Shown piece by piece: positions 1 through 64,000 of a stretch of DNA of 64,000 nucleotides (positions are counted from its first letter, which is position 1; each line of letters starts with the position of its first letter). The position numbers and the translations under genes were made by a program. The notes below the pieces were generated by a model. That model was not told the DNA's origin. It saw only the letters and a program-made list of their open reading frames with translations, and did no database searches. This stretch comes from Bispira polyomma (taxonomy: Eukaryota), in contig OZ287752.1 of assembly GCA_965649765.1 (NCBI GenBank), positions 57,908,001 to 57,972,000 of the forward strand, read 5' to 3'.

Positions 1-190
1 ATAAAATATACCTGTATAATCGGCTATATAGAAACAACTAGAACAAACAGGAGGTCAACGACTATCAGCGGTCTGCTACATGAAATAGTAGATTTAGAAT
101 TTCGCCTCTCTGGTCCTGTGTGAGATTGCAGGCCAGTGTGTAAAATGTTATATTGTGCACGTAAAGATCCACCTATATAGAATAGTGTTT

Positions 191-835
191 GGACAACCGT
201 AAATAACCATGACTGGCCAAGGAGAACTGTAAAAAAGTCCTGACTGATCCTAGAGAACTGGAAATGGTGTTGACTGACCCGGGGGAGAACTTTAACATAG
301 TCCTAACTTATTCTGGAGAACCGTAAATAACCATGACTGGATAACTGTTAATAGCCCTGATTGATCATGGAGAACTGTAAATAGTTCTGACCTACCCTGG
401 AGAACCGTGTATAATCCTAACTGAACCTGGGGAACCGTACAAAGCCCTAACTGACTCTGAAGAACTGTAAATAGTCTTGACTGACCCTGGAGAACTGTAA
501 TTAGTCCTGATTGACCCTGGAGAATTGTAAATAGTCCTGATTGACCTTGAAAAAATCTAAATAGCCCTGATTGGCCCTGGAGAACTGTAAATAATCCTAA
601 TTGACCATGGAGAAATGTAAAAAGCTTTGATTGACTCTGGAGAAATGTGAATAGCCCTGACTGATCCTGGAGAACCGTATCTGACCCTAACTGACCATGG
701 AGAACTGTATAATACTAACTGAAAACTGTGAATAGCCCTTGCTGGCCCCGGACAAATGTAAATAACCCTGACTTACCCTGGAGAACCGTAAACAGCCATG
801 ACTTACCATGGAGAACCGTGAATAAAAGCCTGATC
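191..835. repeat. Degenerate ~30-bp minisatellite (consensus ~CTGACCCTGGAGAACTGTAAATAGTCCTGA), about 21 copies
   Basis: GGAGAAC(T/C)GTAAATA recurs at ~30-bp spacing from ~191 to ~835. Confidence 0.92.
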
Positions 836-3564
836 ATCTGGCAAGAGCTGACTATACGAGCCAATTTTTGGACATGCTTAAAGATTCCGTTAATCATCCT
901 TGTTTAACTGTGATTCACCATGATGGACCCTGGTTCGGAATAGTAATAATCTTCATTAACTCTGTTTGATGTGGTAAACCATAAGCTGTCGTCACTATTG
1001 TACAAACATTTGTCTTCCGTTGTGACACCCTTGTGTAACAGTAGATCATCCTGTCACTCGACAATTGATAACCGCCCATGGTGCAGGTCAGTGATAATTG
1101 CCCCGTATAATTGTCAGGAGGGTTCTCTCCAGTTTCTCTGTCCTAGCTAACAACATGTGAATTACATTGAAAATCTCATGTTGTGGTGGGACTGCAGCAT
1201 TAGATGGTAACAACCTTAAAGTACTTAGACATAGAGGGAGGTTTTGGGGGGACACATTCCCCCTATCTTTGATCTATAACTTCATTATATCACTGGGGCT
1301 AACACAAAACCAGATAGAACTACTCTGACTTCTTATGGTTACTTATTATCATCTACAATAAACTTCATCAGTTGGGGACCCAGACACAATTTGGATGTCA
1401 TTTGCTTGTATTTTTATACAGCATTAGTATTTTGTTCTCTACCTTTCTGTGTAGAAAAAAATGTTACAGATCCAAAGTTGAATGGACAGGCTTTCCTTTT
1501 TCTTGTTGTTGGTAACAAGTTGGTATTGTCTTTTTTTTGCTACACAATAGGATTTTTAACATCATTTTCAGTGTTATAAATATCTTATACAAGTCATGTG
1601 TTACAGCATGAGGAAAACCACATAATTGTCTTATGGCTTTTTACTGAATAAGGGATTTTGAAAAACTTTGATCTAGGTTTTTGTCACCACACCTTCTTTT
1701 GTTTAAATATAAATTGATCAGTTCCTATTAAGAAGTGGTTATTGTCTTCAAAAGATCACCAAAATAATGTTAATGATAAAACATAGCACTAAATCAACTT
1801 GAAAGAGATTATTTAAAAAATATTAATATTTATTTTTGTTGATATTAACTGATTTTGTTCAAAATGATATTATTATATTTTTAAATTCTTATTATAGATT
1901 CAAAGACACTTCATTCCACGTCAATAATCATATTGGCAAAACTATTGAATCCAATGTGAAGCCCTCTATAATGCAGATGCACAAAAATATTTTTACACTT
2001 GATTGCATTTACTTGTAAAGTATATGAGCTTTGTAGTACAATCAATTTTGTCAGTGTGATGGGTGTAAAAGTTATACATCTTGAAGATAACACTTCAAGC
2101 CGGTGTTTTAAATTATTGTTTACTTATAATGAGAACCTCAGATTAAAACTTAATACTATACATCTGCTCCAACTTGCCTTATATTATTGCTGACCTTTGA
2201 CCATGAACCAAAACTGCCATGCTGTTGCGATGACCATGACCTTTTATTATCCATCAATAAGGTTCATATACACTAGAAATTGTACGTTTTGTACCATATT
2301 TAATATCTGAAGGAAATACAAATATTATATTAAAATGATTACTAAATTATTATTTTTATAAAATTCTATATTGAATGGGAAGCCAGTTTAGTGTTTTTGA
2401 AACATGGAACCGCCCAGGCCAAAAAGTAGACAACAGCTGCCAGTAGGGAACGGCAGGTTCACAACTTGCTCAAGGATTTTTAATCTCCAGCAATAAGCTT
2501 AATCTTAAGGTTGAAATAAATTGATATTGACTATCGAAAGAGCTCTATTTTGCATTCAGATATCATTCAACTTTTTATCAACTTTGGGATTTGGTTTCAC
2601 TTTCGTTTTTAAATTGTAAAATAGCATGTATACAATAATATTTTAAATTATTCACATTTGCTTTAACCGAAAGGCTGTATTAAAAAGCTAGTGACCTTGG
2701 CTTTAAAAAGGTTATGTTTAACCAGGCAACAGTAATAAAGATCACAATATGTAGAAATAATAAAGCTCTAAACAAGTGGTTTGCAAGTTAATTCTAGCAG
2801 AGTAAGAGTTAATTTGATTTACACTAGTGTTTATTATGTAAGGCCTAATAAGACAAGAAGAAACCATGATAAAAAGCTTAAGTAATCCCACAACAAAACA
2901 ATCCAGATACATGGATTAAAGTCAAGACTTAAAATGTATTTATTCATGCTTTTCAAGAAAATAATTCTACCTTTACTTTGATATATTTTGATGCCAATAA
3001 CAAACCATTATAACAAACAATTATGTCTATACAAAATTTTCGAGAATCTTCCAATTAATCATAATACAGTACACAAGGTACTGACCTACATACCTCAGAA
3101 GCATTACTTTCTGTAGACCCTATCAATCTGTTCTTAAACATCTGTTCTTGTTCTTACCCGAACCACAGTAAATTCCCTGCCAGAGACTGGTAATGTGAAG
3201 TATGGCAATGTTATGGAATACTTGCATTATGTGCACTTAAACTGTCTCTCTCTACCAAAGGAAAGGGAAACATTCAACATTGGTCCATTTCTTACTGTTT
3301 TCTTGGGTGGAGTATATTATCTGTTTGTGTGTATCTGTGTATGTATGCCAGAGAAAACAAAACAAATAAACAAAATGATGAGATACCACATCAAAAGGAA
3401 TACTCATACAACACATGCTCAGTTCTCGCTTGAGTGGAGTGTGATCTGTGGTTTGTATTTCCTATGTTTTATTATAGGTCTAACTGTCACGGTAATAATG
3501 TAAATGTGTGTAGGTTTATAATCTACTATCACCTCTATTGAGGTCTCAGTCAACTTCACAGTTT

Positions 3565-3781
3565 GGACCCTCAGCCTGGGTTCTTCAACTTGTCAACCAA
3601 TCGTTCAGTCTCGGCTCCCTCAGAAAACAAAAAGCCGTGCTGCCATATCCTACGCACAAAGAGCAACACCCTTTAGTAGCCAGGTACCCATTTATACAGC
3701 TGGTAGAGAAGGACAACTGCAGCCAGGATCGAACCAGGCCTCTCAGATCTAAAGTCTGACACTCTAACCACTAGGCCACAA
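3565..3781 (-). mobile_element. tRNA-derived SINE, family A
   Basis: Minus strand reads TGGCCTAGTGG (A box), GGTTCGATCC (B box), then CAGCTGTATAAATGGGTACC. Homologous copies at ~7022-7650 and ~29575-29820. Confidence 0.8.
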
Positions 3782-3984
3782 AGACCACAGCCAATTTTTA
3801 AACAATCAATAGTAGTAACATTATCATTGTATTAGATTTTTGATTTTTAATACGCCTTTATTAATGTGATGCATCATCTAAAGCACAATGTCTGAATCAG
3901 TTAACCAATAGAGAAGTCCAAAAAATAGCCATGGTTGTAAAGAAGCATTTGGGGGTGTACAAGGAGGGAACTAAGGAATGTAAG

Positions 3985-4130
3985 CACGTTAAAAGAGGAA
4001 GGTTTTAAACTTTTTATTAAGCCCAGAAAGTGTTACAAGTGATATAAGCTCAACTGAGAGACTATTCCATGACATAAGGGCAGGAATATATAGAATGCCT
4101 TTGATCCAGATCCATTGGCAGGTTTAACAG
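3985..4130 (-). mobile_element. LINE (L2/CR1-group) ORF2 3'-end remnant
   Basis: Minus-strand translation GSKAF..(frameshift)..WNSLSVELISLVTLSGLNKKFKTFLF* resembles the WNSLP...FK..LKT.LF C-terminus of L2/CR1 ORF2. Confidence 0.6.
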
Positions 4131-4259
4131 AGGAAACAGAAAGTATCTTTGCCCCTTTTAAGTTTGCTGAAAAAGAGGCTAACATCAAGGTAGCAGGTCT
4201 GTTGAGAGACAACATCATTGCAATTTATTCTACAGTCCAAAATATAGGTTTTAACATTA

Positions 4260-4610
4260 TCCTTGGGTTTCTTTTACATCACAATTGTAAAAACCTTGTC
4301 TGTACAAATGTCTTCTAACTCCTCTTTTCGTTGAAACTCTGACTAATGAAAGTAGTTCACTTTGAATTTCAGCTATAGTACAAACTCTCCTGTCGTTGGA
4401 AATTTTGCCAAGGTAGCAACTAATTTTGGTCTATTATATTTCTGAAAGCACCACTACCTAGACGTCTAATATGTGAGCCAGTCTGTCTTTGTTTCTGTAT
4501 TACTCTTCTGACAGTTCGCATTGCACAGTTAAGTTGTTTTGCAATGTTTCGGGCCGTTACTACAGCCACAGTAAGCCTGATAACCAGGTGTATCTCTTGT
4601 TGAACACATT
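4260..4610 (-). mobile_element. Tc1/mariner transposase N-terminal (HTH) remnant, frameshifted
   Basis: Minus strand gives RNIAKQLNCAMRTVRRVIQKQRQTGSHIRRLGSGAFRK and, after a frameshift, VSTKRGVRRHLYRQGFYNC. Both match the Tc1 paired-like HTH / GRPR-linker pattern. Confidence 0.7.
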
Positions 4611-4867
4611 CTTACTGTACTTAGAGTGCAAATAATAATGGTGTTTAACACATACTAAAACATGTTGATATTATACTATCATGGATGAATTTCTTACCAA
4701 AATCATAAAATGTCAGAATAAACAATAAATACTGTCACACAAAATCACCCATCTATAAGTGGGTTAGCATGTTTAATGTCAATAGAGTGTCTGCTGTCCG
4801 TATGTCTGTGTATCTAACTCAAAATGTATCTGTCTCTGTGTGTTTGTCTGTGTTCATCTTAATGTTA

Positions 4868-5130
4868 AACTTCTATAGCAGCCCAATCGATGTCCAGGCA
4901 TCCTCTATACCGTAAATCCAGATCAAAGATCCACCAAAAGTAATCTGTTCGAAAGCAAAGAGTTTGGCGATGAAAGTCCAGTCACAACTGACCGATCTAT
5001 GTTATTGCAGAAAAGCAAGTTGATACAGAGATAGGGTTTGAATTGTTTGTGAAAAACCTGTAATCGTTGTTTGAGTATGGATCCTGGCAGGGAGACTATT
5101 CCATTCAGAAGGTGCTTTATATCTGCGTGT
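4868..5130 (-). mobile_element. LINE (L2/CR1-group) ORF2 end plus 3' UTR
   Basis: Minus strand gives YKAPSEWNSLPARIHTQTTITGF. The 3' UTR motif ATGCCTGGACATCGATTG is shared with a second remnant at ~31873-31890. Confidence 0.65.
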
Positions 5131-7021
5131 CAATAAGTCTCTCTGCCTCTGTGTCCTGTTGTTCGAGCTATGTATTAATCTCTTTTTTGGTCTGACATGT
5201 GATTACATGACCTGTCATACCCACTCCCACTTCCACAACATCCCCTTCCTAGCATGGCTTTTCATCTTACTGCTCAAACTAAAACTTATCAAGACTGGAA
5301 TTATAAATAAAACTCATCAACAGATGTAGAAGTCATAGAACTGGTACGGCAAGGTTTTAATTTTTATAATCACAGTTATGGAGATGAAAAAAGCCGAAAT
5401 CAAGAGAGAGAAACATTAAAAAAATGTACATATACAACAAAAATGGACTTATCTAACGCACAGAGAGGTCCATTTACTTGGAGTACAGTTCTAAATCACT
5501 GGCTTTTCATTTGCATCTGACTTCCCATTTCTGTTGAAAGCTTATGCCTATTTACTGGAAAACATGCAAAAAGTTAAGTCTTTCTTTGACACCGGGTGAC
5601 ACTGGCTTTAATTAATTTTATGTTTTGGTAAACGCTTTGGTAGTCTGATTACAGAAAGCATGTGGCTAGATGTGGTTAGTAATTATTTTTTTTTTGTATA
5701 AAAATCTGTAGATAATCTGATTTCTTCATAAAGCTGACAGGTGAGGTAATACAGAGCATGGGAGTAAAACCATGACATAATTGAATTATTTTCAGTTTGG
5801 GTTTAACGCTGCATTTAAAACATTTTGTGTCATATTGCAGAGATAAGTTAACTGATGGGGGGGGGGGGGGCGATCAGAGCAGGGGGGGAGGGGGGGATCA
5901 GAGCAGGGCAGTTGGTCAAAGTTTTCAACTCTGCTGACTGAATCAACCCTGACTGCACAGGTGGGGGATAAGAATATGATCTGCATGACAATGTCCTACT
6001 AACATATTCCCATGATCTTAGAGAGATCTCAAGACATATCATTTATGTTCATTTATTTATTTTCAATTTAGCATTGCTTTTAACAACCATGTATCATAAA
6101 TACCAACCAAAAGTTTATTAGTTAAGGCAAGCAGTCCAGAGTAGTCGATCAAGATTTATTTACACTACTACAAACCACCGGTCTTCAGCAAGTTTACTGC
6201 TAAATACTCCGATGTATATGCCCTGACTGAGAGAATCCAACCCCAGCTGCAGATGTGGGGAGATAAGAGATATAAGTCTGTTGACACATTGTTGAGTTAT
6301 TTTGGGGTTTTCATTATTGTCAACTGGAGCTAATTAGATTTTTAGATGAGAGAAAATCTATTCTGTGTAAAAAAACTAGATGTGCATGTCACCAACTTTT
6401 AGCAAGTACCTAGCAAATAACTGTTTTCATTCATGCCACAGTCAAACCCAGAAGTACATCCGTGGTGGGAAAGTGTCTTACCACTACACTACGGAGAACT
6501 TCCTTTGACTTTGAATATATCTATTATTGTGATTATTATTATTGATGCTAGGCAGCTTTTAATGTGCAACAAGAGAATTAGTTAATCTATCGTGTAAAGC
6601 TAAAAAGGAAACGATAATGTATGCTTTGATGACAGGCATATTTAATTGAAAATTACGTTTAAATTTATTTTCCTTTTAGTTAAAGTGTTTATACACTTGT
6701 TCTCCAAGAAGGGATATAATCCTACAATATTGCATTTTTCATCTTCAAAATTCTATTATTATGTTCACATCTAGTCCAAAGATGAATAGCGTAGCCTCTC
6801 TTTGTGCTTAAAGAGTTGACGCGATCCTTTCAGCAGTAATTACTGATATGCAATCTGGCATATAGGTCTGAGCTGTGAATGTGTGATATTGTAAATATTA
6901 TGCTGAATAAAATGTTTCAAATCCAATCCAATCTAAAGGCTGTTGTTATCAAACCAATAATAATAATTATCTATATAGCACATTTATTAACATTACTGTT
7001 ATCTAATGTGCTTTGACATTA

Positions 7022-7650
7022 TTACCCCAGCCTTGGTTCTTTACTTTTCAACCAATTGTTCAGTCTCCCTCAGGATGCATACTAGCCGTGCTGCCACATA
7101 CAGCTCACAAAGACTAACACTAATTAGTGGCCACGTACTAGTGCTGCTATTGCTTACGTTTTGAAAAAACGGTTGTTGTTCACAAGTTAGCGACAGAAAA
7201 CCAGTAAATTCCGTTTTTACTTTTATTATAAATATTTTTCTACGGCAAATAATGCCATTCGTCTGAACTTCCTGTTTCCTGTCAAAACAACTGTCAAAAC
7301 TCCAAAACTCACCTAGAAAGTTCATATGCGTTGTGAAACATAAAAATACTAAAGTAAAGTTTATAAAATGGTAAAATATGACCAAATCATGGGAAATTGT
7401 ATTTTACAAAAACTGGTATCATTAGATATGAACCGTATGTTGTTCGTTATGAGTATAGCGAAACGAAAACTGCTTTCCCGGTATTCCGTTAACAACACTA
7501 CTTCATACCCATTTATACACCTGGGTAGAGAGGGACAGCTTTGTGTAAAGTACCTTGTGCAATGGTACATTCACCAGGCGGGCAGCGAGGATCGAACCGG
7601 GACCCTCAGATCTTTTAGATCTAAAGTCGGACACTCTAACTGCTGGCTAT
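7022..7650 (-). mobile_element. SINE family A copy split by a ~370-bp insertion (7138-7505)
   Basis: Both halves align to the intact copy at 29575-29820. The intact junction CCAGGTACCCATTT is interrupted as CCACGTA[insert]TACCCATTT. Confidence 0.8.
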
Positions 7651-10600
7651 AACATATTATTTTCGAGCTGTTCAGGGTTAAACCAGATACCTTTGCACCA
7701 TCAGACATAATTCCTGAACATGCAGACACCGAATACATTGTTTTATATATCTGACAATAAAATAAACAATTGCTGCAACTAATTCGCCATTTGTCTAAAT
7801 CTCCTCAAGTCTTCTGTGTGTGACAATTTGATGTTTTTGGACAGAAAAAAACACACCAAGGAAACGGTTTCTCCAAGGTAAAACTACTCAATATTACGAA
7901 GATTAACAACCATAACTAACGAGTCTATTGGTGCCCTAGTTACCAGAAGGAAAGACATTTGTGACATAAAACTAGGCCTGCATTATGTAACACAGAATAA
8001 CCCTTTTGGAGGGGGTTGGGGGGGTGAGATTAAGGTCAGCTCATATATTTAACGGCTAAGTAGATTAGGGAGTGAATTTTTGAAGCTGGGGATCTGGTTA
8101 GTGTGATGTAATAGGGTCTTTTTAACTGAACATTAATCACATACGGTCTGGTATGGGTAGATTTGACAGCACAGTTGCCATAGAGGGCGATAATATGGGA
8201 TGTTATTGAATTTGTAAATAAGGAACATTGTCAAAGTAGGTGATAAAATATGAAATTAAACTTTAATTAAAAAAATAATGATACCCGATATTATTAAGTT
8301 TCTAACAAAGCAGCATTTCCACAGCGGTGAAAATTTAAGACATTATTTATTATGTATAAAATAACAGTATCATGGGGGGGGGGGGGGGGAGGAGTGGTGA
8401 TATCAAATAATTTGGTTTGTGGAAAGATGGAATTCATGGTTTGATGAGTTAAGTAAGATTTACTTATTAAACTAATGGTGTTTTGTATAATGTTGTTTTA
8501 CATAATAAAATAATGTTGTTTGGTATAATAAAATACTATGTGGTTCATGCAATTCTTTAACGATTTCTACACAAATGTTGCTGGCTCCAATATTTAAAAT
8601 TGCAATTAGTTATTTACTCGAAAAAATGGGCAAATAAATAGTTAGTGCTAATTTTAAACTGTTGGGTATATTGATATAAACTGTGATATCAATATGGTTT
8701 ATTATGAGTGACACATTTTCTACACACACGTATGGGATTACAGGGATCCAGTGGTTAATTCAAAGTGTTCACTTAGCTATCACTTGTCTGCCCTGAGCTC
8801 TTGAAAACAGTTATATGAATTCCACTGCTTCCTCTCGTACCTTGTATATTGCTGTAAGTTGGTGATTTATGGTATATATCTAGTTTTCCATGTGCTACAT
8901 TTTTGCACCAATAAATCTAGTTTGTCCCAGCATAAGTAAAGTTGAAAATAATGTAAGCCCCCAAAATAAGTTCAAACTCTAACTCAACACTGTCCCACCT
9001 TTGCAGTCAGGGTTTGATTTTTTTCCCAGCAACGGCATGTACATAAAGGTGTTTGGCAGTAGACTTGCTGAAGACTAGTAATGTGTAGTGTACTGCAAAT
9101 CTTGACTAACTACTCCTGTAGTGCTTTCTTACTACTCCTTACACAGGTGTTAAATAAAATGTTAAACTGAAAATAAATACTTAGATAAACACTGATATCT
9201 CTAGAGCTCTCTCTAACATCATGAGAATAGATTATTAGTTTATTGTTCCTGCAGCCCGCACTGTGCTGGGATTAATTAGTACTTCTGGCTAGCCCTTAAA
9301 ACATGTCTCTAAGTGTCCCCTTAACCCCTATAAATTCTTCCTTGAGAAGCTATAGTCAAAGGGCCATTCATCTGACATGGGAAATTGGCAGTCATTGCTT
9401 CCTTGTTTACACAAAGTCCACTGGGAGAGTGCCTCTTTGTAAACGTTCTGTTTTATGTTGCCATATTTTGAATGAGCCAATCAAAAGTCATATCAATAAA
9501 TCCGGTTTTGGGTTTTTATTGTTTTTTTTTTTGGTGAGCTCCTTTCATGTCTATGGACATTGATTATAATGGTTGTTTGGCTTAACAGCTTAATAACAAT
9601 ACAAATTAAGTGTGAAGCTTTACAGGTGACTAATGAAAATGATTTGTACTAAATATGAAAAGAGAATAGAATGGTCTAATTGTACCAATTATTACAAAGC
9701 TTATTCAAATTTGTAATTTTAATCACAAGTAGTTTCATAAAAGAAATATGTACAAACATTTATTCATTGTAATATATAAGTCCCAATCACACCAAAGAAG
9801 CATGACTTTTTATGTAATATTTTCAATATTATGTCAACTAAATAGTTCTTGAATAAGTAAGTGAACAGTGGGCCCAATATTTGCTGGAATATAGCTCAAC
9901 TCGTCACCAAAGCAAACTCGACATCAATCAATAACCAGTCGAACAAAGTCATCACAGCTACTTAACAAACTTTATCAATAAAATAAATAAACTGTTCCTT
10001 TTTATCAATTGAATTGAATAGTTTCAAAAAGAAATTTTGTTGATATTTTGTAAAATAGTTTACCTGCATTGTCATACAATTTATAGAATTAAAATTCACT
10101 ACAAAATAAAAATTCTAGTTCTTCAGCATTCTCTGGTCTTATTCTCTATTTACACCAGTTCATTCCATTTATCCCCTGTGTATATTGAATAATTGTAAGT
10201 TGATTCCACCTTGGTTGTGACGAGCTTGTTTAGAATTGATGGTTAGTTTGCTTATAGACTGGTGCCGAATTTGTTGGTGCCTAGTTGCCTTTGGGGATGA
10301 CTAAACCATATACCATAAACATATTTTTAAGACCCATGAAGTCAGTAGTTGAGGTAAAGTACAGTTTTTGCAAAAAGAAAATAATTTACTTGATTCATAA
10401 TAGAAAGAACCTCTGACAAAAGCTATGAAAAAACCCCCATAAAATCTCGGCCGTTACCATGTCACAAGTGTAGATCACACAGGAAGATATCTATGGATTT
10501 TCTGCCCTCCCTTTGTTTTAATATCTTGACCTACTTATTCTCTACTAACAAAATAAGAGTTTTAGTTACACAGAAAAAGTATGTGTTTTTTGCACCTCAA

Positions 10601-13600
10601 ACTTGATTTATAGGTAAGTATATCATTTACTCTGCTATCTTTAATAGCTGCCTATAATTCTTACTAATTTTTACTATGGCGTTTTTTTTTTTTATTTTGT
10701 ATTGTGTTTTTGCTTTCTAATATTAACTATAATTCCCACGACTGACAACCTTTTCTTCAACCAACACATCTACTAGTCTAGCAGCCGACATTGCTGTAAA
10801 GAACCACTAAATCATGGGATTTTTTGTTGCTTGTTTCAACAGAAACTTGATTTCAATTGGAATTTTTTTTAACCAGACAGGTTATAAGTCATTCATTTTG
10901 TACTTCAACTCAAACAGATGAGAGTCAGACATTTATTTAGATAAATAGGTCAGTTCTCCAGTTTTTTTTTGTAAAGAAGGTTTAAACAACTAGACTATCT
11001 GGCCAAGTAGTGTACAAAATCGAGGATATGATATTTTTTCTTGCTAAAAAAATGTGATGCAATAAATTTCTGAAGAAGAAAATCATAATTTTTATTTAAT
11101 AGATAAAAATATTTTTCAATGTTTTAAATTACTTTTCAACTAGGCCAGGGAGTGTACCTTTTAGTCCAGTTCGATAGGTTTGTTGGTTGCGCAAGGGCCA
11201 AGAAAGAAACCTTTAAAATTTAGCACGGATCCATGTCAAACGGTAGATCTAGTATTTTTTTAGCACTGGCGGAGTAATACTCTCTAATGAGTGCCCATCT
11301 AGTTTTTAAAAAGAACTTGGTGAGAGGAGGGGAGGAGTTACAGGGGAAGTGTCTGGAGAAACGATTGGTTTCATTAGTAACCAGGTTTTCTATGATAGCT
11401 TCCACATGTCTGTGTGTATTATTCTGTCATCAGTATTAGCCCTGATTTCACGCCTTGTCTAGAAAATGGGGTTAACTTTGGCTGAACTTTTCACTCCTGC
11501 TTGATTTAACAGATACCAGGCAGTTTGTAATGAGAGGTGGACATATTGTTATGGTTCAGTTGTAACTTAAACTCAAACCTGTGCATAACGGCTAGTGCTA
11601 AAGGGAACAAGTGAAGTACTAGTGGACATTTTGGAATGGAAAGTAATTTTGTTTATCAGCTAATGTATAAAAAGCTGATTCTAACTAAAAATATTTGAAA
11701 CCTGAAACATAATGGGATAGATAGTAGAAACTTAAATTTCAGTGAAATTCCTAAAAATATGATAAATCATTACATTTTTATTCTAGGTAAATTTCCCACT
11801 GATACAGTCATTATTTAGGATTTAAAGTACTTACCAACCCTTTTTCCTGCACAATTACTGCCAACCAGCAGCAGTAAGCAGTCATCTTTAGGATTGAGGA
11901 TGGCTAGTTCTGTTTTCAATAAGGCTCTAATGCGGTGGAATTCTGAGCTATAGGACTGCTATTTATTTTAAGAGGGTGTCTGGGCCAATACATCTATGCC
12001 TATACCTTGTATGGACCCCATGTCAGTGGAGTTGTGTTAAGCAAGTTTGTTACATAGTAGGTCACAGAAATGGACTTTCTGGTTGAAAGTTCATAAAGGG
12101 TGGCAAAAGAAAAAAACCCACTGGGTATTCAGTGAGTGTTGTTTACACAGAGACAGAGGGTTGATGTAAACTGTGAAGTAAACAACAGAGTAACAGAAGC
12201 TCCTAAAATTTCCGTAAAACTAATAAACAACACATTGATTTGCTGGCAGTGGTAATAGCAAATGTCTTTACCTTGAATGCACTTGTTTTAGGGAAGCTCG
12301 AGAGTGTCTGTAGGACTTAGAGTACGGAGAGAAGGCTCACCTTATGTTATTGTCAACACTTAAAGCCGAAGCCTAAAATACAGGTTCTTCTACACAGATC
12401 CTCAAATGTTCATGGAAGTCATGGAAGTAAGTTAAAGTATGTTACATGATCAACCACTACAGCTTCTTTAAGTTTAAGAAAGAGTGTAGACCACAATATT
12501 GCAGGTGGTAGTCTGTGTTTTTAGTCAAATAAATTCAAGGATAAACAACTGTGTGTAAGGTTAATTAAGGATCCACCTTAGTAGTAGTAGCCCATAGAGT
12601 TAATTGGCTGCCAATATGAGTTTGGGTTGAAGGGAGGGGGGGATATATTCCACTTCCACTGTAAGTTAGAAAAAGGACTGCTACCATATTCTTCAAACAA
12701 ACTTAAGCTCAAACTTTGACATAACTCAGGAGATACTTATGTGTAACTCTAGTATAGATATATAACCTACCCTTGTGACCATTCATTTTAATAGAGCTTT
12801 CAACACTGAATTCAAATAGGCAGTCAGATTTTATGTAGCTTCATTTTTACCAGAGAAAAAGGAAGACCATGGAGTCAAGTTTTTGAGTCTGGGTTGAGTT
12901 GGAGATTTTTTTTAAAGAGTATGGCCACCACAGGCGCAAAGGCTGTCTTATTTAATTGGAGAGAAGGGATTGGCTAACAGTCCTAATAGTATTGGACTAA
13001 ATTATCAAGTGTCTTTAATTTGCACAGACCCATAGGATTAGAAATGGTACATACAGAGATTGACACAAGAGACTGCTGAAGAACTAATAAGTAAAAGATT
13101 TCAAAATAGTACTGGCCTTGTTCAGTCAAGTAGTGTTATATCATAAGGGACCTTTTTTTACAAAAATACAGTTTAATTTAACTAGTCATCTTAACCATTA
13201 AAGACTTAGGCTCAAGCCATTCAAATCTTACCATATATTGCTCTTCAAAAGTTAGTTTCACTTAATGACTTGTAACAGGCCGTGTTCTTAATGGCCTTGG
13301 TGGATATTTATAGTAAAGCTTTTGTGGTTTTATTAGTAGAAGGTAAAGTTAGCATATGTGCCTAGTAATGTGACTGGTCAATTAGGACCAAGTCACTGAG
13401 TCTACAAAGGTCAATAAGTCAGTGTAAATAGAATAAATGCAAATGGTACTGAGGCCTGGAATACCTTACAACTGGGAGTCTTCATGCAAGGGAAAATCAA
13501 AGTTGGTAATATTTGTATTGTGAATTTTTCACCCCCCCCCCCCCCCTCTAGAAAAAAAGATCCAATGAGGTTAAAATTAATGGATTACCGTCCCATTAAC

Positions 13601-14245
13601 ATGCATCATTATTACTAATAAAACCGCTGTACAACTACTATCACTACTGACTATAATCATTAGTACTAGGCTCCTTACATCTGAACATCTGAAGGTGATT
13701 ACTTATACTAATTCACTTAAGGTGCAGCGGTAAAGACTAACATTTTTTTCTTGGTATTCTATTCTGTCAGTCATTGTCCTCATAGAGAGTCAATTGGCCG
13801 TTATCAATAGTTAATATCTTTGGCCAAGAATGTTATTATTCTCCAATGACCATTATGGTGTCACCTAGAGTAGAAGGTGGAACCTTATCATCACAAAACA
13901 AACTCCCTAACTACTTGACCATTCAAAACTGACATTTATGCATTCGGATGAGACAACAAAACACAATGTGAAAATGTTTATTTTATGGTGTGGTGTAAAA
14001 GGACATTGTATCTGCCACTATGATCCTGTAGGATATGCTAGTTGCTTATGAATGCAGAGTACCTGTGTTTGAACCCAGTTTTGGGGCCCCCAGACACATA
14101 GTATATGCCTTGTATATGCTAATATATGGCCACCCCCAAGCCTCTCTCTCTTCAGTAAAGAGATTAAACAGTTACTGGTGCTAGTTGTAATGTAATTGGG
14201 CAGTCAAGAAAATTTTAATGAGCTTTGTCAAAATAAGTCAATTTG

Positions 14246-14470
14246 AATTTATTTGGTTTTATGTCGCTTTCAACAGCTTTGGTTATATTGCGATTGCCAG
14301 AATTAGTGGTGGGGAAAACAAGTGCTGATGCACTATAAACCACCGACCTAAGGCAAGTCCCTGACAAACTTTCCCTCATGAAGAAGGAATCTGTGGGGTT
14401 CGATCCTCGGAGGTGAAAGGCTAGTGATTTTTAAGCAGATGATTATAACCACTAGGACACCGCTGTCCCT
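14246..14470 (-). mobile_element. tRNA-derived SINE, family C (V-SINE-like body)
   Basis: Minus-strand head GGGACAGCGGTGTCCTAGTGGTTA; body AAACCACCGACCTAAGGCAAGT..CTGACAAACTTTCCC is shared with 29912-30137. Older copies near 6050-6260 and 8985-9175. Confidence 0.72.
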
Positions 14471-17419
14471 AAAATACTTGTCATAACTGTTTCTCTGTTA
14501 TTATAGATTTAAGGACTACCCAATAACCCATGAAAAAATCAGGTATATATCGAATTTTACCACGATTGAAGGCATAGTAACACGAAGGTAAAACCTATGT
14601 GTTTCAATGCTTCCAATAGTCTGTTTTCTCTAACATGACAAATTAAAATAATTACCTAAATCCTAATATATTTACTGCAACATATTTATCTCAAATAGTA
14701 CGATCGTACATCGCCAGATCGTACTTGTGGAGACGTACACTTACTCGCTGGACATCAAGACTACGGATGAATACTGCCAATGTGTACATACAGAATTTTA
14801 TCGAAGCTTTCAGCCAATCAGAATGGCGTAGACAACCATGTCATCTTACAATGCTTATAACAATCATTTGTTTTCCCATCTATGTATGGAAATATTGACT
14901 GAGACAAAATAAAGTGTTGATAAAATAGCCAATCTCTTTAAGTAGATTTCTATGTAATGCTAGGGGAGATATGCTCAGAGCTTACACCTTGGCCGTAAAA
15001 ACAAAACAGGTTTGTTTTTAAAGTAACTTCATTGTATAAAGAACTAGGTCTTATGTCAAGGACACTAAAGACTGTATTTTTTTAAAAGTTTGAAACACTT
15101 TTAAGGTTTTGTTAGAAAAACATTGTACTAAAGTTACATGAACGAATAATTTTTCAAAATTTTTTTTTGAATTTTTGTTTAATTTGTTTAGACATTTAAG
15201 TCACACTCAATTTGGTTTAACATTAAGCTTAAATTGGGCAGTTTGTGGTTTTGTTATACAAATCTTGATTCGGAATGTTTTATAGGGGAAAAACAGGTGG
15301 AATTCTAGTCATATTTTTGTTGGAATCTACTTAATTACAGAACGCCCACGTCTTGAGAAACATGTTAAAGAGATTTCTCAATCAAGAGATGAAAAACAAT
15401 TTATCAGAGTTTTTTATTAACAGTTTAATTTGGCTCTATCTCATATGAAGAGTATTAATTTGGTATATGTGTGGTTACATGTGACACTTGTATCCTTTTG
15501 GTCTTAGGTTTGAACTTTCAAATGTTACAAATCACACATATTTCTAGTAAAGTGAGCTTATTTAGCTAAATTTGATATTTAGATCACTTGAAACACTTTT
15601 TGGTTTTAGTAAAACAGCTTCAACCCTATCTCTTCAAACTCGCCTACTGCCCTTAAATCCCTCCTATACACCCCACATCCTTCCTTGCGACCTGGGCTAG
15701 GTTTTTGGACTTCTTTATTGGTTAACTGATTCTGTTGTTTTGTGCTTTAAAAGATGCCTCGCATCAATAAGGTGCGTTAAAAATCCATAATACAATACAA
15801 TACCCCTGTAAATTTGGACACTGAAGATATTACAGCCTCATTTTTGAGCACATCTAAATGTTGTTACTTGTCAGTTGTCATCTGGGATACCAATTTTAAC
15901 AGGTGGATAATAACTTACTATTTTTGTACCATTTTGAGACAAACAAGATGGCTTGCATTATCCTACACACATTAAATATGTATAGGTAATGGTATACATT
16001 AGTCTACAGGTTATCTAAGGTTCTCAGTAACTGTTCTCTATTTTCACAACCTACTTAAATTACACCCCCCATCAGTTATATACTAATATCATGTGTGTTA
16101 TATTTTAGGGTTCTTTTTAATAACAAGGCACTTTCTTTAATGGGGGCAATCTCTGGGTGTAATTATATTTCTAATAAAAAATCTTGTAGCTGTTTAAATG
16201 CCACTCCTCAAATGTCACCCTTTTACCATTTCACTACACACTAAGAAGGATGGGGTACAGAATAAATTCGTGACCTACCCTTCCACCATAACCACCCGTA
16301 CTGAGATTTATTGATAGCTCATAACCCCACCCCCACCCCCACCCCACCCCACCCCGTTTTCTTCATTATTAATTATTAATTTCAACAAGATCAGTCAAGA
16401 ACTCCTTATTAACATTCCTTATAGTGCCAAAGGAAACCCCTACTCTTACAAGTAATTCCACTCACTGACTATTTGTAAAAGGAACTTTTCTTGTTTGACT
16501 TTTGACACACTGAGTGACCTCTGCTTTTACAAAGGACTCCAGACACACACATATACAATAAAGTCAGTTTTACTGCACCCTTGGGTGGAAATTATTTACG
16601 GCTGTGAAAAATAAAGGGTTTTTTTCTGTCTTGTGGGGTTTATTTTGTTGTTTTGTTTTTTGTTTTTTTTTTGTTTCTCTCTCTTGGCTGTAAAAGTGTG
16701 TAGGAGAGGGAATCAATGAGAGAATACAGTGAAATGTTACCATCCATCACCCGTCCTCCATAACAGTCTGCTATCCTTAAGACGTGAGCGGATTTTTACA
16801 CTGACAAAGTCAGATGAATAGGAAAGAAACCTGTCTGGTGAAAGGGGTTGGGAGGGGCAAGGGTGGGGTATTGTAGGGGGCGGGGTGTATGATAAAAGTG
16901 TGGATCAGAATAAACTGAACAGTTTGAAGCATTGGTGACTTAAAAAGGGTTTGTTGACTTTTGCTTTAGTACATATTGCACTGTATTTATCAAGAAAATG
17001 TCTTGGAGTTCATTTAGTAAATGTGACCTTAATGTTGTTATAACCTTATCATACAGTCCATACGTGAAACAACTCTCTTGAGATATTTGGGCAAAATCTC
17101 ACCATCCGAAAGATTTCCAAATGAGGTGTTCTCGGCCATTCATTACAGGTACAAAAATTTTAACGGAAATGAAAAGAACTAATAATTCGAATGAAGGCTA
17201 TCTAACAAAAAAAGTTAATTGTGGGATTTGCATCAGGGTCACATCCTTACTCTAAACCATGGTGACGAGGAAACTAATTTACATAACATACAAAAAAGAT
17301 ATAGAAAAGTAGAAACCTAATTTTTTCCTACAGGCATTTACAATAGGATTGCACTTTTTCGATGAAACTGAATTTTTGTAATAAGTATATTCTTATTGTA
17401 TATGACCCCATAGCTGGTA

Positions 17420-18400
17420 GTTAGGTTTAGTATTCTCTATAAGTCAATATTTGTCTCAGTCAATTTGATTGGCTGAAAATATTGTTTCGATAAATCTGAG
17501 TTATTGTAATAAGTATATTCGTATTGTATGTAACCTCATAGCTGGTAGTTAGGTTTAGTATTCGCCATAAGTCAATTTTAGTATTTTCCAGGTGCCCGGT
17601 TTATTATTCTTCATATGTCAGATTTAGTATTTTCCATATGTCAGGTTTAGTATTCAAAATATGTCAGGTTTGGTACTCACCATTTATCAGGTTTAGTATT
17701 CCCCACATGTCAGGTTTAGTATTCACCATATGTCAGGTTTAGTATTCAAAACATGTCAGGTTTAGTATTCAAAACATTTTAGGTTTAGTATTCCCCACTT
17801 GTCAGGTTATGTATTCCCAACTTGTCGGGTTTAGTATTCTCTATATGTCAATTCTTCATATGTCATGTTTGTGGTACTTTCGACCACCCTCGTAAGTATG
17901 GTATACCACTGGTGAGCTTGTGGTCACCAACGGTTAGCGTTCTTGTGTTTGTGCACACATGAGGCATGAATTTCTCTCTACCCATGTGGTGTTCACATTT
18001 ATAATGTAAAAATGTAGTAAATATGAAGAAAAAGTTGAACCTGTTGTATTTAATTAAATTATTAGGGAGATTTATGTTGATAATATTTTATAAAAATCGC
18101 TGTCACAATAAAATTTCAAACAAATCTCTTCAACCGTATTTGTCAGGTTTGGTATTCTTCACATTTCAGGTTTAGTATTTTCTATAAGTCAATTCTAGTA
18201 TTCTCCAAATGTCAGATTTAGTATTCTCCATATGTCTGGTTTAGTATTCAAAACATGCCAGGTTTAGTATTCCCCATAAGTCAATTCAACTATTATCCAT
18301 ATGTTAGGCTAGTAATGCACATATGCACTGTTTGGTATTCTCCATAAGGCATTTTTAATAGTAGCCATATATTTTAGGATCAGTATTCTCCATTTCTCAG
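17420..18400. repeat. 23-bp minisatellite (ATGTCAGGTTTAGTATTCTCCAT) in two blocks, ~17420-17870 and ~18140-18400
   Basis: Repeated TCAGGTTTAGTATTC at 23-bp period. A ~70-bp duplication (17378-17450 vs 17503-17578) sits at the left edge. Confidence 0.9.
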
Positions 18401-20103
18401 GCAAATTCTTATGTTTAGAGGGATTTGTTTTCTTTGCACCCCCCCCCCCCCCCCCGCCTTTAAAATACTCTGCTATTATTCTGTGTGTACCTCAGTAAAC
18501 CTATTGTTAAGCCTGGTATCCTAATTGAAAGACAGCGGCCAACACTAGTGGACTACTCAGTGAGTAGATTCCTTATTGCCTTCACTATGACACAAGGATG
18601 TCACAGGCAGCCAACTGTGTAATGTACTTCCTACTTCTGTCAGTCTAGTTCAGGAGAGATGACCTAGTTCTACTGTGTAATGGACCTACTACTCTAGTCT
18701 CTAGGTTACCAGTGTGTGCTACATCAACTACATCCACAAACTGTCTCCTGTTGAGGTACAATTACTGTAGAACCTCCATTATCCCACCAGAACGGGGGAA
18801 AGAATGCTAGTGGATGTGGTAATGTTTAGCTGCAGAATGTATGGGTAGTTATAGTTGAACTATAAATAGGCTGCACAATGCAAGCAAAACAGTAAAATGA
18901 TATTTATACTAGGAATATTTTTTTTTTTTTTTGGCTTTTTAAGCCAATGAGTGGGGAGAGTGAAACCCAACAGGCTCTTGTATGGCGGTACTGGCTTAGA
19001 ATAAGTTAAAGATGTGTTGGACATTCATTGGCACTAAAAACTGAAGTCATGGGGAGGAATTCTTTATAGCAATATACTACTTCCACCAAAATTCTTTTTA
19101 CATTATATCATTATACATCAATCAGAACCATAATGAAATATATATACTTGAAGATTAGGACAAAATATTCAGTTAAGGTGACCCTAAGCATTGTTATTTT
19201 TGTTTTAAACATTATAGTCAAGCGGAGGTGTGAATTAAGGAGGGCCATAGGTAGTGATAAAAATGGATCTATGTTACTGGTTTTAGAGATAACCTCCTAC
19301 TCAACTGTCCCACAAACTCATGGATCCTATTCTCCAAATAGTTCAAGCCAGCTCAAACACGAGCTCAGAAAAATCGGAGGTGGCATTCTACGCACATCTC
19401 TGGCTAGAATAAATCAAGATAACGTCTAATCATATATTTGAATTCAATGCTGGAAGCCATATTAAATTGAATGGTTACAAGTATAGGTTATTTTCATGTA
19501 ACGTAAAGGAATAACAGATGGCCTTTATTTGAGTCTGAGTTACTTTAAAGAATACAGGCCTTGAGCCAATGGTTTTGAGGTTGATGTTTCATATTCGTGA
19601 GGAGGGAATCTATTGGCCTTGATAATGGATATAGATAGCCAGTAATGTGAGCATAGAACAGCTGAAAGCCTATAAAGGAGTTTATACTGGATGAGGAGGG
19701 GGAGAATGGTTAATATATAGGACTTGATATCTATTTGGATAACATCTAACACCCCCACTAACTGAAATGTGTATACAGCTCGTAAACTGGCATTGTCAGT
19801 AATAAGTCTGATTTACTGCTTGGTTTATTGAGTCTTTTTTTTTTTTGGTAGGGGGAGATAAAATAGTCTATGTATATCTATCATTTAGTGATTACATACA
19901 TGTGTTATGCATCAATGATTTTAAAAAAGTTTATAAATATGTAGCTTTCTTACTTTGTTAGATACAGATAAGGCATTCGATGTAACAACTCCCTTTTTTT
20001 TACCGCATATTTTAAATATCATCATTATTTGGTGGCAAATATTACATTAATTTTGCACTGATTATCATTAGCACATAAAAAATAAGTACAATTTTATAAT
20101 ATA

Positions 20104-20350
20104 TTATTACCTTCACCAAAGAGGTTTTGTTTTGACCTTAAATTCTATGTTACTTTTTTTTTATTTGTGACCAGGATTACACAAAAACCACTGAACTGTT
20201 TTAAATAAAAATTATGTAGAACAATCAGTCATGAGCAAGTGATGATCCATTGAATTTTCAACTGAACCCAGATGGAATTTTTTTCTCTAATTATTTTTAA
20301 ATTGTAGAATCTCTGCAGAGGTATGCCCTCCACACATCATCACTCTAGTT
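20104..20350 (+). mobile_element. Non-autonomous Helentron/HINE-like element, degenerate
   Basis: Starts TTATTACCTTCACCAAAGAGGTTTTGTTTT and ends GCAGAGGTATGCCCTCC...CTCTAGTT, the usual end architecture of this element type. A reverse-oriented 5' end is near 32880-32952. Confidence 0.5.
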
Positions 20351-20978
20351 TTATTTATGTATATAACACATGTATTAATAATATAAAACCAACTGTATGT
20401 ACTTTTTAGTATAAATCTCCACACAAAAAAAATATGTGGGTGAGAAATTAATATACACACCCTGACTTCTTGAGGGTCACTGAGATAAATTATGACCCAA
20501 TATAACTGGCCTGAGGTCATGCTGAGAATAAGAAAAGACACTCATGTACAACATAACAACATTCTTGTTTTTTAAAGTTATTCCCACTGTCAGAACCAAC
20601 TGTTGTATCTCCCTTATAGTCCACAGTTTAATGCTATAATTGAATATTTTAACAATTTGTGCCATTTGGTTATTGTCGTTGAAAATCAATATAAATTAAA
20701 CTTTTAACAAGGAATTTATATTCAGTATCACAAATCATTAGCTTAAATAGCTCAAATTAATGCCTAGTCAAAATGTCCACTCACAAAATATATCCAAAAC
20801 CTTTCTTATGGCAGCAACAGGGGAACTTTGTGTATTGATTTTATGCTAGTAATAATAATTTGATAATAAGGTAATGATATGTACCATCTTGAGTGAATCT
20901 TTAGTCAAGTTAGATAGTGCTCAATGCATCCATAAGACCTTTTAGGAACCTTAGTTTAGCCTAGCAATGGATATTCCT

Positions 20979-21263
20979 ATATTGTTATACATGTCACTGA
21001 ACACCACACTTAATCATTGTGTAAAATAATCTCAAGGTATTAGAAGAATGTATGCATGTAGTATTGTGTGTAGTATCAGAGACACGTGAGCTATTTGTCA
21101 CAGATTGAATTCTTGAATATTGTTATATTGCTACACATGTCACTGGACACCACACTTAATCATTGTGTAAAATAATCTCAAAGTATTAGAAGAATGTATG
21201 CATGTAGTATTGTGTGTAGTATCAGAGACACGTGAGCTATTTGTCACAGATTGAATTCTTGAA
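20979..21263. repeat. Near-perfect tandem duplication, period ~146 bp
   Basis: CATGTCACTG(A/G)ACACCACAC...GATTGAATTCTTGAA occurs twice (anchors 20990 and 21136). Confidence 0.95.
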
Positions 21264-21894
21264 AACTACATATCAGTAAAACCACCAACAAATTTGTCCT
21301 TAGTATACTGCCGCAACCAGGTAAACCACCCAATACTAAAATCTAGTTTTCTTAGTGTTTGATTGTAATTCACACTTCTTTATACTTTTATGTACCACTT
21401 TTATCATGAAAGCCATGTTCTTTTTTGAAATCACAAATAATATATGTATCTGGTTTCAGTACAAATATTTTACATTGCAGTACAAGGATTTATAAAAACC
21501 GATTGGGATACTTAAATTTATGTTATAATGGCATCACAAATGTGAATCAGAAAACTTGTTCTCACTTTCAGCACGTGGATTACAAGTGAAAAGATTAACT
21601 AACCCTTATATCCATCCTATACTACTTACCCCCAAAAAGCCTTATATGTATTACAAGAAAATAAACAAACATGGCAGGGATTTTTAAAATACAACAATCA
21701 TTCAAGGTATGCTTTAGCTGATCTTACCTACTACAACTTGGTGTTAAACATACAACTGACTTCTCTTAAGACTCAAGATGATTTTTTCTATATTTCTGGC
21801 TCAGATGACTAGAGGGCCTATTATACTTGTGAGCCACCCTGTTTAGATCCATTAAGAAATGGGGTTATCAGTGTGTCACGGAAGCCCTGGTGTG

Positions 21895-23771
21895 ATCACT
21901 TTGACGTCAATTAGCTTATATCTAGAATACTCCATACCACTGTGGCTATTTACTCAGATACACACATATTCTGGATGGCTTCACTTGTCAACAAATAGAC
22001 AAATGCATAGACTTACTACTCATGTCACCGTTTATATAGAAGTCATATTAGAACATATATTTGTCATCATTAACTAAGAACTACTTAGACAGGAACAGTT
22101 ATTTTGTATCTAAATAGCTAACATACTTAAAGTTAAGCAACTTAATAGCAAAACACCTAACCTACTTTTATGCTAAACTATAGCTTTGACAATACCTTAA
22201 AGCTAATATTTCTTCCGAGTATCAATTTAAGATGTCTTTTTAATTAGTTTATTATGTTTTTTGGGTTCAAATAAAATGTGACAAGCAATGTCTGTGGTTC
22301 ATATAACGGATATTGAAAGACATTGCAGTTCTGTGTCTAATTAACCTCAAGTTAATGTGAAGTGATCTGGTTTTAGGCTAACTTATTTGATGAAAAAAAG
22401 CTTAGCCAGCCAAACTACTTTCTTGATTAAAAAGTGTGAAAGTATTTTTTTCAGCTTCTCCCAAGAATGTATTACATCACGGAGTTATGACATAAAGACA
22501 ATATCATCAGCACAGAAGAAGATTTATATTTTCCCATTTAATTTCTTTATGGAAAGAGGGGGTGGTAAAAGGTGGCTAGTGTGGCTTTGATATTGAAAGG
22601 AAATCTGGTTTTGACTCCTTTCTACTGCAGTTCTGCTCATACTAAAGGGCTTCATTGCTGAAATATTTATAAAACTAAACCAGCATTTTTTTTGTTGTAA
22701 ACCATTAAACTCTCCTCTCTTTCACTAACAGAGCTTGGTCGTTAAGTACTGGCAGTATTACAATAAAAACGATCTTAGCTGACATTTTTACATGGAGAAG
22801 AGATAAAGCTAAGAGGGGGCAATGTTCTGATATAATAGGAGTCCTATTGTTGAGTGTATTTGACCTCCTGTGGTGGAGACAGAAATCACAGGCCATCACC
22901 CTTTGCTAACTGACTCTTCTTTAACAGTGTCTTGATGTTTTAACAAGACCATAAACCAGTCGTCTTTATGTCATGTAAATATAAAAGCTGCCACAACAAC
23001 ATGTATGGGTGTTATTATCTGCTGAAACGAATTGGATAAAAGGTTAACTTTTTTAGATGGAATTTGTTTTATTTTTAACAGTGTATTAACAAATTTTTTT
23101 TACATATAAGAAACTCACAGAAATTTATGACTAAATCTTCTGGGTATTGAACAATTGAGAGATAACCATCCTTGCTTCCTTGTTTGGGAAGTTGTTTGAC
23201 ATTCTTGACATGATGATGTAGACAACTTATGTAAATACAACAACACTAATTAGTATCAGTGAAGCAGACTTATGTTTCCTCAAGGGCTAAATAGAGATGC
23301 AAGATGTTTTTTTGGCACTGGGGAGTCTTTAAATAAGAGAGTCTTAAATAAGAAGCAGGATGTTATAAGTGTCTCTTATCTGGAAACAGTTTTAATTTAT
23401 CTTTACACATTCTCCTGTGTCCTAGTTCTTAGAGAGTAAGTCTGGTGATCAGAAGTTCCCCAGTTAACTGCAAGTGGGTGAGTCGGTTTGATGATTGGAA
23501 GGTCTCGGTTCGACTCCAGCTTATGTCGCTAGGTTCATTGGTGGGATTAATATCCCTGGGAGGAGATGTTAATACACTATTGCCTACTAAGTAAACCATG
23601 ACAAATATATGTTCTAATATGACTTCTATATAAACAGAGACATGAGTATCACAGTTAGTTTATTTATCTGCCCAATTGTTGATAACTCAAGCCATCTAGA
23701 ATATCTGTTCATCTGAGTAAATAACCACAGTATAAGTATTCTAGAAATGAGCTAATTGACGTCAAAGTGAT
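21895..23771. repeat. Pair of ~175-bp inverted repeats (21895-22068 and 23598-23771) about 1.5 kb apart
   Basis: ATCACTTTGACGTCAATTAGC...TATATAGAAGTCATATTAGAACATATATTTGTCAT is matched by its reverse complement in the second arm. Confidence 0.88.
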
Positions 23772-24274
23772 TGCTTTAGAAGATACCTCTCGCCAATTAA
23801 GCATGTTTAAAGTATATAATGCAATACAATAATAATATACAATCTTCAAGGCATAATTACTCATACAAGCCAAGAAAAAGTAAAGACACAAAAAGTAAAA
23901 ATAATTTGAAATACTAGGCAGAGACTTAGTAGTTAGAAGCTTCTGCTTCACACAATTACTGATCTCTCACCTCTGAGGACGGTGGTAGAAATTCCACTGG
24001 TTCCTGCATGCGAGAGAGTAAGTAAGGTCCTTCTTACAAACCAGTGGTTGACCTCACATTTTGTTTTCTTACAAATATGACGTAGGTTGTTGAGTGTGAC
24101 ATTTGATTGTTAAGTAAAATTATACACAAAACTGGCTGGCAGTTTAAAACAGCAATATGTTACTTTTTTGGTACAATTTGAAAATTAGTGCTGATAATAA
24201 CATATTTTAAAGACAATCTTATAATACTTTGTCATGAAGGGAACTAAGTCTTGTGTTTTGTATTGTATGTGGTT

Positions 24275-24730
24275 TACATCATGTGTTTTGACATGTGTTT
24301 TGACATATGAAACATGTGTTTTACATCCCAATACAAATGTGTTTTAACATCTCAAACATGTATTTTACATCTTATAAATATGTGTTTTGACATCTAAAGC
24401 ATGTGTTTTACATCTAAAACATATATGTTTTGACATCTAAATCGTGTGTTTTACATCTAATACATATGTGTTTTAACATCTCAAACATGTATTTTATATC
24501 CAATATATATGTGTTTTGACATCTAAAACATGTGTTTTACATCTAAAACTTTTATGTTTTAACATCTCAAACGTGTGTTTTACATCTAAAACATATGTGT
24601 TTTGACATCTGAAACATGTGTTTTACATCTAAAACATATGTGTTTTGACATCTGAAACATGTGTTTTACATCTAAAACATATGTGTTTTGATACCTGTAA
24701 CATGTGTTTTGACATCTAAAACAGTTTAAC
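24275..24730. repeat. 20-23-bp minisatellite with alternating units (CATCTAAAACATATGTGTTTTGA / CATCTGAAACATGTGTTTTA)
   Basis: Direct repetition visible; each unit carries the quasi-palindrome AAAACAT(AT)GTGTTTT. Confidence 0.92.
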
Positions 24731-25597
24731 TTCTGTTTTATATCTATTACACGTGTTCCGCCTCAGCATTACAGTAAGAGAAATACACAGACAGAACGGA
24801 CCTTATTAATCCATTCATTTGGCTAAGTCTAATGAACTTCACCTGTACTGTGTATATTGAGTTAACAAATAAAGCATAAAAACTCATTTACACTTACCAC
24901 ATAGCCGCTTGGTGATGCAGGAAATCAACCTTTTCGTAGATTACTGGGTCTTTTTTCACAAAACAGATCTTGATAACATCTTACAACCTTTTATTGTACT
25001 TTACGAGGGTTGCTCATGGGGCTAAGTTTGTTTGCAGAAAAGGTTATCCAATATATAATGCCATGTCTCGTGTAACATGAAAAATTACTGTCTGTTACAT
25101 GGAGTTCTTGTTTTATTTTTTTCTGTAGAATTTCATTTGTTTTTCAATTGTCTGATTAAGTGGAAATGTGAGAATTAGCAAGGCGGTAAAGGACAATAGC
25201 TTTCAATATGGTTATAGATAAGCAATTAACTTAAATAAGAGGCTACCAACCCTAAAAGACTTAATAAAAATACGAAAGTGATTTAAAATACTGGAACCGA
25301 ATCTACCGATAGTGTTGGTTTAAAAAATAATAGTACCATAATCAAGTTTTATATGTATTATCTTTTACCATGAAGACCAGATGTATTAATTAAAATAGGC
25401 TAATGATTCACAAAAACCCTACTACATACATTTATTGTAATTGGTTTTTAATAGAAGCACCGATCGGATCTGCACTCTCTTTGTTCTGTTAAGGCCTGAC
25501 TACACATTACGACATGGTACGACACGGTATAGCACACCAGTACTATTTAGATCAAACATGACACAACACTACATAATCCATATAAAATGAAATGAGA

Positions 25598-25910
25598 CAT
25601 TTATTATAGCACACTTATACTACACAGGACTGTTTCAAATGCGCTTCCTCATGAGCAGTTAATACGGGCGCTGAGCCTTACTTGAGGATAACAATTTAAC
25701 AACATACCTAAGGATCTTTAATTTGCTACTAGAGATAGAACTCATTGACAGAGGACCGATATTTTAAGTGGTCATCCGAGCTACTAGGTAACTTTATGTT
25801 CACATCTTACCCAGGGATGTTATCCAACTAAATGAAACTAGTGACCGGTACGTGTAATAGAACCTGGGACCTTCAGATCATCAGATCAGCACCCTAACCA
25901 CTAGACCATG
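25598..25910 (-). mobile_element. tRNA-derived SINE with Nin/Deu-like central domain
   Basis: Minus-strand head TGGTCTAGTGGTTAGGGTG...CCAGGTTCTA; central GGATCTTTAA...AGGACCG...TTTAAG..TCATCCGA resembles the Nin/Deu domain. Related plus-strand heads at ~23475-23590 and ~27590-27790. Confidence 0.6.
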
Positions 25911-25916
25911 GTGGAT

Positions 25917-26168
25917 TTGAATTTTAATATTTAACGTCCACTCTAGTATCTGTTTTGGTTATATTGGGATGGGTAGTTTGAAACGCTGGAGGAAACACCG
26001 CATACAGTTGATCAAGGTTCTGCACGGAAACCAGCTGCCCACAGTAAGGAACTACCACCTTTCCCACATAGGAATTGACTGGAGTCGAACCCACGCCAGC
26101 TCATCCCAGAGGTGAGAGACCAGCGATTGTGAAGCGCAATGCTTGCTAACCACTAGGCCACCGCGGCC
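25917..26168 (-). mobile_element. tRNA-derived SINE, family B (young), with 11-bp TSD CCATGGTGGAT
   Basis: Head GGGCCGCGGTGGCCTAGTGGTTAG and B box GGTTCGACTCC. TSD at 25906-25916 and 26169-26179. Close copies at ~41338 and ~58997. Confidence 0.9.
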
Positions 26169-29100
26169 CCATGGTGGATCACACAAATGTAACAAAGCAA
26201 TAAAATTGAGATTTTACGCAAAGACAGAAATTGTTTTAGAGATTTCTCCAAGTTAAAATTGCCATGTTGTGTAGTGTCTTAAGCAGTCTATAATCTTTAA
26301 ATATTTCCTAATTTGTTTTCGTGTAGTCTAGTCAGTCGTCCATAAAGGCCTTGAGAACTGGAATATGCCCAAACTTTATCATTACTATGGATATCACATG
26401 TCATGTGATGTCATATAATCGCCTTTTGACCAATTCAAGTCCCTGGATTAGCTGCTGAGGTGTACTAATAATAGTACATGTTCTATTGACGCAAACTCTG
26501 CGATATATTCGCTTAGCACACTACCGCCAAACTTTATGACTGTGTCACCAATAACAATTTCCACACAAGTTGAGGAGCTGGTTGGTCTACATCCTTGTAA
26601 CATCTTCTGTCAAGTAAACTATCTCTGCAAAGGTCAACACACTACATAACCATTGCACATATAAAGTGTGTTCATTTGTCACACGGCAGTAGACAGTTTA
26701 CAAAAGGATGACATCACAAAGAGAAAAAAGCTAGAAGTTTGCCTAAAGTATGACAATTTTTTTTTTTTTTTTTTTTTTGGTATTCTTGTGATACTTAACT
26801 ATTGTTGTTAATATATTTATAATATTTTTTCAAAGTGGGCGATGTATAAAAAGAAATATTAAAGGAACCTTTAGAGTGTAAATAGGGTTGTTTTAATGTT
26901 TATTTTATTTGTAAGTAAGGTTATGTTTGTATCCATGTAGATCACTGTTAATTGTAATAATACTGTAAAGTGCACACATATACAATTTATCGATACTGTG
27001 TAGTTCTTGCATGAATACTTGAATATGTCTATTTTCTAGAAGAGATACTTGTACATTTATTGTGGCTGCTCCCTGTGGTCTTCCGTGGCCTACTGGTTTT
27101 AGGGAGTTGATCTGGTATTCTCTAATCTAATCTAATCAAGTCCCTTTTTAGGTGCTAAATCATTCCTCTGGGAGAACTTAAAGTGCCATAACACACTCAT
27201 CACAGGTAAACTTCATAATATGAGGGACATAGCCACAGTTGTCAACAAAAACGACTAACATTCAGCCAAGGGAAAACAAGGGCTGTATTGGAAAGGCTTC
27301 ATTGACAAGATAAGATTTGAGATGTTTTCTAAATGAGAAAATGCTCTTTGCTTGAAATAAGCTCATGCTAATATGATATGTGTGGAAATCTTTCTGCATT
27401 AAATTAACCTGTACTTATGACCATTAATTTTAGTAAATATAAAGTTAGATATATTTACTGTGTACACATAGTTAGATATATTAACTGTGCAGTGCCTCCA
27501 AAATCAGTGGTGAACACAGGTAAGTAAAAAGTTTCTTCTTGGGAAATATTAGTTTTATTCTATATTAGCCTCTACAAATATATACACACTAGAGTTAGTC
27601 TGGTAATTTGAAGGTTCCTGGTTCGACTCATGCTAATGCCACTTTGTTAGTCGGTGCAATAACATCCTTTGGTAAGATGTGAACACGCCACTGTCTGCAG
27701 ATGACGACCTTGTCTATGTTGCATAGGGTATCCCTTTGAAAAATCAGCACCTCAGAGGAGTGTATATCAATAAAGGCACTATCTAAATCCTCCATAATAA
27801 TCATAAAAACTTAAGCAGGTCATGTTGTCGATTTTGGGTGATAACTTTGTTAAATAGAAATCATAGTTTACACACATACACTAGTAAATTACCAAAATAA
27901 TGGTGCAATAAACACCAGGTTCAACATATTTACTTCAGTATTGTATTGAAGCAGTAGTTTACATCTAACAGCTTTGAAAAAAGGCAGGTCAGAGGGAGGT
28001 GAATGCTGGTTTATGTAAGTCTATTGTACACTCTAACACTTTTGCGAGTCTATTCCGGTTCTGAGTGACATTCCAGGCTGTAGTAATAACCATTTTGATT
28101 GGACCTACTTTCTAATTAGGTCAGCATATGATGCGTTAATAAACACAAGAATCCCAGAAACAATAAAAAAAATGGTGTGTTAGCTTTTTTAACATAACAA
28201 TTTGTATGTCTAGATAAATTCTTTCATTTTTCTTATATGAAATAAAATTTTAACTATTAGTCCATCTATTACAAGAAAAATATATATTAACTATAAATAT
28301 AAAACAAATATTAACATGGACCACAATAAAACAACATATGTGTTTTCATGCATATTATCAATAATTATCTACACTTCCGCTACATGGTTTCTCAACACCC
28401 GTCATACAAGATGGCGGCTCCCAGCTAACGATCATGTTAGCAGGTCTCCGACCAAAAAAAATACACAATACAAAATGTGTTGTCGTGGTTGTTGTATTTT
28501 TTGTCTCCTCTAGTAATTTATATCTTCTTGGTTACTACTCTACATAGGCCTTGTAAAATGTAGGCTTACCTCCCTATCTGGACTAAGTCTGAGTTATGAA
28601 TTCATTTACAGGCAGGATTTGTAAGCTGTTGAGTGTTAAGTTATTGGGTCGTTATAAGGATAAACAGGGGGGATTTGAAGACAGAGAAAATACATTTGTT
28701 ACACAAAGGGGGGTTGAAGTACTGAGGGAGATATTTAAGTAATTTGTGCTGTTGGCCAAGGAATAAACACAAGCCTAATTTTGTAACAAAAAAGATATAC
28801 AGAACTTGTAATAAACTGCCCTATGTGGTACTGTTTCTTAACACATGCTTGTAAGCTAACATAGAATGACCTTGGAGACCAATCTATTTAAACTTAAGTA
28901 ATTGAAATATCGTCTATATTTAATATAGGCACCAATGCCACTTGAATAATAGTGACAAATAAGCCACTTATAATCTTATAGTATGTTTATATTAATGTTT
29001 AATAGTTTACCCTTTCTTATACATGCCACTGTGCCATTGTGTAATAGATGAATGAATAAAACTAATGCAGGTAAAATATAAACAGTAGAAATGTGAGAAC

Positions 29101-29574
29101 TTGCCAGAGTCCAGAATCTCTAAAAGGTCCTTGACACACAGACACAGGGGTGCTTTGTGTAAGACAATTGTATTTACATAAAAAGTGTAAGAATCACCCA
29201 CACTCCACACCACAGTAATATCATTAGCTGATCCCCAGGCCCGAGGTAAATCTGTTTTAAGTAAGCCCCCAGGACATTGGCCTCTCCCTGGAAGAAGGAG
29301 TCAAAAGATGAGGAGTCAAGAAGCCATTAGTATGGGCACTCTAACGTTTACACAAGAGAACCATTGGCATTCTCATGTCCATTAGGTAAAAAGTGAACGT
29401 TTTCAGTTGAGCATTAGTTTATGTTATAATTTGAACATGTAATATTGTAATGTATTACCTTCAATAACGCCTAATACACTGTAAGCCGTTCTCGTAAGTG
29501 CATATCCAGAGTCATAACTATCATTTGATATATCACAGTTATGAACATCACTGTTATCTAATGGGCTTTGACAT

Positions 29575-29820
29575 TATTGCAGTCTGGGGTCTTCCACTTG
29601 TCAACCAAATGTTCAGTCTTAACTCCAGTAGGAAGCATACTATCCATGCTGCCACATACGGTGAACAAAGACTAAACACCTATTAGCGGCCAGGTACCCA
29701 TTTATACACCTGGGTAGAGAGGGGCAACTTACTTTGTACAATCACCAGTCCAGGAGCGAGGATCGAACCACGACTCTCAGGATCTTTAAGATCCAAAATC
29801 AGACACTCTAACCGCTGAGA
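29575..29820 (-). mobile_element. SINE family A copy
   Basis: Homologous to 3565-3781; contains CCAGGTGTATAAATGGGTACC and GGTTCGATCC on the minus strand. Confidence 0.8.
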
Positions 29821-29911
29821 ATGAATAATCTGTTTCCAGTGACCACCGTACATTAAAACTACCTGAAAGGGTAAGCCAAACAAAACCAATTTGTCTTTTA
29901 CTTACTTTTAA

Positions 29912-30137
29912 ATTTTTGTTGGGTTTTACGTCACTTTTGACAACATAGGTCATATCACTATTCAATAGACAGATTTAATGGTAGAAGAAAACCAGTGCTG
30001 AAGCAACTGTAAACCACCGACCTATGGAAAGTACCTGACAAACTTTCCCACATAAAGGGGCGATTGATATGCGAACCCACATTGGTGATAGGCCAATGAT
30101 TATAAAGCAGCCACTTTTAACTACTAGGCCACCGCAG
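29912..30137 (-). mobile_element. SINE family C copy
   Basis: Aligns with 14246-14470; head TGCGGTGGCCTAGTAGTTA on the minus strand. Confidence 0.72.
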
Positions 30138-31854
30138 ACAATAACCTACTTTCAAATGTTGAAAGTGTTAAACCTGCCTTTACTTGAGTAGGGAAGTGAT
30201 TGCCACAGTGAAAGCGCAAGGGCCACATTTACTAAATGGACTGATACTAGCAGACAAAAAGACATTTTTCAAGAGTTAGTCCACTAAATTGCACCAAATT
30301 TCCTAACGACCAAAAATCTGAGCTGTTTTTGTGCGATTGACCGTCACCTCGTGCTAAATAAAGTATATAATGTGTAGCAAGGAATATCTTTAGATTACAT
30401 ATAGGAAAGTCAGTTAGTTTAAAAAATATTTCATTTACCTTTGCATAGATTTCTAGGATGCACATAATATACCTACCTTGTTTTCAGTGAACTTTAGATT
30501 ATGTGAGGCCAAACAAATCAAAGATCCGATTGAAGGTCAAATGTGGGTGGATTAATAGAAATACTTGGGATAAATGCTTTTATTTACAGGTTAATAAAAT
30601 AATGTGTAAATAGACATCTATACTAGTCATAAACCTATATCCTAGCATAAATGCAATTAAAAATATCAAATAAGTTTAAGCACAAAATTAACCACAATTA
30701 AGAGTATATAAAGCTAATGTAGAAAGTGTAGAATAAATATCTCCAATAATGACATGGTTGGTGACTATATTAAATATGATGCTTGTTGATGCGTTGAATT
30801 TAGAATTTAGTTGCATTTTACATGGCTTACAACTGCTTAGGCCAATTTACGACGACCAGATGTAATAATGTTGGAGGGAACCAGTGCTACAGCAATGTAA
30901 ACCATCAGCCTATGGCAAGTATCAGACAAACTTTGCCACATGAAGTAATGAACGCGTTGACGTCTTGAAAGACAATTTGAAAATGAGGGACAAATTTTAT
31001 TAGTTTTGGTATGGATGAATGCACCAGATTTGTGGTTATGTGGTAAACAAGGAATTACTGTAAAGTAAGTAATTTGTACCCACTGACATTTACCATGCAT
31101 TCTACAATAATTAAATTGAGATGGTCATCCCTATGTACTTAATGTGATCTATTTCCTCTTATATGTCTACCTCATTTAATTGATACAAAGCTACATTGGT
31201 TTTAAGGAGGAGGATGATTGCTTCCAACCAATTCATGAAGGCCATCATATTATTTCTAAGATGGGAGCTCCCTTTTTAAAACCAAAACAACATCGGGCTG
31301 CGCCTAATAAAAACTTCAGGGTTTCTAAGACCCCCCCTCCCCCATTTCTGCCCTATTTTTTCTTATCACTGGAAGATAAATGACGGGAGAACTACGAGTG
31401 AAATCTTTAAAAAGCATAAAGAATTTCTTGCTCAAGATTCACTCAATAAATTAGTTCTGAAACAGACAACTAATCGAAAGGTCACATTAACATTCACTCA
31501 GGAAGTCCCCCATCTTTTTGTGCCTCTTCCCCCTTTTTATTGATTACAGTTGAAAACTGTTGTAAACTGCAAACATTGCACAAGCCTAAATAGGATTTGC
31601 TTGGCTACAAATGAAAGATGAAATGTACTAAAGTTACTACAGTTACCTACAATAAATGTATATGTGGCATAGTATTCTTTTTAAAGAAAAAAAAAACAGC
31701 CATGCACTAAGCCTGTAAAATCAGGTATGTAAATTAGTTGACTTGATATTTGGATCACTTTCATCAGCAATCTATTTTATCGGTGAAAATAATCTCTGAC
31801 TACCTGACTACAAACACAAGAAATTCTATTCAGCTCTCGCCTCGGTGAGGTAGT

Positions 31855-32030
31855 GAATATTTTTCAGCACCACAATCGATGTCCAGGCATTCCCTGTGGC
31901 ACAGATCCTAATCAAGGCCCAGAAGGGACAGTCCCATAATACATAGCATTTGTCATTACCAGTACTTTGCATCTTGTCCAAGGATTAATCTTAATCCCCT
32001 GTAACTATTCCAACTTTTACTGGGAGTCTA
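31855..32030 (-). mobile_element. LINE 3'-end remnant, same family as 4868-5130
   Basis: Shares 18 bp CAATCGATGTCCAGGCAT with the other remnant; upstream minus-strand PSKSWNS motif. Confidence 0.5.
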
Positions 32031-32389
32031 ACAGGGAAATAACCAGACCAATTTTACAGCCGGGAGTTGAACAGGATACCATCTGATTAAAAGACCAATT
32101 CTGTAACGACAATATTTTGTTTTGGGGGATCCATTTCAGTAACTGACCAGCAAAACTACAAGATCAAATAAGATAAATAATTTTGAAAGTTACTCAGTAG
32201 AGTATGTACCTCTGCTCCACAATGCCAAAATTGAAAAAGTTCCCGTTCACCAATCTTTCAAGATCCACTTTAATGGATTCTTCTGCGCCCCATCCTGATT
32301 GGTACAGTTTTTGGGCGAAACAAACAAATCAAGCTGTACTCCAACCCAGGTCTCCTTTCTTTCTAAGTAAGTGTGTGACCCACTAATTA

Positions 32390-32864
32390 TCGTGCTGTTC
32401 CACTTTCAAGATTATAGTCGGGAGGGGCCCTGATTATATCATCATGGCCAATCCTTGGCATTTCTCCACGATTTTTAGAAAAAGATGGGACAATTTACAT
32501 ATAAAGATTAAAAAAGGTTAAAAAAAATTCTTAAGCGAACAAGATAGGTGTTAAATCCACTATGATCTCATAAAGATAAGTTGGCAAGCCTTGCTGTTTC
32601 AGGTGAAATTTAAAATTTTTGTCAATTTTTGGAAAAGATAAGTTGTTGGAAGGAAAATATAACTCTGGAGGGGACCCAACTTATCAGCCGATACATACTT
32701 ACTCGCAGCGGTTTTCTAACATGTTTGAAAACCTCTGCAACCTCATTGATTGGAAAAGCTGAATTTTTTAAGTTGTTAGTGGGCCGAATTGTCCACGATA
32801 ATGGTCTCCAAACTTATAATCGTTAAGGTCGGGGGGATTTAATCGGTATAGTGGAACAGGAGTA
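32390..32864. mobile_element. Non-autonomous PIF/Harbinger MITE
   Basis: TIR core CTGTTCCACT...AGTGGAACAG flanked by TTA and TAA. The reverse complement of the right end (TTCCACTAT..GATT..TCCCCCCGACCTT) matches the left end of the Harbinger at 60530. Confidence 0.7.
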
Positions 32865-35104
32865 TAAAGGATACGGGTATGACGTAATCCTGGTGATGAA
32901 CCAACGAACTGACACACAGCCAAAAACCATCACCTTCTTGTATTGAGGTAATGAATACTAGCCAATGATCATACCACCTATTTTTTAAAGGATCCTGCTC
33001 ATTGTCGATCTAGCTCAGATACAAAAATTAGCTCACTAGAGTGTAACCACACAACCTGCATTTGGGCCACATGCGTCGACATGTCTTGATGAAGCCCATC
33101 AATTTTGAATGGCTATCTGTCAATGGGTCATCAATGAGATCCCAACCCAAGGCCATTCCAATTTGTACTACTACAAAGTAGGTTTCCCTACAAACCTTAA
33201 TGCCTAAACGAAAGCTCTTTCTGAAGCATTATACACTTGTAATGCTCCCTGGGGCAGTTCTCTTTCTGAGTGTGCATTTTTAAAGGGGGGGGGGGGGAGA
33301 CTGGGAAGAAAACTAAGCAAATAAAAGATTTGTAATGATGATTATAGGTAGTCAATGATGAACGACAACAAATAGGTTTAAAAAGACCATGTGTATTTGA
33401 GATAAACTTAAAGGTGAAGTTTAGTTGGAAGAATTTTTAATAAGAGATTGACTTCAAGGAGTTTACCAGAAGTAAGAAGTATAAAAAATTCCAACTTGGG
33501 CTATGATAATATGACAAAATACTAGATGGGCTATGATGCATAGCAACCATCAGTTGCAATCCATAAGAATTGATATGTGTCATCAAAACATATATCACAC
33601 ATCCAAGTAATAGCAATATATTCCAAGCGTGTCAATTTCTTTCTTTTTTTTGAGTTGAGATTTTAATAGCCATAGCTGCTTTCCATTTATGCTACAAGAG
33701 TTACACAATTTCCCACATATGTTTTCGTTTTTTACAAAGCTGTGTTGGAATGTTATGCTATGACATTAGCTATGGTACTAGAGTAGAAAGTAGGCTGGTA
33801 GTTTGTGTTTACTGAGACGTTTACCATGTGGTATGATATATTCTACTCAAAAACTAACAGTTTAAACCGCCCCCTCACCCATGTTATTGGAGTATAAACA
33901 TATTTTAAAAATCACAGTTGTCACTTTTATGCAATTATTTCCAGACACTGTTCACTATTATATGCATTAAATGTCCTTGCTAAAAAAAGAGCCAGGACAT
34001 TTTGGATATGATATAATTTTTATTTTATTATTATTGTTAGACTGTGCAATTCATCCATTTTTATGTCCAATAATATTACTACTGTCACTACTATATGAAT
34101 TACATGCCCTTGCTGATAAATAGCTAGGAATAAAACCATATTCCATTATATAAATGACAACACCAAAAGCAGTGATCCATTTGAAAGATTTGGGAAGACT
34201 GTAATGGACAACAGAATCACGTGACTACATGAAGCTGTAAATAGACGGCATGAAACATTTATCATCCCAGTGAGGCTCAAGATCTTGTAATGAATATAGA
34301 GACCTTGAGTGTAGTAACAGACAAAAACTCAGGGTTTTTACAGCAGTTATATCATCCATGAATCAAAGTGGTTGTCAGCATCTACTTAATTTCAAATCTC
34401 ATTCATCACAAATCCTCTCTTGACAGGGTTCTTCTGACCGGAGATATAATGTGTCAAAGTTAATGTAAACCACTCCACTAAAAACTCAGGTGCTAATGTA
34501 AAACAAAAAAACTTTTTGCAGATAAATAGGATTCCTTGAACTGGTTCAGGGAGTTTTGAGGGTTTAAATGTCTTTATCATTCATCATTGTCAAGTTGTAA
34601 TACAATATATAAAGTGTTACATTGAGTAAAACCTAAAAAAACATTGTGTGCATGCGCTGAGGAGGAGTTTACTTTCTATTGGCTGTTACTAGGTCAAGGT
34701 TGTACTGATGATTTTTTTTGCCAAAAAAATAATTTTCCATATTACGTATAATCTAGTTATTGTAAGAAGCAATAGTAGAACGAAGTACCATATTCACCAC
34801 TTCCTTGAATTGCATTAATTAAAGATATAGGACTTTTGCTTAGCAAGACCAGCACACTCCCAACAGTAGTGGTAATCTTTCTGTCATTTGTAAGTACATG
34901 ATTTGTATTTTTACACAGACAACTTTTTTTTTATACTTTACACAAAGGCTTATACACAAGTTTTGTGTATTTAAAGAAGACTTATATTTGTGTATTTTAT
35001 TTTAAACACTAATATTTCAGTATATTCTATGTAGAGTGTATTCTGCACAGAATAGAGAATATAATAAATGAAATGAACATAAGGCATTTTATTCATTTTA
35101 TTTT

Positions 35105-36040
35105 CTATTCAGAGGCCTTATGTACAAGCTTTGTGTATCCTATAAAGAGGCCTTATGTACAAGCTTTGTGTATCCTTTACAGAGGCCTTATGTACAAGCT
35201 TTGTTTATCCTATACAGGTGCCTTATATACAAGCTTTGTGTATCCTATACAGAGGCCTTATGTACAAGCTTTGTTTATCCTATACAGGTGCCTTATATAC
35301 AAGCTTTGTGTATCCTATACAGAGGCCATATATACAAGCTTTGTGCATCGTTTACAGAGACCTTATGTACAAGCTTTGTGTATCTTTTACAGAGGCCTTA
35401 TGTACAAGCTTTGTTTATCCTATACAGGTGCCTTAGACAACTTTTTTTCTATACTTTACACAAAGGCTTATATACAAGCTTTGTGCATCGTTTACAGAGG
35501 CCTTATATACAACCTTTGTGTATTCAATACAGAGAACTTATGTACAAGCTTTGTGTATCCTATACAGAGGCCTTATGTACAAGCTTTGTGTATTCAATAC
35601 AGAGGCCTTATGTACAAGCTTTGTGTATTCAATACAGAGAACTTATATACAAGCTTTGTGTATCCTATACAGAGACCTTATGTACAATCTTTGTGTATCC
35701 TATACAGAGGCCTTATGTACAAGCTTTGTGTATTCAATACAGAGGCCTTATGTACAAGCTTGGTGTATCCTATACAGAGGCCTTATGTACAAGCTTTGTG
35801 TATCATATACAGAGGCCTTATGTACAAGCTTGTTGTATCCTATAAAGAGGCTTTATATACAAGCTTTGTGTGTCCTATACAGAGGCCTTATGTACAAGCT
35901 TGGTGTATCCTATAAAGAGGCTTTATATACAAGCTTTGTGTGTCCTATAAAGAGGCTTTATATACAAGCTTTGTGTATTCTATACAGAGGCCTTATGTAC
36001 AAGCTTTGTGTATCCTATACAGAGGCCTTATGTACGAGCT
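35105..36040 (+). repeat. 35-bp minisatellite (TGTGTATCCTATACAG|AGGCCTTATGTACAAGCTT), ~27 copies, spanning the 3' splice site of the GPCR TM7 exon
   Basis: First AG at 35111-35112 and last at 36021-36022 are 910 bp = 26x35 apart. The last unit runs directly into coding sequence. A degenerate outlier lies at ~34915-34985. Confidence 0.95.
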
Positions 36041-36176
36041 GCAATGTTCCAGCCTGGTTGTTCAAGATCATCTTCTGGTTGGGTTACTGTAACAGCACCA
36101 TGAATCCTATCATCTACGCATGCTCAAGTCGGGAGTTCAAGAGAGCCTTTATCAGGGTACTGCTCTGTAGATGCAG
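36023..36176 (+). CDS. ADRA1: Alpha-1-adrenergic-like aminergic GPCR, ECL3/TM7/helix-8 exon
   Basis: (E)[51 protein letters not shown] has NPxxY and closely resembles vertebrate alpha-1 [30 protein letters not shown]. Phase-1 acceptor after TM6, as in alpha-1 genes; donor AG|GTATGC at 36177. TM1-6 exon(s) are not in the window. An alpha-type octopamine receptor is the alternative call. Confidence 0.85.
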
Positions 36177-36659
36177 GTATGCCCCACTCCGTTATATGGT
36201 GTAAATGTTATACACAAGTAACTGTTTTTAACAACACATAAAATGCTGTTTCACCTGTTGACCCATAGCACATGATAATATAAACATTTGGATGGCTGCA
36301 ACAAAACTTGGCCTAGATTTTTCTTTTGTCTTGTACAAATAAATAGTAAGAAATCCACGTTATAGAAATGTTATAGAGACATTAGTATGTGAATGGGTTG
36401 CATTAAGAGAATAATAATATTCAATATGGCTGTTGATAGATATTTATGCTAAATATACTCACTGTTATACTTCCTTTAGCTATCCTTATACCCTGGTTCA
36501 AGTTAAAGGCTCTGTCTACATGGATCATAAGTTCTTTATGAATAGGTATGATATATTAGGAAATTGTAAGATAATTGATGAAACATGCAATCTAGTGATA
36601 TATAAATTCAGTGAAAAAATAATGTTATTTGTCACCTCTGTTCTGTTATATTATTGCAG

Positions 36660-36826
36660 ACGGCGATTTCCAGCCTACATTACTAACACAAGCAAGGGTT
36701 ATAGGACAAAGTCTAGACTGGCACGCATGAAGGGAGCCATGAAGTTATGTACCCGAGGTCAGAGTAGTCGTATAAAGAAGACACATAGTTACAGAGGAAC
36801 TCATACCAAAGACAACACTATCTGTT
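36660..36826 (+). CDS. ADRA1: Same GPCR, proximal C-terminal tail exon (first donor shown)
   Basis: Acceptor TTATTGCAG; the phase-2 join gives CRCR-RRFPAYITN...KDNTIC; donor GTT|GTAAGT at 36827 (phase 1). Confidence 0.75.
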
Positions 36827-38434
36827 GTAAGTACAGTTATAAGGGAACTCATACCGAAGATAACATTATCTGTTGTAAGTACAGTTATAGGGGAAATCAT
36901 ACAAAAGACAACATTATCTGTTGTAAGTACAGTTATAGGGGAAATCATACAAAAAACAACATTATCTGTTGTAAGTACAGTTATAGGGGAAATCATACAA
37001 AAGTCAACATTATCTGTTGTAAGTACAGTTACAGGGGAACTTATACCAAAGACAACATTATCTGTTGTAAGTACAGTTATAGGGGAACTTATATCAAAGA
37101 CAACATTATCTGTTGTAAGGAGAGCTATAAGGGAACTCATACCAAAGACAACATTATCTGTTGTAAGTACAGTTGTAAGTACAGTTATGAGGGAACTCAT
37201 ACCAAAGACAACATTATTTGTTGTAAGTACAGTTATAGGGGAAATCATACAAAAGACAACATTATCTGTTGTAAGTACAGTTATAGGGGAACTTATACCA
37301 AAGACAACATTATCTGTTGTAAGTACAGTTATAGGGGAACTCATACCAAAGACAACATTATCTGTTGTAAGTACAGTTATAGGGGAACTCATACCAAAGA
37401 CAACATTATCTGTTGTAAGTACAGTTATAGGGGAACTCATACCAAAGACAACATTATCTGTTGTAAGTACAGTTATAGGCGAACTTATATCAAAGACAAC
37501 ATTATCTGTTGTAAGGAGAGCTATGAAGGAACTCATACCAAAGACAACATTATCTGTTGTAAGTACAGTTGTAAGTACAGTTATGAGGGAACTCATACCA
37601 AAGACAACATTATCTGTTGTAAGTACAGTTATAGGGGAAATCATACAAAACACAACATTATCTGTTGTAAGTACAGTTATAGGCGAACTTATATCAAAGA
37701 CAACATTATCTGTTGTAAGGAGAGCTATAAAGGAACTCATACCAAAGACAACATTATCTGTTGTAAGTACAGTTATAGGGGAAATCATACAAAAGACAAC
37801 ATTATCTGTTGTAAGTACAGTTATAGGGGAAATCATACAAAAGACAACATTATCTGTTGTAAGTACAGTTACAGGGGAACTTATACCAAAGACAACATTA
37901 TCTGTTGTAAGTACAGTTATAAGGGTACTCATATCAAAGACAACATTATCTGTTGTAAGTACAGTTATAGGGAAACTCATACCAAAGACAACATTATCTG
38001 TTGTAAGGAGAGCTATAAGGGAACTCATACCAAAGACAACATTATCTATTGTAAGTACAGTTATAGAGGACTCATATGAAAGACAACACTATCAGTTGTA
38101 AGTACAGTTTTAGGGAGGTCATACCAAAGACAGCACTATCTATTGTAAGTACAGTTATAAGGGTACTCATATCAAAGACAACATTATCTGTTGTAAGTAC
38201 AGTTATAGGGAAACTCATACCAAATACAACACTATCTGTTATACACTTATAGGGGAACTCATACCAAAGACAACATTTTCTGTTGTACATACAGTTATAG
38301 GGGAAATTATACCAAAGACAACATTATCTGTTGTAAGTACAGTTGTAGGGGAACTCATACCAAAGACATCACTATCTGTTGTAAGTACAGTTATAGGGGA
38401 ACTCATACCAAAGACAACACTATCTGTTGTAAGT
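36787..38434 (+). repeat. 48-bp minisatellite (GGAACTCATACCAAAGACAACATTATCTGTT|GTAAGTACAGTTATAGG), ~34 copies, spanning the 5' splice site
   Basis: Unit encodes CCKYSYRGTHTKDNII (16 aa). Nearly every unit has GTAAGT or GTAAGG. The last unit continues into unique intron (GTAAGTTTTTC at 38429). Confidence 0.95.
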
Positions 38435-39939
38435 TTTTCTGGTAAAGATTGTTATGTTCACAGTGATAAGCAATGACACCCAAATGAAGTGCTAACCTGA
38501 TCCCTCAGTATAGAATTTGATTCTATCCCCCTTTGTATATCCATGGTAGCCAGATATAGAGCTATAATCACCCTGTCTCAGATATATCCCCACAAGGGCC
38601 AGGGGTTTGTATTAGAAAAACAAAATTTCTAGCTTAACTTGGACACTCAAACTGCCATCTATTTTCTCCATACTGAAATATGTATTCAAATGAATACTCA
38701 ATAGGTGAGATAGGTGCAAATTCCTATAAATAACTTTTTGTTCAGTTGAGTAAGAGTTATTAGGCTTCAAGGCCTCACCTGACCTTGAGTGACCTTGGAA
38801 CAAGCGAGAGATGAAGTTTGGGATACCATTTATTATTTATGCAATTTATTTACAGACTAATGTAAATGACATCTTAAACAGACTTTAACAACTTAAATTA
38901 AGCAAAAGTTAAGGTTTCCTTAAATATGGTTGACGCCTTTGAATTGACAGAAATAATGAGTTCAGATTTAAATTCTAAATGAATGAGCTGTTAAAAACAT
39001 CTCTACATAACCTTACATTTAGGTTAAAATGAGCCACTTGGGGCCTTTTTTGAATTGCAGACGATTAGGTCAAATATAAATTACACCAATGTATGGTCCT
39101 TAATCTATGCTGGGGATAGGGCCCTTGGTCATTGGAGTATGCTACAGAAAAGGATAGACAACACTGCCACTTGAAATCAATAGCCAGTGTCTGGGGGATT
39201 CTGATTAGCAAGGCAAACCTCTAACACTACTTTATTTGCTCCTATAAAATTTAATAAACCAGCAGACAGGGAAAGAGGGGTGAGGGGGTGAGATATCCTT
39301 GTGTTTTTTTAATAGCCTATGCAAAGCTACAGGGGACAGATAGTTTACATGTACATATATCCATCTGGCGGTGAAATTTCTCCCCGATGATTTTTTTGGT
39401 ACTGGGACTATGATTTAATAACACAGGTTTGTTCAGCTTTAAAAGGGTTCACCAATAACTTTGTTTAGGGAGTCCCTTATGTATTTGTATTTTGGTTGAG
39501 TGTTTACCTGATCAGTCAATTTTACATTAATGTCAAACGTTTGTAGATAAAATCCTTCTTTTCATCTAAATTTACCAAAAACCCTTAAGAAGATAAAATA
39601 AGGCATTTTAATATTTCTATATATTTAATATTTACATTTGTAAGTGTCTGAATATCTTTTATTAAAATTTCAATATTTATAACACTAAAAGTGAATATAT
39701 TTTCAAAAGTTTATAATCGAGTGTATAATTGGCTAGGAATTTAAAAAAAATCAGTAATTTTCCCCTTAATTTTACTATTAATACTTTTTGGGGGGAAATA
39801 TAGGTATAAATTTTTAGTTAGAAATGATTATAATTATGTACTCTCATTATCAAAAACACAGGTTAGCTAAATTTAATTCCTTGTGACAATGTCCACTTTA
39901 CACCACATCAATTCTTATTGTTCTTGTTATTTTTATCAG

Positions 39940-40838
39940 CATCACAAAGTGCCAACAAACTGAACCCTCAGACAGCTTGGTCTAATCCATCCCATAGTAG
40001 CCACATGGTGCGTAAAGAGACCATGGACTCGTTAGTGATCAGCGATGACGAATCTGCAATTCACGAGTTCTCCTCCTCGGAAAGTGAAGGTGATGGTATG
40101 GACGATGGTTTGCTGATGCGTACGAACAGAGAGAACAACAACTACCAGTGTCACTTGTCAGAACAGGACGCCACCAAGATCAGGTTCAAAGACATGGATG
40201 CTGTGATATACAGCAACCGAGGTACTGCAGATGTCATCATCGAGGATAACGCGATGTTACAGACCAATGGGATTCAGCCCCACCAAAAGATCAAGAGCAG
40301 AAACGTCAGTGCTTCAGACAGTGAACTCTATAACAGGAGTCACATGTACTTGTGCAGCCATAGACACAAGAAGTACAACTGTGGCTACAGTGCCATAAAG
40401 CAAGAGGACACCATAGACCACGAACTCCCTTCCCTCAATACTGGCTGTGATTCCCAGTATAGAAGAGAAAGACTCAGTACCGTACCAAACCGAGCAGTCA
40501 CCTTGAAAGGGATCCCTTACCATATAGAAGTGAACCCTGACGCAGCAGCAGTAGGCTTAGGTGAACCTGGTGATTTACAGGGATCAATTTGTGCTTCGCA
40601 AGAAACCGTTCTGTCAGCAATTACTGACAACTGTGATGTAATGAGAGGCCCTGGCCATACCAGAGATACAGGTGTAGATGTTAATTCAGCTGAAAAGACT
40701 TGTGGCCAACAGTCTCAGCAAAGTAAATCAACAGAAGTAAATAAAAAGTTGGACCAGGGTACTAGTTTAAAGAAGGTAAACTATGTGTCTGTGCCAATTA
40801 TAGTCATAGACCCAAACAATGGGACCAATGATAACTAA
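39940..40838 (+). CDS. ADRA1: Same GPCR, terminal coding exon (long Ser/acidic intracellular tail)
   Basis: Polypyrimidine tract plus TCAG acceptor at 39938-39939; phase 1 fits the 36827 donor (T|CA = Ser). ~299 open codons to TAA; AATAAA near 40999. Confidence 0.75.
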
Positions 40839-41337
40839 ATACCAAGGTTTCCTGTATCACAACGTCCTCTACAACACTCAAGATGTTCTGCATGAATCCA
40901 TTATTAATACGGCTACAAAGACTGCTACAAAGGGGGCATATTAACATCAGAACTCAAGATAAAATGTTTATTTTTTGTTAATCATACTATATATTTGTAA
41001 TAAAATTTTGCGTTATAACCATGTTTTTTGTTGTTGTTTCTAAATCATATTGATAGTTATGAGCACATATTTATTTATATATCTTTTTATTAATATACTG
41101 CATCCAGTATCATTCTGGTTTAAATACAGCAGATTGTTTTGGGGTAAAAAAGTCTTGAAATTACAAGTCATCATTGGCAATTTAGCAATGTATTGAATGC
41201 ATTGTTCTCAAGATACCAAGTAACAAAATAGTCCATATATAGTCTTGTTTTTTAAATACCACAAACTGAAAGATGATTATTCAGTTATAATCTAAAAACA
41301 TTTGGTCCAATACATCTACAGTCAACCCCCTTGAAGT

Positions 41338-41592
41338 TTGAATTTTGAATTGAGATATTTAACGTCCACTCTAGTAAATGTTTAGGTTATATTGGGACGG
41401 GTAGTTGAAAACGCTGGAGGAAACACTGCATACAGTTGATCAAGGTTCTGCACTGAAACCAGCGGCCCACACTAAGGAACTGCCACCTTTCACATGTTGG
41501 CATCGACAGGAGTCGAACTCACACTGCCCAGATGTAAGAGACCAGTGATTTTGAAGTGCAATGCTTGCTAACCACTAGGCCACCGCGGCCCC
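41338..41592 (-). mobile_element. SINE family B copy
   Basis: Aligns end to end with 25917-26168; imperfect TSD CAACCCC(C)T. Confidence 0.88.
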
Positions 41593-43094
41593 CAACCCCT
41601 TCGAGGTAGAACTCTGTCAAATTAATTTCTCTTTTGTATGTGTGTAGGAGGTCTGTAGTCCCACAAAGGTATTTTCTTTTTAAAATCTCCTCTGTTATAT
41701 CCAACATTCTGCTTAGGTAGATATTTTTCTAATTATATCTTTCAAGAGGTTCACATGTGCATGAAATCATAAGTAAAACTTTTCCCTTCTGTTGCTTTAA
41801 CGAAGAAGTTGGTACTGCAAATCTTGGTATGGGTGATGTAGCCAGGCAAGAAACCAAGTTATCTGTACCATGGTGCCAAGTATACACAAAATAATGTTTT
41901 AATATGACAAGAGTCTGTGTCACCCCAAGTTTTAAAGAGAATCATGGGCAAGAAAATACACTACTTTTAATTATATTTATTGCTTGAAAAATGAATACAA
42001 TATATAATTTGGCTAGTATTGCCCTAACAATATATTCTCCATATATATATGGGCAAGAAAATACACTACGTTTAATTATATTTATTGGTTAAAAAATGAA
42101 TACAATATATAATTTGGCTTGTATTGCCCTGATAATATATTCTCCATATATAGATTCATGTTTTAGAGAATTTGTTATTGCTTCATTATATCCTTTAATA
42201 TCTTTAATTTCTTTTTATACATGGTCTATGTATGATACCTGCCACCACGTGAGTGCAAATAAATGAATATTCCAACATGGCCTCAAGTGTAAAATGTTAG
42301 GGTGACTATACTTGACTCATAGCATACCAAATGCAGTTTGTAGCATGCTACAACATAATACAGCAATGATGGTGTACAGCAAACTTTTAGGGGCGTAGTC
42401 ACCGTTAACGCCAGTACTCCCAGGCGTACCAATTTAATGAAAGGGAAAAATAAAAAAAATAAAATAAATAGTACTAAACCTAATAGAATAAAAAAAATTA
42501 ATGACAGACAGAATGATCACCTTCCAAGCTTATGGTGTGACTGATACATAAATCAGTGGTCAAAGTAGTGGTCAGATTCCATCCATCCATCTGTGGTTGA
42601 AAGCATTTAGAAAAATTTCAATGGTACGTATTAGTTTATATTTTTACCTCATGAGCTTAGAATACATTGCAAAGGAATTCATACAGTGGCCTACACAAGA
42701 TAATTTTCTATGTTCAGTGATCATTAAACATATAACTGTATATATACATTTCTTATTAAATACAATTGGCAAGCTACAACATACAAAAAAATCACATGTA
42801 TGGTGTCTGATTTCTCCTAACACAACATTTAAAGCCATAAACTCATATAAATTGTTATGTATTAAATTTAATTAACCAGGTACTTTTTACAGTTTAAGCT
42901 TGTATAAGGATTTATATCTCATTGCTTCATACCCCACAATCAGTTCATGACTACAGCTGTATATTATTGAATCACCCTCACGATTCTATCAGTAAAATAT
43001 ATTGACAATTATGTGTCACAATGAAACTAATATTCATAACTGTATTTCGATTACAATAACTAATCGCAATTAAGCAATAAAGTTCGATTTGATT

Positions 43095-45083
43095 TTAATC
43101 GCAGGTCAGCTTAATAGCCCAGTTATCATTATTAATGGTGTCTGGTTTCTTGAGGTTTAGGTGATCATCATGTCCTTCAGCACACATCTGCCATGCAGAA
43201 TCCCTGGCCTCTATTGCAGATGCTTTGTCTCTGGCACAGTATATACCAAATAGCTGCCCTTTATTATTGGCGTCTAAGTAAATCTCAAACTTATCTCCCT
43301 CACTGATGATCTTTTCTCCGAAAATAAAGTCTAGTTCATCCCTGACCTTCGTCACCGAGCACTGGTTGCTACTACCTTCTGACGGGAAATGCCTGATAGT
43401 CACAAGCGTTTCATCTTTGCAGGTTTTAGGATCATTCTGCTGGCCATCGGTCAAGGTCATCGCATGTTTCACTTCTAGACAGAGCGATTCATCTTTTCTC
43501 GGACGAACTTGATGAATACCATAGATATCTCCTTGTTTCACTTGGATCCCCTCTTTGAGAGGGTATGTACAGTTGCCGACTTGGCTAATGGCCCCAATGG
43601 GAAGGCCAGCACCATTTTCCACATACACCTTGAAATAGCAGACACTGTAGAGATTCTCCAGTGATTCCGAAAACCAGGAGAGCCAGTTCCTACTGGCAGG
43701 GTCTGGAGGGCTGTCTTCACTCTGTGTCACCTCTTCCTGGGTATAGTAAGGAGGCTAGGGACCCATACCATCTGAGACATCATGTAGATAGAACCGGAAG
43801 TGATTATCAGTGTACCTGGCATTAGAACAGGTAGAGGAAGAGGTGGGTACTTCACTGCTGTATAATTTGGACAAAGGCCCTGTTTCATTTGTAGGAATAC
43901 CTGAAGGGGTTAGCTTTGCATGGAGTGACTGAATGCCAATATTATCTATCAAAGTGTCATATTCAAGAGCATCACTAATAGTCTTAGGCATCCCTATATC
44001 ATCTCTATCAGCTAAATCAGGGTATAGCATCCTCCCTTCATATTCAGCCACAAGATAACCACTAAAAGGATAAGACATAAATTCACATATATTAAGAATA
44101 CACAGCCCATTTATGTCCCCATTGTCTAAGCTGGACCTCACAGTCATTGCACTGGCAAAGATATGACCGCTGGAACTTCTTTGATCATCATTTATGACCG
44201 ACCTGACTGTTCCACCAATCAATTGATTTTGTTCTGCGAAGGAATTGTCATAATATAGTCGTACTTTGGCATAGCAGGTGTCAAATCCAGTGCCATACAA
44301 GCTAATCCATGTTTTTGGTGGAATTTCAATTTCACTTTGGTGAGTTGATAGGTCAGCGCTGGTTCTTTCCCAATATCCAGAGTTTCTGCTGAGAAACATA
44401 GAAAGGTAATCAGCCACTTTTAATTTTGAGTTATCCAAAGTCACCTGGACCTTGTCAGCTACATGTAATTCCTTCCCAGTCTGGCCATCAAACAGTTTCA
44501 GCAGGAACATCCCATACGTTTTAAATAAATCTACTTCTCCCTTGGAAGTAAGTGTTGTATAGTCCCCGGGGGATAGCATCATTGTTAAATGATTTCTTGG
44601 ATCCACCACAGCTGAGTAGGCTTTAGCTTCCCCAGTAAAGATTTCTCCTGATTCATTATAAACTGAACCCGGTGGAATTGAAATATCGATGAATGGATTC
44701 GGATACCCGATGTCCAAGTTTGTGAATTCCTGTCTAATTATATTGACAGTTCCATGGCTATGAAATGGCATCATATAGATATCCACATGCAGAATCGGCG
44801 TGGGGTTGTTAGGAAGATGTAAAATCTTTGTTGTTTCCGCGTAATTATAGTCTTCATCTTGTACAGTTATGGCAAGGCGGCGAATGGTTGAAGGGATATC
44901 CAAAACAAAGTCACCCTCATGCCTAGGAGGGTACTCAATCTCTGTACCATTAATGAGAACATGAGGGAATGGAATTGGCAGACCCGTATCGCTGGCAAGA
45001 ACTTGGCCCACAATTAGCACCGAATGGTCTGCACAGATACTACATCCACATTCCGTCACCATGAATACTGGCAGACGGAGTCT
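43095..45083 (-). pseudogene. CILP: CILP-like gene (minus copy), large terminal exon interrupted by an in-frame TAG at 43755-43757
   Basis: Acceptor TTATTAG|AGACTC (phase 0). Motifs VTECGC, VDPRN..SPGD, FKTYGMF, CYAKVR, NHFRFY, WLSWF, CYFKV and GIYC are CILP C-terminal features. ORFs 43755-45062 and 43095-43730 share a frame and are separated by one TAG. Confidence 0.8.
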
Positions 45084-45517
45084 CTAATAAAGTAACAAAT
45101 ATATAATAGTAAATAATCTAGTTCATTTCTGCCACACTCAAATCTACCATATTTACTGTGAAAAAGGTCATACCCCCTGTTAATAGATATTGTTATCACT
45201 GCACTCATTCTTTAAAATTACAGCTCACTTAAAAGACTTGTCCACAAGCTCAAAACCTACATCGAAACCTCCCTATTCAGCAAGGCTAACCCTAACCTTA
45301 GTGTCCCTTACTATTTCTGGCCTCTCTACGGTCATAACCTCTGTATGTTTAATGGTTACATGAAATTCTGAAAATAATTTTCTCCTGTCTCATATGCCTT
45401 AGAGTCCAATAGTATGGAAATAAAGTACTATAAAAATTAGATTATATTATTAGATACAAATGCACCCTATAATACAATGTATACCACATAGCACAAGTAA
45501 TATGTTACTGTACATAC

Positions 45518-45726
45518 CCCATGACATTTTAGATCAATGCGTTGTACTTTCTTTGCCATGCAACAGTACTTCCCTTTATCCTCACACTGCTCTGAAGTTC
45601 CACCAGTTGGTCCACTACAGGATATAGCTGGACACTTCCCGATATCAAGAGTCTCAACACCATCTTGTTCACAGCCTTTTGGCAGGGTGATCAAGTGGGA
45701 CATAGGCTTGGAGGAGGGGACAGATG
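45518..45726 (-). CDS. CILP: CILP-like (minus copy) cysteine-rich exon
   Basis: CTCTGTAG acceptor (phase 1), SVPSSKPMSHLITLPKGC...DIGKCP...KYCC...DLKCHG, donor GTATGT (phase 0). Confidence 0.8.
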
Positions 45727-46341
45727 CTACAGAGATAGGAATTTACCTTTAAATAGTATATAAATAATTAAATGTCTACTTCATTGGCACTTTTGAACTC
45801 AATAGAAAACTATTTTCGGGAACTGAAGGAAATTTTTAGGAAAATAGGCTGGAGTCATTCAACAATGTTCTCATGTATATTTTGTTGAAAAAAGGGATAT
45901 GCTGTACCGACAAATTTCTGTTGGGAGGAACTGTGAAGGAAAATAAAATACTAACTGCTTGCCGACAGACATATGTTTCAGGCTGCTAGCTAACAAGCAT
46001 GGGATTAAAAGGGTTAAGAATTATGTTTTAATACATAAATTACAGAATTAAATTAAATTACAGAATTCACTGAACTAGGTGTCTCAATATTGAAAGTAGT
46101 TCCTAATACTATCACAGCAATTAAGGTTTACCTTTTTGTATTTTTTTATACACCTACATGTCAGTGCCCAGTCCATTGTCCACAGCAAAAAAATGGAAAA
46201 AAACTATTTATAGGAATAATTTTACAAATTTCTGTTTGAAACAATATCAGCAAAGTATTATCAATAATCTGTAGCATTAAACTTTAAAACTGATCAAAAT
46301 GCTAAATATTTGAGGTATTGACAAATTTTAAAAATACCAAC

Positions 46342-46487
46342 ATGTCACTTTGAGGTGGACTTCTTGAGACCTTGCTGTACTATAGCCATTACTTGCAACA
46401 CACTGATAGTAACCAGAGTCATCTGTATCAAGATTTGTCAGGGTCAGAGTGTCACTTCCTTCATCGATAAGGGTCTTGTCCTTCAGC
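46342..46487 (-). CDS. CILP: CILP-like (minus copy) Ig domain, second half
   Basis: (W)LKDKTLIDEGSDTLTLTNLDTDDSGYYQCVASNGYSTARSQEVHLKVT with the DxGxYxC motif; phases 2 to 1, assuming the GTTGGT donor. Confidence 0.8.
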
Positions 46488-47089
46488 CTACATACAAACA
46501 GTTAATATTATATATGTTGTATTGAACACTGCATAAACTAAATACTATTTACATTATTTTAATGGTCTTATTTTTTGGATTGTAGTGACATGTATGAAGT
46601 TCAATATGACAATACAAAACAAATTAACATATTACAATATACCAATCCTTTTTATTAGGGGCTTATATGTCACTTAAATAAATGCCACTACCAAAAATTG
46701 CTAAAAATAAATATTGTCCAAATGTTAGTTAACATGAGTAGTTTTCAGTAACAGTGAACACTAGCAAACCTCCCTGTTTATAATAACTCCATCACACAAT
46801 AATAATAGTAATATAATAATTAAGTTTGATACTGCCAAATTATATGCAAAAACTGAATAATAATTTTTGGGCTTGATCATGAACATCACACACTTGTTCA
46901 AATAAAAATGCTTTTAATTTTGCATTAAAATTCAATCAAACTGAGGCTGATACCGCGGATTTCTTCGCGTATCTGGATAGTTCCACAAGCCACTCTCCTT
47001 GAATGCTCTATCACCTATTGTCATAAGATTTTATTTTGTTTCTTTAAAATGTTTTGTTTATATGTTGACCTCACTGTTCAATGAATTAC

Positions 47090-47198
47090 CATTCATATGT
47101 ATCAGGTGGTGGGTTTCCATAGGCCTCACAGCACAGGGTCACGCCTTCTCCTTGCCTACGTACTTTGCTTTCTGGTTCTTTGGTGATTATTACCTGTT
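47090..47198 (-). CDS. CILP: CILP-like (minus copy) Ig domain, first half
   Basis: EQVIITKEPESKVRRQGEGVTLCCEAYGNPPPDTYEW; the CC-containing Ig start is typical of CILP; 109-nt exon with AG/GT ends. Confidence 0.85.
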
Positions 47199-47774
47199 CT
47201 GTGAAGCAAAAGACACATATTATTCATACCATAGCCTTGTACAGGCTAAAGTAAAGCTATAGGATTATTATGATATTTCTTTAAATTACCCATTATTATC
47301 AACAACAATTATATGTTAGATATTAACAGGTAAATGGAAAATTTAATTTTAATCATCACAAAAACATAAAGAAATCAAGATTTGAGAAATACTGTCTATT
47401 ATATAATAGTTTATGAAATAGTTAACAGCTATTATTTTATGTCTGGTCAGATAATATAGGAACCAAAAAAACAAGCTACATAACAAACTGCTAGCAGATT
47501 GATTCAATTAGATGGCTTAACACACTGGTAGCTAGTTTTGCTTTGATATTTGTACCACACAGTCATACACTACAGTCCCTCTTGTAAATATTGGGTGGTG
47601 TATGTATATGTAGGTCAAATAGGATATACTATAAGTATATATATATCCAGCATTTAAATTAGTTTATCTCAATATGCTCACAACCCTACAGTTGCTGGGA
47701 AAGATATTAAAAACTTGTTTTAATAATAGAGGCTTACAATGCAAATAGTATTAGTCCTATGTCCACATACCTAC

Positions 47775-48035
47775 CTATCTTCTGGATGTGTATGACTATG
47801 GAAGACCCTGTCACCTCTCCATATGCACTGATCAAATCCCCCCTTCTAAACTCCAAAGAGATGTCCATACAACAATCATCAATAGTGAATTCCCCCTCAG
47901 TGTTGGTCCTGTCTGCCACTGTTACATTTTGTAAAGGTATATTGGTGGGGCTGAGGACTTTACCAGTCACTGTGTTACCAGGACAGAGACACCTCTCACA
48001 GCCAGGGCTAGCATCATGGGAACATCTGTCACATG
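47775..48035 (-). CDS. CILP: CILP-like (minus copy) carboxypeptidase-regulatory-like domain exon; most 5' exon found for this copy
   Basis: CDRCSHDASPGCERCLCPGNTVTGKVLSPTNIPLQNVTV...GEFTIDDCC...QKI; TTTTTAG acceptor, GTAGGT donor; paralogous to 51598-51897. Confidence 0.8.
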
Positions 48036-48208
48036 CTAAAAAAAGGCATGGTTAATAGAGGACACCTCTCAGAGCCAGGGCATTATCAGAACATCTGACA
48101 CAGGCCACAACAGATAAACCATGGGTAAAGGAGGGTTCTTCCCAGAGGCTTACATCATCAAAACATCTGTCAAAGGCTACAACAGATAAACCATGTTAAA
48201 AGGAGGAC
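47988..48208 (-). repeat. Three diverged ~70-bp tandem copies of the CILP-like exon acceptor junction
   Basis: AACATCTG anchors at 48021, 48090 and 48162; GACACCTCTC at 47988 and 48061. The first copy is the real exon start. Confidence 0.75.
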
Positions 48209-48479
48209 TAAACCTTAGAGGCCTCTTGCAATATATATTAATTACTGTGAAACCATCTATTTCACTTGACTAAACAATTAAAACTGACTGGATACATGGT
48301 TCCAACACCTTTATATAGTTTATTGGGAGTAATCTCGAGGTGTCGAGGTTCCCTCGAACGTTAATGACCAGGGTGTGGTCAGGAACAGTCTGGAGGGAGG
48401 GGCTGAGTTTCATTGGGGCTGAGTTATTGTCGAGTGCAAACAATTGGCCGGGTGTAGTTAAGACTTATTTTTTATATCT

Positions 48480-48750
48480 GTACCAGGTGGATGGACTTAT
48501 CATGGTCAGTCGGGTAGGTCAAGGTTATAGATCGCTGGTTGTTGTAGCCAATTCAGTTGATTAATCGCAATGCAAAAAATCAAGTGGGCCTTGTGTATGG
48601 CTTACGTTCCTACGCCACTAAACCGAGTTTATTTACGTCAACCACTATGAGTATAATTAGGTGATATACATTTTTGCAGACTTTTTGACACAGATCGCGG
48701 CAGAATGGGGTAAAATGCCAGCGAATGACCACAATCAAATTATCGGGGTC
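48480..48750. mobile_element. Harbinger-type MITE fragment (direct repeat of 52312-52565)
   Basis: Shares GGACTTATC.TGGTCAG, CGCAATGCAAAAA, AACCACTATGAGTATAAT and GAATGACCACAATCAAATTAT with the 52.3-kb copy. Confidence 0.75.
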
Positions 48751-50294
48751 TTAGTGCTAAAAGCAAAATTTCTTACCGTCACTGGGACTAATTCCAAAAT
48801 CTTAACCATTCAGGCAAAATCAAAGACCAAAATCTTAAGACTAAGTTAAAACTGAAAATTTTTGTGAATATGGCCCATGGAGTCTAAATAAAGAATGTCG
48901 TTCTAGAGCCCATGCCTAAATGTCCATGGTTGAAAGGAAGCATTGTGTCCCTTAGCATAGTTACGACTTAGAGTGAGATCTCAGCTGATCTAAACAGATA
49001 TGAGCTATGCTTCCAGTGGCAGTATGTTAAAAGAAATATGCCATGTTACAATATATGTAAATGCACAACCCTTGCCATTAAAACGTGTCTCCCCACCCTG
49101 TCAACCTATTCTGAACCAGGCATATACGATAAGCAATTTTACCATGATCGTGTGATGTTTTGCATATATTCTCATGGTACTCCGAGTTGTAATATGATAA
49201 TCACATGATGGATTATACAAACTATTTTGTGTCTTTTCCAAAATAAAAAGGGTCACCGGCTAATAACTTCTATCAAAGGAATAATTTGTAATATTTATAA
49301 CAAATGTCTGTAAGTACCCAGTTATTACACATTTACAATAATTCTTTGTAACACGTTCGTGTTTTGTACAGTTTGACCAAACAGACCAACTGCTCACTCC
49401 AATAACATACATGAGACGGTCATAAGATTAGGTTTATTTATTCAGGATAACGGAATGTAAAATATAATTTAGTTCCTATCACTGGAACTCAAGCATTTCC
49501 AACTTTTCCGGTCAATATGATGTCATTGAATACCAGTTTAAGTTCTTTGTCACCATTAGTCATTATGTGTGGATATTTCAAGATCAAATTATAAGTTTAA
49601 AATCAATCTTTGAGTTTTGTGACCTCCCACAACATATGCATTTCTGAACCCATCCTAAAAAGATTACTGCGAACAAATGTTTACTTTTGTAATCATTTAT
49701 TTGACCTAATTTTCACTATGAAATCAAATATACATTATTGCAAGATTTTTTCGAACCAAACCCTATCTGCCAGAGAACTGGTAAGGTTCAATTCATTTAA
49801 AATGGATCAATATGTGAGGAGGTATTAGGGGTATTAACTAATACATAAGAGGGCTGTAAGTTATACATGTAAGTTAATGCCAGTAGGGGCAATGGTAGGG
49901 AAGGCCCAAATGTAGTACATTTCTTGACATTTACGTCTGTCTGTACTTTTTGGGTCCTCTTCGTTTCCTAACCATTGCAGTACACTAAACTCAATGTCCC
50001 TTACAGAATGGCTGTCGGTATTGTAGTGTCTAGAGACAGGAGTGAGTTTGTTCTGACCAGTTTGATGACACCAGCTCTGTGTTCATACATTCTGTTTCTT
50101 AGGGATCTTTTTGTTTCCCCAATGTATTATAATCCACATTTTCTACAAGTGATCACTTAAATGACATTCTTGAGTTCACAAGTAAGTATAGGTTTAGGAG
50201 GGATGGCAATGCATTTTAATACTTGTATATCCTAATTAGAAGTGGCCATTACTATTTTAATATGACATAACACCTTTCAATGAAACCCATCCAG

Positions 50295-50459
50295 CCCATC
50301 AGTCAGGGTGGGGTGCATGGACAGCCTGGGGTGACTGCAGCACATCCTGTGGTGGAGGGGATCAAACAAGAACCAGGGAGTGTCAGTCTGAAGGTCAGCA
50401 GTGTACAGGGACAGATATACAGGGTCAGCCTTGTAATCAGCACCCATGTCCTGGTCCTG
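50295..50459 (+). CDS. CILP: CILP-like (plus copy) thrombospondin type-1 repeat exon 1
   Basis: HQSGWGAWTAWGDCSTSCGGGDQTRTRECQSEGQQCTGTDIQGQPCNQHPCP; phase 1-1, AG/GT ends. Confidence 0.88.
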
Positions 50460-51067
50460 GTATGCTCTCAGAGATTTATAATTTTATAGTAATGTGTTTT
50501 GATTGTGATCATAATTTATATAACACACATCTGCAGATAAAATAATTATTATCATATTATGTCATATAAGGTTTACCCATTGAAGATATTATTTTTTGTG
50601 GCATCACGGTACAAAAGGTGTAAAAATAATTAAAGTTGTCAATAGCATATTAATTGCAAAACTACCACTAGAAGTTGTGGTTGCTACCATATATGAAAAA
50701 TAAATACATTTTTTTCAAAATTGAAAAGTACAGCATTTTTTATCTTTTCAGATAGACTTAGTCTATACATTGTATTAAATCTAGTACAAAGGTTCACTAA
50801 ACTTGTGACCAAATCGTGTTTAATCTATTTGGCTAGCACTTTGGTGGTAAAGTTTTGTATTGTAGCATTACAAATTGGTAATTCTCCAACAAGTTGAATA
50901 CTATTTGAAATTGTACAGCATCAATTATACTTATTACATTTTTATAGTTATTACATTATTCAGTCAAAATAATTTAATTTACTGTTCAGTAAAAATAGGT
51001 TACAAACAAATTCCTGTTCACGCACAGTATTTATTTATCATCTTGTGACAATATTAATGTTGTGTAG

Positions 51068-51241
51068 ACTATGGGGAGTGGAGCAGTTGGTCTGGTTGGT
51101 CAGACTGTACTGAAAGTTGTGGAGAGACTGGACTCCAGTACAGAACAAGAAGATGTGACAAAGAGTCTACAGAACAGCTGGATTGTCCTGGAGATGTACA
51201 GGAGACAGATGACAGGCCATGCAATAGGTTTGATTGTCCAA
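51068..51241 (+). CDS. CILP: CILP-like (plus copy) TSP1 repeat exon 2
   Basis: YGEWSSWSGWSDCTESCGETGLQYRTRRC...CPG...CNRFDCP; TGTAG acceptor, GTAAGT donor. Confidence 0.9.
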
Positions 51242-51597
51242 GTAAGTGGTATAAGTTTTGATAATAGTTATAGCCAGAGTACATATTCTGTAAGGATCCA
51301 CATCTGAGACATTCATATATGCAACTGCTCAGGTGGAAACTGCACTCAAATTATAAGTCATATGATATTTATCCCCACTTTGAGGGGTTCAATAGTACAG
51401 TCCGAGTTTGTATGTAGGAAAGTGGACATGCTGCAATTCGGTGGTTCGCAGGGTATTGAAAAGATTGTTAAACCTAAATTAACTAGCCTGTGATAACACC
51501 TGTCAAATTCTTACTGTTCATATTGTTCTATTTTTAACTTTTGTATGTGTTATTGTTGCAGTTGTATTTAAATCTTTAATTTTATTGTTTTTTAAAG

Positions 51598-51897
51598 CCT
51601 GTGACAGAGACTGTCCAGATGAAGGCTCTGCCGTACTTCCGGACTGTAACAGAGGTATATGTACAGGCAAAGATTTCACAGCACGTGTTGTGAGTACAAC
51701 AAACAAACCTCTACAACTGGTAAGGATCAGTGATGTTGAGGTGCCCAGTCACCAGTTAGCTGTCACTGATAGTGTGGGAGAGTTTACTATTGAAGATGCC
51801 TGCAACGGAATAAATCTGCAGTTTGAAAGATATGACCTGATTACAACAAGTGCTGTGATAGCACCCTCACTGACCAATGTCTCCATGGAAAACATTG
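51598..51897 (+). CDS. CILP: CILP-like (plus copy) carboxypeptidase-regulatory-like exon ending at a GC donor
   Basis: CDRDCPDEGSAVLPDCNRGICTG...GEFTIEDAC...SMENI; G|GCAAGT lies at the position of the paralog's G|GTAGGT. Confidence 0.82.
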
Positions 51898-52028
51898 GCA
51901 AGTATTGTGATAAATAATTTCATAAATTATGTATGCTTCTAACATACTCACAATTGCTTGATGTAGATTTAGTTAATGACATAGTGCTGTACATGTAAAA
52001 TAGACTGTCTCACTAACTTTAATTTTAG

Positions 52029-52137
52029 AGAGATTAGACATATCTAAACACCCTGACGACAAAGAAAGACTCATTGGGGACAGTGTGATGTTTTGTTGTG
52101 AAGCTACAGGAAACCCCCCAGCAGATTACTACGAATG
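52029..52137 (+). CDS. CILP: CILP-like (plus copy) Ig domain first half; last exon found for this copy
   Basis: ERLDISKHPDDKERLIGDSVMFCCEATGNPPADYYEW; 109 nt, same length and phase as 47090-47198. Confidence 0.87.
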
Positions 52138-52311
52138 GTATGGTTTTAACAGTATCTATATCATTTGGTGATCTGGAATAATTTATTCAGCCATTTTGAT
52201 TCGGCAACAAATCTGCCATAATGAAATATATTCATGTCATATTTGCAACATATACCATATATACAACATATTAATGATAGGTTAAGGTGTGGTTACAACT
52301 TATTTTTTGGG

Positions 52312-52601
52312 TCGCTACCAGCTGGACGGACTTATCTTGGTCAGCCGGGGAGGTCGGGGGTAATAGATTGTTTTTGGTTGGTATAACCAATTCAGCCGAT
52401 TTAACGCAATGCAAAAATTAATCGGGCCTTGTGTATGACTTATCTTTTTAATCGTTAACCACTATGAGTATAATCGGGTGGCGTTCATTTTCACCAGCTT
52501 TTTGACACAGATTGAGACCCAATGGGGTAAAATGACCATGAATGACCACAATCAAATTATTGGGCCTCGCCCTGATTGGTCGGCTAAGTGGAACAGTACC
52601 T
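52312..52601. mobile_element. Harbinger-type MITE end fragment with intact TIR
   Basis: Ends AGTGGAACAGTACCT followed by TTA; its reverse complement resembles the left end of 32390-32864. Confidence 0.72.
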
Positions 52602-55550
52602 TTATGTATCCTTGTATATCTGGGGGACAGAATCATGCTCTGGCCAGTGCCTCTCCCCTGACCTTGTTTATATGACCTTCAACACCATCACTTAAAGTTT
52701 TTGGCTAGTGTAGTTCAAAGCAAGATATAGGACTGGATTAAAACAAGTTTGGAGTAATTTTTAACATCCTTTATGTCAACTGTACATAAAAATTTAAAAG
52801 TATAAGAATTTTTTTAACTGCCAATAAGCATACATAGGTTAACTAAAAAGTATAAAAAAAACCTCGTATAATAAACGTCTCTAAGCATAGATTAGTATAA
52901 TTCACATGTTTAAAACAATCAAATTGCATCACATGTATATAAATATATAAGAGCACATAATAATTGACCCAACACACACATATAGTGTTAAATATAACCG
53001 TAAAGGTTTTTTAAAATGTGTAATATAAAAATAGAAGGGTACATATTTGAATAACCCAAGATGTACGTATGATACTTTACATGGAACCATAACAGTTTAA
53101 TAAAAAGGTTTTTCATGTTAAAAAAAAGCCCTTTGACTGGGTGGAGGGTGGGAAATTTTCAACTTGTTGACGCTTTATTTTCTATATTAGAAGAGAGGGT
53201 TCTTAAGGTAATACGACAAAACCTTCTTCTAGACGACCTCTGATTGGTCTTAAGCTAGTAAACAGAATTTGAGATATTTTACTGTAAATCCCTAACTTTT
53301 GTCGACTGACTTGCATTGCTGTCCGGCCCTGCAGTGACTTACACAGTGAAATGACACAGTTGGAGTGTATTAGTTTAAATACTACATTATCACTGGAAAG
53401 CTATTTACAAACTAAATTTAAGGCCACCTTACTGAGTTATGGTTAACCTAAAGTTTTTTGTTAGTTTGATACTGTCAACTTAAGTTATGGTTAACTTAAA
53501 GTCTATGTATGGGCCAGGTGTTTTGCCAAGGAAATTGGTAATGTTTATACATAACGGAATTCTAAAAAGTAGCTTAAAGCATAGTGTGATATCTATAAAC
53601 GTGTAAAAAAGTTAACAAAAGTCTTGTGTATTAGTTGGAATTCAATAATAAATAAAGTATTTGGTATTATGATGAGTTAGAATTGTTAGCATTTGAGCCT
53701 CATTTAAAAAATTAAATAAAGTGATGTATATTATACCATTATCAAAGCTGTAAAACTTAACCTTACTACGAGATATAAAAAATTTGTATAAATGTGAATT
53801 GTAAATGTCATGTGAACCTGTAATGTAAAGTGAATTTGTAATAATGTGAACCCTATGGACAAAAAAAAAATAAAAACAAACAAGAACAAAACAAGTCTAA
53901 AGCACTTTTCACTCTAATTAGGTTAATTTTTAACTGTATACATTAAGTTGAAGCTGTGGCTTAATAGAAGTAAGGTAGTCGAAAAAGTTGGTAATGTAAA
54001 AATGTATAAAATATTAAGTGATATATAGTGTTGTTATAAGAATACCCCAAATGTCATTATAAAATAACACTCATAGCTTCCTTGTAAAGTTTATGGGCCG
54101 TGTTTTGTTTAATGGCTATATGATTATTTATGTATAAGTAATATTTAAAATATTAGTTTTTAACGTACTTTATTATTAAACTATTTTTGACTATAGAAAC
54201 TGTATTAACTTCCTTAAAGCTTGTTGACTTAATTTGTGGAAGGCACTTCACTGATAAGAAACCTTTTGAGGGGACATTTGCCTTCTTTTTATACCTTCTT
54301 ATCTATCTTTCCCTCCAGCATACTTCAAACACTGAAGTGATTGATCCAAAAACAGATACAATGAATTTTAAATATAATACATTCACTGCAATAATCTTTT
54401 GCACCTGACAACGTTTATTCTTGCTTTTCAAACATTACCTCGCCCATTAAAAGTTCAGACTAAACTGAATGTAAATATTTTTATGTTATATGTATCTAAA
54501 TAAATATGCAATCTGTGTCTTAAAATTGTATTGTAACATGTATGAGTATCCCTATTCTAGTAGGGAACTGTTTACATCTGCTGTATCTTCCTAAGCTGAT
54601 CTTAGATCTGACCATCAACACCCTTGAGGGCAATCCGAGTCACAGTTACACTTTGTGTCATACACATAAATTGCCCTTGGGGTTTGGAAGCCTGAGACCT
54701 ACGGATCCTAGTCGCCTAGCAGAGGGTGGTCAAGCCTCTCAATGCTCCTATTCCACTATGTCACCCCTAGATGGTTTACTCAGAAGGGGGGGGGGGGGTG
54801 AGGAGGACAGGACTTGCCCTCCACATGATCCCTACATGCAAAGCATTGTTATACAACATCAAAAACATTTGTATGCTTGCCCCAGAGTTACCACAATAGT
54901 TGTGGCACAATATTATCAACATAACATTATGAAATGACCCGGTGGCCCTTATGCCCATAGGTGATAGTAAGGAAAGTGAATGCACTTAAACGAAGTTCTA
55001 CTTCCATAGAAGGAAAATATATTTGGGTGGAAGTGGAAATTTTTTAATGTTTCACCTTGCTTTGTCCTAGTTTTGTGGTGTATAGTTTTGTGGCCACACA
55101 TTATACTATTAGTGTCAGCAGAAGTGATTACTAGCATCGTGATTTTTTAAATATTGGTTTGGTATTTAATTTTTATCCATGAGTTATTTTGTGCTCGACA
55201 GTTGCACTGTATATTATTTTTCAAAAAATTGGATTTTATTGATTTTTTTGCCCCGACTATCCCAATTTCAAAGTCAGGCCCATTTTAACGATCGAACTTG
55301 ACACATGCTGAACCTATTTGGGGCCCACTGTGTTGACTCGGCCCAATCCAGATGGCCCTCCTTCACTTCTTGCATATTATGCACCCAACACGACCTCACA
55401 GCCTGCCAGGGGAGAGACGGCACGTTGAAAAGATATAAGATGAAACAGTTTAACCTTTTTTTATAATTGTAATGTCCAAAATTTGAGACACATTAGACAA
55501 TTGGCCAGCAACCCACTGTGGGAGAGAGTTCATTAAACTGTGAACTCTTA

Positions 55551-56243
55551 CCCTACGCTTCCTTTCAGCATGTTTTTCTCGGCCGACGTCGGCTGACATC
55601 GGCCGATTTTTCCCCTCATTACACAATACTACCAAGTGCTTACTTTCATCAGGTTTGCATCATATCCGATCAGACGTCGGCCGGCGTCTGTTTGGCCAAC
55701 AGTTTTTATCTGTCAGGGAGGGGAAAAATCGGGAGGACTGTCCGATTTTGAAACAAAACCACTGTCACAGGTTTAGTTTTTATCCTATATGTACTCGATA
55801 TTCGTCGAATGTTGACTTTGAAAATGGCATCAGAAAGCTTTTTTTATTATGATTACTGTGTTTTTTCCCCCAACAAAATCCGTGTAGAAACGGCTCAGAT
55901 ATTAAAGTTTATGGACAGGTAACTTTCCCTTCTACTGTGAATAATACGTCATAGCAACGTTATAGTGACGTCAGTTTTGCATCTACGTCACAACTTACAA
56001 ATTAGGAACTAAGTGTGGGTACCTTTATTAAACTGCAAATATCTCAGCTGTTTCTCAATTGACTTTGTTGGAAAAAGAAGCATAGTAATCACAATAAAAT
56101 AAGCTTTTTCCTGCTATTTTCAAAACCAACATTCGACAAAGTTTGAGTACAAATCTGATGAAAGGAAGCACACTGTCGGCCGACGTCGGATCGGACCCCT
56201 TCAAATCGGCCGACGTCGGAATGTACTGAAAGGAAGCGTAGGC
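55551..56243. mobile_element. PIF/Harbinger (Tourist-like) MITE, second family, with a nested element
   Basis: 17-bp TIR CCTACGCTTCCTTTCAG / CTGAAAGGAAGCGTAGG, TTA on both flanks, subterminal palindromes TCGGCCGACGTCGG. Confidence 0.85.
55790..56151. mobile_element. Foldback-type element with ~120-bp imperfect inverted arms, nested in the MITE
   Basis: Left arm TGTACTC..TCGAATGTTG..TTTGAAAAT..AAAGCTT..GATTACT mirrors right arm AGTAATC..AAGCTTT..ATTTTCAAA..CAACATTCGA..GAGTACA. Partial second copy at 60340-60526. Confidence 0.78.
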
Positions 56244-56534
56244 TTACGGGCAGTTCTCCCTACCCAACCCTTGTTTGGCCAACAAGCTTGTGGCTCTGCG
56301 AAACATGTCTGCAGTGTCAAATGTCCCTGAATTATGATAGGCAGAACGCGTACCTTGAGTTAAGTCTTGTTGAAGTTAGATACTTAAAGAATTGATCACA
56401 CTCGGCCTTATAAGAAATGAGGCTTTATATAAATTATATAGCGTCTGACTTATAAAGAGCTTGGTTGAAAACCAGGTCAACACCTAGCTATGTAATCATA
56501 TATATCTAAAAACACATATAAATAATATATTGTG

Positions 56535-58008
56535 GGTGGTTTCTAAACCTCGGAAAAGCCACGGAATTCCGTCACGGAACGGAAAATCGTATATATATAT
56601 GACCAAAGGTGACATTATAAGTTACCTAAAATCGTTAATGATTAACCGATTTTGATGATTTAAACACCACTGTAATCCTTATAACAAGGGCTATGTATAG
56701 ATGCGACAAGATATAAGCAAACAATAGGTTGAATATATATTTATTGACATCAAAGAACATACACAAAGAATCTTTATCAATATACAATCATATTATAACA
56801 TACATAAATTTTTTAATCAATATGCATTTATATCACATCAAACATATATTAGTATAATGATTATACATGTATATTACAATAAACAAACATACATAAAATG
56901 TAAATGTTCCATATATAATAACTATAGTTCATTGCTTGTTCAGATCAAGTAGTAGCTTGTTATAGCAGCAATCCATGAGTTTGAGTTTCGGCGAAATGAG
57001 TGGTATTCATGAGTATACGCCATTGACATACTACACCACTAATCTCTGATAGAAGGGCTCCAGCCCGACTGTGAGATGTGACGCTTCACGCAAACCTTAA
57101 CATTTCTTCCCCAAACTAGCTCAACTGGAACAGTCCTACTGCACCGAATAATACGGCTCCTTACTTAGACATTAAAGCTCATATGAGGAAGAAATTACAT
57201 TTTACTCTATTTCTTGGCAACATGTATTACACTTTAAACATTAGCTAGGTGAACTCCAGCAGAACACTTTAATAATAGCTCCAGCAACAAGGCATCCTGG
57301 TCCAAGCTGTCTAACGTTTATAAAGGCCAGGTCACAGGCCTGAGTGGAGACATAACATCGAACTGCGTTCATACCGACCAGGAGCAAGGAGTAGAGTGTA
57401 AGAGTGACCCAAGAGCGCGAGCCAGGACCTCATAAGGGAGTCCAGAGTTGGCTAAGCTGCTGCTGCCACCATTCGTTGCCACGTAAAATACACAGACATT
57501 CTGAAACTCAAAAAAAATTTGTTACAAGGGAAGAGGAGGGTGGGTGTTTCTAAAGCTGTTATTCTACAAATATTCAAACGAAAAGTGGCGGGCTAAATGT
57601 AAACACTGCCTTTTATACTAGCCGCAAACAACGTCAACTGGTTAGACTGGTACCCTAGAACTGAAACCGGCTGCACTCCGGCGCTGCCTTCTAATTAAGT
57701 CTATTAGGCGATCCACGGAAAATCGCCTAGAATAAGTAAGGGCTTCTATTTTAATGAGTTATAATATTTCTATACAAATGACACTTTAAATGCTTAAAAT
57801 AATCTGTGGCTCCAGTGGTGTAATTGGATAGAGACAACTTAATTGTGTAGTATTATTGTCATCATTATAATATAAATTAATGTTTAGGTACTTAAACTGT
57901 GACTTTAAAGAATTAGACGATTTTTGGGCGATTATTAGGCGATTTTTGGGCGATTTTTAGGCGATTTTCCGTACCGCCCTCACGGAATTCCGAGGTTTAG
58001 AAACAACC
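56535..58008. mobile_element. 1474-bp non-autonomous DNA transposon with 9-bp TSD (Mutator/MULE-like)
   Basis: TIR GGT(G/T)GTTTCTAAACCTCGGAA at both ends; perfect TSD TATATTGTG at 56526-56534 and 58009-58017; subterminal 11-bp GGCGATTTTT repeats at ~57918-57970. Confidence 0.88.
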
Positions 58009-58996
58009 TATATTGTGGCCTTAAGTGATACAAGGCTTGTTTTGTTCTATGCATTGTTTAACTAGAGCTTTTGGGACAAAAATAGTGTGTCCTGCCCTTG
58101 ACTTGAGTTGTTAAAGCACATGGGGTTATGACTAGGCCTTTTGTTTTACTATCTGTATAAACCTTGTCCTGTGGTTCTTTAACGAGTTGTGAAATTAAAA
58201 CTGTACGCTGTCTGTCATTTTAATTAGCAAATAGTTACAGGTTCTCTTGATTCCCTATCGGAAATCTAAGTGACCTTTATTTTAAATACATTTCAAACAT
58301 TGAATGCATGTACTTCTACCTTTCATTGCTACATTTTGGTTAGTTGACAGCATGCACTAAGCGTGACGTAATGTGTTGTCAAATATTTCAATATATTTTG
58401 AAAATTTACATATACACGTGATGTAATTGCTCTGTCATAACAAACCTACCACGTTATTACTTAATGAGCTCAAGCTTTCTGCTGTCATGTGATACAGTGT
58501 TATACTCTCTAGTCTTGCGACTTTAATGTAAATAAAAGGAAAATTTCTTCTTTTTTTTGTTAAAAGTTTGCAATTATCAGAGTATTTTTCCCAAGGTGTG
58601 ACTACAGTGGTAATTTCGGCCTTAGGTCATAAAGATTAAATTCTAGTTTGTCATATTATTGAGGTGTCAAGTAAATTACCTAAAGTGAGCGTTAACTTGA
58701 CCTTAAATGTAGAAAAGTCTGACACTGTTTGGGAGATTAATTTATATAATGCCTTGTTTCTAGATACAAATTTACAGAACTTTTAACCAATGTTTTTAAA
58801 ATTTAAAAGAAAAGCCAAAGCCAAAAAACATACTGACACCCCTATACTACCATATACAATACTAAAACCTTGTGGAAATAACATGTGATTTTATTGCATA
58901 AGGAAATTATCTCTGCGTGTCACGAGTACTGTCGTGTTTCTATATTAATTAATACATTTTGTTTCCATATTCTATTTGTATCTCTCTTGTCATGCA

Positions 58997-59425
58997 TTTG
59001 AATTTGGATATTTAACGTCCACTCTAGTACCTTTTAGTAGGTTATATTGGGACGGGTAGTTGGAAACGCTGGAGGAAACACTACATACAGTTGATCAAGG
59101 TTCTGCACTTAAACCAGCGGCCCACAGTAAGGAACTACCACCTTTCCCACATAGGCATCGACGGGATTCGAACTCACGCTGCCCAGAGGTGAGAGACCAG
59201 TGATTGTGAAGTGCAATGCTTGCTAAGGGACGGGTAGTTGGAAACGCTGGAGGAAACACTGCATACAGTTGATCAAGGTTCTGCACTTAAACCAGCGGCC
59301 CACAGTAAGGAACTACCACCTTTCCCACATAGGCATCGACGGGATTCGAACTCACGCTGCCCAGAGGTGAGAGACCAGTGATTGTGAAGCGCAATGCTTG
59401 CTAACCACTAGGCCACCGCGGCCCC
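58997..59425 (-). mobile_element. SINE family B copy with a 178-bp internal tandem duplication
   Basis: Units start at 59049 and 59227; a single TSD CTCTC(T/C)TGTCATGCA flanks the whole insertion. Confidence 0.92.
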
Positions 59426-60339
59426 CTCTCCTGTCATGCAAAAAATGTCATAACTTACTTCCTTATGAAAAACCTTTCCCATAAAATATATAAGAATCAA
59501 ATATAGACAAACAAGTACTGTTTACGCTTTAATGATAAGAACCTCAATGGCTGATGACAATGTTTGCTTTTGTGATGTATTTATAAATAATTAGTGTCAG
59601 TTAAATGTATAGTTTTGCCTATTTTATCAGTAAAAATTGCAAATTATTAAAAGGTGGCTCACCTATGCGTTCAACAAAAGAGATGCCTCTGAGAACGCTG
59701 TGAGAAGCCATACGCTAATATTGCCCAAAGGTTTTACATACACATAGAATGCAAGCGAGAATGCAAGTTGAAAATTCATGGCGAACACTAAAAAACATGC
59801 CCGTTTAGTCCTAGCTATTGCTTTTTGTAGAATGCATAGTTGGCACGGGAATCACTATAGTTTAGGTCATGAAAGTGTGACTCGGCCATTAGATAAGCAA
59901 CAAAATAAGAGTATTTGACCTTTTTAACCCTTCAAGTGGTTGAGATAACAGATTCTATTCCATTTTACTTCCTTGTCGTTAGTCCAAACCTCTCTGTAAG
60001 TATTAGTGATGTGCTGACTGTATGTCCACCTGGATAAAACTCCCCAGAGCAGTGAGGATCATATAGCAATCATAATTGGTGGGAAAACCACAAATAAAGG
60101 TAAGTGTACAGATTTTCTCTGTATTTCAATTTATTCTTTTAAATATAAACTATATAAATGTGGGGGTTTTGTATTCACAAATAATATTTTCTGCTAATAA
60201 AGCAAACTATTGGCACTCGTGAGTAGCTTTCATAAGATGTGTCCATGAATTGACCAATTGATAATCACATGGTGCTGTTGAAACCAGTTCACCAGCAAAA
60301 AAAATCGGAAATAGAAATACTACACTGAATAATGTCAAG

Positions 60340-60526
60340 GTCGGATGTTGACGTTAAATGGCGTGAGAAAGCTTATTTTATTGTGATTACTGTGGGGGGT
60401 TTTTGCATTAAAATCTCAAATTTTTGAGTTTATAGATGGGTACCCCATTAAACTTCCCCTTCTACTGTGAATAAAATGTCACAGCAACGTCATTGTGACG
60501 TCACTTTTGTAGCTACGTCACACCTA
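60340..60526. mobile_element. Left part of the foldback element (as at 55790), cut off by the Harbinger insertion
   Basis: Shares CCCTTCTACTGTGAATAA, GCAACGT..GTGACGTCA and CTACGTCACA with 55925-55992; homology stops at the TAA preceding 60530. Confidence 0.75.
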
Positions 60527-61274
60527 TAATGGTGGTTCCACTATCAGGATTTGGTCCCCGACCTTCCCGACTTTGAGGTCTGGGGCATGTACGTTAAGGT
60601 CGGGGAGCAAAAATGGGGTGGTCGGGAAGGTCGGCAAGAAAGTTAACCATGCTTAACGTTTTTGAAAAGTGTCCCAATTTGCATCCCGGACCTCCAAATC
60701 ATATTGATGGATAAGTTTGATCGTATTATCAATACATTCTGTCTGATAGGTCTGATCGCACTCCCGGTCTGTCCTTTTTGTGGGCCCATTCTGTCCTATT
60801 CAGATCCGCCCTTTTTCAATCTGACAGAACAGGGCGACAATCAAATCAAACTTATTCATGTCCCGATCTGACATATTGCTCCCTGACAGAACTTTTTGTC
60901 AACCTGGCAGAACTTGGTGTCAATATGTTTTTTAACCCCGATCGAACTTAACACAGTAGGACACAACGTATTGGCCATCAGATCTGCCAGGAGAGGTAAA
61001 AGATCGAACAGGGAGGATAGGACAGTACTTATCAGCATTAGAATCTGACATATTCAGTACCGACCAATAGGATCGAACTTTTGCAGGTCAGGGTGTTTGG
61101 GTATGAACACATCCCGGCAGTACTGGACTCGTTGTATATTGAAATTGCTGGCTGGTTATAGTGTTTTTTGCAGAGAGGGATTTTTATTGTTTTTAATTAG
61201 TTATATGTTCTGAGTTTAGGGCAAGTTTTACAGTTAGGTTTGTTAGGTATACACACAACATTAATATTAGCAAG

Positions 61275-62038
61275 ATGCCAAGATTGAGGAAGGTGAAGAG
61301 AAAGATGGAAGTAAAGGAAAAGGAAGTAGAGATAGAGAGAGAAGCGGAGTTTGAGATAGGGATTTCAGCAGATGAGCTGGAGGCTCAGAGAAAGAGGAGA
61401 GATCAGAGGGAGAGCCCCACCCCTAGTTAAAGAAGTGAGGGAGAAGGATTAAAGGATTCGTCACAGGGATTGAAGGATTCGTCTCAGGGATTGAAGGATT
61501 CGTCCCAGTACCGCAGTAAAGAAGGTCAGCAAGATGGTCCATGTCATTTTCACAGAGTAGGCCGAGGAGGCCACAGTAGAGTTTGTTAAGGATAATAAAG
61601 TACTGTACCAGGAGACATGAACAATTTAAGGATCGATCCCTTAAAGAGAGATTGTGGGAGGATTTTGCCACCAGCAGAGGATTAAGGATGCAAGAAGTAA
61701 AGACATGGTTTGAGTCCCAGAGGAAGCGTTTTGGAAAGCTTATGGCAAAGAAATCCGGGCAAGCCGCCCCAGACTTTACCGAGAGGGAGAACTGGTTGAT
61801 GTGTAGGTTCCCATTCCTAGGTTCCCACATCGTTCGCCATGTGAAATTGTCTTCTTTCAAGCCGTCCACGTCATCCACCCAGGGAGCTTCCCCACCCCTT
61901 ATTACAGAGGCACCTCACGACTTCGCCAGATGCTCCAGTATTGGCTTGGATATCGCAGCTGAGAACAGCATGAGAAGCACCCAAAGAAGTTCACCAGCCT
62001 GTCAAGTTTTCGACATGAACAGCCAGTGGAACATTTAG
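61275..62038 (+). pseudogene. Harbinger-associated MADF/Myb-SANT-like DNA-binding protein, disrupted
   Basis: HEQFKDRSLKERLWEDFA...VKTWFESQRKRFGKL..KKSGQAA..TERENWL..FPFLGSHI. The N-terminal charged segment from ATG 61275 is broken by stops. Confidence 0.8.
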
Positions 62039-63578
62039 GCCAGTGGAACATTTAGGACATCTCAGGACTACCATGTCAAGCTTCAACCAGAAACCAGAAA
62101 AATCACAGTTGCACCACGCCGCGTTATTTCACTACCTTGCTACGGAAACCAACAAACTTGACGAGGGTGACTTCCAGACTTTGAGAAATGAGACTATTTC
62201 CACCCTGAGTACGATTTAACGTGATAGAAGCCGGGTTCGCAGTGCCTTTGCGAGGACAGCCCCCAGTTTTACCCAGTCCCGGGCACCAGGTTCTACATAT
62301 GTTTTGCAGCAGCCTCAGCATCACAATTCACATAAACAGTTTTTAAACCCACCGTCTAACGCATCAGTAATGTATCAGGATTCAGCTCATAACACCTCCA
62401 CCATCTCATCATTCTTCAGGAAATACAACTCAGAGATACCACAAGATAAGATAAGATTTCACCTATAATGTCCTATAAGATAAGATTTCACCTATAATGT
62501 CAGTCAGCCCACCACTCTAGCACTTCTATAACCCAACCCGTCAGATGAATGTCCAGCAACTGACAGATCCCCAGCCACAGCAACAGCCCCACCTCCAGCC
62601 CACTTCACATCGACAGTCAACCTCCACCACTGCCAACATTGTCACCCCAGTAGCCAGTCAGCAATCTCCAGGGGGTGTGTTATGAGCCCCCCCCCCCCCC
62701 TCCCCACCCCCCCAACGTCACCACCGGCCCTTTTTAGGGCCACCCGATTCCCCCAAGAACAATGTTTTAAGCTATTTGTTGAAAAAATAAACCCCAAACA
62801 TACAGATTACAATGTCCCCTCAAACACAATTCACACATACAGACAGAAATATAATTATCATTGTCTAAAAAAAAAAAAAGAATAAAAAAATGAAGAGTCC
62901 CAAATAATATCCCAAACAAACAGATTATACCGTCCCCTCAAAATAAATACACACATACAGACAGAAATATAATTATCATTGTCCAAACAAAAACCCCAAA
63001 CATTAGCCCAAACAAACAGATTATTTCAGTCACGCAAAACAAATAACACACATACAGACAAAACTTACTTATCACCCCCCTTCCTAATAATTGTTTGTGG
63101 ATGTCCAACTTGTAAAGTAAAAGATGTCCTTGTTTGGAAAATTTTGACCGACAATATGAAAAAAAATCAAAACCTCCCAAAATTGTCCAAGTGAGTACCT
63201 AATTGAGAATGAAAAGTCCTATCCCCATTGCAAATGTTTTGATGAAATGACAAGGGATACCAAAGATAAGATATTTTTTTAAAGAAATAAATAAGAAAGT
63301 CTGTCATAGCAATAGGGATTTATAATGTAAGTGTAAGTGTAGGGCCTTGGGTTCGAATCTGTTATAATAATGGTTTCTTCAGTGTTTCTTGTGAGTTGTG
63401 TTTGGGTTAGGAGTGAGGGGTGTAACAGATACCTTAGACATTGTTCTTGAAATATTTGGGTGGTCGTGAAAAGGGCCTTTTTTGGTTACAGCACTGCTCG
63501 GGGTTGCTTCTCATGAGACTCAAGGGGTTAGGCTCAGGCTCAGGTTTCTTCTCATCAGGCTCAGGTAAAGGTAAAGGT

Positions 63579-64000
63579 TCATATTCGCTCTTTTTGCCAA
63601 GGGACTGCCCCCTCATTCATGAAATAGTCCATCAGTGTGTCCCTTTGCTGTTTTCTGATTGCTCTTTTTGGTTGATCCCCCATCAGGTTATTCTTAGGCC
63701 CAGGTGGGTCATCTTGGGGGTTGGGATTCTCCAGGGTTACGATGCCACACCAGCTTCTTAAAATGTTATGCAGATAACACAGGTTAAAGTCAGGTTTGAT
63801 GCAACCAGAGGATGCTGTTGCATGGTGGTCAGCAAAAGTCGTACCTGCTGACCAATATCCCGAAGGCATTCTCAACAACCCTCCTTCCTCTTGATATCCG
63901 ATAATTACATATCCTTTCGTGGTTGGTGAGATTTCTCCTAAAATAGGGCTTCATTAACCAGGTTTTTAGGGCGAAGGCGTCGTCCCCCAGGAGAAAGTAG
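63579..64000 (-). pseudogene. Harbinger DDE transposase (HARBI1-type) C-terminal part, frameshifted
   Basis: Across frameshifts: [19 protein letters not shown] / [25 protein letters not shown] / LLTTMQQHP / LHNIL...YFMNEGAVPWQ. Confidence 0.92.

Follow-up and report, generated by a model that had tools for sequence, protein, structure and literature searches.

A 48-bp minisatellite that reiterates a splice donor at the C-terminal tail of an alpha-1-adrenergic-type receptor gene in Bispira polyomma

Minisatellites whose first monomer lies across an exon-intron boundary have been described in the human genes F7, IFI6, CBS, LMNB2 and PDGF (Borensztajn et al. 2006, PMC1557585). The VNTR of F7 intron 7 has a unit of 37 bp present in 5-9 copies, and the first donor alone is used (PMC1557585). 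The F7 pseudo-sites are able to act as donors but are outcompeted by the site lying furthest upstream, an outcome that the authors explained by scanning oriented from 5' to 3' (PMC1557585). The authentic donor alone is used in LMNB2 and PDGF as well, while in IFI6, which has 25 pseudo-sites, and in CBS the authentic donor and two pseudo-sites are used (PMC1557585). Three IFI6 mRNAs derive from two downstream repeat units (PMC4526556).

Here we describe an array of the same layout, found in a 64,000-nt stretch of DNA (the whole of the stretch that was analysed, hereafter the window) that does not contain any N. By structural criteria, the array is a member of the known class of exon-intron-junction minisatellites. 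As regards the size of the repeat and the type of the host gene, a different human locus comes close to it. The coding VNTR in exon 3 of DRD4, an aminergic GPCR gene, has a unit of 48 bp (16 aa) in variable copy number and encodes a cytoplasmic segment; the whole of this repeat belongs to a constitutive exon (third loop), and translation always includes it.

The receptor gene and its orthologous locus

The preliminary description of this DNA had placed the array in the C-terminal tail of a GPCR. This assignment held, on the basis of the Pfam 7tm_1 matches and of the reading frame, which continues from the TM7 exon into the tail exon. The exons of the gene and the adjacent gene are the following.

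L022:4360-5491 (window coordinates about -5640 to -4509), TM1-6 coding exon, donor in phase 1
36023..36176, plus strand, TM7 exon with the NPIIY motif (Pfam 7tm_1 to the profile end), donor GT at 36177, ends in phase 2
36660..36826, plus strand, penultimate coding exon, of 55 codons and split codons, for the C-terminal tail, ends in phase 1 (frame continued from the TM7 exon; ortholog)
39940..40838, plus strand, last coding exon, 298 codons, stop codon 40836-40838; the acceptor cag/CATCA takes phase 1 (ORF, ortholog)
43095-45062, minus strand, CILP-like gene (Pfam CILP, CILP_8th and CILP_C), syntenic at the orthologous locus L016; conserved blocks extend to about 48040

The TM1-6 exon lies outside the window, 4.5 kb before its start, and its phase-1 donor fits the acceptor at 36022/36023, with an intron of about 40.5 kb between the two. 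Pfam 7tm_1 matched L022:4360-5490 with E = 2.9e-67 and the TM7 exon with E = 1.2e-5, and the motifs DRYIGV and CWFPFF were found in the TM1-6 exon, and NPIIY in the TM7 exon. The best relative of solved structure (PDB) was human alpha-1A (E = 2.6e-87), with 296 bits as compared to 198 bits for the next family, 5-HT1A. Among molluscs, annelids and nemerteans, proteins named alpha-1A adrenergic receptor(-like) share 60-69% identity with the TM1-6 exon, which places the host in the lophotrochozoans; the named database matches of this exon were alpha-1A, alpha-1B or alpha-1D adrenergic receptor(-like) entries. Judging from these matches, the gene is an alpha-1-adrenergic-type rhodopsin-class GPCR; the receptor was searched exon by exon, and the alpha-1 affinity is drawn from match scores. 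No Pfam domain was found in the C-terminal tail.

Among 5.8 billion sequences, a word-index search returned a single relative of the last-exon protein, the ortholog ORF P0001 (55% identity). When an exhaustive search of representative sequences was carried out, it gave P0001 and one weak, repetitive match, P0122. The contig encoding P0001 gave locus L016, which is syntenic with the window, having the same CILP-like gene next to the receptor on the minus strand. The TM7 exon aligns with L016:6504-6668 at 92% amino acid identity and 91% DNA identity; the tail exon 36660-36826 aligns with L016:7769-7927 at 65% amino acid identity, with acceptor and donor at the same positions; and the last exon aligns with P0001, encoded at L016:10020-10891, at 55-58% amino acid identity, again with the acceptor at the same place. 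The donor of L016, G/GTGAGTAC, falls in the same alignment column as 36826/36827. Between window and L016, the TM7 exon had a dN/dS ratio of 0.07, the tail exon one of 0.12 and the last exon one of 0.20, with dS near saturation.

From these ratios and the conserved positions it follows that all three exons are real and under purifying selection, and that the first donor, at 36827, is the ancestral one. No tandem repeat was found at either receptor junction of L016. Since dN/dS is 0.07-0.20 and dS is nearly saturated, the comparison also indicates that the array is lineage-specific and arose in the lineage of the window after a deep split. The repeat does not lie inside a constitutive coding exon, as a coding VNTR would, because the exon of the ortholog ends at the first donor and contains no repeat.

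Structure, variation and surroundings of the array

Tandem Repeats Finder (TRF) reported one array at 36787-38434 with a period of 48, 34.0 copies, 86% matches, 3% indels and a score of 2422. Its parts are listed below.

36787..38434, plus strand, 48-bp x 34.0 minisatellite, the unit consisting of exon end and donor (TRF, genome pattern search, k-mer depth)
36827..36832, plus strand, GTAAGT in phase 1, the authentic splice donor (orthologous: it shares its alignment column with the donor of L016)
36875..38056, plus strand, 27 reiterated phase-1 pseudo-donors upstream of the first in-frame stop, the last GTAAG starting at 38051 (scan)
37066..37665, plus strand, higher-order duplication within the array, lag 396 bp, carrying both 12-bp half-units (block identity)
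38050..38434, plus strand, degenerate 3' end of the array, with frameshifts, a stop and lost donors (scan, unit alignment)

The array begins 40 nt inside coding exon 36660-36826, that is, 40 nt before donor 36827. The last 40 nt of this exon constitute the exonic part of the first monomer, and the 48-bp unit is made up of these 40 nt and the first 8 nt of the intron, donor included. The first monomer spans the exon-intron boundary, the exon end being set by the ortholog alignment, and the authentic donor is reiterated in the intron that follows.

The preliminary description had reported about 34 tandem GTAAG donors mostly in one phase, a unit formed by exon end and donor, and an open frame growing by about 16 aa per step, and the scan of the sequence bore out each of these features. 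Exactly 34 GTAAG sites are present, from 36827 to 38429, and 31 of them are in phase 1 with respect to the exon frame starting at 36661. The period of 48 is divisible by 3 and frame 36661 stays open up to 38077, the first in-frame stop of the array being 38077-38079; each 48-nt step encodes 16 aa with the consensus CKYSYRGTHTKDNIIC. This stop is preceded by 28 phase-1 GTAAG sites, 25 of which match the authentic donor in sequence. Over the whole array, the 12-nt context gtt/GTAAGTACA is identical at 27 of the 34 sites, and the variants include four GTAAGG and two sites with att ahead of the cut. Since the phases of exon and acceptor match, any of the 28 in-phase donors would keep the frame, in agreement with the earlier statement that any donor from 36827 to about 38051 would be in phase with the acceptor at 39940. 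A di-cysteine arises only when the array is translated; in the product of the first donor there is only one Cys, after which Ser follows across the junction. The two 12-bp internal insertions seen in the preliminary description were located at 37162-37173 and 37558-37569, and its caveat that two other frames are open also stands, these being plus-strand frame 36662 and one minus-strand ORF at 36745-38028.

A 192-nt piece of the array matched only itself in the 1.035-Gb genome, and when a 28-nt pattern of the unit was searched with up to 2 mismatches, all of the 22 matches in the same 1.035 Gb fell within the array. The unit being confined to this locus, an origin from a dispersed repeat was ruled out. 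Reads came from three public DNA runs (X1, X2 and X3, as Logan contigs) from two samples of one study; all three behave as genomic, with contigs that cross introns at flat depth. Contigs within the array had depths of 6.1, 7.3, 2.8, 1.8 and 1.2 times the flanks, and the 31-mer multiplicities of the same stretches in the assembly were 7.15, 7.15, 2.3, 2.0 and 1.2, so that the ratios agree. They fit the multiplicity of the reference in both samples, while the Logan contigs themselves collapse or fragment the array. The presence of the array in raw reads, which the preliminary description had left to be checked, is thereby confirmed, as k-mer depths in the three runs agree with the assembled copy numbers. 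The array is real and specific to this locus.

It is accordingly hardly conceivable that the array is an artefact of assembly or a copy of a dispersed satellite or transposon. What could suggest an artefact is that the Logan contigs of X1 and X2 leap from 36795 to 38398, but this leap is a graph shortcut through a 37-nt word common to the first and the last units, and the agreement of depths and multiplicities in both samples, together with X3 contigs in every bin of the array, argues against it. No splice joint was read in these runs, the only joint, 36795 to 38398, being this de Bruijn shortcut. Short-read graphs will under-call this array.

Variation between the units was analysed in the 25 full in-frame units, which carry 21 variant types, 7 synonymous and 14 non-synonymous, distributed as 7/6/8 on codon positions 1/2/3. 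The synonymous share is 33%, as compared to 17% predicted for random mutation of the consensus, a slight excess based on small numbers. No unit variant creates a stop, only about 1.3 such variants being expected. No signal of coding constraint was thus detected in the variant types of these 25 units, the numbers being small, and the variation looks neutral.

ACACTATC (ACACT state) is found in the first monomer, that is, the exon copy, and in the last two units, the same state being suggested by the ortholog, whereas the interior units have been homogenised to ACATTATC (ACATT). Edge units that escape homogenisation are a pattern typical of unequal exchange. Blocks 37066-37269 and 37462-37665 are identical at 199 of 204 positions with a lag of 396 bp, at which the self-similarity of the array is 0.88. 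As the 12-bp half-unit lies within the duplicated 204-bp block, the two insertions represent one event that was copied. The array is decayed at its 3' end. Two 47-bp units cause frameshifts there, the stop lies at 38077-38079, and GTAAG has been lost from two units, while the last units retain the exon-like ACACTATC variant. In the exon the unit opens with AGTTAC, and at the start of the intron GTAAGTAC is followed by AGTTAT, while the intron of the ortholog begins with GTGAGTAC followed by GGCTAT. The short AGTTA(C/T) direct repeat, with its two elements 48 nt apart, may have primed the first slippage.

A further array is found at the preceding junction of the same gene.

35105..36040, plus strand, 35-bp x 26.7 array that includes the acceptor of the TM7 exon and about 18 nt of the exon's start (TRF)

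This array is unique to its locus in the genome and absent from L016. The TM7 acceptor at 36022/36023, which is orthologous and in phase with the TM1-6 exon, is the last copy of the 35-bp array. On L016, one diverged extra copy of acceptor and exon start is seen at 6394-6442, about 110 bp upstream (tblastn E = 0.17). The 164 kb examined contain 16 arrays, of which the 48-bp array alone carries GTRAGT, a number of arrays too small for an enrichment test. The two largest of the 16 are both on splice junctions of this receptor gene, where about 0.1 would be expected by a rough post-hoc estimate. That both lie on the junctions of one gene by chance is unlikely on this figure, which, being rough and post hoc, is no proof alone.

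Three intronic blocks (31360-31497, 33056-33261 and 39076-39275) are 74-80% identical to L016 despite nearly saturated synonymous sites. They have stops in all frames and no Rfam match, and both of the blocks searched for in the genome occur there once. We regard them as candidate conserved non-coding elements, one of which lies in the same intron as the 48-bp array. Over 30500-41500, Rfam gave nothing but sub-threshold noise from miRNA models within the 48-bp array, at 26 bits where the gathering score is 100. Further downstream, in the region of the CILP-like gene, a degenerate direct repeat of ~72 bp x 3 (67-85% identity) is present at 47988-48208 and adjoins the block 47814-48015, conserved in L016; this repeat was not reported by Tandem Repeats Finder, even at score 30.

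Choice among the reiterated donors

The explanation that we favour, and hold to be reasonably probable, is that of a young, lineage-specific and neutral exon-intron-junction minisatellite located in the last intron, with splicing taking place from the first donor. A 48-bp segment, consisting of 40 nt of exon and 8 nt of intron with a strong GTAAGT donor, would have been duplicated in tandem. The first duplication was probably aided by the AGTTA(C/T) direct repeat 48 nt apart, a slippage origin that we infer, and the expansion to 34 copies would have proceeded via unequal exchange, including the 396-bp multi-unit duplication. The copies after the first are all contained in the 3.1-kb last intron. 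Donor 36827 would be joined to 39940 in all or nearly all transcripts, and the downstream copies would behave as silent pseudo-donors that are removed with the intron, while the array evolves neutrally. The use of the first donor is what one would expect by analogy with human genes. Against it stands the fact that the 27 main pseudo-donors share at least 12 identical nt with the authentic donor and, from +1 to +7, pair with U1, so that no sequence feature favours the first donor. Moreover, the first-donor rule is taken from mammals, and the choice of splice sites in lophotrochozoans may follow other rules. The frame is open over 28 donors, which speaks against neutrality, though two more frames are open as well; the slight excess of synonymous variants, on small numbers, points the same way. 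If IFI6 and CBS are taken as a guide, exclusive use of the first donor would also be questioned by the few downstream copies that are in use in those genes (PMC1557585).

Several of the 28 in-phase donors might instead be used, in which case each step would add a 16-aa Cys/Lys/Tyr-rich block to the tail and the length of the VNTR would set the range of isoforms. This ladder of isoforms is rather unlikely in our opinion, even though 28 donors are in phase, with 25 of the same sequence as the authentic donor, the frame is open to 38077, and junction minisatellites can supply extra donors in IFI6 and CBS (PMC1557585, PMC4526556). No RNA structure masking the donors was observed either, the predicted fold around them being not unusual (z = +0.55). 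On the other hand, the known cases use at most 2 extra sites, and none in F7, LMNB2 and PDGF; no coding constraint was detected in the units, two further frames are equally open, and the array is absent from the ortholog. When the exon and three units, taken from within the 548-aa ORF, were used as a query, no protein with the repeat was found in the 5.8-billion-sequence database at 301-959 aa. The wider proposition, that the reiterated donors are used to give a ladder of tail lengths, with a heritable and rapidly mutating copy number determining its range, and that in addition minisatellites are seeded on splice junctions throughout the genome, we hold to be improbable. A similarly low credence is given to unproductive splicing, by which the donors nearest to the acceptor (38333-38429) or those out of phase would be used in part of the transcripts; with stop 38077 upstream of the last junction, truncated or decay-prone mRNAs would then lower the output of receptor. 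The six GTAAG sites past the stop, three of which are out of phase, would allow it, and when strong donors were duplicated in classical experiments in vitro, splicing often preferred the copy nearest to the acceptor. Conflicting results on duplicated donors are acknowledged in the discussion of PMC1557585, and in cells the upstream site wins in the F7 experiments (PMC1557585). The last exon is moreover intact and conserved, although the array has perhaps not existed long enough for decay to become visible. Read-through of the first donor, with the transcript ending in the intron and a tail that comprises the whole repeat up to 38077, appears very improbable: the frame is open from the exon to that stop and an AATAAA is present at 39253, but this first poly(A) hexamer is found 1.2 kb beyond the stop, and the spliced form is favoured by the conservation of donor, acceptor and last exon (dN/dS 0.20).

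The neutral minisatellite spliced from its first donor, our preferred reading, would make the array a neat but probably ordinary intronic repeat. Minisatellites with a reiterated splice donor are a known oddity, of which the array is nevertheless a new and extreme example. With 28 strong in-phase donors before a single acceptor, it offers a natural, non-mammalian test of the choice among equal 5' splice sites, which bears on the oriented-scanning rule proposed for human F7. If the downstream donors were used, the cytoplasmic tail of an adrenergic-type receptor would vary in length in a heritable manner. The same gene carries a second junction array, at the neighbouring acceptor, and this raises the separate question of whether splice junctions are preferred seeds of minisatellites in this species.

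Comparison with known systems

Among lophotrochozoan alpha-1 receptors, of which the Platynereis dumerilii Alpha-1 adrenergic receptor entry is a similar example, the receptor described here is distinguished by its long C-terminal tail, encoded by the last two exons, for which P0001 is the only detectable relative.

The array resembles the F7 VNTR in that the first monomer spans the boundary and identical pseudo-donors, which come after the authentic one, compete for one acceptor. In F7, however, the 5-9 copies include only 4 exon bases each, the donor is weak and the unit length, 37 bp, is not divisible by 3, whereas here we find 34 copies, 40 exon bases per unit, a GTAAGT donor (pairing with U1 from +1 to +7) and a unit of 48 bp that keeps the frame. 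The splicing outcome is known in F7, where only the first site is used; at the present locus, use of the first site is a prediction.

The VNTRs of IFI6 (6-16) intron 2 and CBS intron 13 are likewise junction-spanning arrays that reiterate the donor. IFI6 has a short unit, of 12 nt, which keeps the frame, and its two extra donors lead to longer protein isoforms, a small version of the ladder considered above. Only the two copies nearest to the exon are used in IFI6, despite about 25 pseudo-sites, and this use of extra donors has been demonstrated, whereas at the present locus it is hypothetical.

With DRD4 the array shares the 48-bp, 16-aa unit in an aminergic-type GPCR. Unlike the DRD4 repeat, it is located past a conserved donor, and only the use of alternative donors would bring it into the translated sequence.
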